From positions 744,001-808,000 of the forward strand of contig CATNEN010000007.1 in NCBI GenBank assembly GCA_950097015.1: a stretch of 64,000 nucleotides of DNA, read 5' to 3'. Source of the stretch: Macrostomum hystrix (taxonomy: Eukaryota; Animalia; Platyhelminthes). The first letter of the stretch is position 1; every line of letters starts with the position of its first letter. This document shows positions 1 through 64,000 of the stretch, piece by piece. The notes beneath the pieces are model-generated. The model had not been told where the DNA came from, did no database searches, and saw only the letters and a list, made by a program, of their open reading frames with translations. A program made the position numbers and the translations under genes.

Positions 1-718
1 AAAAGGCTAGATTGTTGAGGAACATGAAACCCTGAGTACAATAGGCTATATAATATATCATGAGTAACTGAGCTGGACCTGAGAAGATCTGTAATTACCA
101 TCTCCTATTAAAATAAGTGTGAGCTCTAAGATATAATGTTGCTTTATATGAATCACAGTTTTGTCTGGGTGGACTTTTTTTGCAGTCAGCTAGTGTCTGC
201 TCCGTGGACAGGCGCGATTCACGTCCGCTCAGAGCATTTTTTTAATTTCTTCGGGAAAAAGAGATCTATATATACACGGAGCCAAAAAATGAGGAATTCA
301 AACTATCGTCCGAGGTGTTTTTTATGACTATTAGCTATTGTATAACTAGAATGTTACAAAGGCCTCCGCGGCAGACAGAACCCGGTGCCAGTGTGTCTGG
401 GGGGAGTTCTGCCCATGCCTATTATAGTTAAGTGTCTTTCCTTTTATATGACTGCCTGCAGACTTCAAGCGCATTGTACTCTACACCCAAGTTAGAAATT
501 TGAATTCCTCCAGGAAATATCTAGATCTCAAAGAAATAAGACAGACTGCAGACATTGAGAACACTGGAGAAGCGCGGCAGGTTGAGGTCATACTGGAAGA
601 AGACGCAACATTTGGGGGGGTGGCAAATTATGATTTGGTGCAATTTAGAAGAAAGAATTGTGGTATAAAATTAGATGATATACAAAAAATAAAATACAGA
701 TGAAAAACAGATGTTAAG

Positions 719-1566
719 ATAGAAAGACAGGTGGACAGGTAGAAAGACGGGTGGACAGGTAGAAAGACGAGTGGACAGGTAGAAAGACGGGTGGACAGGT
801 AGAAAGACGGGTGGACAGGTAGAAAGACGGGTGGACATGTAGAAAGACGGGTTGACAGGTAGAAAGACGGGTGGACAGGTAGAAAGACAGGTGGACAGGA
901 AGAAAGACAGGTGGACAGGTTGAAAGACAGGTGGACAGGTAGAAGGACAGATGGACAGGTTGAGAGACGGGTGGACAGGTGGAAAGACGAGTGGACAGGT
1001 AGAAAGACGGGTGGACAGGTAGAAAGACGAGTGGACAGGTAGAAAGACGGGTGGACAGGAAGAAAGACAGGTGGACAGGAAGAAAGACAGGTGGACAAGT
1101 AGAAGGACAAATCGACAGGTTGACAGACGGGTGGACATGTGGAAAGACGAGTGGACAGGTAGAAAGACGGGTGGACAGGTAGAAAGACGGGTGGACAGGT
1201 AGAAAGACGGGTGGATAGGTACAGACAGGTGGACAGGTAGACAGAAGGGTGGACAGGAAGAAAGACAGGTCGACAGGTTGAAAGACGGGTGGACAGGTAG
1301 AAAGACGAGTGGACAGGTTGACAGACGGGTGGACAGGTGGAAAGACGAGTGGACAGGTAGAAAGACGGGTGGATAGATAGGAAAGACGAGTGGACAGGTA
1401 GAAAGGCGGATGGACAGGTAAAAAATACGGGTGGACAGGTAGAAGAACGGGTGGACAGGTAGACAGACAAGTGGACAGGTAGACAGAAGGGTGGATAGAT
1501 ATAAAGACGAGTAGACAGGTTGAAAGACAGGTGGACAGGTAGAAGGACGGGTGGACAGGTAGAAAT
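719..1566. repeat. Minisatellite, 20-bp unit GTAGAAAGACGGGTGGACAG (~42 copies)
   Basis: Tandem periodicity is directly visible; it explains the three repetitive minus-strand ORFs 628-1682. Confidence 0.95.
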
Positions 1567-1774
1567 ACAGGAAGAAGATCAAATGGTAAGTCGGATAAAA
1601 AATTAACAAATAAAAATGCTGTCCGTTTTGATTTTGAATGAAATAAATTTTTTAAGTAACCAGCCGACCTTCTTTGACTCATTCAATCTGAAATTTTCCC
1701 ATTCCATCTCCTCCAATGCGTCGGTCGTCTAGAACTTTGCGAGGGGGGAGAGGGGAAAAGCAAGTTAGAGATAG

Positions 1775-1850
1775 AGAACGAATCTGATTGGCTGGCGCGG
1801 TCTCCGCTTGAAAGTGTGAAGTGGGCCCGCAACCAGTCGCGCCTCGATTC
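1775..1850. promoter_or_regulatory. CpG-rich promoter-like patch with CCAAT box (CTGATTGGCT)
   Basis: NF-Y-type motif near 1783-1792 in a local GC/CpG-rich island. The linked gene is not established. Confidence 0.3.
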
Positions 1851-2048
1851 GCAATCCTCAAAAAGAGATGCCGCTTGATGATTTTCCGACTAATCGCTTT
1901 TGTCTGCTCGCAACTCTTCAAGGCCAGAAAATTAGAAACAAAAAACTTGCTCATATATATTTGATTAAACAGATTAAAAAAGCTTACTATTGACCAGCTG
2001 CCAAGTTTTAGTCTAACAGGTAAGAGCGATTACCGCGATTTGCGTAAA

Positions 2049-3010
2049 TTCTCCGCACTCTCATTCTCCCCACTCTCATTTCTCCCCTCTCTCATTCTCC
2101 CCACTCTCATTTCTCCCCTCTCTCATTCTCCCCACTCTCATTTCTCCCCACTCTCATTCTCCCCACTCTCATTTCTCCCCACTCTCATTCTCCCCACTCT
2201 CATTCTCCGCACTCTCATTCTCCGCACTCTCATTCTCCCCACTCTCATTCTCGCCACTCTCATTTCTCCCCTCTCTCATTCTCCCCACTCTCATTTCTCC
2301 CCACTCTCATTCTCCCCACTCTCATTTCTCCCCACTCTCATTCTCCCCACTCTCATTCTCCGCACTCTCATTCTCCGCACTCTCATTCTCCGCACTCTCA
2401 TTCTCCGCACTCTCATTCTCCCCACTCTCATTCTCGCCACTCTCATTTCTCCCCTCTCTCATTCTCCCCACTCTCATTTCTCCCCTCTCTCATTCTCCCC
2501 ACTCTCATTTCTCCCCACTCTCATTCTCGCCACTCTCATTCTCCCCACTCTCATTTCTCCCCACTCTCATTCTCCCCACTCTCATTCTCCCCACTCTCAT
2601 TTCTCCCCTCTCTCATTCTCCCCACTCTCATTTCTCCCCTCTCTCATTCTCCCCACTCTCATTTCTCCCCACTCTCATTCTCGCCACTCTCATTTCTCCC
2701 CACTCTCATTCTCCCCACTCTCATTTCTCCCCACTCTCATTCTCCCCTCTCTCATTCTCCGCACTCTCATTCTCCCCTCTCTCATTCTCCGCACTCTCAT
2801 TCTCCCCACTCTCATTTCTCCCCTCTCTCATTCTCCCCACTCTCATTTCTCCCCTCTCTTATTTCTCCCCACTCTCATTTCTCCCCACTCTCATTCTCCC
2901 CACTCTCATTTCTCCCCACTCTCATTCTCCCCACTCTCATTTCTCCCCACTCTCATTTCTCCCCACTCTCATTTCTCCCCACTCTCATTTCTCCCCACTC
3001 TCATTTCTCA
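2049..3010. repeat. Pyrimidine-rich minisatellite, 15/16-bp unit CTCATT(T)CTCCCCACT
   Basis: Direct tandem periodicity; ORF 2040-3062 is its translation. Confidence 0.95.
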
Positions 3011-3835
3011 TCTCTCCAATCGCTGCTCCCACTATGTAACCGCAGCTTCAGCAGCCTTATAGCTTTAACGCGATAAATCATGTTCATATATTATAGTTAG
3101 AGCGAGGCATTTTAAGCCATCCTGAAGCCAGTGAATTTGGTGTCAATTTCGCTTTTTCGTGTGCGTATGCTTGCAACCTGATCTAGCAGACCGTGCGAAA
3201 CCTACAGAACAAGCCGAGCCACACTAGTATAGGATTTGATATTACAGTCTGCTTGCCTTCAATTTCCAGAATCCCATGCAGAGGACATTTTTATCCCTGC
3301 ATGGGGTGTGTTATATAGCTGTGAGCCAAAACCGCTATTGGTCAGTTCTGAAAAAGAAATTTTTGGATTGTAAAACTTAAACAATATCAGTCTAGGAAAG
3401 GTTATAACTGAAATAGAATCTGGGATGGTCTGGCAGCTGCAGTGAAGGTGTTCAGCGAGCAATAAGAAAACTAACTATAGTTTCCCACTCTTACAATTGT
3501 TCCAGGGCAGTGAGCTCAAAATTCTATGATTTCTATATTTACAGGCGTATAATGCATAAGATATAGACATTCAGTATATAGAACTGAAGCTTTAGTTGTA
3601 AATCTGCCAGCCTGTTTCATCTTGCCGCTATCTCTCCTGTCTCTCTCTGTCTCTGTCTCACACTTGTAGGTGCTTAATAAAATAATGGTTATATAGAAAG
3701 TATTCAGTGAACTGGGAAACACGGTGAAATATGCGCTCACAGCTATCTAGATTGGCGTCATTTTCGTTTTTCAATCAATTGCCCTTTGACTTCAACCTTG
3801 TCAATTAGGTAGAAAGTCGATTCATTGGAAGACAC

Positions 3836-4700
3836 AGGTTGAGTGAGAGGTAGAGTGAGAGCTAGAGTGAGAGGTAGAGTGAGAGCTAGAGTGAGAGGTA
3901 GAGTGAGAGGTAGAGTGAGAGGTAGAGTGAGCGGTAGAGTGAGCGGTAGAGTGAGAGGTTGAGTGAGAGGTTGAGTGAGAGGTAGAGTGAGGTAGAGTAA
4001 GAGGTAGAGTGAGAGGTAGAGTGAGAGGTAGAGTGAGAGCTAGAGTGAGAGGTAGAGTGAGAGGTAGAGTGAGAGGTAGAGTGAGCGGTAGAGTGAGCGG
4101 TAGAGTGAGAGGTTGAGTGAGAGGTAGAGTGAGAGGTAGAGTGAGGTAGAGTAAGAGGTAGAGTGAGGTAGAGTAAGAGGTAGAGTGAGGTAGAGTAAGA
4201 GGTAGAGTGACAGGTAGAGTGAGAGGTAGAGTAAGAGGTAGAGTGAGAGGTAGAGTGAGAGGTAGAGTGAGAGGTAGAGTAAAAAGTAGAGTGAGAGATT
4301 GAGTGAGAGGTAGAGTGAGCGGTAGAGTGAGCGGTAGAGTGAGAGGTTGAGTGAGAGGTAGAGTGAGAGGTAGAGTGAGGTAGAGTAAGAGGTAGAGTGA
4401 GAGGTAGAGTGAGAGGTAGAGTGAGAGGTAGAGTAAGAGGTAGAGTGAGAGGTAGAGTGAGAGGTTGAGTGAGAGGTAGAGTGAGAGGTAGAGTGAGGTA
4501 GAGTAAAAGGTAGAGTGAGAGGTAGAGTGAGAGGTAGAGTGAGAGGTAGAGTAAGAGGTAGAGTGAGAGGTAGAGTGAGAGGTAGAGTGAGAGGTAGAGT
4601 AAAAAGTAGAGTGAGAGGTTGAGTGAGGGGTAGAGTGAGAGGTAGAGTGAGAGGTAGAGTAAGAGGTAGAGTGAGAGGTAGAGTGAGAGGTAGAGTGGGA
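3836..4700. repeat. Minisatellite, 12-bp unit GTAGAGTGAGAG
   Basis: Direct tandem periodicity. Confidence 0.95.
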
Positions 4701-5595
4701 GGTTGAAAAGGTGGGTAGAATTAAAGGTAGAGTAAAAGTTAGAGTGAGGGTTAGAGTGATAGAGAGGTAATCTGTGCTCTGTACTTATAAAAAAGGATTT
4801 ATAAATCTTCAAGCTTCTGGAAGGCTGTTAGCAGATAATTATTGTAAAAAAGTGTTTTAGAGCCCCAGTGCGGTAGGTTCCCTATAAATTAAAGGTATAA
4901 GAGGTTTAAAGATTCAAATCAAATTTCTATAAGTTTTACAATCGGTCCAGTTGTCCTCATGATCCTCGCATATCAGTTAACTAAATTCGGAATGCAAATG
5001 AATAAAACAAAGAAAAAAATCCTACAGGCAAATATAAATTCCCGCTTATCCAATTTAAGGGCGGTAAGGGCACCTGCTTTTCCTTTCTCGAAATCGCGTA
5101 TTGCATATATTCTTTATGGCTTTATAGCTAAACTAGTCGATTTAAAAATAGTTCTGCTCAGACATGCAGCGGTTCTGCTGAGGAGGTTTTAATGTCCTGG
5201 ATACCGGCTACACTTTTACTCTTTCTTTCTGCGGGCCAAGAAACTAAAAGCCAATTTTTCTCCCCTCTATGGGTTTTACTTTCAAATCGTATTTTATTTT
5301 CGCACTCACGGCTGCGGGAGGTACTCGAGAAGGGTGAGACAGCAAAGAGAACTTCGTCACGATCTTGGTGAATATTCAACCATTTTTCTAGTCTTTTTTT
5401 CTCCTTCACTTGTATATTACAAATTTCTGCCTTAGAAAAAGAAAACAAGATTTATCGTCACGATTATAACAAATAAATTATTCATAATTTTTTCAATAAG
5501 CTCTGATTTTCTCGGGCACAGGAAATTTTTTATACGGGCTAATATCAATAAAAAACCCACGAAAATTCGAAGTCACATCAGCTAGATATACTCAG

Positions 5596-6263
5596 TTAAA
5601 TCTGTACACAGTGAAATCTGTACACAGTGAAATCTGTACAAAGTGAAATCTGTACACAGTGAAATCTGTACACAGTGAAGTCTGTACAAAGTGAAATCTG
5701 TACACAGTGAAATATGTAGACTGTGAAATCAGTACACAGTGAAGTCTGTGCAAAGTGAAATCTGTACACAGTGAAATCAGTACACAGTGAAGTCTGTGCA
5801 AAGTGAAATCTGTGCAAAGTGAAATCTGTACACAGTGAAGTCTGTACAAAGTGAAATCTGTACACAGTGAAATCTGTACACAGTGAAATCTGTACACAGT
5901 GAAATCTGTACACAGTGAAATCTATACACAGTGAAATCTGTACACAGTGAAATCTGTACACAGTGAAATCTGTACAAAGTGAAATCTGTACACAGTGAAA
6001 TCTGTACACAGTGAAGTCTGTACAAAGTGAAATCTGTACACAGTGAAATATGTAGACTGTGAAATCAGTACACAGTGAAGTCTGTGCAAAGTGAAATCTG
6101 TACACAGTGAAATCAGTACACAGTGAAGTCTGTGCAAAGTGAAATCTGTGCAAAGTGAAATCTGTACACAGTGAAGTCTGTACAAAGTGAAATCTGTACA
6201 CAGTGAAATCTGTACACAGTGAAGTCTGTACAAAGTGAAATCTGTACACAGTGAAATCTGTAC
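5596..6263. repeat. Minisatellite, 16-bp unit GTGAAATCTGTACACA
   Basis: Direct tandem periodicity; it ends ~20 bp before the acceptor of the nuclear receptor's first coding exon. Confidence 0.95.
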
Positions 6264-6308
6264 AACGACATCCATTATTTTCAGTAGTCCGCAGACTGCC
6301 GAGTCACC

Positions 6309-6946
6309 ATGACAACCTGCTCGCCAATGCAGTTAAACCCGATTGTCGCCTCCGCAAGCTGTCATCATCAGCCGCTGATGCCGCTGACGCCGCAGCCGCC
6401 GCAGCCGCCTCCTCCGCTATGCGTGGAAGAAGTCAAACTAGAGCTCGCCGACACCTGTTGGACAGAGACTGGCGGCGGCTACCTGACTGCCTACGTCAGC
6501 CAGGCACCCGTTGACTGCACCACTGCTGCATTCTATGGCCAATACTACAGCAGCTGCCAGCTGCCTTCAACTGCAGCCCAGCAGCAGCAGCAGCAGCAGC
6601 ATCATCATCAGACTACGTTTTCAAACTTCGTTGACTGCCATTTCGATAATTTATCGGCTTATCAATCGTCTGTCTACATCGATTATCATCAGCAACAGCA
6701 GCAGCAGCAGCAGCATCAGCAGCATATACAAATGCAGTATCATCATCAGCAACAGCAGCAGCAGCCGCAGCAAGTTAATAACTTTAGTGGCGCTCTGGAG
6801 CCGAACCTGTTCGCCAATTCCTACCTGCCGCAGCCTCAGAACCAGCCGGCTCTGTTCGTGCAGCCTGAGCCGATTGAAGTCAACATCGGCAAGGACGTCT
6901 ATCAGTTCAAAGAGGTGGACATTGAAGCCAGAATTGAAGCCAGATC

Positions 6947-6993
<47 letters not shown>

Positions 6994-9900
6994 ACAGCAC
7001 TAGTGGAAACAGCAGCAGCAGCCGCAGCAGCAGCGGCGGTGGCAGCGGCGGCACCTGTGTCAAAAGCAGTGTCGGCAGCATCCGACACGCCTGCGACGTC
7101 TGTGGAGACACGGCGGCCGGGTTTCATTGCGGTGCCTTTGTCTGCGAGGCCTGCAAGAAGTTCTTTATCCGATCGTCCAGGGCTGAGCCGCTGATGCAGC
7201 GCGCAGTTGGCGAGCCCACGACCCCGACTGGGGCAGCAGCGGCGGCTGCCGCGGCGGCAGCGGCGGCGGCAAAGTACGCCTGCAGCAAGTCCGGCAACTG
7301 CGACATCACCAAGGAGACTAGGACCCACTGCCAGCTCTGCAGATACAAGAAATGCCTGGCCTTAAAGATGTTTCCACCGGGTGAGAGCTCGCGAGTGGGA
7401 GATGAGACTCGGGAGAGATGAGACTCGGGAGAGATGAGACTCAGGAGAGATGAGACTCGGGAGAGATGAGACTCGGGAGAGATAAGATTCGGGAGAGATG
7501 AGACCCGGGGTAGATGAATGATGCCACTCTATCAATTATGTCACTCTAGCAATCATGCCACTCTATCAATCATGTCACTGTATCAATCATGTCACTCTAT
7601 CAATCATGCTACTATATCAATCATGTCACTCTATCAATCATGCTACTCTATCAATCATGCCACTCTATCAATCATGTCACTCTATCAATCATGCTACTCT
7701 ATCAATCATGTCACTCTATCAATCATGCTACTCTATCAATCATGCCACTCTATCAATCATGTCACTCTATCAATTATGCCACTCTAGCAATCATGTCACT
7801 CTATCAATCATGTCACTCTATCAATCATGTCACTCTATCAATCATGTCACTCTATCAATCATGTCACTCTATCAATCATGCCACTCTATCAATCATGCTA
7901 CTCTATCAATCATGCCACTCTATCAATCATGTCACTCTATCAATCATGTCACTCTATTAATCATGCCACTCTATCAATCATGCCACTCTATCAATCATGA
8001 GACTCTATCAATCATGTCACTCTATCAATCATGTCACTCTATTAATCATGCCACTCAAACTATTTTAGCGGAAAATGACAGTTGACAGGAGTTGTTTAGA
8101 TTTCCAGTCGTCAGTTTCATGATTTTGAGTTTAGTCTGCCAGTAACAGATAAACTCCACCAAAAACCGCGGTTAGACCAAAATCAACCTTTTCTGCCTAG
8201 TGTTTACGTAAATCCCATATAAGCGCTAGAATGGCATAGTATAGGTAAGACTGCCGTTACATAAAAGTTTATAGCCAAGTCATCTGTGAGCGTATATTGT
8301 CGCACCCATATAGAATGCTCCACTGAATTGGCAGCACTTTTACTGTAATGCAGTCCTGACTGGTAACACTGGCAGGTTCTGCTGCCAGTCTCGCTGCCGC
8401 TGCTCTGAAGAAAATTCGTTGCAATGTTGTGCGCAGTTTTACTAAATGCCATGCTTTTACTCCTGATTGCTGCACTAATTGGCAGGTTTTGCCTCTGCAG
8501 AACAATTTATTGCAAATAATAAAATAGACTGAGGGAATTAGATTGAAAGGGGATACAATTATAATGGGTAAGATAGAGAAGTAGATAGATAGAAGAGAAA
8601 GAAGTAGAGAGAAGAGAAAGAAGTAGATAGAAGAGAAAGAAGTAGATAGAAGAGAGAGAAGAAGTTAGATGGGAGAGAGAGAAGTAGATAGAAGAGAGAG
8701 AAGAAGCTAGATGGGAGAGAGAGAAGTAGATAGAAGAGAGAGAAGAAGCTAGATGGGAGAGAGAGAAGTAGATAGAAGAGAGAGAAGAAGCTAGATGGGA
8801 GAGAGAGAAGTAGATAGAAGAGAGAGAAGAAGCTAGATGGGAGAGAGAGAAGTAGATAGAAGAGAGAGAAGAAGCTAGATGGGAGAGAGAGAAGTAGATA
8901 CACTGGAGATAAAACTGGAATCGACACATATGTACTGGAAGCGCCATGCAGGGTGTACTTCAATAATTACTGGGACAATTACTGGGACCCTGTAGCAAGG
9001 TGTAGCAGTGTATTGAGGCAACCAGTATGATTGGACTGAGTGTCCGGAATCTGTTTTTGCCCGGGGCGTGACGATCAGCAATTTCTGCTTTGGCGCGGCA
9101 TTCGCTGGCGCAGTCTTCTTAGACAGATTTTTTTCGACGAAAGTAACAAAAAATTCCTCCCAGACGGAAAATAGATTGGGATATTTTATTTCCTGTTTCT
9201 CTTTCTCGTGAGATTCACTTCTTTAATATTTCGTAACGCAGTTTTAACGATTCGTTGTTTTCGATTGCCTGATCGGGTTTAGGTGTTTTCCGGCTTTCAA
9301 ACTTTACGCGTTTTGTTTAAATATATTGAATCGAATTGGACAAATAATCGTGCGAGCGTTGATTTAAAAATGAAGTCCCTGAGCTCCATAAATTGCGGTG
9401 AGGCCACATTGGGCGCAGCCGTGGGGAAATTGACGGACATCCTCGATGCAATTTCGAAAGTGAGAAGCACGCACAGGTCATACATATTGCGGTGGTGGCC
9501 CGAACCAAGGAAGGTCTTTGTAGCGAACCAAAATTGGGAACCCCACAACAGAAATCGATGCGACCAAAGACTGTTTTTTAACCTTCCAAAGCTTTTCCTA
9601 AGCATGAAGGCCTACATTTTTGTTATAACAGGAAGGCCACCTTCTCATTGTAACCATCTCATCCGTTTGCAGGCTGGCTATAGCGGGCAACCAAAGGCAT
9701 TGCAGAGAGAGTTTATTGCATTAGGACGGGCAGTCAGTTTGCTACATGCTTCCCATAGTTGAAATTTTCTGGTGTTATTAAGAGAGGGGGCTCATGATTG
9801 TAACGAAATTTCGCTCTGGTAACAAGCACGAATGCGAGTAATGGGGAAAAATAGTACAATTTACATAGGAAATGACTCACCTTAAATAATGACTATAATT

Positions 9901-12900
9901 GCACTACAGTTCTTCCCCTTAAATGCGATTCCGAAAATTTTGGAAATCTAGCTGAGTACGACTATTAGAATAAGAATTTAATAATTTATGAGATAAGAAA
10001 AATCATCAGGATTGATTCGCTGAGGAAACCGAATGACGGATTAGTGTCACAGATTCTCCATATGCTGGGGGATTCTGATGGGGTGGGGGAGTTAAGAAGC
10101 TTAGAAAGTGTCCGGAATCCAGGCTGAGCTGAGCACAGAATGCAGCTGACATCTCAAAACAGATGCCTCGCCAGTTACTTCGCGTTATTCGTGAATGCGA
10201 GCCCTGGCAGTCGATACAGTTTTGGCAACATTCGGCACAACCCAACCGCCAATGCCATTATGGGGAATGTTTCTGAGAATTGTCGCTACAAATAGCGGGG
10301 ATAATCGAAATTTAGCGCTAGGAAACATTTTTTGCAACACCGTTTTTTTATGTTTTTCATGTTTGGGGGGCTAATTTGAAAAGTTGAACTCCCCCGCAGG
10401 CAAGAATCCCAGCGTGATGCAGGCGCCAATCTCTGAGATCCCCTGTCGAGTCTGTGGAGCTGCCAGTTCGGGATTTCACTTCGGAGCCATCACCTGCGAG
10501 GGATGCAAGGTGAGAGGATAACTATCTCCGTCTGATTTCATCCACTTTCTCACGGACCTTGGTGCGAGTTGCCTCATGGTTTGTTATCGCTTGAAGTCCG
10601 GGGGATCGGAAAACTTTTTAGGTTGCGGGCCACGGAGAGAACCTAAAAGACTGTAGCGGGCCGCAACAACTGTGGGAATATGAGAAAGGGGAGAGATGAG
10701 AATCTCCTTCTCAAGGTACAGGATACTGTAGATGTTGGAAGGGGCAACCGGCCGGATTTGGGAGCTTCGAGAGCCGCATCTGGCCCGCGGGCCGGAGTTT
10801 TACCGACCCCTGCTTAAAAAAGGTAGAAAATTTATTTATTTTTCATTGCAGGGATTTTTCCGACGAACCATTCGCGAGCGGGACTCCGGCCAGTACGTCT
10901 GCGGCAAGGGCGGCGGCTGCGAGATCAACCAGACCAGCCGGAATGCCTGCAAGAGCTGCCGATTTCATAAGTGCATCCGGGCCGGCATGTCCTCAGAAGG
11001 TGCGAAAATTTGGTGTGGGATTTCTGGTGTGGGATTTCTTGTATGGGATTTCTCGTGGGGATTTCTTGTGTGGGATTTCTCGTGGGGATTTCTTGTGTGG
11101 GATTTCTCGTGGGGATTTCTTGTGTGGGATTTCTCGTGGGGATTTCTTGTGTGGGATTAATAGTATGGGATTTCTGGTTTGTTATTTCTAGTATGGGGTT
11201 TCTGGTGTGGGATTTTTTGGCGTGGGATTTCTGGTGTGGGATTTCTGGTGTGGGATTTCAGGAATAGGATTTCTGGTGTGGTATTTCTGGTGTGGTATTT
11301 TATGTGAGTATTAATCGCGGGAATTATCCGTATAGGATTTCTAGTCTGGTATCTTGGGAGTTTTCGTTTGAGATTCTTAGAAAGGGGTTTTTTGGCGTCG
11401 GGGTTTTTATTAAGGATTTCCGCAGTGACTTGTGTGATATTTCTATTGTGGGATTTCTTGTGCATTGTCTCAGATTGTTGGTGTTAGGTCTCTGATTTTT
11501 GGCATTCGGTCATGCAGGATATCTTGAGGTTGTTGAGGGATATGACAATTGGTGTGTGGGATGTGAAGTTTTTAGTCGCGGATGTCGCGGTCATCTATAG
11601 GTACGATTTTGGGGATAAAATTTCATCCGGCCAGCTTTGGAATGCAATGTGTGAGGTCCACCCGCCTGTCTGGAACTGGATACGAGATTTTGTTCTGGAT
11701 TTGTCAAACTACCTTAAATAATAACATTTTTGAAGTATCAAAATATGAGAATTGATGATTTTTTTAAACAAACTTTGACAAGTATGACATCTTTGAAACC
11801 ATAGCCAACTATAACCTTATTAATATGCTTAGTTAGAAAAAAATGAGCTGTTGAATTAAAGCAACAGTTGGAGATTGGATAGGCCAGACATAGGCAGACA
11901 AAGAAGTGTTAAATATATAAACATATAGATAGATACTTTAATGTTTGAGTCTAGCCGACTTATTAACTCGCTTGGATGAACTCAGACACACACACAGACA
12001 CAGACACGAAAGCAGAAATGGCCAACACATTCAAATCCCACACGATGTTGCTATTGTCTTTTTGACAGTCACTCTCATAAAGAAAAGGACCTGCCAGTCA
12101 CGTGATGTTGGCCAATTTTCCTTCGAACAAAAATTATGCCCCCAAGGTACACGAGCTTGTCTGTAGTAGGGATAATGATTTCCAAAATTATAATTCCCTC
12201 ATAGCCAAAGATGTTCGAAAATTGAAGCAAAAGACACGCCACCAGGGAGGATTACAAAATCTCTCTATAGAGGTCTGACAAATTCGATCTATAAATATTT
12301 TTTAATCCCCTTTGGCTCGAAGCATCACACTTTAATAATCCGTCGGCTAATTTTGAATATAGTCAGCAGCAGCAGCAGCAGCAGCAGCATTAAAAGGTTT
12401 GTTATTATTCGAGACACGAAACGCACACTATTAGAAGCCTGATTTCCGGACACTGGGCCTGCCTGGCAGAAGGGAAGTTGACAGGGTTGAGACACTCGGC
12501 AGGCTTAGGTGTGGGCCCGGACACTTTCAAAGTCATAATTGCTTATAACAAGATGAAAATTAATTCTTCCTCATCCCTCACTCCCCTCTCTCATCTCGCA
12601 TTTCTTGTTTTCTTCACACGCCGCAAAGTAGCAGTAAAACAGCCAGGCTAAAATTTATTCAAAAAATAGACCCCTAGGCATTTTCGGCAGCATTTTAATA
12701 GTTGGACAGTTTTTTTTTGTTTTAAAATATTCGCTGTGCATATACTTGGTAGTTTGTTTGTTTATAGTTGAATTTTTCTGTTGAATGTATATTACACAGT
12801 TTTTTGTGTCCTTATTTTTTTCGAGCCAAGTTTTACTACTTAATTTCGACAAAACGAAACCTTGCTTAACTGCCACGACACACTAATAATAGTAGTCGCT

Positions 12901-13241
12901 GAAATATTTTGGTGTAAAAAATGCTTGTGGAACCTGAATTGACTGCACCTGCCCCAATCGGGCCAGATGTGCAGCCGACAGCTGCACACGCCACACCCAC
13001 CCTCAATTACCCCAGCTGGGTGAACTGAATCAATTCAGAGTTAAGCAGTGTCATGCTAAAGAATAAAAACTGTTCCAATGGAGTCAGGAATCGAACCCCT
13101 GACGGTCAAGTCGCCCCAAAAAAATTGCAGGCAGCCGCATCGGCCGGCAACCAAACGCAGTGAAGCACCAGTGCGCCCAGGAGATTCAGGCCATCAAGAC
13201 GAAGCGCCGTCGATTAAATTTTAACAACTTTCAGGGCAACG

Positions 13242-13288
<47 letters not shown>

Positions 13289-14675
13289 GTGACGGCTTCC
13301 TACTGGGCACAGATTGGTCCGAGATGCAGCAGCAGCGAAACGGGAACTGGCGAGAAACAGCGGAGCTTCGACAACTGCAGCAGCGCCACCGCCGCCGTAG
13401 CCTCAGTCGATTTTCGTATCGTCGTTGTCGCAGCCTTTGAAATCCTTGCCGACGCTCTGCCAACAGCGTCTAGCTGTTCACCTACGGAGATGACGACGGC
13501 TGTGGAGAGATTCTTAGAAAGCGTTGCAGGTGGAAACTTTCGGCGGAGTGACGGACTGCATGCAGGGACTGCGCTGGCGGCTGCCACGTGCGCTCAATCG
13601 CGAGATGCCATCGCTGGTGTCCGCTGGCCGACTGAGCTGGCCGCGGAGGCGGATGCTCTGAGGATGCGATTGCTGGATTTGGGACTCGACCGGACTGAGC
13701 TGGGACTCGTCTGTCTGGCACTGGCTGCCGGGAGACACGGTGAGTGCAGGTGGATAGACAGATGGATAGACAGGTTGGACAGACAGGTGGACAGACATGG
13801 ATAGACAGGTGGACAGACAGGTGGACAGACATGGATAGACAGGTGGACAGACAGATGGATAGACATACAGCTGGACAGACAGATGGATAGACAGGTGGAC
13901 AGACAGGTGGACAGACAGATGGATAGACAGGTGGACAGACAGGTGGACAGACAGATGGATAGACAGGTGGACAGACTGGTGGACAGACAGATGGATAGAC
14001 AGGAGGACAGACTGGTGGACAGACATACAGGTGAACAGACAGATGGTCAGACATACAGGTGGACAGACAGACTGGTGGACAGACAGATGGTCAGACATAC
14101 AGGTTGACTGAAAGCTGGACAGACAGACTGGTGGACAGACAGGTGGACAGACAGGTGGACAGACAGGAGGTGGTCAGACAGGTGGACAGAAACGTGGACA
14201 GACAGGTGGAAAGACAGGTGGACAGACAGACAGGTGGAAAGACAGGTGGACAGATAGGTGGACAGATATATAGGCTGATGGTGGACAGATAGATGGACAG
14301 GCAGGGGAACAGACTTGTGTAAAAACAGACTTGTGGACTAACACAAAAAAGAGGCATCATGAAGGTCTAGAGAAAACTTATTATTATAATTTCCTTTCAG
14401 ACGCAAACGATAGTCATTTGAGTCAGGAGCAGCAGCAGCAGCTTCAGTGTTTAATCAGCAAAGCTCTAAACTGCCTTGAGACATATCAATCAGGTATGTA
14501 ATTGCGTTAAAGACAGCCAATTAATATTCAGACAAGTTTTGATTAAAAATCTTAACGGACCAATCGTCCAATAATTGCAGAAAAGTACGGCTCACAATGC
14601 ACGGAAGCGACCCAATGGACCAAGGATTTGCTGAGACGTTTCCAAGAATTGAGCGCGAAATGTCCCAACAATTGA
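6309..14675 (+). CDS. 2DBD: Nuclear receptor with two tandem DNA-binding domains (2DBD-NR), ~708 aa, 6 coding exons
   Basis: Exons 6309-7380, 10400-10509, 10852-10999, 13131-13739, 14401-14493 and 14581-14675 all have GT-AG boundaries and consistent phase. DBD1 is [25 protein letters not shown]...[25 protein letters not shown]. An 18-aa linker follows, then DBD2 [25 protein letters not shown]...[25 protein letters not shown] and [15 protein letters not shown]. The P-box pair CEACKK/CEGCKG is that of Schistosoma 2DBD-NRs. LBD-like helices ([20 protein letters not shown]) are divergent. Confidence 0.9.
7400..7515. repeat. Short minisatellite, 16-bp unit GAGACTCGGGAGAGAT
   Basis: About 7 tandem copies just after the 7381 donor. 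Confidence 0.9.
7517..8057. repeat. Minisatellite, 17-bp unit ATCATGTCACTCTATCA
   Basis: Direct tandem periodicity in NR intron 1. Confidence 0.95.
8570..8900. repeat. AG-rich minisatellite, 42-bp unit
   Basis: AAGAAGCTAGATGGG recurs every 42 bp (8701, 8743...). Confidence 0.9.
10599..10812. mobile_element. Degenerate hAT-like MITE in NR intron 2
   Basis: Imperfect terminal inverted repeats CGGGGGATCGGAAAAC / GTTTTACCGACCCCTG, with subterminal GGCCCGCGGGCCG typical of hAT MITEs. No clear TSD. Confidence 0.55.
11010..11295. repeat. Minisatellite, 13-14-bp unit GGGATTTCT(G/C/T)GTG(T)
   Basis: Tandem periodicity starting ~10 bp after the 11000 donor. Confidence 0.9.
12945..13115 (-). mobile_element. 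tRNA-derived SINE fragment (CORE-like central region)
   Basis: The minus strand carries B-box GGTTCGATTCC followed by TTCAGTTCACCCAGCTGGGGTAATTGAGGGTGGGTGTGGCG, which is shared with the copies at ~33 kb and ~48.6 kb. Confidence 0.6.
13745..14300. repeat. Compound minisatellite, GACAGACAGGTG / GGATAGACAG units
   Basis: Tandem periodicity beginning right after the 13740 donor. Confidence 0.95.
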
Positions 14676-15239
14676 AATGGGAATTCCGCAGTCATTCTCG
14701 ATGCACTGAGTGACCGATCTAAATTAAAATAAGATCGTCATATCATCTTAAGATTTCAAGATCATCTTTAATTTTTAACAAAGCAGTCATGAATTTATGG
14801 CTATATTTTGAATTCATACTTGAGTTTTGTATGATAATTGCATGTGTTACATTGAGCGCCTTAATTTATTTTTTTTGTTATAGTCGTTCGTCATCTGCGC
14901 TTTTTGCTTGATTTTTGTTTTATCTGTTGTAATTTTAATTATAAAACTAGCTTGTTAAATTTAACGAAATCATTTTTACTTGTTTGTTTTTATAAATGAT
15001 ATTTTGCGTTTCAATTAGTGTACTATTATGTGTTGTCTGCCTAAATTTCTGTTGCAGCAGCTTTTGTCTAGTTTAAATATGTGCTCAGTAATATTTTATG
15101 TAAAAGTGCTTCTTTAAAAGACCCAATTCACTTTGTGACTGGCCGTGAAATTCATTTTTTCACATGTCAACTTGCACTGAGATTATCAAATGGACATCTC
15201 AATGCGCTTAAATCTCTCTTCAGTGAATGGCTCGCACCT

Positions 15240-16060
15240 TTTAGACAGTTATCTGATCCTGTTAGACAGTTATCCGATCCTGTTAGACAGTTATCTGATC
15301 CTGTTAGACAGTTATTCGATCCTGTTAGACAGTTATCTGATCCTGTTAGACAGTTATTCGATCATGTTCGACAGTTATTCGATCCTGTTAGACAGTTATC
15401 TGATCCTGTTAGACAGCTATCCGATCCTATTAGACAGTTTTCTGATCCTGTTAGACAGTTATTCGATCATGTTCGACAGTTATTCGATCCTGTTAGACAG
15501 TTATCTGATCCTGTTAGACAGTTATCTGATCCTGTTAGACAGTTATCCTATCCTGTTAGACAGTTTTCTGATCCTGTTAGACAGTTATTCGATCCTGTTC
15601 GACAGTTATTAGATCCTGTTAGACAGTTATCTGATCCTATTAGACAGTTATTCGATCCCGTTAGACAGTTATTCGATCCTGTTAGACAGTTACTCGATCC
15701 TGTTAGACAGTTATTCGATCCTGTTAGACAGTTAATCGATCCTGTTAGACAGTTATTCGATCCCGTTAGCCAGTTATTCGATCCTGGCTAGTTAGACAGT
15801 TATTCGATCCTGTTAGACAGTTACTAGATCCTGTTAGACAGTTATTCGATCCTGTTAGACAGTTATTCGATCCTATTAGACAGTTATTCGATCCTGTTAG
15901 ACAGTTAATCGATCCTGTTAGACAGTTATTCGATCCCGTTAGCCAGTTATTCGATCCTGGCTAGTTAGACAGTTATCTGATCCTGTTAGACAGTTATCTG
16001 ATCCTGTTAGACAGTTATGCGATCCTGTTAGACAGTTATACGATCCTGTTAGACAGTTTT
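15240..16060. repeat. Minisatellite, 21-bp unit GACAGTTATTCGATCCTGTTA
   Basis: Direct tandem periodicity; explains ORFs 15081-15791 and 15190-15612. Confidence 0.95.
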
Positions 16061-16604
16061 GTTTATATTTGAAGAAAAAACTTTTTGTCTTTGAAAGAAA
16101 TATTTGAATTTGCTTTTCCCCACTTCTCTTGGCTTCGAATTAACAAACTTAAGTTTAGTCAATCTGTTTTATTATTGAAAAGCAATTTAATAATTTATTT
16201 TTCTCTCATAGTAACGCGGGCTTTGATTTTTTCGTCCCCATTTGCTAGCAATTTTCTGACTTTGTTATTCTACTTTGCTTTCTGTCGCTCTTCTAAACGC
16301 GTATTTTGTCGCTTATACTGGGCTTAAAATTAGTGTGCAATTGTAAATAAATTGTACTTATTTGTTTTTCTTTGCTATATAAAGGGCTTGCTCTGAACGT
16401 GACATTGTTATGCGATGCGCTTTGTTCATAAATTCAATTTGGGATTTCAGACAGGGAGTTTGAATCAGCTCTAGAGAGACCTCAACGGCAGTCATAAATC
16501 ATAATAAATCAAAAGCTGACAGGTTTGATTTTTCCGGTTAGGAGAGCGCAGAACAAACTCAGAATGAGTCTGCTCAGATTGCCGCCCACACACACACACA
16601 CTGG

Positions 16605-16872
16605 TGACGTAAGACGTAAGGTTTATTTGAGATTAAATTGAGATTATTTCGCCACCCGCGGCTGTTAATATTAATAAAGTGTACACAATTGTTTTCATGC
16701 AACACGGTTTTCATGCCTCCACATCGATAATGAGGCCTGCAGATTCCTACAGAAAGATTAACACAACTCAGAAATATTTTTGGCCCCCAAGCGAAGTCAA
16801 TTCAAACAGTTTACATAATTGATGAGGCCAGCAAATTTGAGCACACAATCTCAGAGCTCTCTCTCTATAAAT
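16605..16872 (+). promoter_or_regulatory. Putative promoter of the neuropeptide gene (CRE-like TGACGTAA at 16605, TATAAAT at 16866)
   Basis: Motifs are seen directly, and the TATA lies ~105 bp upstream of the ATG. A polyA signal AATAAA follows the stop at 17731. Confidence 0.45.
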
Positions 16873-16970
16873 TCTCTCAAATTTCAGCCGTCCAGTCGCT
16901 AGAACAAAGTTTGAGAGCCTAAAAATTGAAAAGAACTAAAAAAATCGATAGTCGTCATTTGCAGGACAGG

Positions 16971-17668
16971 ATGCGCCCATTCTCTTCGAGTTTCAAGCTT
17001 CTAGTTCCTGTGCTGCTGCTGGCAGTCTGCTTGGCTGGCGTTGAAGCGGCTCCGACGTCAGCGGTGGAGCGACACGAGACTTCTGTGGCGGTGAGACAAT
17101 ATAATGTTTCATTCATTCTTTCAATCAAAGTTAAGTCTAGACGATAGATTTTCTCAGTCATTCATCCGAGACGTCACTCTGACCTTCCCGAACTTTAGGA
17201 ACGTCACTCCGACTTTACCAGACATTTGGAACTTCCCTTCGAGAACCTGAAAGTGCATTTACATCATTCCCTCAGAGAGTTCGACGCGATGTGCCGGAGA
17301 TACTTCTGCCCGACGTTCTACACGACGGTCGACGCAAGCGTGGCTCGAATCAGTCGGGCTGCTTGAAACTCAGCCAGGCCGCGCTAATCGACCTGCTTCA
17401 CTTTCTCAACCGACGCCGGCAAATCTCAGACGCTGACAACGCCGCCGCCGTCATAGGCAAACGATTCTTTGACAGCCTGGTTCGTCCGGTGCCCATCAAC
17501 AATGGCCGGAGGAAGCGCTTCCTAGATAGCCTGGTGCCCAGCGGTTCGATCTACAGCGGGCGCAGGAAGCGCTTCCTAGACAGCCTGGTGAAGCCCAACC
17601 GGCTGTTCAGCAAGCGCGCCGGCGAGGTCGACTATTTCTGGGACGGCGAGGTCTGGTGCCCAATCTGA
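16971..17668 (+). CDS. Neuropeptide prohormone (170 aa, 2 exons) with three FxDSLV 13-mer peptides
   Basis: Exon 16971-17090 encodes a signal peptide (MRPFSSSFKLLVPVLLLAVCLAGVEA). The intron is GT..AG, phase 0. Exon 17276-17668 has RVRR, GRRKR x3, RRR and KR cleavage sites flanking repeated peptides with amide-donor Gly. Confidence 0.9.
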
Positions 17669-18729
17669 GTGCCAGCAGCTCAGCCTATGGACAATGTTAG
17701 CAGCTGCTGTAACTCTGCTTTGGCAAACTAAATAAACGCATAAATGAACACACAAAGAGCCTAGGGTTGTTATGCGTGGCAGCTGGCAATCAGAACACCA
17801 TCAAATATAATTTATTTATTGATTTTAGTTTAAAGGAGATTAATACCTTGAAAACACAGACACATACACGCACAGACCTATCATTTTTTAGATAGCAGCA
17901 GCATTGGATTGCAAAGAATGTAAAGGCAAAAACTTCAACAATTTAACTGTTCAAATATATCAAGTTTTACTATATTATAGTGTTATTTGTAAACAAGACA
18001 CAAAGCAATAATTAGACAAAATAGTTTTGACTAGTAGACCAGTTCACAAGCCTACGCGAGAGTACAACAGAGTAAGTAAACTGATGCGGAATATAATCAA
18101 ATTTGGAATAATATATATGTGAAACAAAAACTGTTAAAAATTAAATACAGAAACAACAGAGGTGCGAACCTGGAACCAGAGTCATGGCAGGGAATGAAAG
18201 AAAAAATGATTTATCCTAAGGAATAACTTGATAATTAGACTGCACAGCTGACAATATGGAAAACTGAAACGAAACTAAGGATGATGAAAAAATAGTCAGA
18301 ACTGTTTTCCTCGACCAATTAAATGACACAAGGCTGGAAAATTAAATTTCGACTAGGCAAACGAATTTTTGGTCAATGTTTTTGTTTAGAATGACTTTCA
18401 AAAAAGAGAGAAGCATCTGTTATCATATTCGCAAACCGTTGAGGAAATGCAACAATGAGAGAAACGATCGGTGTCAAAGAGCTTTGAAATTAACTTCTAA
18501 TAAAAACAGCAAAAAGTATTATGTTTTCAATCTGCTACAAATGTTCAGAAACGCAAAATAAAAGAAGAAATTTATAAATCTTCAAACAAGCCTTTCAGGA
18601 CTTTTATAACGTTTAATAGTTTAAAAATGTCATGACCTGTCATGGCTTCATATTCCGTATCAATTAGTCAATCACAAGGACTTAATAACGCTGAATATAG
18701 TGTAAATCATGGTTAGTCTGACAGAATTG

Positions 18730-18915
18730 ACTGGAGAGTGAGTGTACGAGTACATTGGGGTAAGAGGGACAGACTTGACGGAGTGTACATTGGGGTAAGA
18801 GGGACAGACTTGACGGAGTGTACATTGGGGTAAGAGAGACAGAGTTGACCGGAGAGTAAGTGTACATTAGGGAAAGAGGGACATAGTTGACCGGAGAGTG
18901 TGTACATTGGAGTAA
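18730..18915. repeat. Short tandem repeat, ~35-bp unit (GTGTACATTGGGGTAAGAGGGACAGACTTGACGGA)
   Basis: About 4-5 imperfect copies. Confidence 0.8.
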
Positions 18916-19635
18916 GGGAAGAATTGTACATTCGAATAAGATAGGAAAAGTTAAGGTCTCGTGCTTTGGCTAATTTGTATTTTTAAATTGTCTAAGAAAG
19001 TGATATTACAATTATGGCAAATTAGCAAACATTTGTAACATACACAGTGAAATAAATGTTGCAATTACTTAATATGTTAAATAGGATACTGTACTACAGT
19101 AACAACAAATATTTGATGGGTGTGAATAAGTAACATACTTTTTTATCCTAAAGCATTTTTGTTATTAGTTTTTTTAATTTTGTGCACTCAATGTTGTTTT
19201 TAAGAGCACAACGCATCTGAAAACTAAAGTACGCTTGAACTCTGATTAAAATAGGATAAAATGTATGACAATTTTATGAGAAGATTAACGAGTGAAGCAG
19301 ATGAAACGACAGCCAGTATGGAATCCCGACAAACGTTTTGCACAGACAAAGACAAGAAAGATAATAGAGTTTAACTTTGCAATGTAAACCAAATTAGTTA
19401 GCCTACAAAATTTAAAGAATTAAAACTAATTTTAATTCTCCTAAATTCGTGAACTCCCAAATTTCAGTTCCGAAGTCTCAATGGATTTTCATCTTTCAGC
19501 CATTTTTATCTGTGTAGACTACAAAACAGTCCAATAAAGTACAACATACAGACAGCATGAGGTGGGAACAGTTTTACAGCAAAATCAGTTCCTAGAAAAA
19601 AGCAAAAGACGCAAATTAGAGTTCAGACTGACTTG

Positions 19636-24113
<4,478 letters not shown>

Positions 24114-25516
24114 GGTTAACCAGTTGCTTTTGCAAGTTAATTATGTTAAAAAAACTAAAAGAGTAGTTCTAGACTCTGAAAAATAGTTGGTAAAAAATTT
24201 AGTTACTTTTTTTTCAAAAAGAAAGATTGTTCATATATTTTTTGACTAATTGTATTGACTAAAAACTGGCATATTTGGCTCCATTTTAAATATAATCCTT
24301 AATAACTTTTCTATTTATATATGTATATAACCATTCAACAAAAAAGTTGAGAGAAAATAGACGAATGCATGTTGGTGATTGATTTTAATAGTCTATAAAA
24401 TCTAAAAATTATACTAGATCTGCTCATGTAACCTAGTCGTAGTTAATAAATTATTTTAAATATTTTTTTTAAAGCAATATATAAAAAAATCATAAATCAA
24501 AGAATTCAAAGTAGGCAGAAAAAATCTCACAAAAAGTAAGTCCTATATACAAAATATTACAGTGCTTGAAAAGCTTGTTAATATACTTCAAGTAAGTTAG
24601 GTACTTCCATTATGAAATTATACTTCAGAAAATAACTTTCTGAGTAAGTGAGTAGTCTTTTGTAACTAGAGAAAACAACAAAGCTAAAAATTTCGAATGG
24701 ACTTTTTTGAAACTACATAGGTAGCCCCAAACCCAATGTACTATTCACTATTGTAGCATTTGAGAACGGTACTTGGATTTATGTAAAATAACAACATACA
24801 GTGGTTTAGTCCATTTCTAGCAAATTCAAATATATATAATACCATAACGAAAGAATCATGTTTTTGGTGCTAAAAAGCAAATAAGACTGCATTCAGACTA
24901 CCATTTACTGCTTTTTCATTACAAAGCAAACGAAGTGGTGTGATAAAAAATAACATTCGTCAACAGAAGTTAAAAAGCGATAATTATGAAATTTAGAAAT
25001 TTGACAGTTAAATGCTCAGTTTAGATATCAGTAGTTTTTTTTAACATTTTTGAACAAGTTTTGCTATTTTGTCTCGATGAACTGCTTAGGACAGTAAAAA
25101 TTACACACGTAATTTTGTTTTAGTATTAACCTTTCTAACCAGCCTAAACCAGGTCTTTTTAACCAGGTCTTTCGAGGCAAATTGGTACTTGATTATGAGA
25201 TTATATGTTTCACAGTGTTGTTTGCGATAATTTTCGATTAAAGTGCTTTTGCCTTAAGTATCTTTATATTTAAAAGAAACTAGCTTTTTTTGCCCGTTGT
25301 TTTTGGGGCAGAAATTGAAAGCAAAGCAGTAAGCAATTCACGTCTCTGTATTAACTTTATAGTGAAGGTCACCATTTATTTATTTACTGCATTAATGAAA
25401 AGTGAAGAGTTTGTTTAAGGGCGTTTTAAGTAAAAAATAAGTGAAAAGTTTGTCCAAACAGCCCCCTCTTGATTACTTCTTTAGAAACATGTCTCTTAGC
25501 CACTCCTCTATACAGT

Positions 25517-25790
25517 CAGTGGCAGATCCAGGAATTTTGTTTTGGGGCGATCTGTCAGGGGAGCGCCATGAGAATCACAGAGGGGGTGCCAGCAGCCGAA
25601 AAAGGGCGCCAGGAGCCAAGAAAGGGCGCCAGCGGCTGAAAAACGGGAGCCAGCGGCTGAAAAAGGGGCGCCAGCGGCCGAAAAGGGGTGCCAGTGCTGC
25701 GACTGGCGCCCCTGGTGGGGGCATCTTATTCCCATGATTAAAATTTTGGGGGGGGCGACTGCCCCCCGCCCCCCCCTAAATCTGCCTCTG
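25517..25790. mobile_element. hAT-type MITE, 274 bp, 8-bp TSD TATACAGT
   Basis: Imperfect 15-bp TIRs CAGTGGCAGATCCAG / CTAAATCTGCCTCTG; an identical TATACAGT flanks both sides (25509-25516, 25791-25798). Confidence 0.85.
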
Positions 25791-25942
25791 TATACAGTAT
25801 GCATGTACACGCGTATACATAAGGAAAATAGCCATGGCATAACAATAACAATGTCAAAGAAACAAAATTAAACTGTTTCAGAGTTCAGAGTTAGACAGGT
25901 CAAGGTCAATTCGTGACTACTTTTCTATTAATTGCTTGCGAG

Positions 25943-26560
25943 TCACCTCAAGGCCTGGGGATACACCACATTCTTCGTTCTTCCCCTTGGTGCGAAAATG
26001 AATAGGCCAGCTGGAGTTCCAACACGGGAGCAGGCGACATAAAGCTGCCCATGCGAGAAGCAAGGAGTCTCCAGGTTGATGCCAGCCACCTTCAGCGACT
26101 GTCCCTGAGCCTTGTTAATAGTCATCGCAAAGCACACTCTCACAGGGAACTGCAGTCGCTTGAACTGAAATGGCAGGTCCGTGGGGATAATTGGAATCCG
26201 GGGAACGAACACAGACTCTCCTCTGCCAGATCCAGTCATTATCGTGGCCTCAATCACGTGTGGGAAGAGCCGCCTGACTATCAGTCTGGTGCCGTTACAC
26301 AGCCTTGGCGCATTCAGGTTGCGGAGGAGCATAATTGGTGCCCCAACTTTCAGCTGCAAGTTGTGCGATGGAGTTCCAGGAGGATCTAGAGAGTTCAGAA
26401 ACTCAACAGGATACTCCACAGCGGTGTCATCAGTCAACGTTGTATCAATTGACTTGTAGGTGAAAACTGCACCTGGCAACTCCTGAAGCAGTTGGTAGTT
26501 AATTTCGTTGGCGGCATCATTTCTAGGACACAGAATTGCCCTCTCTGACAGCCAGTCAAC
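25943..26560 (-). pseudogene. Helitron RepHel PIF1-like helicase, C-terminal ~200 aa fragment
   Basis: WLSERAILCPRN, LKVGAPIMLLRNLNAPRLCNGTRL, RLQFPVRVCFAMTINKAQGQSL and FSHGQLYVACSRV are present; there is no Rep domain or true start. Confidence 0.9.
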
Positions 26561-28626
26561 GCCAGCCTTTCTCTTTCTTCTATCCCAGGCTGGCTGGAGA
26601 GAAATATCGACCGGAGAGCCCTGCGCACTGGGACGCCACCGCACTCACCGCACTCAGTCTCAGTGCTGCTTGGGGGCCAGTAGACAGTCTAGGGGTTTGG
26701 GCTGTGTACATTCACGGCTTGAAATACAATGTACAGTCTGGGGCTTCGGCGCCCGGGGAAGGGAGGGGGTGGCTGTAATAAAATTTGGCCCGCAGAGTGG
26801 CGGAGGGGAGTTGGGGTGGCTGTCCTCGGAAAACAAAAAGTGACTCACTTTGAGATGATGCAGCTTTGCTCTGGATTGAGTAGAGATGTTCAAAATTGAC
26901 AGCATTGTTGGAAAACATGTAAAGTGTAAGTGGATCAAATTTGGAGAAAATCTGACAAAGTGGGGCGACGATATGTCGAATTGAGTGATTTTTTGACGAT
27001 TTTTGAGCAGTTTTTTGCACTTTTGAGCAGGAAGGAAATGATTTTTCAGGAATTTGAGTAGCCTATTGCACTCAGCGTAGGTGGTTTTAGGTATGTGCAA
27101 AGTTTGGTGCGATTTGGTTGAGCGGTTTCGGCGTCTATAAAGACAAAAGGTTGCACACAGACAGACAGACAGACAGAGTTTTCACTTTTATATATATAGA
27201 TTATAACGCAAAAAACATCAGTTTTTTCTTACATTTCTCAATTGTATTAAAAGAAACTATAAAGACCATAAAGATTCACCGAGAAGATTCTACGACTGCC
27301 CGACGAGGCTGACGTTCTACACCATCCGCGACCTCTGGGCCCATCCAACCGACGTCATCCGGTTCATTGAACCGCTCTTCCCTTGTGCCGGGACTGGCAC
27401 TGGCCCGCCTTACTAAGGGCTACCACACACACGCACGATTTGTCGCATTCGCATGAAGAGGCATCGTTTGCAAGGAGTAAGATTTAGACAGCAAAATGCT
27501 AGCACTTCATTGCTAGATAAAATACATGCAGGTACCAACGCTTCTCTGCAAGACGCCATGGTCGTTGTAATTTATAACTGGTCGTACCCAGCGTAAAATG
27601 CAACAGCTGAGTTTATAATAAACTCTGAGCATGCGATTATAAAAGGGTACTAGCCCAAAGAAGCCACGTCAATTTCTCCTACAGGGATGGTTATTGACCA
27701 GATCCCTAGCTGTCACGTGCAGCTAACAAATAATGAAAAAGCTACGGCAGTTCATAACAAGAACACAGTTCAACATTGACAAACGCATTTATTTGAACGG
27801 TTCAACGCTGAAGGGTGCATGGTTTGGATTGATTTTTTTTCACGATTTTGACTGTCGCATTAATGATCAACAAATAATATTAGTCGAGAGCCAAACATTT
27901 ATAGGTCGTCTTAAAAATATTGTATCAAAAATGTAATATCAATATGCATTCGGTATTGGATCTGTAAAGCGATCGAAAGCAGCACAATGTGTTGCTTTGA
28001 GAAGCTTAGGAAATGTGAGCGTGTGAGCCGCAGTCAATCACAGATAATAACTTACAATATGGCCTTACTACTTATATAACTGAACGGAAGTAGAATAAGG
28101 CGCGAAGCTACAAAAATGAAGCAATGATGTGCAGTGAGAGAGGGAGTGAAGAGGTGAGAGCAACCATCAGAGCCGATTTAAATAGTTAACATGCAAATTT
28201 GAAATAGCTCAATAAGATATCAACAATTGATAACGTTTGGGTATAAAACTAGTCATTGTGGAGGTAAAGTTTAAAGATTAAAAAACTTGACTGAAACACC
28301 GAGTTTGCTCGCCAACTGTACATGAGGGGGTATTTGGCGTACAGAATCACAGATTAGGACAGCACACACTATAGTTAATGACATATTTCATCAGATCTTA
28401 AAATTATTTTTAGATCGAATATTGATGCAATGGTGACTGCCTCCTCTTATTAAATGCCTTGTAATAATCGATTTGAATGCCGTCTATAAAAGTGTTATAA
28501 TCTGCAATATGGATAAAATCAGTATCGCCAGTTACTACTCCACAAATCAATTGATTAATTTGAAGCGAATCTACCAACATAAATATGGCAGTCAAAAGGC
28601 GCAGCATACTACTGATCGTTAGCAGC

Positions 28627-31600
28627 TCAGTAGGCAGAAAAGGGTGAAACTAGCTGCACTAAGCGCTTGTTGGTGTGCGAGAAGATTGGACTGGCTGAGA
28701 CGCGCAGAAATCTAGACCGGCTGTACTTGTCCTTGGCTCCGTGCAGCGTTGCCGTGCCGTTGCTAAGGCTAATTAGCATACCAGCGTAGGCTGCAACGCA
28801 CGGCTTTAGCTCGGCCTCCGAGCAGCGGCTGTAGTGCTGCAGGGTGGCGTTCCAGGCTGGCAGTTCGCGGAACATCAGGTGCCGGCTCAGCCACACGCAA
28901 GCGGCCGCTTTTCTGAATTGGCGAGCACGTTTGGATAAGAGACAGGTGGATAAGAGACAGGTGGATAAGAGACTGGTGGATAAGAGACTGGTGGATAAGA
29001 GACTGGTGGATAAGAGACTGGTGGATAAGAGACTGGTGGATAAGAGACTGGTGGATAAGAGACTGGTGGATAAGAGACAGGTGGATAAGAGACAGGAAGA
29101 TAAGAGACAGCAAGATAAGAGACAGGTGGATAAGAGACAGGAAGATAAGAGACAGCAAGATAAGAGACAGGTGGATAAGAGACTGGTGGATAAGAGACTG
29201 GTGGATAAGAGACAGCAAGATAAGAGACAGGTGGATAAGAGACTGGTGGATAAGAGACTGGTGGATAAGAGACTGGTGGATAAGAGACTGGTGGATAAGA
29301 GACTGGTGGATAAGAGACTGGTGGATAAGAGACTGGTGGATAAGAGACAGGTGGATAAGAGACAGGTGGATAAGAGACAGGAAGATAAGAGACAGGTGGA
29401 TAAGAGACAGGTGGATAAGAGACAGGAAGATAAGAGACAGGTGGATAAGAGACAGGAAGATAAGAGACAGGTGGATAAGAGACAGGAAGATAAGAGACAG
29501 GTGGATAAGAGACAGGAAGATAAGAGACAGCAAGATAAGAGACAGCAAGATAAGAGACAGCAAGATAAGAGACAGCAAGATAAGAGACAGCAAGATAAGA
29601 GACAGCAAGATAAGAGACAGCAAGATAAGAGACAGCAAGATAAGAGACAGCAAGATAAGAGACAGGAAGATAAGAGACAGCAAGATAAGAGACAGGTGGA
29701 TAAGAGACAGGAAGATAAGAGACAGCAAGATAAGAGACAGGTGGATAAGAGACTGGTGGATAAGAGACTGGTGGATAAGAGACTGGTGGATAAGAGACTG
29801 GAGGATAAGAGACTGGTGGATAAGAGACTGGTGGATAAGAGACTGGTGGATAAGAGACAGGTGGATAAGAGACAGGAAGATAAGAGACAGCAAGATAAGA
29901 GACAGGTGGATAAGAGACTGGTGGATAAGAGACAGGAAGATAAGAGACAGCAAGATAAGAGACAGGTGGATAAGAGACTGGTGGATAAGAGACTGGTGGA
30001 TAAGAGACTGGTGGATAAGAGACTGGTGGATAAGAGACTGGTGGATAAGAGACAGGTGGATAAGAGACAGGAAGATAAGAGACAGCAAGATAAGAGACAG
30101 GTGGATAAGAGACTGGTGGATAAGAGACTGGTGGATAAGAGACTGGTGGATAAGAGACAGGTGGATAAGAGACTGGTGGATAAGAGACTGGTGGATAAGA
30201 GACAGGAAGATAACAGACAGGTGGATAAGAGATAGGTAGACAAGAGACAGGTAGACAAGAGACAGGTAGGCAAGAGACTTGCGAACTAGCAATATGATGA
30301 ACTGGCGAGTCTTTCAGGCAAGTCTAAAAGTACTTTTAGACTGAATTGGAGACCTTGATGAAGGCTGGTGCGCCAAGTCCAGGTCCAGGAGCCCCAGGTC
30401 GGCGATGTAGGCGCAGCAGACTCTGTGCAGGCTGAGCTTGCCCTCTCCATGCGGCTGCTCGCGCAGGTCGCACGCGGAGGCTTCGAGGATGCGCGCCAGA
30501 AACGGCGTCACAGTTGGCGCGTGCAGGCGGAACTCCAGAGCCTCCAGCACCGACAGTTCCATGCGAAGGAACTCCCGATTGGTGTAGGCGTTGTCTGTGA
30601 GGTAGACCAGCTTTGACACCTTCGGAGGGAAGCGCTCCACCACCTTGCAGGCGATGAAGAAGCAGACGGAGGCTACCAGCTGGTAGAGCCGCTCGGAGAA
30701 GGCCAGCCGGAGGCAGGCTCGGTCGGCCAGGGCCACACCCAGGTGAAGGGAGTCGGTGCTGCAGCGTTCGTGAACCTGCACCTGCCGATGGATTGGACGT
30801 GTATAGTGGAGGCAGTTTAAAGCACAATCATCAACCTACAACGCACCCGAGCAGCCAATCACAGACAATCTTCGTCTGCACGTGCAGCCAGCAGTTAGTC
30901 AGCCAATCACAGACAATCTTCGTCAGCACGCACAGCCAGCAGTTAGTCAGCCAATCACAGACAATCTTCGTCAACACGCACAGCTAACAGTCAGCCAATC
31001 GCAAGTCGTCAAGTTAATAGTTATTTGCAAACTTCAGCAAGGCATCTATATAATAATAGAGTGACCACAACCTAACCAATCCACTTTACCTGTAGAAGCC
31101 AGTCGTTAATAACGCCGCGAAATTCGCACTTCCCCGAGCCAATCAGAACGGAGAAGCCGAGTGGCAAACGGTAGGCAACCTCGCTCTCAAACAGGTGGTC
31201 CATCACGTCTGGCCAGTAGGGCTGAGACACGTTGCAGCTGTAGGGTTGTATTGTGTTTTTTAAATCACTTAATTAAAGAGAATGACCAAGCTTGACCAAT
31301 GACTAGAATGATGACTGGCGCCTAACCCAGTTGGGCCAGAGTTATATTTATAATTTTGAACAGAAGCAATGATGCGTTAATTAGCTATGTTTTGTTCTGC
31401 CTAAGACTCGAATTTCCAGATATCTAAGTTTGAAAAAATTGAAGCTGAAGTCACTTGGCTACAATTCCGACAGAGAGTATACTTCAGTCGACCGTATGGA
31501 TGTAGTAAAAACAATTTACAAAGTCACATCCGCCTCACCGCTTGGCGTCAATGTCCTTGGCCTCCGCTGCGACTGCCGCCGCTGCCGCCGCCGCCGCGGC

Positions 31601-31813
31601 TCTCAACGCCAACTGCAGACTGGACCGGCTACTGCTGGCTGCGCTGCATTTCGATTTGGCCTTGGTGACGCGGCTGCCGTTGCTGCTGGCGATGGAAGCT
31701 CGCGATGCAGCTCCGGCGGCGCCGCCGCACGCCGCTCCGCTATTCTCTTTATCGATGAGTACCATCTTGTTGGCTCGATTGTGGTGATGCGGGTGATGAC
31801 TCCGAGTTGTCAT
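28627..31813 (-). CDS. Divergent cyclin (A/B-type cyclin box), ~376 aa, 4 exons
   Basis: Exons 31813-31539, 31237-31090, 30775-30354 and 28912-28627 are phase-consistent. Cyclin box: FRGVINDWLLQV...YQLVASVCFFIACKVVERFPPKVSKLVYLTDNAYTNREFLRMELSVLEALEFRLHAPTVTPFL. Second fold: WNATLQHYSRCSEAELKPC...KDKYSRSRFLRVS. N-terminal KEN motif. Confidence 0.88.
28930..30275. repeat. Intronic minisatellite, 12-bp unit GATAAGAGA+C(A/T)G(GTG/GAA/CAA) variants (~110 copies)
   Basis: Direct tandem periodicity filling cyclin intron 3. Confidence 0.97.
30850..31000. repeat. 48-bp tandem repeat x3 containing AGCCAATCA
   Basis: AGCCAATCACAGACAATCTTCGTC recurs near 30853, 30901 and 30949 in cyclin intron 2. Confidence 0.85.
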
Positions 31814-32479
31814 TGTCTGATGCTCTGTGGACTAGTGCCAGTCTGGGTAGCTCTGATTGTCCTCAGTCGAGTGTGCCGGGGCGGGTTTGGTGAAGCTCCA
31901 CTCTCTCACAAAATATTAACTTAACGAAATTCAACAATTGAAATTGCCGATTTACACTGGCTCAAATATACGGAGTAGAGGGTCCGTGAAAAAATTACGA
32001 TGTACATTTACCTGCCACAAGTGGGACCCCTGCAGTGGGAAGCCATTGATGACCTTGTCTAGACGGCTAATAAGCCTCTGGTTGTGAGTGAAGAGATTTC
32101 CAGTCCAATGTACAGCCTTGACCCAGATCGCCTGTGGACTTCAAAAGAACTAGATTTTTATGACTGCCATGTACACTGGTGTCCATGATACAAGACGCAA
32201 GCTCGCAATGCCGCAAACCCCCTGCCAGCCGACCAATCAGCGACGACACTTGCATTATTGCATGGCGATGCTATAACTCCTTACTATAAAGTACGTCGTT
32301 CTGTATATGTTCGCGTCGTCTTAATATGAATAGAATTGTTTAACAAACGCGAACTGTTATTTGCAAACCAAGCCATGAGATTTCTCGGGCAAAGAAGAGA
32401 ATTCTTTCCCAGAAATCTTTACAGAATCAGATGTGTCAAATAATGGACTGCAAGGTAATCACACTTTCTTTCAGGAATC

Positions 32480-32890
32480 AAGACTCCATATCATTGCTCC
32501 TTCAAGAATCTCGCCTCTACATCACTGCACCTTCAGGTGTCTATCTACTGCTCCTTCAGCAATCTGGCCTCTATATCACTGCACCTTCAGGTGTCTATCT
32601 ACTGATCCTTCAGCAATCTGGCCTCTATATCACTGCACCTTCAGGTGTCTATCTACTGATCCTTCAGGTGTCTATCTACTGTTCCTTCAGATGTCTATCT
32701 ACGATTCCTCCAGGTGTCTATCTACTGTTCCTCGAGGTGTCTATTTACTGTTCCTCCAGGTGTCTATCTACGGTTCCTTCAGGTGTCTATCTACGGTTCC
32801 TTCAGGTGTCTATCTACTGTTCCTCCAGGTGTCTATCTACTGTTCCTCCAGGTATCTATCTACTGTTCCTCCAGGTATCTATTTACGGTT
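32480..32890. repeat. Compound minisatellite, ~23-bp core GGTGTCTATCTACTGTTCCTCCA
   Basis: Direct tandem periodicity. Confidence 0.9.
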
Positions 32891-32939
32891 CTGCACTCAT
32901 ATTTCCATAGCCTCTTTATTCGCAGATCAATACAAGGTC

Positions 32940-33138
32940 ACACCTGCCCCACCTGCCCAGATGTATAGCCAATGGCACCCCAGCTGATGCTGGTACCCAT
33001 TTAAAAGCTAAGTGAACTGAAGCAATGCAAAGTTATGAATCTTGGTAAAGGTCACAAATTGTATCAATGGAGTTGGGAATCGAACCCCTGGCCTTTAAGT
33101 CGTAAGTCCTACGCCCTAACCCCTAGGCAACAAATCAG
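32940..33138 (-). mobile_element. tRNA-derived SINE with CORE-like domain (most complete copy)
   Basis: The minus strand has A-box-like TGCCTAGGGGTTAGG, B-box GGTTCGATTCC, then TGTGACCTTTACCAAG...CATTGCTTCAGTTCACTTAGC...AAATGGGTACCAGC. The anticodon arm does not pair, so this is not a functional tRNA. Confidence 0.65.
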
Positions 33139-33675
33139 GCAAACAGCTAAATTAGTTAAGTTAGTGATTTGTCACTAAAAAGTCAACGCTAAAGTCAAAG
33201 ACTGAAAAAACTTGCACTAATATCTGTGATTAAGTTGTACATAGAAGTCATTTACAAAAAGTTTGCAGATAATATTAAAGCAGACACTGCAAGACAGTTT
33301 TATTCCGGAATTTTATTTACTAGCATGATTGATATTAACACAACACAGAGTTATAGAGTAATGCTGCAAACAAACCTACGGTAGTTTAGCAGCGAATATC
33401 TACAAAAAGATTCTTATCAATTAGTGGAGTAATATATGCTGAGAGCGCTACTACAAGTAGTATCCTTTAGTACGAGGGGTCAGTTAATGCAGAGAAATGA
33501 ACATGTTTTTTGTCTAAGTAAACAGATGCAAATTTAGACTAAGCCGTTAATGGTTCAAAGCAATTTAATGCATAGAAATAATTCGAAAATAAGTGCTAGG
33601 CATCACGATTCATAGCAAAAAACAATAAAATATACTACTAGCAGCAGCAGTGAAGCGCATTCGACTTTATCTGCT

Positions 33676-35078
33676 TCAACCAGACAGCCGCTCAAAGAAC
33701 AAGTCCAGCACCCGGTTGGAGTGCCAATAGCGATCCCTGATCTGTTCCAGGGTGAGCTGATCTGGGAGTCTCTGATGGCCGCCGCTAGAGCCCTTGCCGG
33801 AGCTGCAGTAGATTGCGTAGTCCGGCTGGACATTGCCATTGGTGGACGAAGAGGCGGATGTGGTGGCGGCTGCGGCTGCAGCGGCTTCGGCTGCTGCGGC
33901 GGCCTCGGCCGCTGAGGCATCGTCGGCGCCAGCGGCGGCTGCAGCGGCGTTGGCGGCGGCGGCAGCGGCAGCGGCTGCGGCAGCCACCGAACTAGTAGCC
34001 TCTGGCCTATCCAGGGAGTGCCTGAGGCGCAGGTAGCTGATGAGGTGGGCCACGGTGGCGGTGCAAATAGTTTTCAAATATTTCGTTTCAACGCCGCGCC
34101 CCGAAGACCAGCTCGGCAGCGGCTTCAATAGCAGCTCAATGTCCGTATCCACCGAGGACACCGCTGCCGGGGCCAGGCCGCTGGACGAGGCGCCGGCGCG
34201 AGCAGACGAGGAGGCGCCGCCGCGGCGATTGTTGGCCGCTGTAGTCGCAGCCAGCGAGCCGGTATCCAAGCAGCTGCTATCAGCGTCGTCCAGAGCCGAG
34301 CTGCGGGATCGCTTGTGATTGCTCAGCTGGTGGCGCGTGATCGCATTATTGTCCTCCGAGTCAGCTGAACTAGCCGCGCCGTCCTCTTCGTCGTCGTCTT
34401 CGTCGTTGTGACCATCGGCGTCGTCATTCCTGGCCTGGCTAGCCGACTGTCGCTGGCGCTTCTTGGCTCCTTGACCGGACGGTCGGCCAGCCGCAGCAGC
34501 AGCAGCCGCCGTAGACTCGAAGGTGACGGTGCTAGCGTACTTAGACAATTTGTCCAGCACGCGCCTCTCGTGCGCCTCGAATTCCTCCCGGCTGGGATAA
34601 ATTTTGGCAATCAACTGGTCAAAGTTGGGATCGTGTCGCAGGGAACGCTTGGAGACTAGCTTCTTGCGACAGGTTGGACACTCCTTGTTGCCGCTGCGCA
34701 GTGCGGTGATGATGCAATCCTGAGTAGTGATGAATGTTCGGTTTAAAAATTAACTTTTACTAATATAAATTTTCCCTTTGGCTAAGATTCGAACATCTGA
34801 CTTCCTTTAAAAATCCGAAACCCTAAGACTGGGCTAAAATCTTACTATTGACCAGTGGCTTGAGAGATTATGTAGCAAGTTACCTGACAGAATCGATGAA
34901 GACACTCTTTAGTAGTCATGGTATTCTTGAGTATGTCTAAACAGATTGGACACATTAGTTCGCTGTGCAGAGCTCTTGGTGACACCGCAATCTCTGTACC
35001 ATCTGTGATTGCCTCCTGTGGCCTGCGCTTCAATTCATACATTGACAGCTCCCATGTTCTCAGCGGCGCACTCTCCAT
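33676..35078 (-). CDS. RNF2: Polycomb PRC1 E3 ligase RING1/RNF2 (Sce), ~412 aa, 2 coding exons
   Basis: Exons 35078-34884 and 34719-33676. [57 protein letters not shown]|[34 protein letters not shown], plus a C-terminal RAWUL-like domain split by poly-Ala. Confidence 0.95.
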
Positions 35079-36194
35079 GCCTTCTGCTGTAAATTTGATT
35101 GATTTGGAAAAGTAAAAATGTAACAATATTTATGCTTGATAGCTACGGAATGTGCCAATCGAGTCAGTGAGTCTTGTAAATTTTTTTTATGTTAAATTAC
35201 AAGGTGAAGTAACATTTGTCTAAATCAATTAATTTATTTTACTTTATGTATACAAGACAAGTTTATCATTCTAGTAGGCCTATGATAGTTATATATTGAC
35301 AACAGACATAAAAGTTACTTAAGTATAAAATTAAATAAGCCCTCAATACTTTATTTGCTTGCTTGTCTTTAACCCAGAGCATATTATGGCATGAATAAAT
35401 TATATTTCTACTACATCTCACAATGTTTAAAAAGTCGACTTCCCACAATGCTCAACAAGATTATTATCTTTTTATCTGACTACCTTAACAAATTACAACT
35501 ATATATTCACAACCAAACAAACCTATACCAAGCCTTAATTCCATTGATTAGACATAGTTTAACAAGGATTTGGTCCCAGTTATAAAACACTCTTTGAAAG
35601 GATAGACTTAATAATTCATAGACTCAGACAGAATATTTTATGCACAAGAACTTTAATAGCCAATATCTAACATTTGGAAAGCAATTATTTAGATACTATT
35701 TTTATAGAGAAATAATAGTGATTGGAAACCACAAACAAAAAGTTATAAAATTTTATTTCCTAAACTTTTATTTAGGAAATGATGTTTAGGCCATGGCTTG
35801 CTTGAATGCTTAATATATCAAATTAATAAGGACTGCACCTTTGGTTGACAGTCATTGGCATGTACCCATACAATTGAAAATGATTGTCTTTCAAACTAAG
35901 GGGTGCCACTTCAAATTTTAAGCCTACAGTTCTTTTATATTATTAATGCCAACCAACTTTTGATATGATAACCAAAGTCATGAAATGCAGTACTTTTTAA
36001 TCAATTAGGACAGATCCTTCCACAAGTTTTTTTCAATGCTTATTTTGGACCAAGATAAAACTAATACTTTGCTTCATAAATTTCTATCTCAATTCTTTAG
36101 AAATATATAGTGATATTCACTTGACTCAGTCTCAGTGATTATAATCCAAAAGAATGCATATCTTTGATATTCATAAATAAAAATAGAAATGCAC

Positions 36195-36270
36195 CTATTA
36201 TAGGGCGGCGATTGTGCAGTTTCCCGCCCTAAATTGCTTTACACTTGACTGTAGGAGCCGCGAGCAGAAT
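36195..36270 (-). promoter_or_regulatory. CpG patch with E2F-type site TTTCCCGC (36220-36227), possible RING1 promoter
   Basis: The motif is seen ~1.1 kb upstream of the RING1 ATG, which itself follows a splice acceptor. The link to RING1 is inferred. Confidence 0.3.
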
Positions 36271-37263
36271 TAATTTAGCTTATTGCGTAAGCATGTATAA
36301 TTAAAAGAATAGCGCTGAGCAGTTTTTTATTGTATATAAAAAGTTTTTATAACTACATGACGTTATAAATATAAAGAATAGAAAATAAAAAATTGTTGTT
36401 TAGGTTTTCTAAGAAATGTAGTTCCTAACAAATTGTGGCTGTGCTTTAGTGTATTTTATACCGCATTTGACCTTTTGTTCATTTATTTATATACAATATT
36501 TTTTCAATTTACATAATTTTTAACTGCATAATTAGAATCAAAGCTATTTATTTTTCTGTCTTCCTCCGAACTCCGAACGTTCTACGTATAGAACGTCTAA
36601 TCTATCGTCTTCTACTAAAATGTTGTAATTATTAAACATTAAGCAGGGATCCAGTTGCTGTAAACTCGTCTCTTTTCAAGGCTTTTACGTCTATAGTCTA
36701 TACTGTAGCTATTGGGTAGACCTATGGATTTATAATTTAGCTACATTTACCAAGACGAAAAAAGTGTATGATAGTATGATACTTTGTCTGTTTACTTCAC
36801 TGTAATCTATTAGGCCTAGTTTTATTAAAATCGTGTCACAGCGCGTTTCACTAAAATAATGTATGGTATACCGTATATAGCAAAAACTGCTATGCATTTT
36901 TGGCCTAGTTTTAATTTTAAGCCCAAGCTGCCCAAGATGAATATTTATTTGCAAAACTGGTGACTTAACAGTAGAACTACCAGGGGGGGAATTCCCCCTG
37001 ACATTTTTTTGCTGCACCTGAACAGAACAATGCAAACACACAAAACTCAAGAAAACGGGCCAACTTTTTGTTGCGCATCTTCTGAAACAAGAAACAAGTT
37101 GCCAGCTCTTCAGACTGTCAAGATATTCCATGTTTCTGGCCAAAGGTCCGATTTTTCCATTAGAGCTAGGCCTAGTATATTTCATATACCCCTAGGCCTA
37201 TACGCGAATTTTGCACGCCACTGTGCCTCAGTGTAGACTTGCGAGGCCTTCAAAATTTATCAG

Positions 37264-37556
37264 CATGTTCATACATGCACAACACCCGGCCGACCCGGCC
37301 GAACCGGCCGGGTGAAACGAGGGCCAAGCAAGGTAAGTCGCAAAAACCAATTGACCAAGCGCCAAAAAATCAAAGGGGGGACCAAGGGACAAAAAAGGAA
37401 GGCGTGAAGAAAAGGAAAAAGGGGAGAGAAAAAGAGAGCAAATGAGAGCAAACTAAGTCGTAAATAGAGCAATGAAACGAACTAAGTCGCAAATGAGAGC
37501 AAAAACTAAGTCGCAAGGCCGGCTAAGATTTGGGAGGTTGCGCATGTATGAGCATG
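37264..37556. mobile_element. MITE-like element with 20-bp imperfect TIRs
   Basis: CATGTTCATACATGCACAAC (37264-37283) vs GTTGCGCATGTATGAGCATG (37537-37556), 18/20 inverted match. No TSD recognised. Confidence 0.55.
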
Positions 37557-37670
37557 TTTGGAGTTTGGATCCACAATAAATGACCCTGCTGCTAGGTGGG
37601 CTCCTGGCATGGCATTAAAAGACTTTAAGTGTGTGTTAGTTAATAGTAGAAAATTAGTTAAGCATACTAG

Positions 37671-38045
37671 TGTAACAGGGCTTGTCTCTCTACTTTTCTC
37701 TCTAATGGTAGCGTATCACTCGGCACGAGCGGTTTAACCTTCTAAGGCACTGGCTCCAGTCTTTGCTGGGCGTCTTCTGTGGATCAGAGGGTCACAGCCT
37801 CAAATAACCAACTCAACACTTTTCTTCTTCAGTAATAGCTTATTTGCTTTTCGCCACACTGGCACGTTGATTTGTCTCAACTGAATTACACTCGTTTATA
37901 TACACATAAGAAAATGTTTGTTAAAGTAAACGAATTTGACAAAATATTTAAAATATATTACATATAAAAAATATTTTGCGCATTCAAACAAAAAGCATAG
38001 GCACGAATTTGACTTTAAAGAAATAATAAAAGCATCCCTACTACA
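37671..38045 (-). repeat. 3' LTR (375 bp)
   Basis: By eye it matches 43459-43842 except for a 9-bp deletion. The polypurine tract AGGGAAGGCAAGT (38058-38046) precedes it. Confidence 0.95.
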
Positions 38046-38246
38046 ACTTGCCTTCCCTAAAATAAAAATTGAATAAAGCATGAGTGATATTTTTAGTAAT
38101 AATGTTATTTAAGCCGCATGAGTCAATTTTACTTTATGTAGCATCAGGTCACCGTCCTCAGTCCCGTCGCCTCTGCTTCTTCGCCGCTGCTGCTGCCACC
38201 GCTGCTGCTGCCGCCGCTGTCACTGCCGCCGCTGCTGCTGCTGCCA

Positions 38247-41200
38247 TCACTGGTAGTGGGAGTACCGCTTCCTTGGCACAAAGCCATACTTGTTAGGCTT
38301 ACGCGGTGCCTCCCGGTGATTCGTGACAGGTGTCGGACCTACTGGCTCATTGATGACTGGGCATTTTCTTGGCCGCAGGTTGTACCGCACCTCTCGCCAC
38401 TGAAGTGGTGCCGCCGCTTCGCTGGCTGCATCCGCTCGGTCCTCAGCTTCCTCCTCACGGGCTGGTTCCTCTACAGCATTATGGCCTGATGGCTCCGCTT
38501 CAGGTTCTTCTTCACTATCTTCTTCCGACTCTTCTAACTCTTCTTCCGTTTCCGTTTCAGAGTCTTCCATAAGTTCTTCTGCCGAACTTCCAGATTCCGT
38601 GTCTGGGCCTCCATCAGTTTCCTCAACCTCACTTCCACTTATGTCTGTCCCTTTGCGGGCTCTCCATTGGATTATTTCCTCCTCTGAGTCAGAGCTTTCT
38701 TCTTGCTCGATTTCCTGGATTGGCCTTTTTACCATCCTAGGTTGCGCTTCCCTTCTCTTTTTGGTCTTCTGAGCAGTCTCCTGCCTTCCCTTATCTGTTT
38801 GTTCTCTCTTCTCTACGTCAGAACTTATGGTCATATCCGTAGCTTTGACCGAGTTCGGTACAGGAGTCAGATTATTCCGGTGTACCAGCAGCATGGCACC
38901 GATTAGTTTTCCATCCTCCTCTTTTTGAACTCGGAAAACTGTATCCGAAAGCTTAGCTAACACTCTGTAAGAGGCTCTCTTCTTTCGGTGAAATTTATGA
39001 CTCTCGTCACCATGCAACTGTGGATTGTTTATCAATACGAGACCGCCGATTGGCACGGCCTTGGTGATCACTGTCTCAGCAGCCTGCTCCCGACGGTCTC
39101 GCACCTTTTCTAATTTCTTCTGAACCACCTTCTGCATCTCCTCAATTCTTTTAGCATGATCAGCTACATAGCTAGGATAGTCGTAGTACAATCTGGGCCT
39201 TTTGACAACACTGTCTATTGGCAACTCCGCCTCACGTCCGAACAATAGATAATGTGGAGTGAATCCCGTTGTCTGATTTACACTCGTTCGAACAGCCACT
39301 AAAGCTGCTGGGATCAACAGGTCCCAGTCGGAGTGGTCTTTCTCAACTAGACAGGTGATGATGGACTTTATCTGACGGTTAAATCTTTCTACAAGGCCGT
39401 TGCTTTGCGCATGATATGGCGTCGTGCAGGTATGCTTGATACCATACAATGTACAAAACGCCTGGAACTGACGGCTCACAAAAGTTTTCCCGTTGTCAGT
39501 GTGGATCCAACGACACTGACCATACTCACTAAAAATTCTTTCTTGTAGGAGTTTAATAACTGTGTCCGACTTTTGATTCCTGATTGGAAATGCAAACGGG
39601 AACTTAGTAGTGCTGTCGATGACTGTTAGCACGTACTTGTGTCCTCGTCGGCTTTCTTTAGAAATCGGCCCAATCAGATCAATGTGTAGGCGATGGAATG
39701 CCTCGCACACAGGAAATGTTTGCACCGGTGCCTTCACCTTATTACCTGCTTTACTCTCGAGGCATGGGATGCACTTGGCCACATAATTCTCTACAGTAGT
39801 AACTAGGCCAGGTTTCCAGAATCGCTCTCGTACCTTTTGTACGGTTTTATCTCGTCCAAGATGTCCTGCTAAAGGACTGTCATGCAATTCTCGGAGGACC
39901 TCTTTTTCTATTCCACTCGGAAGTACTACTTTCCGGGTACCGTCAGTCACGATGGTTAACATTCCATCCTCAATCTTCATCTGCTCGTATGATTTGATCA
40001 TCTTTTTCAGCTCGTGGCTAGCCCCTGTGGGTAACTCTGGCCTCAGTATTCCTTGTTCCTTCCACTCAATCAGGATTTTAACGTCCTGATCCTCTCTCTG
40101 TGCAATAACCAGCTGTTCCTTCGTCAGTGGTACTGACAGGAAATCTGTTAATAATTTTCGGCATGCCGTTGTCTCTTCCAATTCCTCATCTTCGAAATAG
40201 TCTCTTGCGTCCACGAAAATTTCATTCGCATCATCATCATCTGTATCGATGCCACTGTCTGTCTGACAGCTCTGACTCATCATGGCTCGTCCAGTGATTT
40301 GACTTTGGTTAATCTTTGCTTCAGAAGCCTCTTTAATTTCCGATGGTCTTCTAGACAAGCTGTCTGCATTGCTATGCTTAGCTCCGCTTCTATGCTGGAT
40401 CTCGTACTGAAACTCACTCAACCGTTCGATCCACCTTCCTAAAATACCCTGGGCTTCTGTTTGACGTAGTAGCCACAGGATCGCTTTGTGGTCGGTACGT
40501 GCCAAGAACTTCTTCCCGATCAAATAGAATCGGAAGTGTTTCATACCATCTACCAAGGCGAGCAATTCCTTTCGTGTTATCGGATATCGTTTTTCAGATT
40601 CCGTCATTGCCCTGCTGAAATAGGCGATTGGTCTTTCTACTCCATCTGCCTGGATTTGTCCAAGACAGGCTCCTATCCTTCCTTCGGATGCATCAGTGTC
40701 TAACACCATTTTGACATTTTCATATTCTGAGAATTCGGGATAAGCCAACACATCGGTGGACATCATTTTCTGTTTTAGAAGTGCAAACGCCTCGTCATGT
40801 TTCGAGTTCCATTTCTCCTTAAAGTTCGTTATACCCTTTTTGGTTAACTGAAACAGCGGATGCGCTGCTTCGGCATAGTCCTTAACGAATCTACAATAGT
40901 AGTTGCATAGGCCCAAGAAACTTCTTAATTCCTTGACGTCTTGCGGAGTAGGCCATGATCGGATGGCTTCGATTTTGGCCGGATCTGTTCGAATTCCATT
41001 TCGGCCTACTATGTGGCCTAGATATTTCAGTTCTTCTTGAAACAGATTACATTTTCTTGGTCTCAATTTCAGTCCAGCTTCGGATAATCTCCGGAACACT
41101 TCTCGTAGGTGACACAGATGTTCATCGAATTCCTTCGAGTAAGTAACGATATCGTCGATGTACGACATCGCGAACTTGTGTTGAATGCCGATCAACACAA

Positions 41201-42857
41201 GGTTCATCAACCTCTGGAAGGTTCCAGGTGCATTTGACAAGCCTTGAGCCATTACTTGGTACTCAAACTGGCCCCTAGTTAATGTCGAGAATGCCGTCAT
41301 ATGTTTGTGTTCTTCTTTAATTGGGACTTGCCAGTATCCAGAGTTAAGGTCTAAACTGCTGAAATACTGACTTCCAGTAAGGTGAGAGAATGTCTCCTGA
41401 ATATTAGGTAACGGATACGGATAGTACTCCACACGAGAATTCAGTACTCGAAAGTCACTCACGATCCTTATTGTACCATCCTTCTTTGGTACTATGACCA
41501 AGGGTGTAGAATAGGTGCTATAACATGGCCTAATCAGGTTTTTGGCCAGCATGTCATCAAGCAAATCATCCACCTGTTTTTGCAAATGAGGCGGAATTCT
41601 GCGAGTCGGTATTCTGACTGGCGTAGTATCTTTAAGAGCAATTTCATGCGTCACCAAATGTGTCAGACCCATATCTTGCTCGGTCTGAGAGAACGCTGCT
41701 CTGTTCTCTTTCAGCAATTGTATAACTTGTTCCTTTTGTTCCGAATTCATCTCTCCGATGTTAACCTCCTTGATCCATTCATCAATGTCCTTTGAGGCTT
41801 CCTCTCTCTTTACAGCATTGACTTGTCCGGTATTTTGACTCGAATTGATTGAATTAACAAAATAATTCAAGTTCTTCGCTGTTAATGGCTTGGCATAGCC
41901 AATAAGAGCTGCTCCTTTCACTTTGACTTCTCTGTTCTGTTTATTGACTAGTTCTATGACTCCAACTCCTTCGTTCAAGGTTACTAATGCTGGTACTAGC
42001 TCCAGATCATAACCTTTGGCTGCAATATAGCCGTCATTAGTCTCAATCACCATGGGAGTACCGTAATTAGCTTCGGCATTTTCTCCCAATCGGATTGGCA
42101 CTTTCAAAGCACTATTCGCTGGTATCGTGATCTGATTCTGGCAATAGACTCGTCGAATTCGAACAGGTAGTCTTGTGAACTGAATTGGGATGCAGATCCC
42201 ATCTTTCAGTACCAAGACTCCTTTACTGAAATTGATACCATCACAGTAGTCTGTGAGAAAGTCCATTCCAAGGATGTCGTCACAGTCGTGGTCACACAGA
42301 AGAAATCTTGTCTCAATCTCAATTTCTCCGAACTTCACTTTAAGCATTGCTTCACCTCTAAGTGACACAACTGATCCGTCAAACGTGGTGACTCTCAAAT
42401 TGCATGGTTCTATCTCGTCGTCACAAACCACTCTCTTCCATGAACTCCTACTTAAGAAGTTGTTTCCGGCTCCTGTGTCTATCAAAAACATAATATCTCG
42501 CTTTCGTATCTTTCCATTCACAATTGCTTCCTGACCTTTCTTGACCGGCTCTGGGATTCTGATCGTCTCAATGGGTGACTCACTTTTAATTTCTTTGCTA
42601 GCGGCTTTCTGACTTGTTTCACATGGTGTAACTGGTGCTTTCGCATGTGCTTGCATTTTTGCAGTGCTGGGTGCATACGCATGGTGCTGTCTCATTTCTC
42701 GCGGCTGATTAAACTTGTTGAAATAATAATTATTTTTCTTGTAAGCAAAACGTTGGTTATCAATTTTATACGCACTATTTACAAACTCTGAGGCCTGGAA
42801 TTTGTTAAAGGATTTTCCGGAGGAACGGGGCCTCGACTTACGTCCCTCGTATTTTAG
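38247..42857 (-). CDS. pol: Gypsy Pol (aspartic protease, reverse transcriptase, RNase H, integrase), expressed via -1 frameshift from gag
   Basis: PR FLIDTGA; RT YIDD; RH DTDAS; IN HHCC (HDSPLAGH...CIPC) and core. The frame is open from 42857 (slippery site) to the stop at 38247, upstream of the 42695 ATG given in the ORF track. Confidence 0.95.
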   Translation of the reverse strand, partial: LKYEGRKSRPRSSGKSFNKFQASEFVNSAYKIDNQRFAYKKNNYYFNKFNQPREMRQHHAYAPSTAKMQAHAKAPVTPCETSQKAASKEIKSESPIETIRIPEPVKKGQEAIVNGKIRKRDIMFLIDTGAGNNFLSRSSWKRVVCDDEIEPCNLRVTTFDGSVVSLRGEAMLKVKFGEIEIETRFLLCDHDCDDILGMDFLTDYCDGINFSKGVLVLKDGICIPIQFTRLPVRIRRVYCQNQITIPANSALKVPIRLGENAEANYGTPMVIETNDGYIAAKGYDLELVPALVTLNEGVGVIELVNKQNREVKVKGAALIGYAKPLTAKNLNYFVNSINSSQNTGQVNAVKREEASKDIDEWIKEVNIGEMNSEQKEQVIQLLKENRAAFSQTEQDMGLTHLVTHEIALKDTTPVRIPTRRIPPHLQKQVDDLLDDMLAKNLIRPCYSTYSTPLVIVPKKDGTIRIVSDFRVLNSRVEYYPYPLPNIQETFSHLTGSQYFSSLDLNSGYWQVPIKEEHKHMTAFSTLTRGQFEYQVMAQGLSNAPGTFQRLMNLVLIGIQHKFAMSYIDDIVTYSKEFDEHLCHLREVFRRLSEAGLKLRPRKCNLFQEELKYLGHIVGRNGIRTDPAKIEAIRSWPTPQDVKELRSFLGLCNYYCRFVKDYAEAAHPLFQLTKKGITNFKEKWNSKHDEAFALLKQKMMSTDVLAYPEFSEYENVKMVLDTDASEGRIGACLGQIQADGVERPIAYFSRAMTESEKRYPITRKELLALVDGMKHFRFYLIGKKFLARTDHKAILWLLRQTEAQGILGRWIERLSEFQYEIQHRSGAKHSNADSLSRRPSEIKEASEAKINQSQITGRAMMSQSCQTDSGIDTDDDDANEIFVDARDYFEDEELEETTACRKLLTDFLSVPLTKEQLVIAQREDQDVKILIEWKEQGILRPELPTGASHELKKMIKSYEQMKIEDGMLTIVTDGTRKVVLPSGIEKEVLRELHDSPLAGHLGRDKTVQKVRERFWKPGLVTTVENYVAKCIPCLESKAGNKVKAPVQTFPVCEAFHRLHIDLIGPISKESRRGHKYVLTVIDSTTKFPFAFPIRNQKSDTVIKLLQERIFSEYGQCRWIHTDNGKTFVSRQFQAFCTLYGIKHTCTTPYHAQSNGLVERFNRQIKSIITCLVEKDHSDWDLLIPAALVAVRTSVNQTTGFTPHYLLFGREAELPIDSVVKRPRLYYDYPSYVADHAKRIEEMQKVVQKKLEKVRDRREQAAETVITKAVPIGGLVLINNPQLHGDESHKFHRKKRASYRVLAKLSDTVFRVQKEEDGKLIGAMLLVHRNNLTPVPNSVKATDMTISSDVEKREQTDKGRQETAQKTKKRREAQPRMVKRPIQEIEQEESSDSEEEIIQWRARKGTDISGSEVEETDGGPDTESGSSAEELMEDSETETEEELEESEEDSEEEPEAEPSGHNAVEEPAREEEAEDRADAASEAAAPLQWREVRYNLRPRKCPVINEPVGPTPVTNHREAPRKPNKYGFVPRKRYSHYQ

Positions 42858-43399
42858 TTTCCCTGGTTCTGGAAGTTCTGCTGACCGTTGCCCATCCTCA
42901 TAGGACAGAATCTGGCAATATGGCCGAGTTTTCCGCAGTTGAAACAGGTTCGGTTCTGGTTCAAGAATTGCGGCCCATTGTACTGCGTATTCTGCTGTTG
43001 CAGGAACTTAGGTACATATGGCTTCCTTGGTACGTACTGTTTCTCAGCCATTTTGCTGGTGAGCTCCTGCAAGAGTTTCTGCTGTCTTTCAGTTCGTCCG
43101 AATCTTTCTGCTATCCGCTCCTTGAATTCTTCGTAGTCAAGGTTTTCTGGGAGGTTCATTCTCTGTACAGAGGCAAATGCTGTGGACAAGTCCAAGTTGG
43201 CAAGCAATTCCTGCTTTCGATGGTCCACATCAATTCCTTCTGTCTCGCATCTTTGATCAAATGCGGTGAGCCACACCTGAATATCCTGATTAGGTGTGAA
43301 CTTTTGGATCTTCACATGGCGTGTTGGAGCAATCTCCAACCGATTTCTCAGCTCTTCCGCGAGTACAGCCATCAAATCTTGTGCTTGAGCTTGATCCAT
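42854..43399 (-). CDS. gag: Short Gag (181 aa) with CCHC zinc knuckle
   Basis: CFNCGKLGHIARFC knuckle; N-terminal KFTPNQDIQVWLTAFD retro-Gag-like region; positioned just downstream of the PBS. Confidence 0.9.
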   Translation of the reverse strand: MDQAQAQDLMAVLAEELRNRLEIAPTRHVKIQKFTPNQDIQVWLTAFDQRCETEGIDVDHRKQELLANLDLSTAFASVQRMNLPENLDYEEFKERIAERFGRTERQQKLLQELTSKMAEKQYVPRKPYVPKFLQQQNTQYNGPQFLNQNRTCFNCGKLGHIARFCPMRMGNGQQNFQNQGN

Positions 43400-43436
43400 T
43401 GTTACTCCTCAATGGGGTTATTTCGCTGTTTCTCTG

Positions 43437-43454
43437 ATCCCACCGCTGCCACCA
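43437..43454 (-). promoter_or_regulatory. Primer binding site complementary to tRNA-Leu 3' end
   Basis: TGGTGGCAGCGGTGGGAT lies 4 nt inside the 5' LTR boundary and is the complement of ...ATCCCACCGCTGCCA-CCA, as in metazoan tRNA-Leu(AAG/TAG). Confidence 0.85.
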
Positions 43455-43458
43455 AAGT

Positions 43459-43842
43459 TGTAACAGGGCTTGTCTCTCTACTTTTCTCTCTAATGGTAGC
43501 GTATCACTCGGCACGAGCGGTTTAACCTTCTAAGGCACTGGCTTACTATTCTCCAGTCTTTGCTGGGCGTCTTCTGTGGATCAGAGGGTCACAGCCTCAA
43601 ATAACCAACTCAACACTTTTCTTCTTCAGTAATAGCTTATTTGCTTTTCGCCACACTGGCACGTTGATTTGTCTCAACTGAATTACACTCGTTTATATAC
43701 ACATAAGAAAATGTTTGTTAAAGTAAACGAATTTGACAAAATATTTAAAATATATTACATATAAAAAATATTTTGCGCATTCAAACAAAAAGCATAGGCA
43801 CGAATTTGACTTTAAAGAAATAATAAAAGCATCCCTACTACA
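43459..43842 (-). repeat. 5' LTR (384 bp)
   Basis: TG..CA termini; direct repeat of 37671-38045. Confidence 0.95.
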
Positions 43843-44650
43843 CTAGCAGAATGCAGAAATGTGCTCATACTTCCCTTCCCACCAACCAGCTCATCCCTTT
43901 TGGCCATAGACACTTGAGCATGTTTTGCTTTTATCTCCCACCACACTGATCATTTGCTACAGACAAGTTCCCCAGGACCCCAGAAGCAGCCCTAGTTTGT
44001 TAAGTGCCAAGAAGATTTATTGATGTGATTGAAATTCCAAGTTGTCACATTGATTTAAAATGAAACTTTTCAGAAAAAGTGTTTAACAAAGAATTTGAAA
44101 CCAATGCCACACATGTAATATTCAAAGAAATATTTTACCTTTAAGAATTTGATGTAGAAAATGGTTGAGACCAATTCATTAAGTGTGGCCACTTAGTGCC
44201 TTTGATAAAGTAACTATGGAAGATATAATATTTGTTGGATGAGCATAGGGCCTATAGCTTTTAAAGTAGGTAAATATAATTTCTTAGCTGATCAAGGCCA
44301 TAGACTAGTGTGTCAAAAGTCTAAGAATCATTAAAACTACTTATTAGATATGAAGTCAAAACTAAAACTATGCAGGTATACTGGTAATAAGAAGTATCGA
44401 ATTTGGAAGATATAATAAAATAGCAGTCATTATTTTGATACATTTTTACAATTGCATTATCATTTTGGTTATAACCAACATATTCATGACTTGTTACTGA
44501 AGTTGGTTTAATTTGTTTGGTATCTTTTTTGGGTAGTTGACTAAGTGAACAATATGGATTCTTGATTCTGATTTCTTGGTTCTAAGTAGTTTACTCAAAC
44601 TAGTCAAATAAATTTTTGTCAAAGCCTATAGCCTATCTCATAGAAGTGTT

Positions 44651-45206
44651 TGTAACAGGTCGAACACTCCCAATTAAATCTCTTCAGGTAGTAATTATTC
44701 TAGGCCATTTTTACTCTCTACTTGACATTTTCCTAATTTCCTATCCTATATACCAAAAACTTTAATTGGTGGACCTGAAAAGGGTCGTTTTAGCTCCACA
44801 AATCTTTCTCCGTGGGACTGCTTAAGGTAGCACTCACACTTGGCAAGAGTGGTTTATCCTTCTAAGGCACTGGTCTCTTATTCTACTGTCTTTACTGGGC
44901 ATTTATCTAGGATTAGAGGGTCACAGCCTTGATCTCAGTCTGTCACGAATAACCCAAACACTTAATCTATTAAGTAACAACACACTTTTAAGTGTTTTAT
45001 ATTTCCCCAGTTTTGAGCCTACAAATCCTTGAGGCCTGCATGCCAGATAAAGAAAACGTTACAAAACTTGCTCCTTTTTATACAGGGTGAATTACAGTTT
45101 GCTATTATTGGCACTATTTAGCAGAATATAAAATATATAGAAATTACAAAATATTTTTAGCATAATTAGGCACAAACTAAAATCCCTAAAAAAGCACCCT
45201 ACTGCA
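44651..45206 (-). mobile_element. Diverged solo LTR related to the Gypsy element, 4-bp TSD TGTT
   Basis: Starts TGTAACAGG and ends AAAGCACCCTACTGCA. It shares CCTTCTAAGGCACTGG and AGAGGGTCACAGCCT with the young LTRs, and TGTT flanks both sides. Confidence 0.8.
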
Positions 45207-45671
45207 TGTTATAATTTTTTTACTGCGTTAAGGCGTTTGATTTTTTGAAGTGATTTAAAAACAATTAAAACATGTATCAATATACTACTAGCTTTATATA
45301 TCTTACATTGGTTGGATTTGCCAGTCTTCTCATCTTTTACTACAGAAGCCTAGCTTCCCATTCAGTGTAATTCCTAAGATAGGCTTTGTGTAATATAGTT
45401 ACATGTGGCCTTAAAATTCCACAGCCAGCAACCTAAATACCTAAATATTGCTTTCCTAAAAAAGCAAAATTAAAAACTTTTGTTAGGGCCTAAGACATTG
45501 CAGTGATATAGTTTTTTGTATCTTCCAAATTTTCGTATGACAGTCTTGGAGTTTCTAGTAGACGGGCTGTACAAGTACTCCATTCATGCTCATTTTTTCT
45601 GTTTAAAGCCCTGAACTATACAATTCAACCCACAGCTTTGTTGAGGTCATCTAAACCTAGAATAGTTAAAT

Positions 45672-46049
45672 ATGTCCTGGAGCTCCTGGTTCGGCGGTGG
45701 TTCGTCTGGCAGCGGCGACAAGCCGGCCTCTAGCGACGCCTACAATGACACTAGCGGCTTCCGCTACGAGACTGTGCCCAGTGCAGGCTCATCGTCTAGC
45801 CACATTGGGTCAAGCAGCTCTGCTAGCAGCGACTTTCAGCAGCAAGTGCAGCAGCAGATGCTCGTAGCCGAACTGCAGCGCAGAATTGGTCAGCTGAGCG
45901 GCCTGTGCTGGGAGAAATGCATGACCGCCTATCCAAAGTATTCGATTAGCTCTCGCGAAGAGAGCTGCGTTAGCAACTGCGCCGAGCGCTACCTGGATGT
46001 CAGCTCGCTGATCGCCGAGGGCCTGGCTAAGAAATTTGAAGCTTCGTAA
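45672..46049 (+). CDS. TIMM8: Small Tim chaperone, Tim8/Tim13 family (twin CX3C), 125 aa, single exon
   Basis: LCWEKCM...ESCVSNCAERYLDVSSLI gives twin CX3C with Tim8-like spacing; the N-terminus is extended and Gly/Ser-rich. Confidence 0.85.
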   Translation: MSWSSWFGGGSSGSGDKPASSDAYNDTSGFRYETVPSAGSSSSHIGSSSSASSDFQQQVQQQMLVAELQRRIGQLSGLCWEKCMTAYPKYSISSREESCVSNCAERYLDVSSLIAEGLAKKFEAS

Positions 46050-47129
46050 TATTTCTTTCTAATGTTTAAGCAACTTTTGCAACTTTTCCCACTTTCGAGC
46101 GTAGAAGAAAAATAATAGTCTAATTGCAGTATAGTAGAAAGCTGCCATGTTGTACAATGAATTCGAACTATTGATCCTCTGTTTCATTGCTTCATATAAA
46201 TTAGCACTTAAAAAAACAAGGAAAATCTGGTGCATTTGGTGCATTCTAAACAAATAAAAAGACAGCGCTTAGGCAGTAAATGATAATATTTGCTAAGTGT
46301 TGCCTTTGAGCTGAAGCAGAATAAAATTTTTATAATCCTTTAACAATTATTTTCTCTCATTTCAACGCAGCTTTAAGAGACAAAAAAATAAAATCAAAGT
46401 CTCAGTTTTTTGTAGAGCAATTAGCTTCAGTTCCAGAATTGTCTAGAATTCTGCACTTCAAAAACAAATGCAGCTTAATCTAACATGCGTTTTATTTACA
46501 AAGACATTTTTACAGTAGGGTTTAAGTCTTAAGGCCAGTGACCCAGTGCCTTAGGCCCCAGTGACTCAGTGCCTTAGGCCTCAGGCCAGTGCCTGAATGA
46601 GGGCTGGGATAGTGCTTGAAAGCGGGCTGAGGGAGTGTCTGAATGAGATCTGATGGAGTGACCGGATGCTTGAATGATTTTTGTGATTCGAGACGACTAT
46701 TAAACCGAACAATTGAACTAAAACATACAGCATGCGTCAAAACCATTTAGCATGCTAATTGTACACATCTGCTCATGGAGACGCGCATTTTATACTTTTA
46801 ATGTAAAGTTTCTTACTTGCTATCAAATTTTAAAGGAGCTCGTACAAATAAGTGTTTCATATAACTAAGTAAACTACTGCTGCCTAACCAAAATAAATAG
46901 CAAATATGTAGTATAAACAAAAAACACAACGTAAGGACAATTTTTTTAAAGTACACAACGCAATAAAATCCTGAAGTGGAGATCCAGGCTTAACTCGGTT
47001 TTGTGGAGATTGCTGTCATTTGAACAATTGAAAGCGAATTTTTCAAAGAACGATTTAGATGCGATGCTATAGGTTTAATGGACATCAGAATGTCCATTAC
47101 AGTTTTTTGTGTTGGTCCGTTGGTTGAAA

Positions 47130-47400
47130 ATAGGTCATGTATCAAGTGCGCGGAGAGATAGGTCAGGGATCGAGTTTGGATAATAGGTCATGGATCAAGA
47201 GTGGGGATAATAGGTCATGAATCAAGAGTGGGGATAATAGGTCATGGATAAAGAGTGGGGTTTATAGGTCATGGATCAAGAGTGGGGTTCATAGGTCAGG
47301 GATCAAGAGTGGGGTTTATAGGTCAGGGATCAAGAGTGGGGTTTATAGGTCATGGATCAAGAGTGGGGTTTATAGGTCATGGATCAAGAGTGGGGTTTAT
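47130..47400. repeat. Minisatellite, 27-bp unit ATAGGTCATGGATCAAGAGTGGGGTTT
   Basis: About 10 copies between the TIM8 and Pygopus 3' ends. Confidence 0.9.
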
Positions 47401-47662
47401 AACCCCACTCAAAGAAACATCCATATTTTTTAGCGGGGAGTGGGGATTAAGTGTCAAGGGTTCTATTTGGGTGATAATGGGATTTAGCGTGGGATATCAG
47501 ATATTTCATAATAAAATGAATTAAAGGTGGTGTGCTGGGATGGGATAGTTTAGGAATGGTGTTTAATACCAGAAGGATAAAAGAAGAGTTAGTCGAACGG
47601 CGCGGAGCAGTTGTAGGTCAAGTCATACAGTTACTATCATAGGAAGAAGCCATGTGGCTTAC

Positions 47663-48319
47663 TTAGGCTTTGTAGCGCACAAAAGCAATAGAGCCGCTCT
47701 TGGAGTAGCAATCGTCGCACAGCCACTCCGTGTAGACTTCGTTGCGCAGCATTCGCCAGGCGTCGCTAGACAGCTCCGTGCAGGCCCGATGGTACCAGTT
47801 CTTGCAGGCCGCCTCGCACTGGATGCCTTCGTCTGTGTCGCCAATCTGCATTCGGCAGGCGCCGCACAGGAACACAGCCGGCGCGTTGACGCTGCCGTAG
47901 GTGTGCAGCATTGCCGGCTGGCCGGGCGGCGGAGGCGGCGCGTGCGGATGCATCGGCGGCTGACGGCGATGCTGCGGTTGGCCAGCCATCGGCGGATAGT
48001 CGATGGGCGGAGCGGCTCCGTAGGGTCCGGTGGCGGCCGCAGCGACAGCCGCGTGGCCATTGTGCTGATTGGGATAGCGCTGCATCATCATCATCTGCTG
48101 CTGCTGAAGGTGATGAGGATGCGGCATCATTGGCGGCCCGCCAGGCGGCATGTGATGATAATGCTGCTGCGGTGGCATTGGCTGCTGTGACGGCTGCTGC
48201 TGCTGCTGCATCTGCGGTGGACCTCCAGGATGGCCGCCTGCCGTAGGACTGCTAGCTGCCGCGGCTGCTGCGGCCGCTGCGGCAGCCGCCTGATGAGCCG
48301 CGGCGCTTGCAACCGGCAT
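47663..48319 (-). CDS. PYGO: Pygopus-type PHD finger protein, 218 aa in a single exon (upstream exon not excluded)
   Basis: C-terminal FLCGAC...IQCEAACKNWYHRACTELSSDAWRMLRNEVYTEWLCDDC is the Pygopus PHD signature (CEASC..WFHR.C.G....A...L..E....W.CD.C); the N-terminus is Pro/Gln/His/Ala-rich. Confidence 0.88.
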   Translation of the reverse strand: MPVASAAAHQAAAAAAAAAAAASSPTAGGHPGGPPQMQQQQQPSQQPMPPQQHYHHMPPGGPPMMPHPHHLQQQQMMMMQRYPNQHNGHAAVAAAATGPYGAAPPIDYPPMAGQPQHRRQPPMHPHAPPPPPGQPAMLHTYGSVNAPAVFLCGACRMQIGDTDEGIQCEAACKNWYHRACTELSSDAWRMLRNEVYTEWLCDDCYSKSGSIAFVRYKA

Positions 48320-48519
48320 GACTGACTGGGCGGATTGGGCTTTGAGAAGTGCAAGAAAAATGTGTCTCTCGCTGTGACACAGGTATACAGCAATGGATTT
48401 GCAGTTTGATGTTATTGCACCTGTAATTTACAGGTTAATATATTTCATTCCGATTCATTTATAAGCTAATTATACCTCAAAAGTGTATGGATATTCTCTC
48501 ATTTAGACAACTTCAGAAG

Positions 48520-48660
48520 GCTGCGCACGGCTGTTCAGTCCATGGACTGGGGGAGGGACGCCACACCCACCCCTAATTACCCCAGCTAATGCCGGCCACC
48601 CATTAAACAGCTGGGTGAACTGAAGCAATGCAGATTTAGGTGTCTTACTAAACGCTAGGC
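48520..48660 (-). mobile_element. SINE fragment (same family as the 13 kb and 33 kb copies, no tRNA head)
   Basis: Shares CCACACCCACCC-TAATTACCCCAGCT and CAGCTGGGTGAACTGAAGCAATGCA with the other copies. Confidence 0.55.
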
Positions 48661-49217
48661 TACAACCCCATGAATTCCAAATATTTGAGGGATGTGATAA
48701 TCTGGTCACATTGGGTTGGGAATAGCTTCTCAATAATATGGGACGGGTGGAATGAGTTAGGAACATAGACTTAAGGTAAAAATGTACAAAAATTTTACAA
48801 ACAAGAAATTGTATTTTTGAAGACATATTTATTTCTCAAGTCTTACATTAGAGGGTAGCATGCTTAGTTATGATAAATTGAATGGACAATCCTCGTCAGC
48901 GGGAGTGTTTTAATACAAATATTATTTAGAAGAAGCAATGGGTTAGCGACAAAAGTACATATAGAAGCAGACCATCAATCATGAGTGAAGTACTAATGCA
49001 AATATGTTATAGAGTCTGAATAAGAATATTCTTTGCGAGTTTTTTCAGAGACTCGGCAGAGATTTAGCCTTGGTCTATTAACATTTATTTTGCGTGCAAA
49101 AATTAGGCGATTCGATATTAAAAAAAGAAACTTTGCGCAGAAAATGAACAAGTCCGTGAAAAGGCTGTTAGCTGAATCCACCCTCTATATTAGTGCATAG
49201 ACCCTCTACAATAAGCA

Positions 49218-49631
<414 letters not shown>

Positions 49632-50469
49632 TCAATTATTTTGTAATGTTTTGGTCCTGTTGTGAAATTGGCAACATTTTAATATTTTAAAAGCAGCGAA
49701 ATTCTAGGCTGAGCTGAACATTCTTGCACGGTTTATGTCTATGGTCAAACCCCATTTGCTTCAGCTACCGACCTTTGAAACTATTTACTTATTGTCTATA
49801 ATTTTTTTAGTTGAACAGATAAATAAAAGCGAAGGACTGCTTGAAGATTAGGAAACAACGATGCCTTGTATAATTGTGAGTCAGAAAATAATAGGTCTAG
49901 TAAAAAAAGCAGCAGCAATAGTTAACAGAGGGAGTATCTGTGTACTTTTGTCTGCAATTTTCAATTCCTTGTCATCTAATTAATACTTACATTTGTGCAC
50001 GGGAGGCATTATTTAGCACTATACTCTCCTAGGCTATCCTTTAAATAATAAGGAAAAACGAATTGTTACTACATGCATTTTTTATCTTAAGTTATCTTAC
50101 TTTACTACTTATGGACACCTCATTGCGTTGGAAGTTTTATGTTACTCCACAGGCGCATATCCAATGGACTTTGACTATTGAGTTAGGATATTGTCAATAT
50201 GTCAACTATAAGTAGCTGATCTCCTAAATAAAAACTTAGTAGAATATGTAGTTTAGTAAATAATTTAGCCTCACTGCACAACTAAATGTTAATGTGATCT
50301 AAACGATGCAGTACTATGATTAAAACTAACTTTCACAAACCATATTTTTGTGATTTTGTCTAGTTATTTTTCTTTTTTTTAAACACTCATGCATATTTTA
50401 ACCATCTTGCTTGATTACTACTTTATTTGCTTTTTTTACACTGACACATTGTTTTGTCACATAGAAATT

Positions 50470-50624
50470 ACAGTAATTAAAGTCCAAAAGAGGTTTGTTA
50501 AAGTAAGTGATTTTAACAGCATATTTAAAATAATATATTTTGTGAATTAAAACAAAGAGTATAGGTACAAAGTTGACTTAAAAAAAGAGTGGTAATTTCA
50601 TATAAGTAAAGCATCCCAACTACA
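50470..50624 (-). mobile_element. Old LTR-end fragment of the same Gypsy lineage
   Basis: TTTGTTAAAGTAA...ATATTTAAAATA...TTGACTT...TAAAGCATCCCAACTACA aligns by eye with the LTR end ...AAAGCATCCCTACTACA. The other boundary was not found. Confidence 0.6.
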
Positions 50625-52577
50625 GTACTTAAACATTAGACATGAAAACATCATCAAGATAATATAAAATTCTGCATGCTAGTTAAGCCTGCAAGTAAGC
50701 ATTTAAATCCAAAATAGAATAATTCTAGTATTCAGAGCTCACTGTCTATGGTAAAATCTGTGTCAAAATAGCAAATGTAGTTAAATCAGGGTTTTACTAG
50801 AAACATAATATTACATATTACATTTTATGATATTCTACAATATTTTGTGATACCATTTATTATATCTAGATGCTAGAACATCAGATTTTTTCTAAATTTA
50901 GAGACATCTGCTTATAGGCCTTCTTTTCTTTAAAAAGAAAGTGAAATATACACTTTCAACAAAACAATTATTTATATAATTTAATGTGTATAATACCTAG
51001 CTAATTCATATGGCAACTTGCCAGCAGGATATATAGTATCTCATAAGTCACAATTATTGACTAGTTACACAATACATAAAAGGTGTCATATTGGAGAGTC
51101 CTAGCACTTTTTTTGTCATTTTGCATGTGCTGATTCCTACATATAAAGTAAAAATCTAATAAACACAATTCTGGCATTATATCAATGAACAATTGAACTT
51201 GCACAGCACAACAAATTAGAGTACATAGATGTATGGTATTGACTAGCTAGATAGATTTATAGTTGTCAATCAATGGGTGGTTCTCACAGAGTTGCCACTT
51301 TTAGTGTCCAAAGTGTTTTTTTGCCAATTTTGATTGTTTTTTCATCTATTACTGCAGTATATTATATGAGCTACAGTAAAAAGTGGTTTAAAGCAGTTTT
51401 TAACACTTCATTGACAAATTCATCATTCTTCATTCAAATTCTTCATTCATCACTCATCGGATCTACGCTTTTGAGGGCTGTAGATCCGATGAGTAAAACT
51501 GCTATTAAATGCAAATATTAAGGAATCCATTGGGGCTAGAATAAAGTGCCATATGTCATTAGAGACATCTATGTACCCTTCATAATATGATATAGCATTT
51601 GCGGTTTTACAGAATACACATCCTGAGAATTTTACATTTCCCCAACGTAGATCTGATGAGTCAAACTGCTTACTCAAAAAATATGTTTTTTACATTTTAG
51701 TTTTTTGGTAGTTGAATAGATATAGTATGTAGTGTGCCTATAGTTTTATGAAAGCACATAAATATATATCTCGTTTGCAAGAGGATTTAGCACTAAATAT
51801 GCTACCACTAATTTTTTACTAACAAATTTAGGTCAAGAGGTCTGATGTAGATCCGATGAGTTAAGTTTTGTGAGACACTTATAAAAGCCACAAAGTAAGT
51901 AGATATAGCTGAATTATAATAGAAATTATGTTTCCTAATGCTTATTTTAGTTATATATTGCCATATAAAAGAACAACAACGTCTTGAACAAAAACGCTTT
52001 TGACAAGGGAAAGTCTTAATCTTTGACTAACATGTGTGACACACGGTGCTTTTACAGACTTTCATGATTTCTAGTGATTTAAAAATATGTAAACAAATGG
52101 AATTCATAACAAAGCTTTAGTGCCCCACATAGGGAAACATCGATAGAACACAAATGGTTCAACAGGACAGCTTCAAATTACATTATAAAATATATTTTTT
52201 GAAACTACACGTTTTTTAAGTACTGTAGCAATCCCGTGAGAATCACCCCAATGATAAAAATCTGCAAGAAATGTATTTGGGGGATCTGGGTCTAGGTAAG
52301 AGGGTATATATATATAAGTACATTTGCAGGGCTGCAAATTAGGACAAGCTGGTTAGTAAAGTATTGACTTTTCATACTAGATTTGTTAGAATTGAACATA
52401 TGAAATGAACTGTAAACACAAGAAATTTCTAATAGTAGGCCCTAAAACTTCTTACCCTATCAAGATCCCAAATTAATAGTTCTAAGTGCCATGACTCAAT
52501 ACCAAGGACAACTGCAGTGTCACACATTTTCAGGTTAGACTTAGTGCTTGCTTTTAGACATGGTTTCTATGGTCCCA

Positions 52578-53358
52578 GGTCATTTTGGTGACAGTTATTT
52601 CGGTGACAGAATTGGTCAGTTTGGTGACAACTACTTTTGCACCTAAATATGCTGAGAAAACAGCCTTCCATGTGAACTATGCATACCTATAAAGGATTAT
52701 TGAAAAAGTAATTACGAATTTGTTTTAATCAATGTGCACTGGTGCCAATGGCAGGTCTTCATTTTTTTACTTTCCCATGGTACTTTTAAGTAGTTTGGAT
52801 AGGGGTACTTTCTACTTGAACAAATAGCAAATTAGCTTCGAACAGTTTTTTAAACAGTTAAAGTGGCACTTGTCCCACTTCAGGTGAACTTTCTGTCCAG
52901 AGGAGTGCTGTGCCAAGAGCAATGGCTAGCTTACAGAACAGTGCTGTTGTGGCTTTTTCACTACTGGGCAGAATTTGAGGATAGAAGTCACATGATCCAG
53001 CAGCTGCTTAAAGCCTATGCTCGCTTTGTCAATCCAAAACTTGAAAATTATACACATACACATTATAATATAAATCATATTATACTTATTCAATTAGGAA
53101 TGAATAACTATTGAAACTATTGACTACTCATAAAATAATTTAATCATTTAACTTATTTAAAGTAAAACCCTAACTTAAGCAGAGCAATGCAGCTTGTTAT
53201 TAATAGTTATCATTATTTAATAATAGTTTATAAGTGTGCATAGTTCAAATGGAAGGCTGTTTTTTACATTTAGGTGCAAAAATAGTTATCACCAATCTGA
53301 CTAATTGTGTCACTGAAATGACTTGAGTTGTCACCGAAATGACTGTCACCAAAATGAC
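52578..53358. mobile_element. Unclassified DNA element with ~75-90-bp imperfect terminal inverted repeats
   Basis: The left arm GGTCATTTTGGTGACAGTTATTTCGGTGACAG...TTTGCACCTAA is mirrored at 53270-53358, with internal GGTGACA subrepeats. No TSD recognised. Confidence 0.65.
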
Positions 53359-56300
53359 CATTTCTATAGACATGCCTCTAAGTTATGAGGTTATTGACAT
53401 AGCCACAATGTTCATAAACGAGCAACAACTACATATGAGAGATAAAGCAGGCTCTGTGTTTTAATGCTGAATAGGCCTAGTGGATTATAGGGCACTAACA
53501 TATTTTTGCTTATGTAGACTCAAACTAGTGTTTGCTTGTTGCTTAGATTTTTCTGCTTTAAAGTATATAGGCTTGTTTAATTTAAGTTGTTTAATACAAT
53601 TTAATTTGTTAAACTAATTTAGCAAAGAATAAATTCTTTTCTAATTTTAGCAAAAACAATAGAACAAATAAAAATAAATTGTGCCAATGATGGGACAATA
53701 GATGATGAATAAGTGCATGAAAAAATAGTACAAAGTCAAAGGTAGGCCTACATTGTCTAGGCCTAGCCCTAAACTAAAAGAGCAAAGAAAGTAGCAAGGA
53801 AAAAACCAAACAGAAAAGTTAAATTTTTCGCTTAGGACTAGGCCTCATTTTAATGCTTTGACTTTTAGTTCAAAGTTTTGTTTAAGAAAATACTCTTGAA
53901 ACTAGCTAGCTAGGCTGCTATGGGCCTACTGCAGGCCTCCTGTATAGGCTAGGCCTACATTTGCTGTACCAGAAGCTATATTGCAACAAAGGTTGTTAAA
54001 AGTGGAATGTAGACTTATTGTTATTGCAGAGCTATATAACCAAGTTACAAAAATGTTTCAAATATGCATTTAAAATAATTAAAATAATTTTACACACTTT
54101 TCTACATAACCTATGTTGCTTGCAATTATGTGAGGAGGAATGGAGAACAGTGAGAGGCAATCTTGCAGTTCGCATGTTTAATTATTTTTTATTTCAATTG
54201 TAGACCTACTTGATTTAATTTAATTAATTATTGACCTTTGAAGGCACATGGGCCCATGTCAAGGTCAGACTGCGGTCCATGCATAGAACATCAAAGGCAC
54301 TATTCAAAACACACCTAGAAGAGTTTCTCGACTCTGGTGCTGGTGCTTCCAGCAGAAGATCTTCGGGAATCTTCTATTCTGGGTGGCTCACTACTACCCC
54401 GTGTAATTGGTGTAGCTTTGCTAGTCTCTGACTCTGACTCTGAGGTTTCCAGCATGTGTCTGACTGTCTCTTGTTGTTTACTGTTGCATTGCATTGCATT
54501 CCGTTGTCTTTATGTTGCTGTCTGAAACTATTTAAAATTGAAAACAATTAGGCCTCAATGTGCGGAAACTGCAAGATTAGGCTTACCTAGTGAGAAACGT
54601 TAGAAACCATTGATTTTACATTGAAGTCATTTTTTTAAATAAAATAAAATACATCATTTCTTGGTTACTTAAGATGAAATGCATTTTAAGTAATGTATGA
54701 TTCCTTTCATATTAACCTTGATTAACTCTTTCTTTACATAGCTTGGCCCTACTTTTCTAACTACTTTTAACATCACACAATAAATATGAATACAGAGGCA
54801 GGGCTAATAGATTCAAACAGCAAATTCAGTTCAGTTCCAGTGTTCTGATATTGGCCCTATCAGCAAATCAGTAAGATTCGTGCAAGATTCAATCGTACAG
54901 TCAACGCTAAAGACACAGACAGAAACAAATTATAAAGCTTTAACTCTTGTGCCCAATAGATGGTCTTATCAACACCCACAAAATTGTTTTATCGAACACG
55001 CACTTAAGAGTAGGGCCTATACGGAGTAGTAAATAAGGATATATACTTATACGTTCAAATAACATTTTACTCTAGAAAAACAATCCAGCCACATAAAATC
55101 TTTTTTAAAGTACACTACCTTGTTAAAACGCTCGTTTTCAAATTTTCGAAGAAAGGCATGCTTGTTCTAAATTGCCGTAGTCGTCGTGACGTCGTCGAAG
55201 TCTCGAAGTTCACCATTGATTTTTCGCTTTTCGCTATCGTTTTTAGCATGATCATGCTTTCTGTGGGTTCACCTAGACGTTGTACTGGAACATATTTATA
55301 TGCGACTTCTAAATAAAATATAATAATATACTAAAACTAGATAGGACCTATGACGCTATGTAGACATAATGGAATTTATTGGGTTGCTGCCAGGATTTTA
55401 TATTTATTTATAAATAAGGACTTATTTATAATAAAAAAATTAAATGTTGTTTAGCAACTAGAAAAAATCATATCATCAAATCATAGTCGATTTATATGCA
55501 TGTCTTACCTATTAGTATTACTGTTTTAAGGTGGCCTCCTGGAAATATTTGTGCTCCACACTGTTACTGTGTTACTTGAGTAGGCCTACTTTATAAAAAC
55601 AATTCTCTATCTAATGCATTAAAAGCGTTAGCTACTTGAACTATACTTAATGGTGACAATTTATATATAGCTTGACATAACTATTTTACAGTACATAAGT
55701 CAATGCACAGCTAGGCCTACTGTATTGGACAATGCCATAAAGTAGTGTGCATATACAAATAGGCCTACCAAATTTTTTTTCATAGTGTAAAGTGCTTTAC
55801 ACTTATAAAATTTAACACAATTAAGTAATTTAAATTCTCACGAAAGTGAATTTTTGCCAAAATAGTTGTCTCTAAAGTGTTTTTTGCATAAATTAGGGGC
55901 TATAATAAAAAATAAAATACAATTCCATACTTTTGGTTTTCTTGTGTTACAGATCTTGCTTGTCTGAGTTGAAAGACACCTCACTCATCAAATTGGTTAA
56001 GTAATCAAAAAGTTATAGCACTTTTTTGATCAACATTTTAGTTGTTTTCGTAATGAATTTTTCTCATAAGGGGCCATGATCCAGATGGCCAGATAGATTT
56101 GACTTGGAAAACAAAAAAATAGCAATAACTTTTTTTATGTTTTAATGGATTTTAAAAATTCCAAAAGCATATAGTTCATTTTTTTCATTTCATCTACACC
56201 ATAGAATATATACATCTTCTATTAACACTCAGTATTAAAGTATTAAATTTAGATTTTATATTGAGTAGGATTACTATGCTGACAAGACATGTTTTTTTGT

Positions 56301-58121
56301 TTACAATATAAAACTCTTTTGACTTTGAAGAAGTGGCAAAGCCATACCTATTCCATAGGTTAACAAATAGACGTTGCATAGACATGAATTTACTATTTAC
56401 AGTCAATTTCAAAAGCCATCTGAAATGTGTAAAGGGGGTACATTAGAGAAACATGTTTCCAGGAGATTCCACTAAAGGAAAATAAAAAGGTTTGAGTAGG
56501 CCCTATATCATATTCTACATAAAATTCTATGTAAAATTTTAATGGGATACACTTGCAAAAACACTATAAACAATGATTGAAAAAAAGAAAAAAAAATTCC
56601 AACCAAAAAATTTGCAAAGTAAAAAAACTGTCTTTTACTAAAAAAAGAATTGTTAATGTAGATTTTTATATCCTTTTTCTTAATTTTTAACTGTTTATTT
56701 CAGTATCAATGCATTAGAAAAAATTTTTATTTCTATGTAAGGTAGTTTTTTTCTAAATTTTGATCACACAGAGAATACTTAAAAAAAATAACAAACTTTA
56801 GCACTGTATAACTTTTTTGTTTTTGCACTAATTGTAGCTTATAAACACTTGTTGTAAAGCAAATTTTATCTTCTTTCTATTGACAGTATGCTTATTTCTC
56901 TTAACATAAATTTGTTTTTTTCATCAGAACATAGCATTGTTTTTTATCTTTTTTTCATTTTTTTCATTTTTTTGCTCACTTAAGTCCCTATAAGTGGACC
57001 AATTTGTGTCATCACACACTAAGAGTAATTGTACTACTTTTAATAGTTAAAGGCTTAATACAACTAATATTGCTTTTGGTTAAAAGGCCTACATTTTAGT
57101 CATCTGGGTATGGATATTTTATGTTTTAAGTTTTTTGTTTAGTAGTGGATTTTGATTTAGAAGTTTGTATGCCTTTTGGTTTTTAATTTAGAATTATTAA
57201 TGATAAAAAAGTTATACAAAAACCTGGTAAGCTGGTAAAAAACTCATAATTGCTAATTAAATATTTTTTCCAGCATGGATTTTCATGCTTTTGTATAGTT
57301 TTACTCTAAGCATGCATTCGAAAGTAAAATTTCAGTCATTGAAACACCGCATACATTTGCACATGGCATTCTGATTTAGTTTATTGTATATCTTGCTGTG
57401 ACATAGAAAATGTAGTGAAAATGATTTATTCAGCTGTGTTACCACAATGTACCAAAATGCCCTGTAGTATAGCTAGTGATTTAATGAATGGATACATAAT
57501 AAATATATGGGTGGTTTTAAATGATGTGTAAAAGAACCAAAAGCCATAAAAATGTTTCAACTATGGCACTATATGTAGCCATTTGGGTAATGGGGTTTAA
57601 TGTTGTTATAGGCTTTGGGTATTTAAGGGTATGATAAAATAGTTTAATTCATATATCTGTGCAGTTTGATTTGTAAAATATATATTATTTGGACTTTATG
57701 CCTATGAAATGTATAATGGGACAAATAATACACCCAAAAAAATGCTGAGTGTCAATTTTGTTCAAAATTTGTTGCATGTTTGTTTTTTATTCTAAGGAAT
57801 TTCTATCACCATGTCATAGCATCATATTTAAATGTTGTTTCTCCACAAACCCAAGCCAATTATGCATAATTGAGCATAATTGCTTTTCCTACAATAGTAA
57901 ATTTTTAATGCAGCCTCTAAGAAGCCTGTACTTTAATTTTCCCATGCCTTTGCTTGAGTTTCTTGTCAAATGCAAAAAATCCGACTTTTTTCAGGCCATA
58001 CAAAGTTATTCAACTTGCTGAAATTTGAAAAAATAGCGTTTTGCTATAGTGGCTACTTATCAGTAGTTTGGTTAGAAGGATAGATTATAAATTTCAACAG
58101 AGAAGATCACCAAAACACAGC

Positions 58122-59496
58122 ATGGAGGATGAATACGAGTCCCTGCTGCCAGACAGCACACCTGGCCAGCACATGGTGGCTGGAGCATGCGCCGGCGTTA
58201 TGGAACACACCATCGTATATCCCGTCGATTGTGTCAAAACCAGATTGCAGTGCCTCCGACCCTTGGAGGGCGCCCGCTACACAGGCCTATTGGACGGCCT
58301 TCGCACCCTGGTACAGACTGAAGGCGTTGGCAGATCTTTGCGTGGAATTGGCGCAGTTGTAGCCGGCGCCGGGCCCGCCCACGCAATGTACTTTTCCTGC
58401 TACGAACAGGTGAAGCGCAGCCTCCTGGACTTGGGCTGGAATGAGCGGGCCAGTTATGTGGTGAGCGCTGTCGGCGCCACTTTGCTTCACGACGCTATAA
58501 TGACACCCGCTGATGGTGAGTTGTATTTTGCTATCCTTCGAAATCTTGATAGAGGTTTGGCTTTAAAAATCTTCTCAAATCCTCAAATTGGGTTGAGTTT
58601 AGTACCTTCTGAAAATCCTCAAACTGGGTTGAGTGAAAATCTTCTCAAATCCTCAAATTGAGTTGAGTTAAAATCTTCTCAAATCCTCAAATTGAGTTGA
58701 GTTAAAATCTTCTCAAATCCTCAAATTGAGTTGAGTTAAAATCTTTTTAAATCCTCAAATTGAGTTGAGTTAAAATCTTCTCAAATCCTCAAATCGGCCT
58801 GAGTTCCTAACACTTCAAATCTCTTGAGGCATTTGAGTATCGAATTAATTTTCATCTGGCATCGGTAATAAATACACTTCAAATTTCTGATGCAATCAAT
58901 CATTCTCCCTCTCTTTGCCAGCCGTGAAGCAGCGAGTTCAGATGTTTCGCTCGCCATACTCCGGCTGTGTGGACTGTCTCCGCTCTGTGCTCCGATCCGA
59001 AGGCGTGTCGGCACTGTACAGAGCCTACGGCACCCAGCTGAGCATGAACATACCGTTCCACATGGTCCATTTTAGTGCCTACGAGTTGGGCCAGGATTTG
59101 TTGAATCCGGAGCGCGACTACGCGCCCCTCACTCACGTGATTAGCGGCGCATTGGCCGGGGGAGCGGCCGCCGCTTGCACCAACCCGTTGGACGTCTGCA
59201 AGACTCTGTTAAACACACAGGAGCGTTGCGCTTTGCAAGCCGCGTCGTCGCCTAGCAACGAACTGGCCGCGCCAGCTAGTCGCGGCCGGGTGATCATCGA
59301 TTCGTTTTTCTCCGCCGCCAGAACTGTACACCGTCTTGAAGGCTTCGGTGGATTCTTTCGCGGCCTGCAGGCCAGGGTGGTGTTTCAGATGCCTGGCACC
59401 GCTATCTCTTGGTCAGTGTACGAGACTTTCAAATGGTATCTAAGGCGCAGGTCTGCTTTAACTAATCAGCAACAGCAGCGGCAGCACGAGCAGTAG
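58122..59496 (+). CDS. SLC25A37: Mitoferrin (mitochondrial iron carrier, SLC25A37/28), ~322 aa, 2 exons
   Basis: Exons 58122-58515 and 58922-59496 (phase 1). EDEYESL...HMVAGACAGVMEHTIVYPVDCVKTRLQ, GAGPAHAMYFSCYE, TLLHDAIMTPAD|AVKQR, YGTQLSMNIPF and TNPLDVCKTLLNTQE show three carrier repeats. Confidence 0.95.
58565..58795. repeat. Intronic minisatellite, 34-bp unit AAAATCTTCTCAAATCCTCAAATTGAGTTGAGTT
   Basis: About 6 copies in the mitoferrin intron. Confidence 0.9.
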
Positions 59497-59699
59497 ACTA
59501 GCTACTTCCGTTTTTGTTGTGTCTTTTGTGCCAATTCAAGTTGATCTTGTTTGAATTGTAGATGCTATTTAATAATTGTTTCCAATTTTTATGAAATTTC
59601 GAACTTTATGGTTCAGATTATCAACTTCGGGTTTTAAGTGAGTTTTTATTTTTAGGTATCGCACGAATAATGTTTTGATGTTTGGGTATCGCACGAAAG

Positions 59700-60420
59700 A
59701 TTTTTTATGATTTATATTGTACGAGTGAGAATTTGATGTTGGGGTATCGTACGAGTGAGACTTTGATGTTGGGGTATCGTACGAGTGAGACTTTGATGTT
59801 GGGGTATCGTACGAGTGAGACTTTGATGTTGGGGTATCGTATGAGTGGGATTTCGATGTTTGGGTATCGTACGAGTGAGACTTTGATGTTGGGGTATCGT
59901 GCGAGTGAGACTTTGATGTTGGGGTATCGTACGAGTGAGACTTTGATGTTGGGGTATCGTACGAGTGAGACTTTGATGTTGGGGTATCGTACGAGTGGGA
60001 TTTAGATGTTGGGGTATCGTACGAGTGAGACTTTGATGTTGGGGTATCGTACGAGTGAGACTTTGATGTTGGGGTATCGTACGAGTGGGATTTAGATGTT
60101 GGGGTATCGTACGAGTGAGACTTTGATGTTGGGGTATCGTACGAGTGAGACTTTGATGTTGGGGTATCGTACGAGTGAGATTTCGATGTTGGGGTATCGT
60201 ACGAGTGAGACTTTGATGTTGGGGTATCGTACGAGTGAGATTTCGATGTTGGGGTATCGTACGAGTGGGATTTCGATGTTGGAGTATCGTACGAGTGGGA
60301 TTTAGATGTTTGGGTATCGTACGAGTGAGACTTTGATGTTGGGGTATCGTACCAGTAGGATTTCGATGTTGGTGTATCGTACGAGTGAGACTTTGATGTT
60401 GGGGTATCGTACGATGGGAT
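59700..60420. repeat. Minisatellite, 30-bp unit GTACGAGTGAGACTTTGATGTTGGGGTATC (~24 copies)
   Basis: Direct tandem periodicity. Confidence 0.96.
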
Positions 60421-61194
60421 TTTGATGTGTTGGTATCGTACGAGGGAGGGGTTATAGATTTTTTACTTTTATTAATCTTATGCAGAAACTTAATGCATAG
60501 AATATTATAGATTATATATAAAAAAAATATTTCTCCTTCCCTTTAAAACTATGAGGCCCTTTGTTGTTGAAATACTTGAAACATTTACAAATTAGTTCGT
60601 TGTGCTTGAAACTAGCTTTAATAAGTAAATATATTTCAGCTGCAATATTGAATTAAGCTCATTATTTAATAATCTATTTGATTCATTATGCAACACTTTT
60701 TTAGACGAATGGTTTTGTACTTTGAATATAATTATGTACACTGATTGATCCCATAGTGAATATATTTCCTTTCTATTTTAGTTCTTCCACTTGCTGCAAC
60801 TCCGGCCCGTGCTAACTATAAATAAACAGACTAGCTGGCAGTAGAATTTCCTATCCAAGACTTGAAACTGTGTGCCCGTTTGTATTTAAGCTATATACTA
60901 CTGATACTGAAATAAGTAGCGAGTAGTGCGTCAGCCAGTTGTCTATTTTTTGTTCGTTTTTTTTGTTTGTTTTTTGGTTGTACCGTGTTTAATTGGCGCT
61001 CCTAATGATACTGTATGCGTTGTGTCTGTTTCAAATCTATTTGCATTCTTTATTTTATCTGTCTGACCAATTTACTTTTAGCAGTTTCGCCATTTTAGTT
61101 TCATTTGTACCTTAGTGTTGATTTTGAAGCACAAGTTCTCTAACTTTTTTAGTACAATAATCTTTCGATTCGACATGTATTAAAAGAAACATCA

Positions 61195-61645
61195 ATTTTG
61201 GGATTTCCTAAGTTGTCCCTTTAAGGAACAAGTTGTCTTTTAAAGGAATTCCCAAGTTGTCCCTTTGGGGAATTCCCAAGTTGTCTTTTTAAGGAATTCA
61301 CAAGTTGTCCCTTAGGTGAATTCCTAAGTTGTCTTTTTAAGGAATTCACAAGTTGTCCCTTAGGTGAATTCCCAGATTGTCCCTTAGGGCAATTCCAAAG
61401 TAGTCCCTTAGGGGAATTCCAAAGTTGTCTTTTTAAGGAATTCACAAGTTGTCACTTAGGGCAATTCCCAAGTTGTCCCTTAGGGGAATTCCCAAGTAGT
61501 CCCTTAGGGGAATTCCTAAGTAGTCCCTTAGGGGAATTCCCAAGTTGTCTTTTTAAGGAATTCACAAGTAGTCCCTTAGGGCAATTCCCAAATAGTCCTT
61601 TAGGGGAATTCCCAAGTTGCCCCTAGGGGAATTCCCAAGTTTTCC
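61195..61645. repeat. Minisatellite, ~24-bp unit GGGGAATTCCCAAGTAGTCCCTTA
   Basis: Direct tandem periodicity with internal palindromes. Confidence 0.92.
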
Positions 61646-62324
61646 CTTGGTATAGACATGTCTAGAGATTTAGAGATGGTCACTAGTTATCATTTTTGGG
61701 ATTTCTCTCGCTTGTTTTGAAAATTTTCTAGTTGTCCCTATCCCGTTCGGAAATTCCCAATTTGTCAGTTTCTATCAAGATTCTCCTAGCATCAGAACCC
61801 GCGCTAAACATACTACTTATCTACATCTATGCTAGTGTGTACACCAGCTGTAGCTCAGTGTTAATGCTAAGCCCATTGTGCATTGGTTACACATTTTTTG
61901 TTTATTTAGTTCATATTTCACTTACCAATTTTGAGAGCTTCTATCCAGTAATTTTATGTCGACAAATGTCGCGCGTTTCTGTTAACTTGATCGATTCAAT
62001 GTAACTATGTTCCCGGAGCTATCAATCATGGCCTGTGACAATTTGTCAATTGCAGTTAATAAAAGATGCGCGCTGATAAACTGAGAGAATATCTTCTATG
62101 AAGTAGATTACTGGAACACATTGTTAAACCAGTGTATTCAGAGACATCGAACTTTGGAAGCATCGACAAATTATTGTTTTGTAAAAACTGCGTTCTTTGT
62201 GCTTCAACTCGTTTTTTTGCTGAGATTCTGCATCTTCAATAAAAATTTGTGCTTCTTGGTAAGCTGTGGTCTGATAGGACCCAGAAACTAGGACTTTTGG
62301 GTGGGCTCTAGGAGTTTTGAGTAG

Positions 62325-63720
62325 TCAGTAGTAGTTTCTGGGTAGGCAGTGGGTTTCTGGGTAGGCGGTAGAAGTTTCTGGGTAGGCTGTGGGTTTCTGG
62401 GTAGGCAGTGGGTTTCTGGGTAGGCGGTAGTAGTTTCTGAATAGGCAGTGGGTTTCTGGGTAGGCGGTAGTAGTTTCTGAATAGGAAGTGGGTTTCTGGG
62501 TAGGCGGTAGCAGTTTCTGGGTAGGCAGTGGGTTTCTGGGTAGGCAGTGCGTTTCTGGGTAGGCAGTGGGTTTCTGGGTAGGCGGTAGTAGTTTCTGGGT
62601 AGGCTGTGGGTTTCTGGGTAGGCAGTGGGTTTCTGGGTAGGCGGTAGTAGTTTCTGAATAGGCAGTGGGTTTCTGGGTAGGCGGTAGTAGTTTCTGAATA
62701 GGAAGTGGGTTTCTGGGTAGGCGGTAGCAGTTTCTGGGTAGGCAGTGGGTTTCTGGGTAGGCAGTGCGTTTCTGGGTAGGCAGTGGGTTTCTGGGTAGGC
62801 AGTGGGTTTCTGGGTAGGCGGTAGTAGTTTCTGGGTAGGCAGTGGGTTTCTGGGTAGGCGGTAGAAGTTTCTGGGTAGGCTGTGGGTTTCTGGGTAGGCA
62901 GTGGGTTTCCGGGTAGGCGGTAGTAGTTTCTGAATAGGCAGTGGGTTTCTGGGTAGGCGTTAGTAGTTTCTGAATAGGAAGTGGGTTTCTGGGTAGGCGG
63001 TAGCAGTTTCTGGGTAGGCAGTGGGTTTCTGGGTAGGCAGTGGGTTTCTGGGTAGGCAGTGGGTTTCTGGGTAGGCTGTGGGTTTCTGGGTAGGCAGTGG
63101 GTTTCTGGGTAGGCAGTGGGTTTCTGGGTAGGCGGTAGCAGTTTCTGAATAGGCAGTGGGTTTCTGGGTAGGCGGTAGCAGTTTCTGAATAGGCAGTGGG
63201 TTTCTGGGTAGGCGGTAGTAGTTTCTGAATAGGCAGTGGGTTTCTGGGTAGGCGGTAGTAGTTTCTGAATAGGCAGTGGGTTTCTGGGTAGGCAGTAGTA
63301 GTTTCTGAATAGGCAGTGGGTTTCTGGGTAGGCGGTAGCAGTTTCTGGGTAGGCTGTGGGTTTCTGGGTAGGCAGAAGTAGTTTCTGAATAGGCAGTGGG
63401 TTTCTGGGTAGGCTGTGGGTTTCTGGGTAGGCGGTATTAGTTTCTGGGTAGGCGGTAGTAGTTTCTGGGTAGGCGGTAGTAGTTTCTGGGTAGGCGGTAG
63501 TAGTTTTGGGTAGGCGGTAGTAGTTTCTGGGTAGGCGGTAGTAGTTTTGGGTAGGCTGTGGGTTTCTGGGTAGGCTGTGGGTTTCTGGGTAGGCTGTGGG
63601 TTTCTGGGTAGGCTGTGGGTTTCTGGGTAGGCTGTGGGTTTCTGGGTAGGCTGTGGGTTTCTGGGTAGGCTGTGGGTTTCTGGGTAGGCTGTGGGTTTCT
63701 GGGTAGGCAGTTGTAGTTTC
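62325..63720. repeat. G-rich minisatellite, interspersed 19-bp (GGGTTTCTGGGTAGGCAGT) and 21-bp (TTCTGGGTAGGCGGTAGTAGT) units
   Basis: Direct tandem periodicity; explains the 501-aa ORF. Confidence 0.96.
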
Positions 63721-64000
63721 TGCGTAGGCAGCGTGAGTTTTTGCAGTACTGTTAACTGTTAGAGGTGATTCGTTTGTTTTTATGAGGGTTTCGTGTTGCG
63801 CAACCATACGCAAACTACATGATGGGTTGCTGAGAAATGAGAAGCTAGATAAACAAAAACCCTTTTCTTCTACTTACAGTAGCTAGCCACAGTCGAGACT
63901 CTAGATCGCGTACCTGATCATTTAAAACTACTCAACCGAGGTAAACTAATCTGAACCCACGATACTTAAGTCTGTCTCCTTTTAGTATTTATTTTCAGTT

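What the first reader, a model, noticed from the sequence alone, without database searches (positions are those of the whole stretch)
16971..17668. Unrecognised neuropeptide precursor releasing a family of 13-residue F(F/L)DSLV peptides
A signal peptide and basic cleavage sites predict DVPEILLPDVLHD-amide, GSNQSGCLKLSQAALIDLLHFLN, (pyroGlu)QISDADNAAAVI-amide, FFDSLVRPVPINN-amide, FLDSLVPSGSIYS-amide, FLDSLVKPNRLFS and a C-terminal AGEVDYFWDGEVWCPI. The three paralogous peptides share an N-terminal motif rather than the usual C-terminal one, and all are exactly 13 aa. The hydrophobic-D-S-hydrophobic start loosely recalls pedal peptide/orcokinin, but amidation and the variable tails are atypical, and I cannot place it in a named family. 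Two lone Cys could link peptide 2 to the C-terminal peptide. It has its own CRE/TATA-like promoter and polyA signal. This is a candidate undescribed peptidergic signalling system.
Basis: partly seen in the sequence, partly recalled or inferred. Interest (0 to 1): 0.8.

Follow-up and report, generated by a model that had tools for sequence, protein, structure and literature searches.

The report
Flatworm amidated-peptide prohormone gene, pedal-peptide-like
This is a real, transcribed two-exon gene of a Macrostomum flatworm for a small secreted precursor that should release several short amidated signalling peptides; it belongs to a small gene family seen so far only in Macrostomum, and it resembles the pedal-peptide/orcokinin neuropeptides without being provably one of them.

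Summary
Exon 1 (16971-17090) and exon 2 (17276-17668) encode a 170-residue preprohormone. Assembled transcripts from four runs in two studies carry exactly this splice. One of them carries a 5' spliced leader, so the mRNA is trans-spliced at 16888.

M. lignano has the positional orthologue, named only "hypothetical protein". It has the same intron position and the same flanking genes. Silent sites between the two species are saturated. Even so, DVP(E/D)ILLPDVLHD-Gly and FFDSLVRPVPINN-Gly are 12/13 and 13/13 identical. dN is 0.04-0.16 in the peptide blocks and 0.6-0.8 in the spacer and signal region.

A paralogue on another contig, with copies in M. lignano and in one unidentified Logan run, has the same two peptide types.

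A profile search of 1.84 billion proteins found one credible outside hit: a Lymnaea precursor (FLDSLASDII, YLDGIASSLI) related to Platynereis "pedal peptide 2". However, the profile-profile match covers only 7 columns, and reverse searches do not recover this gene. Family membership is therefore unproven.

The TATA-like element cannot start the trans-spliced mRNA, and transcripts run past the AATAAA.

Other agents of this scan have already reported other orphan prohormone genes in this genome. Verdict: a new member of a known kind, of moderate interest.

The parts
16605..16612 (+). CRE-like TGACGTAA, 283 nt upstream of the trans-splice acceptor
   Evidence: Read from the sequence. There is no TGACGT within 1 kb upstream of the M. 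lignano orthologue, and no conserved upstream block. Its function is unsupported.
16866..16872 (+). TATA-like TATAAAT
   Evidence: Read from the sequence. It lies about 15 nt upstream of the SL acceptor, so a start site 25-30 nt downstream of it would fall after the acceptor. It cannot position the start of the trans-spliced pre-mRNA.
16886..16887 (+). AG acceptor for spliced-leader trans-splicing; the mature mRNA body starts at 16888
   Evidence: A contig of run X5 carries 23 non-genomic letters before 16887. With the next G they make a 24-mer that is found 29 times elsewhere in the genome and not in the window. In tandem-array copies it is followed by GTAAG and a Sm-like site, as in an SL RNA gene.
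16888..16970 (+). 5' UTR. The AUG at the end of the SL opens only a 5-codon uORF (stop TAG), and there is no other ATG before 16971.
   Evidence: Read from the sequence and covered by contigs.
16971..17090 (+). Exon 1 coding part, 40 codons: a 26-residue predicted signal peptide (16971-17048, ...AGVEA|AP) plus the start of the propeptide
   Evidence: Translation. The Kyte-Doolittle 11-residue window mean peaks at 3.1 over residues 8-24. M. lignano exon 1 is also 40 codons.
17091..17275 (+). Intron, 185 nt, GT..AG, phase 0
   Evidence: Skipped in contigs of all 4 runs laid. M. lignano has a 66-nt phase-0 intron at the same codon.
17276..17287 (+). RVRR convertase site ending the propeptide
   Evidence: Translation. 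M. lignano has RLRR here.
17288..17341 (+). DVPEILLPDVLHD + Gly + RRKR, predicted to give peptide 1 with a C-terminal Asp-amide
   Evidence: 12/13 residues are identical in M. lignano, and block dN is 0.04. Related ...PD(I/V)xHD-Gly units occur in the paralogue family.
17342..17464 (+). Spacer (GSNQSGCLKLSQAALIDLLHFLN-RRR-QISDADNAAAVIG-KR), with a conserved Cys codon at 17360-17362
   Evidence: 14/39 residues are identical and dN is 0.59. The RRR site and the Gly-KR are absent in M. lignano, while the Cys is kept.
17465..17518 (+). FFDSLVRPVPINN + Gly + RRKR, predicted amidated 13-mer
   Evidence: 13/13 residues are identical in M. lignano.
17519..17572 (+). FLDSLVPSGSIYS + Gly + RRKR, predicted amidated 13-mer
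   Evidence: 10/13 residues are identical in M. lignano.
17573..17617 (+). FLDSLVKPNRLFS + KR, a 13-mer with a free C-terminus (no Gly)
   Evidence: M. lignano has FYDSLVRPSSFFN, also without Gly.
17618..17668 (+). C-terminal peptide AGEVDYFWDGEVWCPI and the stop codon; second conserved Cys
   Evidence: DGE(V/A)WCPI is conserved in M. lignano.
17669..17805 (+). 3' UTR as far as contigs reach; AATAAA at 17731-17736
   Evidence: Contigs end at 17797-17805 in four runs. Contigs cannot show the true 3' end.

Best explanation
The gene encodes a prepro-peptide hormone or neuropeptide that belongs to a small, so far Macrostomum-only gene family with two paralogues.

Shown: the pre-mRNA is SL trans-spliced at 16888 and cis-spliced once. 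The 170-residue product has an N-terminal hydrophobic signal sequence. Constraint falls on the predicted peptides and their cleavage sites, not on the spacer or the signal peptide.

Inferred: after signal-peptide removal, subtilisin-like convertases cut at RVRR, RRKR and KR. A carboxypeptidase trims the basic residues, and peptidylglycine alpha-amidating enzyme converts each C-terminal Gly to an amide. This would release DVPEILLPDVLHD-NH2, FFDSLVRPVPINN-NH2, FLDSLVPSGSIYS-NH2 and FLDSLVKPNRLFS-OH. The poorly conserved Cys-containing linker and the C-terminal tail probably serve as a pro-region, and the two conserved Cys may form a disulfide in the precursor.

The peptides would act as extracellular signals on still unknown receptors, probably GPCRs. 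The 13-mers share the start hydrophobic-(L/F)-D-(S/T)-(L/V)-(A/V) with spiralian pedal peptide 2/MLD peptides. The family may therefore be a strongly diverged, amidated offshoot of the pedal peptide/orcokinin group, but that homology is not demonstrated.
For: - Gene model and expression: spliced contigs in 4 runs from 2 studies, one with an SL at its 5' end. SL RNA genes lie elsewhere in the genome. The genome holds only one copy of the gene.
- Precursor anatomy.
- Positional orthologue in M. lignano: identical intron position and conserved neighbours on both sides.
- Constraint: dN is 0.04 for the peptide 1 block and 0.16 for the FxDSLV block, against 0.59 for the spacer and 0.83 for the signal/pro region, with dS saturated.
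- Paralogue with the same two peptide types in the own genome (C32), in M. lignano (UniRef name 'Neuropeptide') and in one unidentified Logan run.
- Language-model neighbours are multi-copy neuropeptide precursors, at lead level only.
- PC2 is nervous-system expressed in M. lignano (PMC4490696).
- Copper type II monooxygenase genes are present in the genome.
- Pedal-peptide link: the family profile hits Lymnaea CAL1545335 at E 9e-5 as the only credible outside hit among 1.84 billion proteins. That protein matches Platynereis 'Pedal peptide neuropeptide 2 MLDpeptide' at E 7e-11.
Against: - No tissue or cell localisation, no peptide mass spectrometry and no receptor is available.
- The runs are only guessed to be RNA, although the splice and the SL show it.
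- RVRR and RRKR are also furin sites, so processing need not be neuroendocrine.
- The pedal-peptide link is thin. hhalign aligns only 7 columns (KRFFDSL/KRMLDEV) at 5.7% probability.
- Repeat-rich false positives scored far better than the Lymnaea hit in the same search.
- Searches of the own genome with Lymnaea, Platynereis or their profile do not return this gene.
- Two of the three 13-mers are amidated and lack the hydrophobic ...LL/...LI/...GF ends seen in the pedal-type peptides compared here.
- Two key flatworm neuropeptide papers (McVeigh 2009, Koziol 2016) were not readable here, so prior description cannot be excluded.
Confidence: 0.7

Rival explanations
1. It is a true, diverged orthologue or paralogue of the bilaterian pedal peptide/orcokinin family (PP2/MLD branch). 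The 13-mers would then act on the PP/OK receptor and modulate cilia or muscle, as pedal peptides do in molluscs.
For: - The 13-mers start FLDSLV/FFDSLV/LLDSLA/FLETLA. Compare Lymnaea FLDSLASDII and YLDGIASSLI, Aplysia FLESIAGHII and YLDGIASSLI (PMC12368835), Platynereis MLDEVGSSLL, and planarian PPP-1/2 YSYYDSIGSGLL and SYFDKIGSDLL (PMC2953531 supplements).
- The Lymnaea protein is the only credible outside hit of the profile search.
- hhalign gives E 0.0066 against 0.83 for an unrelated own-genome precursor used as a control.
- The third copy is unamidated and 13 residues long, like orcokinin NFDEIDRSGFGFN (PMC5656890). FYDSLVRPSSFFN of M. lignano shares D3, R7, F12 and N13 with it.
- No clear canonical pedal-peptide gene was found elsewhere in the genome.
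Against: - Similarity is limited to 5-7 residues, and hhalign probability is 5.7%.
- The reverse searches fail to return this gene.
- The peptides are amidated and their C-terminal half differs.
- Only three copies are present.
- It is co-encoded with an unrelated ...PDVLHD-amide peptide, which the pedal-type precursors seen here do not carry.
- From memory, the same xDSLA start also occurs in Aplysia buccalin A, so the motif alone is weak evidence.
Confidence: 0.3
2. It is a secreted, furin-processed peptide product of a non-neural gland (adhesive, reproductive, epidermal or antimicrobial) rather than a neuropeptide.
For: RVRR and RRKR fit the furin consensus. No localisation data exist. High contig word-depth in two whole runs would suit an abundant gland product, but the tool states that depth cannot be used to rank expression.
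Against: Gly amidation donors are conserved in front of the basic sites in both paralogues and all three species. Short peptides are under strong purifying selection. A paralogue has many short amidated units, which is typical of neuropeptide precursors. The peptides are neither cationic nor amphipathic in the way antimicrobial peptides usually are (read from the sequence).
Confidence: 0.12
3. Peptide 1 (DVPEILLPDVLHD-amide) is a PDF/cerebrin-type peptide, and the gene is the flatworm PDF precursor.
For: By eye...EILLPDVLHD-NH2 resembles the C-terminal half of beta-PDH NSELINSILGLPKVMNDA-NH2. That string occurs in PMC10532818 and Drosophila PDF in PMC4214601. The paralogue has ...ILGPDGIHE-NH2 and ...LLLGPDITHD-NH2.
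Against: Pfam Pigment_DH gives no match to the protein at E up to 10. A whole-genome scan with that model does not touch this locus. The peptide is 13 residues rather than 18-20. It sits at the N-terminal end of the precursor. It is multi-copy in the paralogue.
Confidence: 0.05

Closest known systems
Pedal peptide 2 / MLD peptide precursors of Spiralia (Platynereis V5TCS9; Lymnaea CAL1545335; Aplysia XP_035829589.1 peptides YLDGIASSLI and FLESIAGHII)
   Same: Secreted multi-copy precursor. Peptides of 10-13 residues follow KR directly and start with hydrophobic-(L/F)-(D/E)-x-(L/I/V)-(A/G/V). This is the only credible hit of the family profile outside Macrostomum.
   Different: The known peptides are 10-mers with free C-termini ending SSLL/SSLI/SDII, in 8 or more copies. 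Here there are 3 copies of 13-mers, two of them amidated, with a ...(P/S)-I-(Y/N)-x end. The precursor also carries a ...LLPDVLHD-amide peptide and two conserved Cys. Homology is not statistically supported.
Planarian pedal-peptide-like prohormones Smed-ppp-1 and ppp-2 (Collins et al. 2010, PMC2953531)
   Same: Flatworm multi-copy precursors whose peptides have an aromatic-aromatic-D-x-I core, and which were detected by mass spectrometry.
   Different: The planarian peptides are YYDPIGGGLL and YFDKIGSDLL 11-12-mers and are not amidated. No planarian prohormone in that paper's supplements contains HDG(R/K), PDG(R/K), DSLV or DTLV. A degenerate DNA pattern for the planarian unit finds nothing in this genome.
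Orcokinin (NFDEIDRSGFGFN) / Aplysia pedal peptide (PLDSVYGTHGMSGFA)
   Same: A 13-residue (orcokinin) or 15-residue (pedal peptide) unamidated peptide with x-(F/L)-D-x-(I/V) near the N-terminus (PMC5656890). The third copy here is also unamidated and 13 residues long.
   Different: There is no SGFGF/GF motif. Most copies here are amidated. No profile-level similarity was tested or shown.
Macrostomum paralogue B (own genome C32:182944-183258; M. lignano PAA59577, UniRef 'Neuropeptide'; Logan contig from SRR30276812)
   Same: The same two peptide types, the same Gly-RRKR punctuation and a signal peptide. E 1e-4 to 1e-10 to the window protein.
   Different: It has more copies of the ...PD(I/V)xHD / ...DVLPD-amide type and only 1-3 LLD(S/T)LV 13-mers. 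It lacks the Cys pair and the WCPI tail.

Membership tests
Neuropeptide / peptide-hormone prohormone (generic class) | N-terminal signal peptide | tested here: met
   26-residue n/h/c-type sequence ending VEA|AP, with hydrophobic core residues 8-24. No SignalP tool was available.
Neuropeptide / peptide-hormone prohormone (generic class) | Peptides flanked by di- or multibasic convertase sites, with Gly as amide donor | tested here: met
   RVRR, RRKR three times, RRR, and KR twice; Gly precedes four of them.
Neuropeptide / peptide-hormone prohormone (generic class) | Conservation concentrated in the mature peptides rather than the spacers | tested here: met
   dN is 0.04 and 0.16 in the peptide blocks, against 0.59 and 0.83 in the spacer and signal region, compared with M. 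lignano.
Neuropeptide / peptide-hormone prohormone (generic class) | Expression in neurons or endocrine cells; peptides detectable by MS | not testable with these tools
   Only whole-run contigs were available. No localisation or peptidomic data were found.
Pedal peptide / orcokinin | Several tandem copies of a 10-15-residue peptide with an N-terminal x-(F/L/Y)-D-x-(I/L/V) core | tested here: met
   Three 13-mers F(F/L)DSLV..., and the same core in the paralogues.
Pedal peptide / orcokinin | Free (unamidated) C-terminus ending in hydrophobic or aromatic residues (GF, LL, LI) | tested here: not met
   Two of three copies carry Gly-RRKR (amide) and end ...INN and ...IYS. Only the third copy is unamidated (...LFS).
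Pedal peptide / orcokinin | Detectable sequence homology of the precursor to recognised family members | tested here: inconclusive
   The forward profile hits a Lymnaea PP2-type protein at E 9e-5, which links to Platynereis PP2. hhalign gives 7 columns at 5.7% probability and E 0.0066. The reverse genome searches do not find the gene.
Pedal peptide / orcokinin | Activation of the PP/OK receptor | not testable with these tools
   The receptor was unknown in the 2017 review read here (PMC5656890). This needs an experiment.
PDF / cerebrin | Match to the Pigment_DH profile (PF06324); single 18-20-residue amidated peptide at the C-terminal end of the precursor | tested here: not met
   No Pfam hit at E up to 10. 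The genome scan with PF06324 does not hit the locus. The peptide is 13 residues and N-terminal in the precursor.
Allatostatin-A / buccalin | C-terminal (Y/F)xFGL-amide or GGL-amide | tested here: not met
   The C-termini here are ...PINN...SIYS and ...VLHD amides. The buccalin sequence itself is recalled from memory; no listed paper of the search held it.

The most novel reading that the evidence does not exclude
The A and B genes would define a new macrostomid (perhaps flatworm-wide) peptidergic system. Its precursors co-release two ligand classes. One is an Asp-amide peptide (...LLPDVLHD-NH2), a very unusual C-terminus. The other is 13-mers recognised through a conserved N-terminal F-L-D-S-L-V plus Ile11. 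They would act on receptors with no known ligand. Aplysia peptides with the same start carry a D-Leu at position 2 (PMC12368835), so these 13-mers might also be isomerised at residue 2.
Probability: 0.3. Interest if true: 0.55.

Novelty: new member of a known kind. Interest (0 to 1): 0.42.

Why it matters
Macrostomum is a laboratory model for regeneration, stem cells and sexual selection, and its neuropeptide repertoire is only patchily described. This gene gives four concrete, conserved peptide candidates with predicted masses. It also gives a paralogue for peptidomics, in situ hybridisation, RNAi and GPCR deorphanisation. If the pedal-peptide link holds, it would show how far that family can drift: amidation, a new C-terminal half, and co-encoded peptides. 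It would also be a flatworm entry point for finding the family's receptor, which the 2017 review read here still listed as unidentified. If the link does not hold, this is one more lineage-restricted flatworm prohormone family, useful but not surprising.

Tried and rejected
- Pfam scans of both exons and of all relatives found nothing meaningful.
- ESM Atlas look-alikes gave only generic neuropeptide-precursor neighbours below 0.9.
- Full-text searches for FLDSLV, FFDSLV, PDVLHD, DSLVRP, the M. lignano locus tags and related strings found no relevant paper.
- McVeigh 2009, McVeigh 2012 and Koziol 2016 are not held in the library.
- The PDF/cerebrin idea for peptide 1 was rejected at profile level.
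- The search for a canonical planarian-type pedal-peptide unit in the genome gave 0 matches.
- The best genome hits of PP2 queries are a 39-nt minisatellite that is open in all six frames. I do not count it as a gene.
- Long hits of the big profile search (P0011-P0019, P0021-P0023) are WD40/NACHT-type or other repeat proteins matched through 'TPDGRR'-like repeats. They are false positives.
- I looked for conserved upstream elements shared with M. lignano; the best local alignment is within the shuffled range.
- The joined 170-residue product was not sent to any search or fold tool. Searches used exon 1 and exon 2 by reference. The exons were joined only inside my own scripts, for the pairwise comparison with the M. 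lignano protein and for the masses.

Full report
**The observation**

The window holds, on the + strand, an ATG at 16971 that opens a 40-codon exon ending at 17090. This is followed by GTGAGA...CAG (17091-17275) and a 131-codon frame from 17276 to the TGA at 17666-17668.

I laid Logan contigs of four public runs from two studies on 16600-18100. In every run one contig skips 17090/17276 (GT..AG, 185 nt) and covers about 16887/16912/16921/17016 to 17797-17805, with 0-2 mismatches. The genome (220 Mb, 42 contigs) has only this one full-length copy and no intronless copy. The spliced contigs must therefore derive from RNA, although the runs are only guessed to be RNA.

**Trans-splicing**

The contig from run X5 begins with 23 letters that are not in the window. 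Together with the next G they form a 24-mer that occurs 29 times elsewhere in the genome. Many copies lie in tandem arrays about 11.6 kb apart on C15, C17 and C42. In an array copy the 24-mer ends a roughly 45-nt leader (...TTTATTGCATG), followed by GTAAG and an AUUUUUAG-like Sm site. That is an SL RNA gene. From memory, it matches the published M. lignano spliced leader.

The mRNA is thus trans-spliced at the AG at 16886-16887. The AUG at the end of the SL opens only a 5-codon uORF, and the first genomic ATG is 16971, with A at -3.

The TATAAAT at 16866-16872 lies about 15 nt upstream of the acceptor, so a start 25-30 nt downstream of it would fall after the acceptor. The CRE-like TGACGTAA (16605-16612) is real in the sequence but is not found upstream of the M. 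lignano gene. No upstream block is conserved beyond shuffled expectation. An AATAAA sits at 17731-17736, but all contigs continue to 17797-17805. Contigs cannot define RNA ends.

**Organism and orthologue**

Searching exon 2 (130 aa, by reference) returned M. lignano proteins. PAA82640 and its allelic copies (178 aa, "hypothetical protein") are 60-66% identical. Two WormBase-derived models (P0002, P0003) look like frameshifted versions of the same gene.

The M. lignano locus has a 40-codon exon 1 and a 66-nt phase-0 intron at the same codon. The flanking genes match on both sides. This includes an ICA69/arfaptin gene on the opposite strand, which corresponds to window 19639-23200. It is therefore the positional orthologue. 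The window itself comes from a different Macrostomum species with a much smaller genome.

**Pattern of constraint**

I compared the two orthologues codon by codon. The exons were joined only inside my script. The joined protein was sent to no search or fold tool.

| Region | Identical residues | dN |
|---|---|---|
| RVRR-DVPEILLPDVLHD-G-RRKR block | 20/22 | 0.04 |
| Block of three FxDSLV units | 41/51 | 0.16 |
| Spacer | 14/39 | 0.59 |
| Signal/pro region | 9/40 | 0.83 |

- Synonymous sites are saturated (dS above 1 or undefined).
- FFDSLVRPVPINN-G is 13/13 identical.
- In the spacer, M. lignano has no RRR site and no Gly-KR.
- The third 13-mer lacks a Gly in both species, so it is not amidated.

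**A paralogous gene**

The own genome has a second gene on C32 (E 1e-4). M. lignano has its counterpart PAA59577, which UniRef names "Neuropeptide". A complete 239-residue precursor with a signal peptide comes from a Logan contig of run SRR30276812.

These precursors carry several peptides ending ...PD(I/V)xHD-Gly or ...LDVLPD-Gly. They also carry one to three 13-mers: LLDSLAMARPIHS-Gly, FLETLARVRPIHQ-Gly, LLDSLVRARPIYN-Gly and LLDTLVRARPIFD-Gly.

Across the family the 13-mer consensus is [FL][FLY][DE][ST][LV][VAG]-x3-[PS]-I-[aromatic/N]-x-amide. There is therefore also a conserved Ile11, not merely a variable tail.

**Relatives outside Macrostomum**

- Pfam gives nothing.
- I built a profile of five family members and scored it against 1.84 billion representative proteins. 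It gave 17 hits at E up to 1e-3.
- Apart from the Macrostomum proteins, the hits are long WD40/NACHT or other repeat proteins matched by "TPDGRR"-like repeats. These are clear false positives, and some have much better E-values.
- The one exception is Lymnaea stagnalis CAL1545335 (E 9e-5). It is a signal-peptide-bearing precursor with KR-FLDSLASDII-KK and KR-YLDGIASSLI-KK repeats.
- Its closest named relative is Platynereis "Pedal peptide neuropeptide 2 MLDpeptide" (E 7e-11).
- The Aplysia counterparts YLDGIASSLI and FLESIAGHII are reported from an "uncharacterized prohormone", with a D-Leu at position 2 (PMC12368835).
- The planarian PPP-1/2 peptides YSYYDSIGSGLL and SYFDKIGSDLL, detected by MS and named pedal-peptide-like, have a comparable core (PMC2953531 supplements).

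**Why I do not file it as a pedal peptide**

- The profile-profile comparison of the Macrostomum family with the PP2 alignment aligns only KRFFDSL with KRMLDEV. That is 7 columns, 5.7% probability and E 0.0066. The control against an unrelated precursor of the same genome gave E 0.83.
- Searching the own genome with the Lymnaea protein, the Platynereis protein or their profile never returns this gene or its paralogue.
- Two of the three copies are amidated, and the C-terminal halves differ from the ...SSLL/...SDII/...GF ends.
- From memory, the same xDSLA start also occurs in Aplysia buccalin A, so the motif is not family-specific.

I therefore rate true PP/OK membership at about 0.3.

A PDF/cerebrin reading of peptide 1 rests only on resemblance by eye to ...ILGLPKVMNDA-amide. 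It fails the Pigment_DH profile.

**Mechanism**

Shown:
- transcription, SL trans-splicing and cis-splicing;
- the precursor anatomy;
- purifying selection on the peptide blocks and their cleavage and amidation signals;
- existence of a paralogue with the same logic.

Inferred from general prohormone biochemistry:
- signal-peptide removal;
- cleavage by PC2/PC1/3- or furin-type convertases (M. lignano pc2 is nervous-system expressed and essential; PMC4490696);
- basic-residue trimming;
- Gly-dependent amidation (copper type II monooxygenase genes exist in the genome, but that family also includes DBH/TBH);
- secretion and action on unknown receptors.

Function is open. If the peptides are pedal-peptide-like, modulation of ciliary gliding or muscle would be the first thing to test.

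**Novelty and limits**

No held paper mentions these peptides or the M. lignano locus tags. The two most relevant flatworm surveys (McVeigh 2009, Koziol 2016) could not be read, so prior description is not excluded.

Other agents of this scan have already reported other orphan prohormone genes in this same genome. That fits the known picture of many lineage-restricted flatworm neuropeptide families.

I score this as a new member of a known kind, with moderate interest.

Noticed in passing
G000:C10:2424326-2424929 and 2429437-2430096 (loci L015, L017): Two copies of a 39-nt tandem repeat (16 units, 95% alike). One frame reads QYLDPLSTGV(S/F)R(E/K/N), which is close to molluscan YLDPLASSLI pedal-peptide-2 units. 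These are the best genome hits of the PP2 profile (E 3e-13). However, all six frames are open, there is no signal peptide or dibasic site, and each array sits just upstream of a ribosomal protein S2-like gene copy. Whether it is a minisatellite or a degenerate pedal-peptide exon is undecided.
   Followed up: partly
G000:C3:5476667-5477173 (L020, + strand ORF from 1114): An ORF with a signal-peptide-like start and about 14 identical KR-FVQPGTYDW-KK units. It looks like another multi-copy peptide precursor.
   Followed up: no
G000:C15, C17 and C42 (for example L026 = C17:14250-14500): SL RNA genes in tandem arrays with a period of about 11.6 kb. The leader ends in ATG and is followed by GTAAG and a Sm-like site.
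   Followed up: partly
L025:1480-1530 (G000:C7:8556415): A full spliced-leader sequence that is followed by GCTTC instead of the GT donor. It may be a retro-copied trans-spliced mRNA or a decayed SL gene.
   Followed up: no
window 19639-23200, minus strand: Exons of an ICA69/arfaptin-domain gene. The same neighbour lies next to the M. lignano orthologue, and the upstream neighbour (window about 13130-13230) is also shared.
   Followed up: partly
P0002, P0003 (UniRef A0A1I8IY25, A0A1I8FMJ7): Two M. lignano protein models of the same gene appear frameshifted. They keep FFDSLVRPVPINN and FLDSLVP but lose the flanks. They look like annotation artefacts of an early assembly.
   Followed up: no
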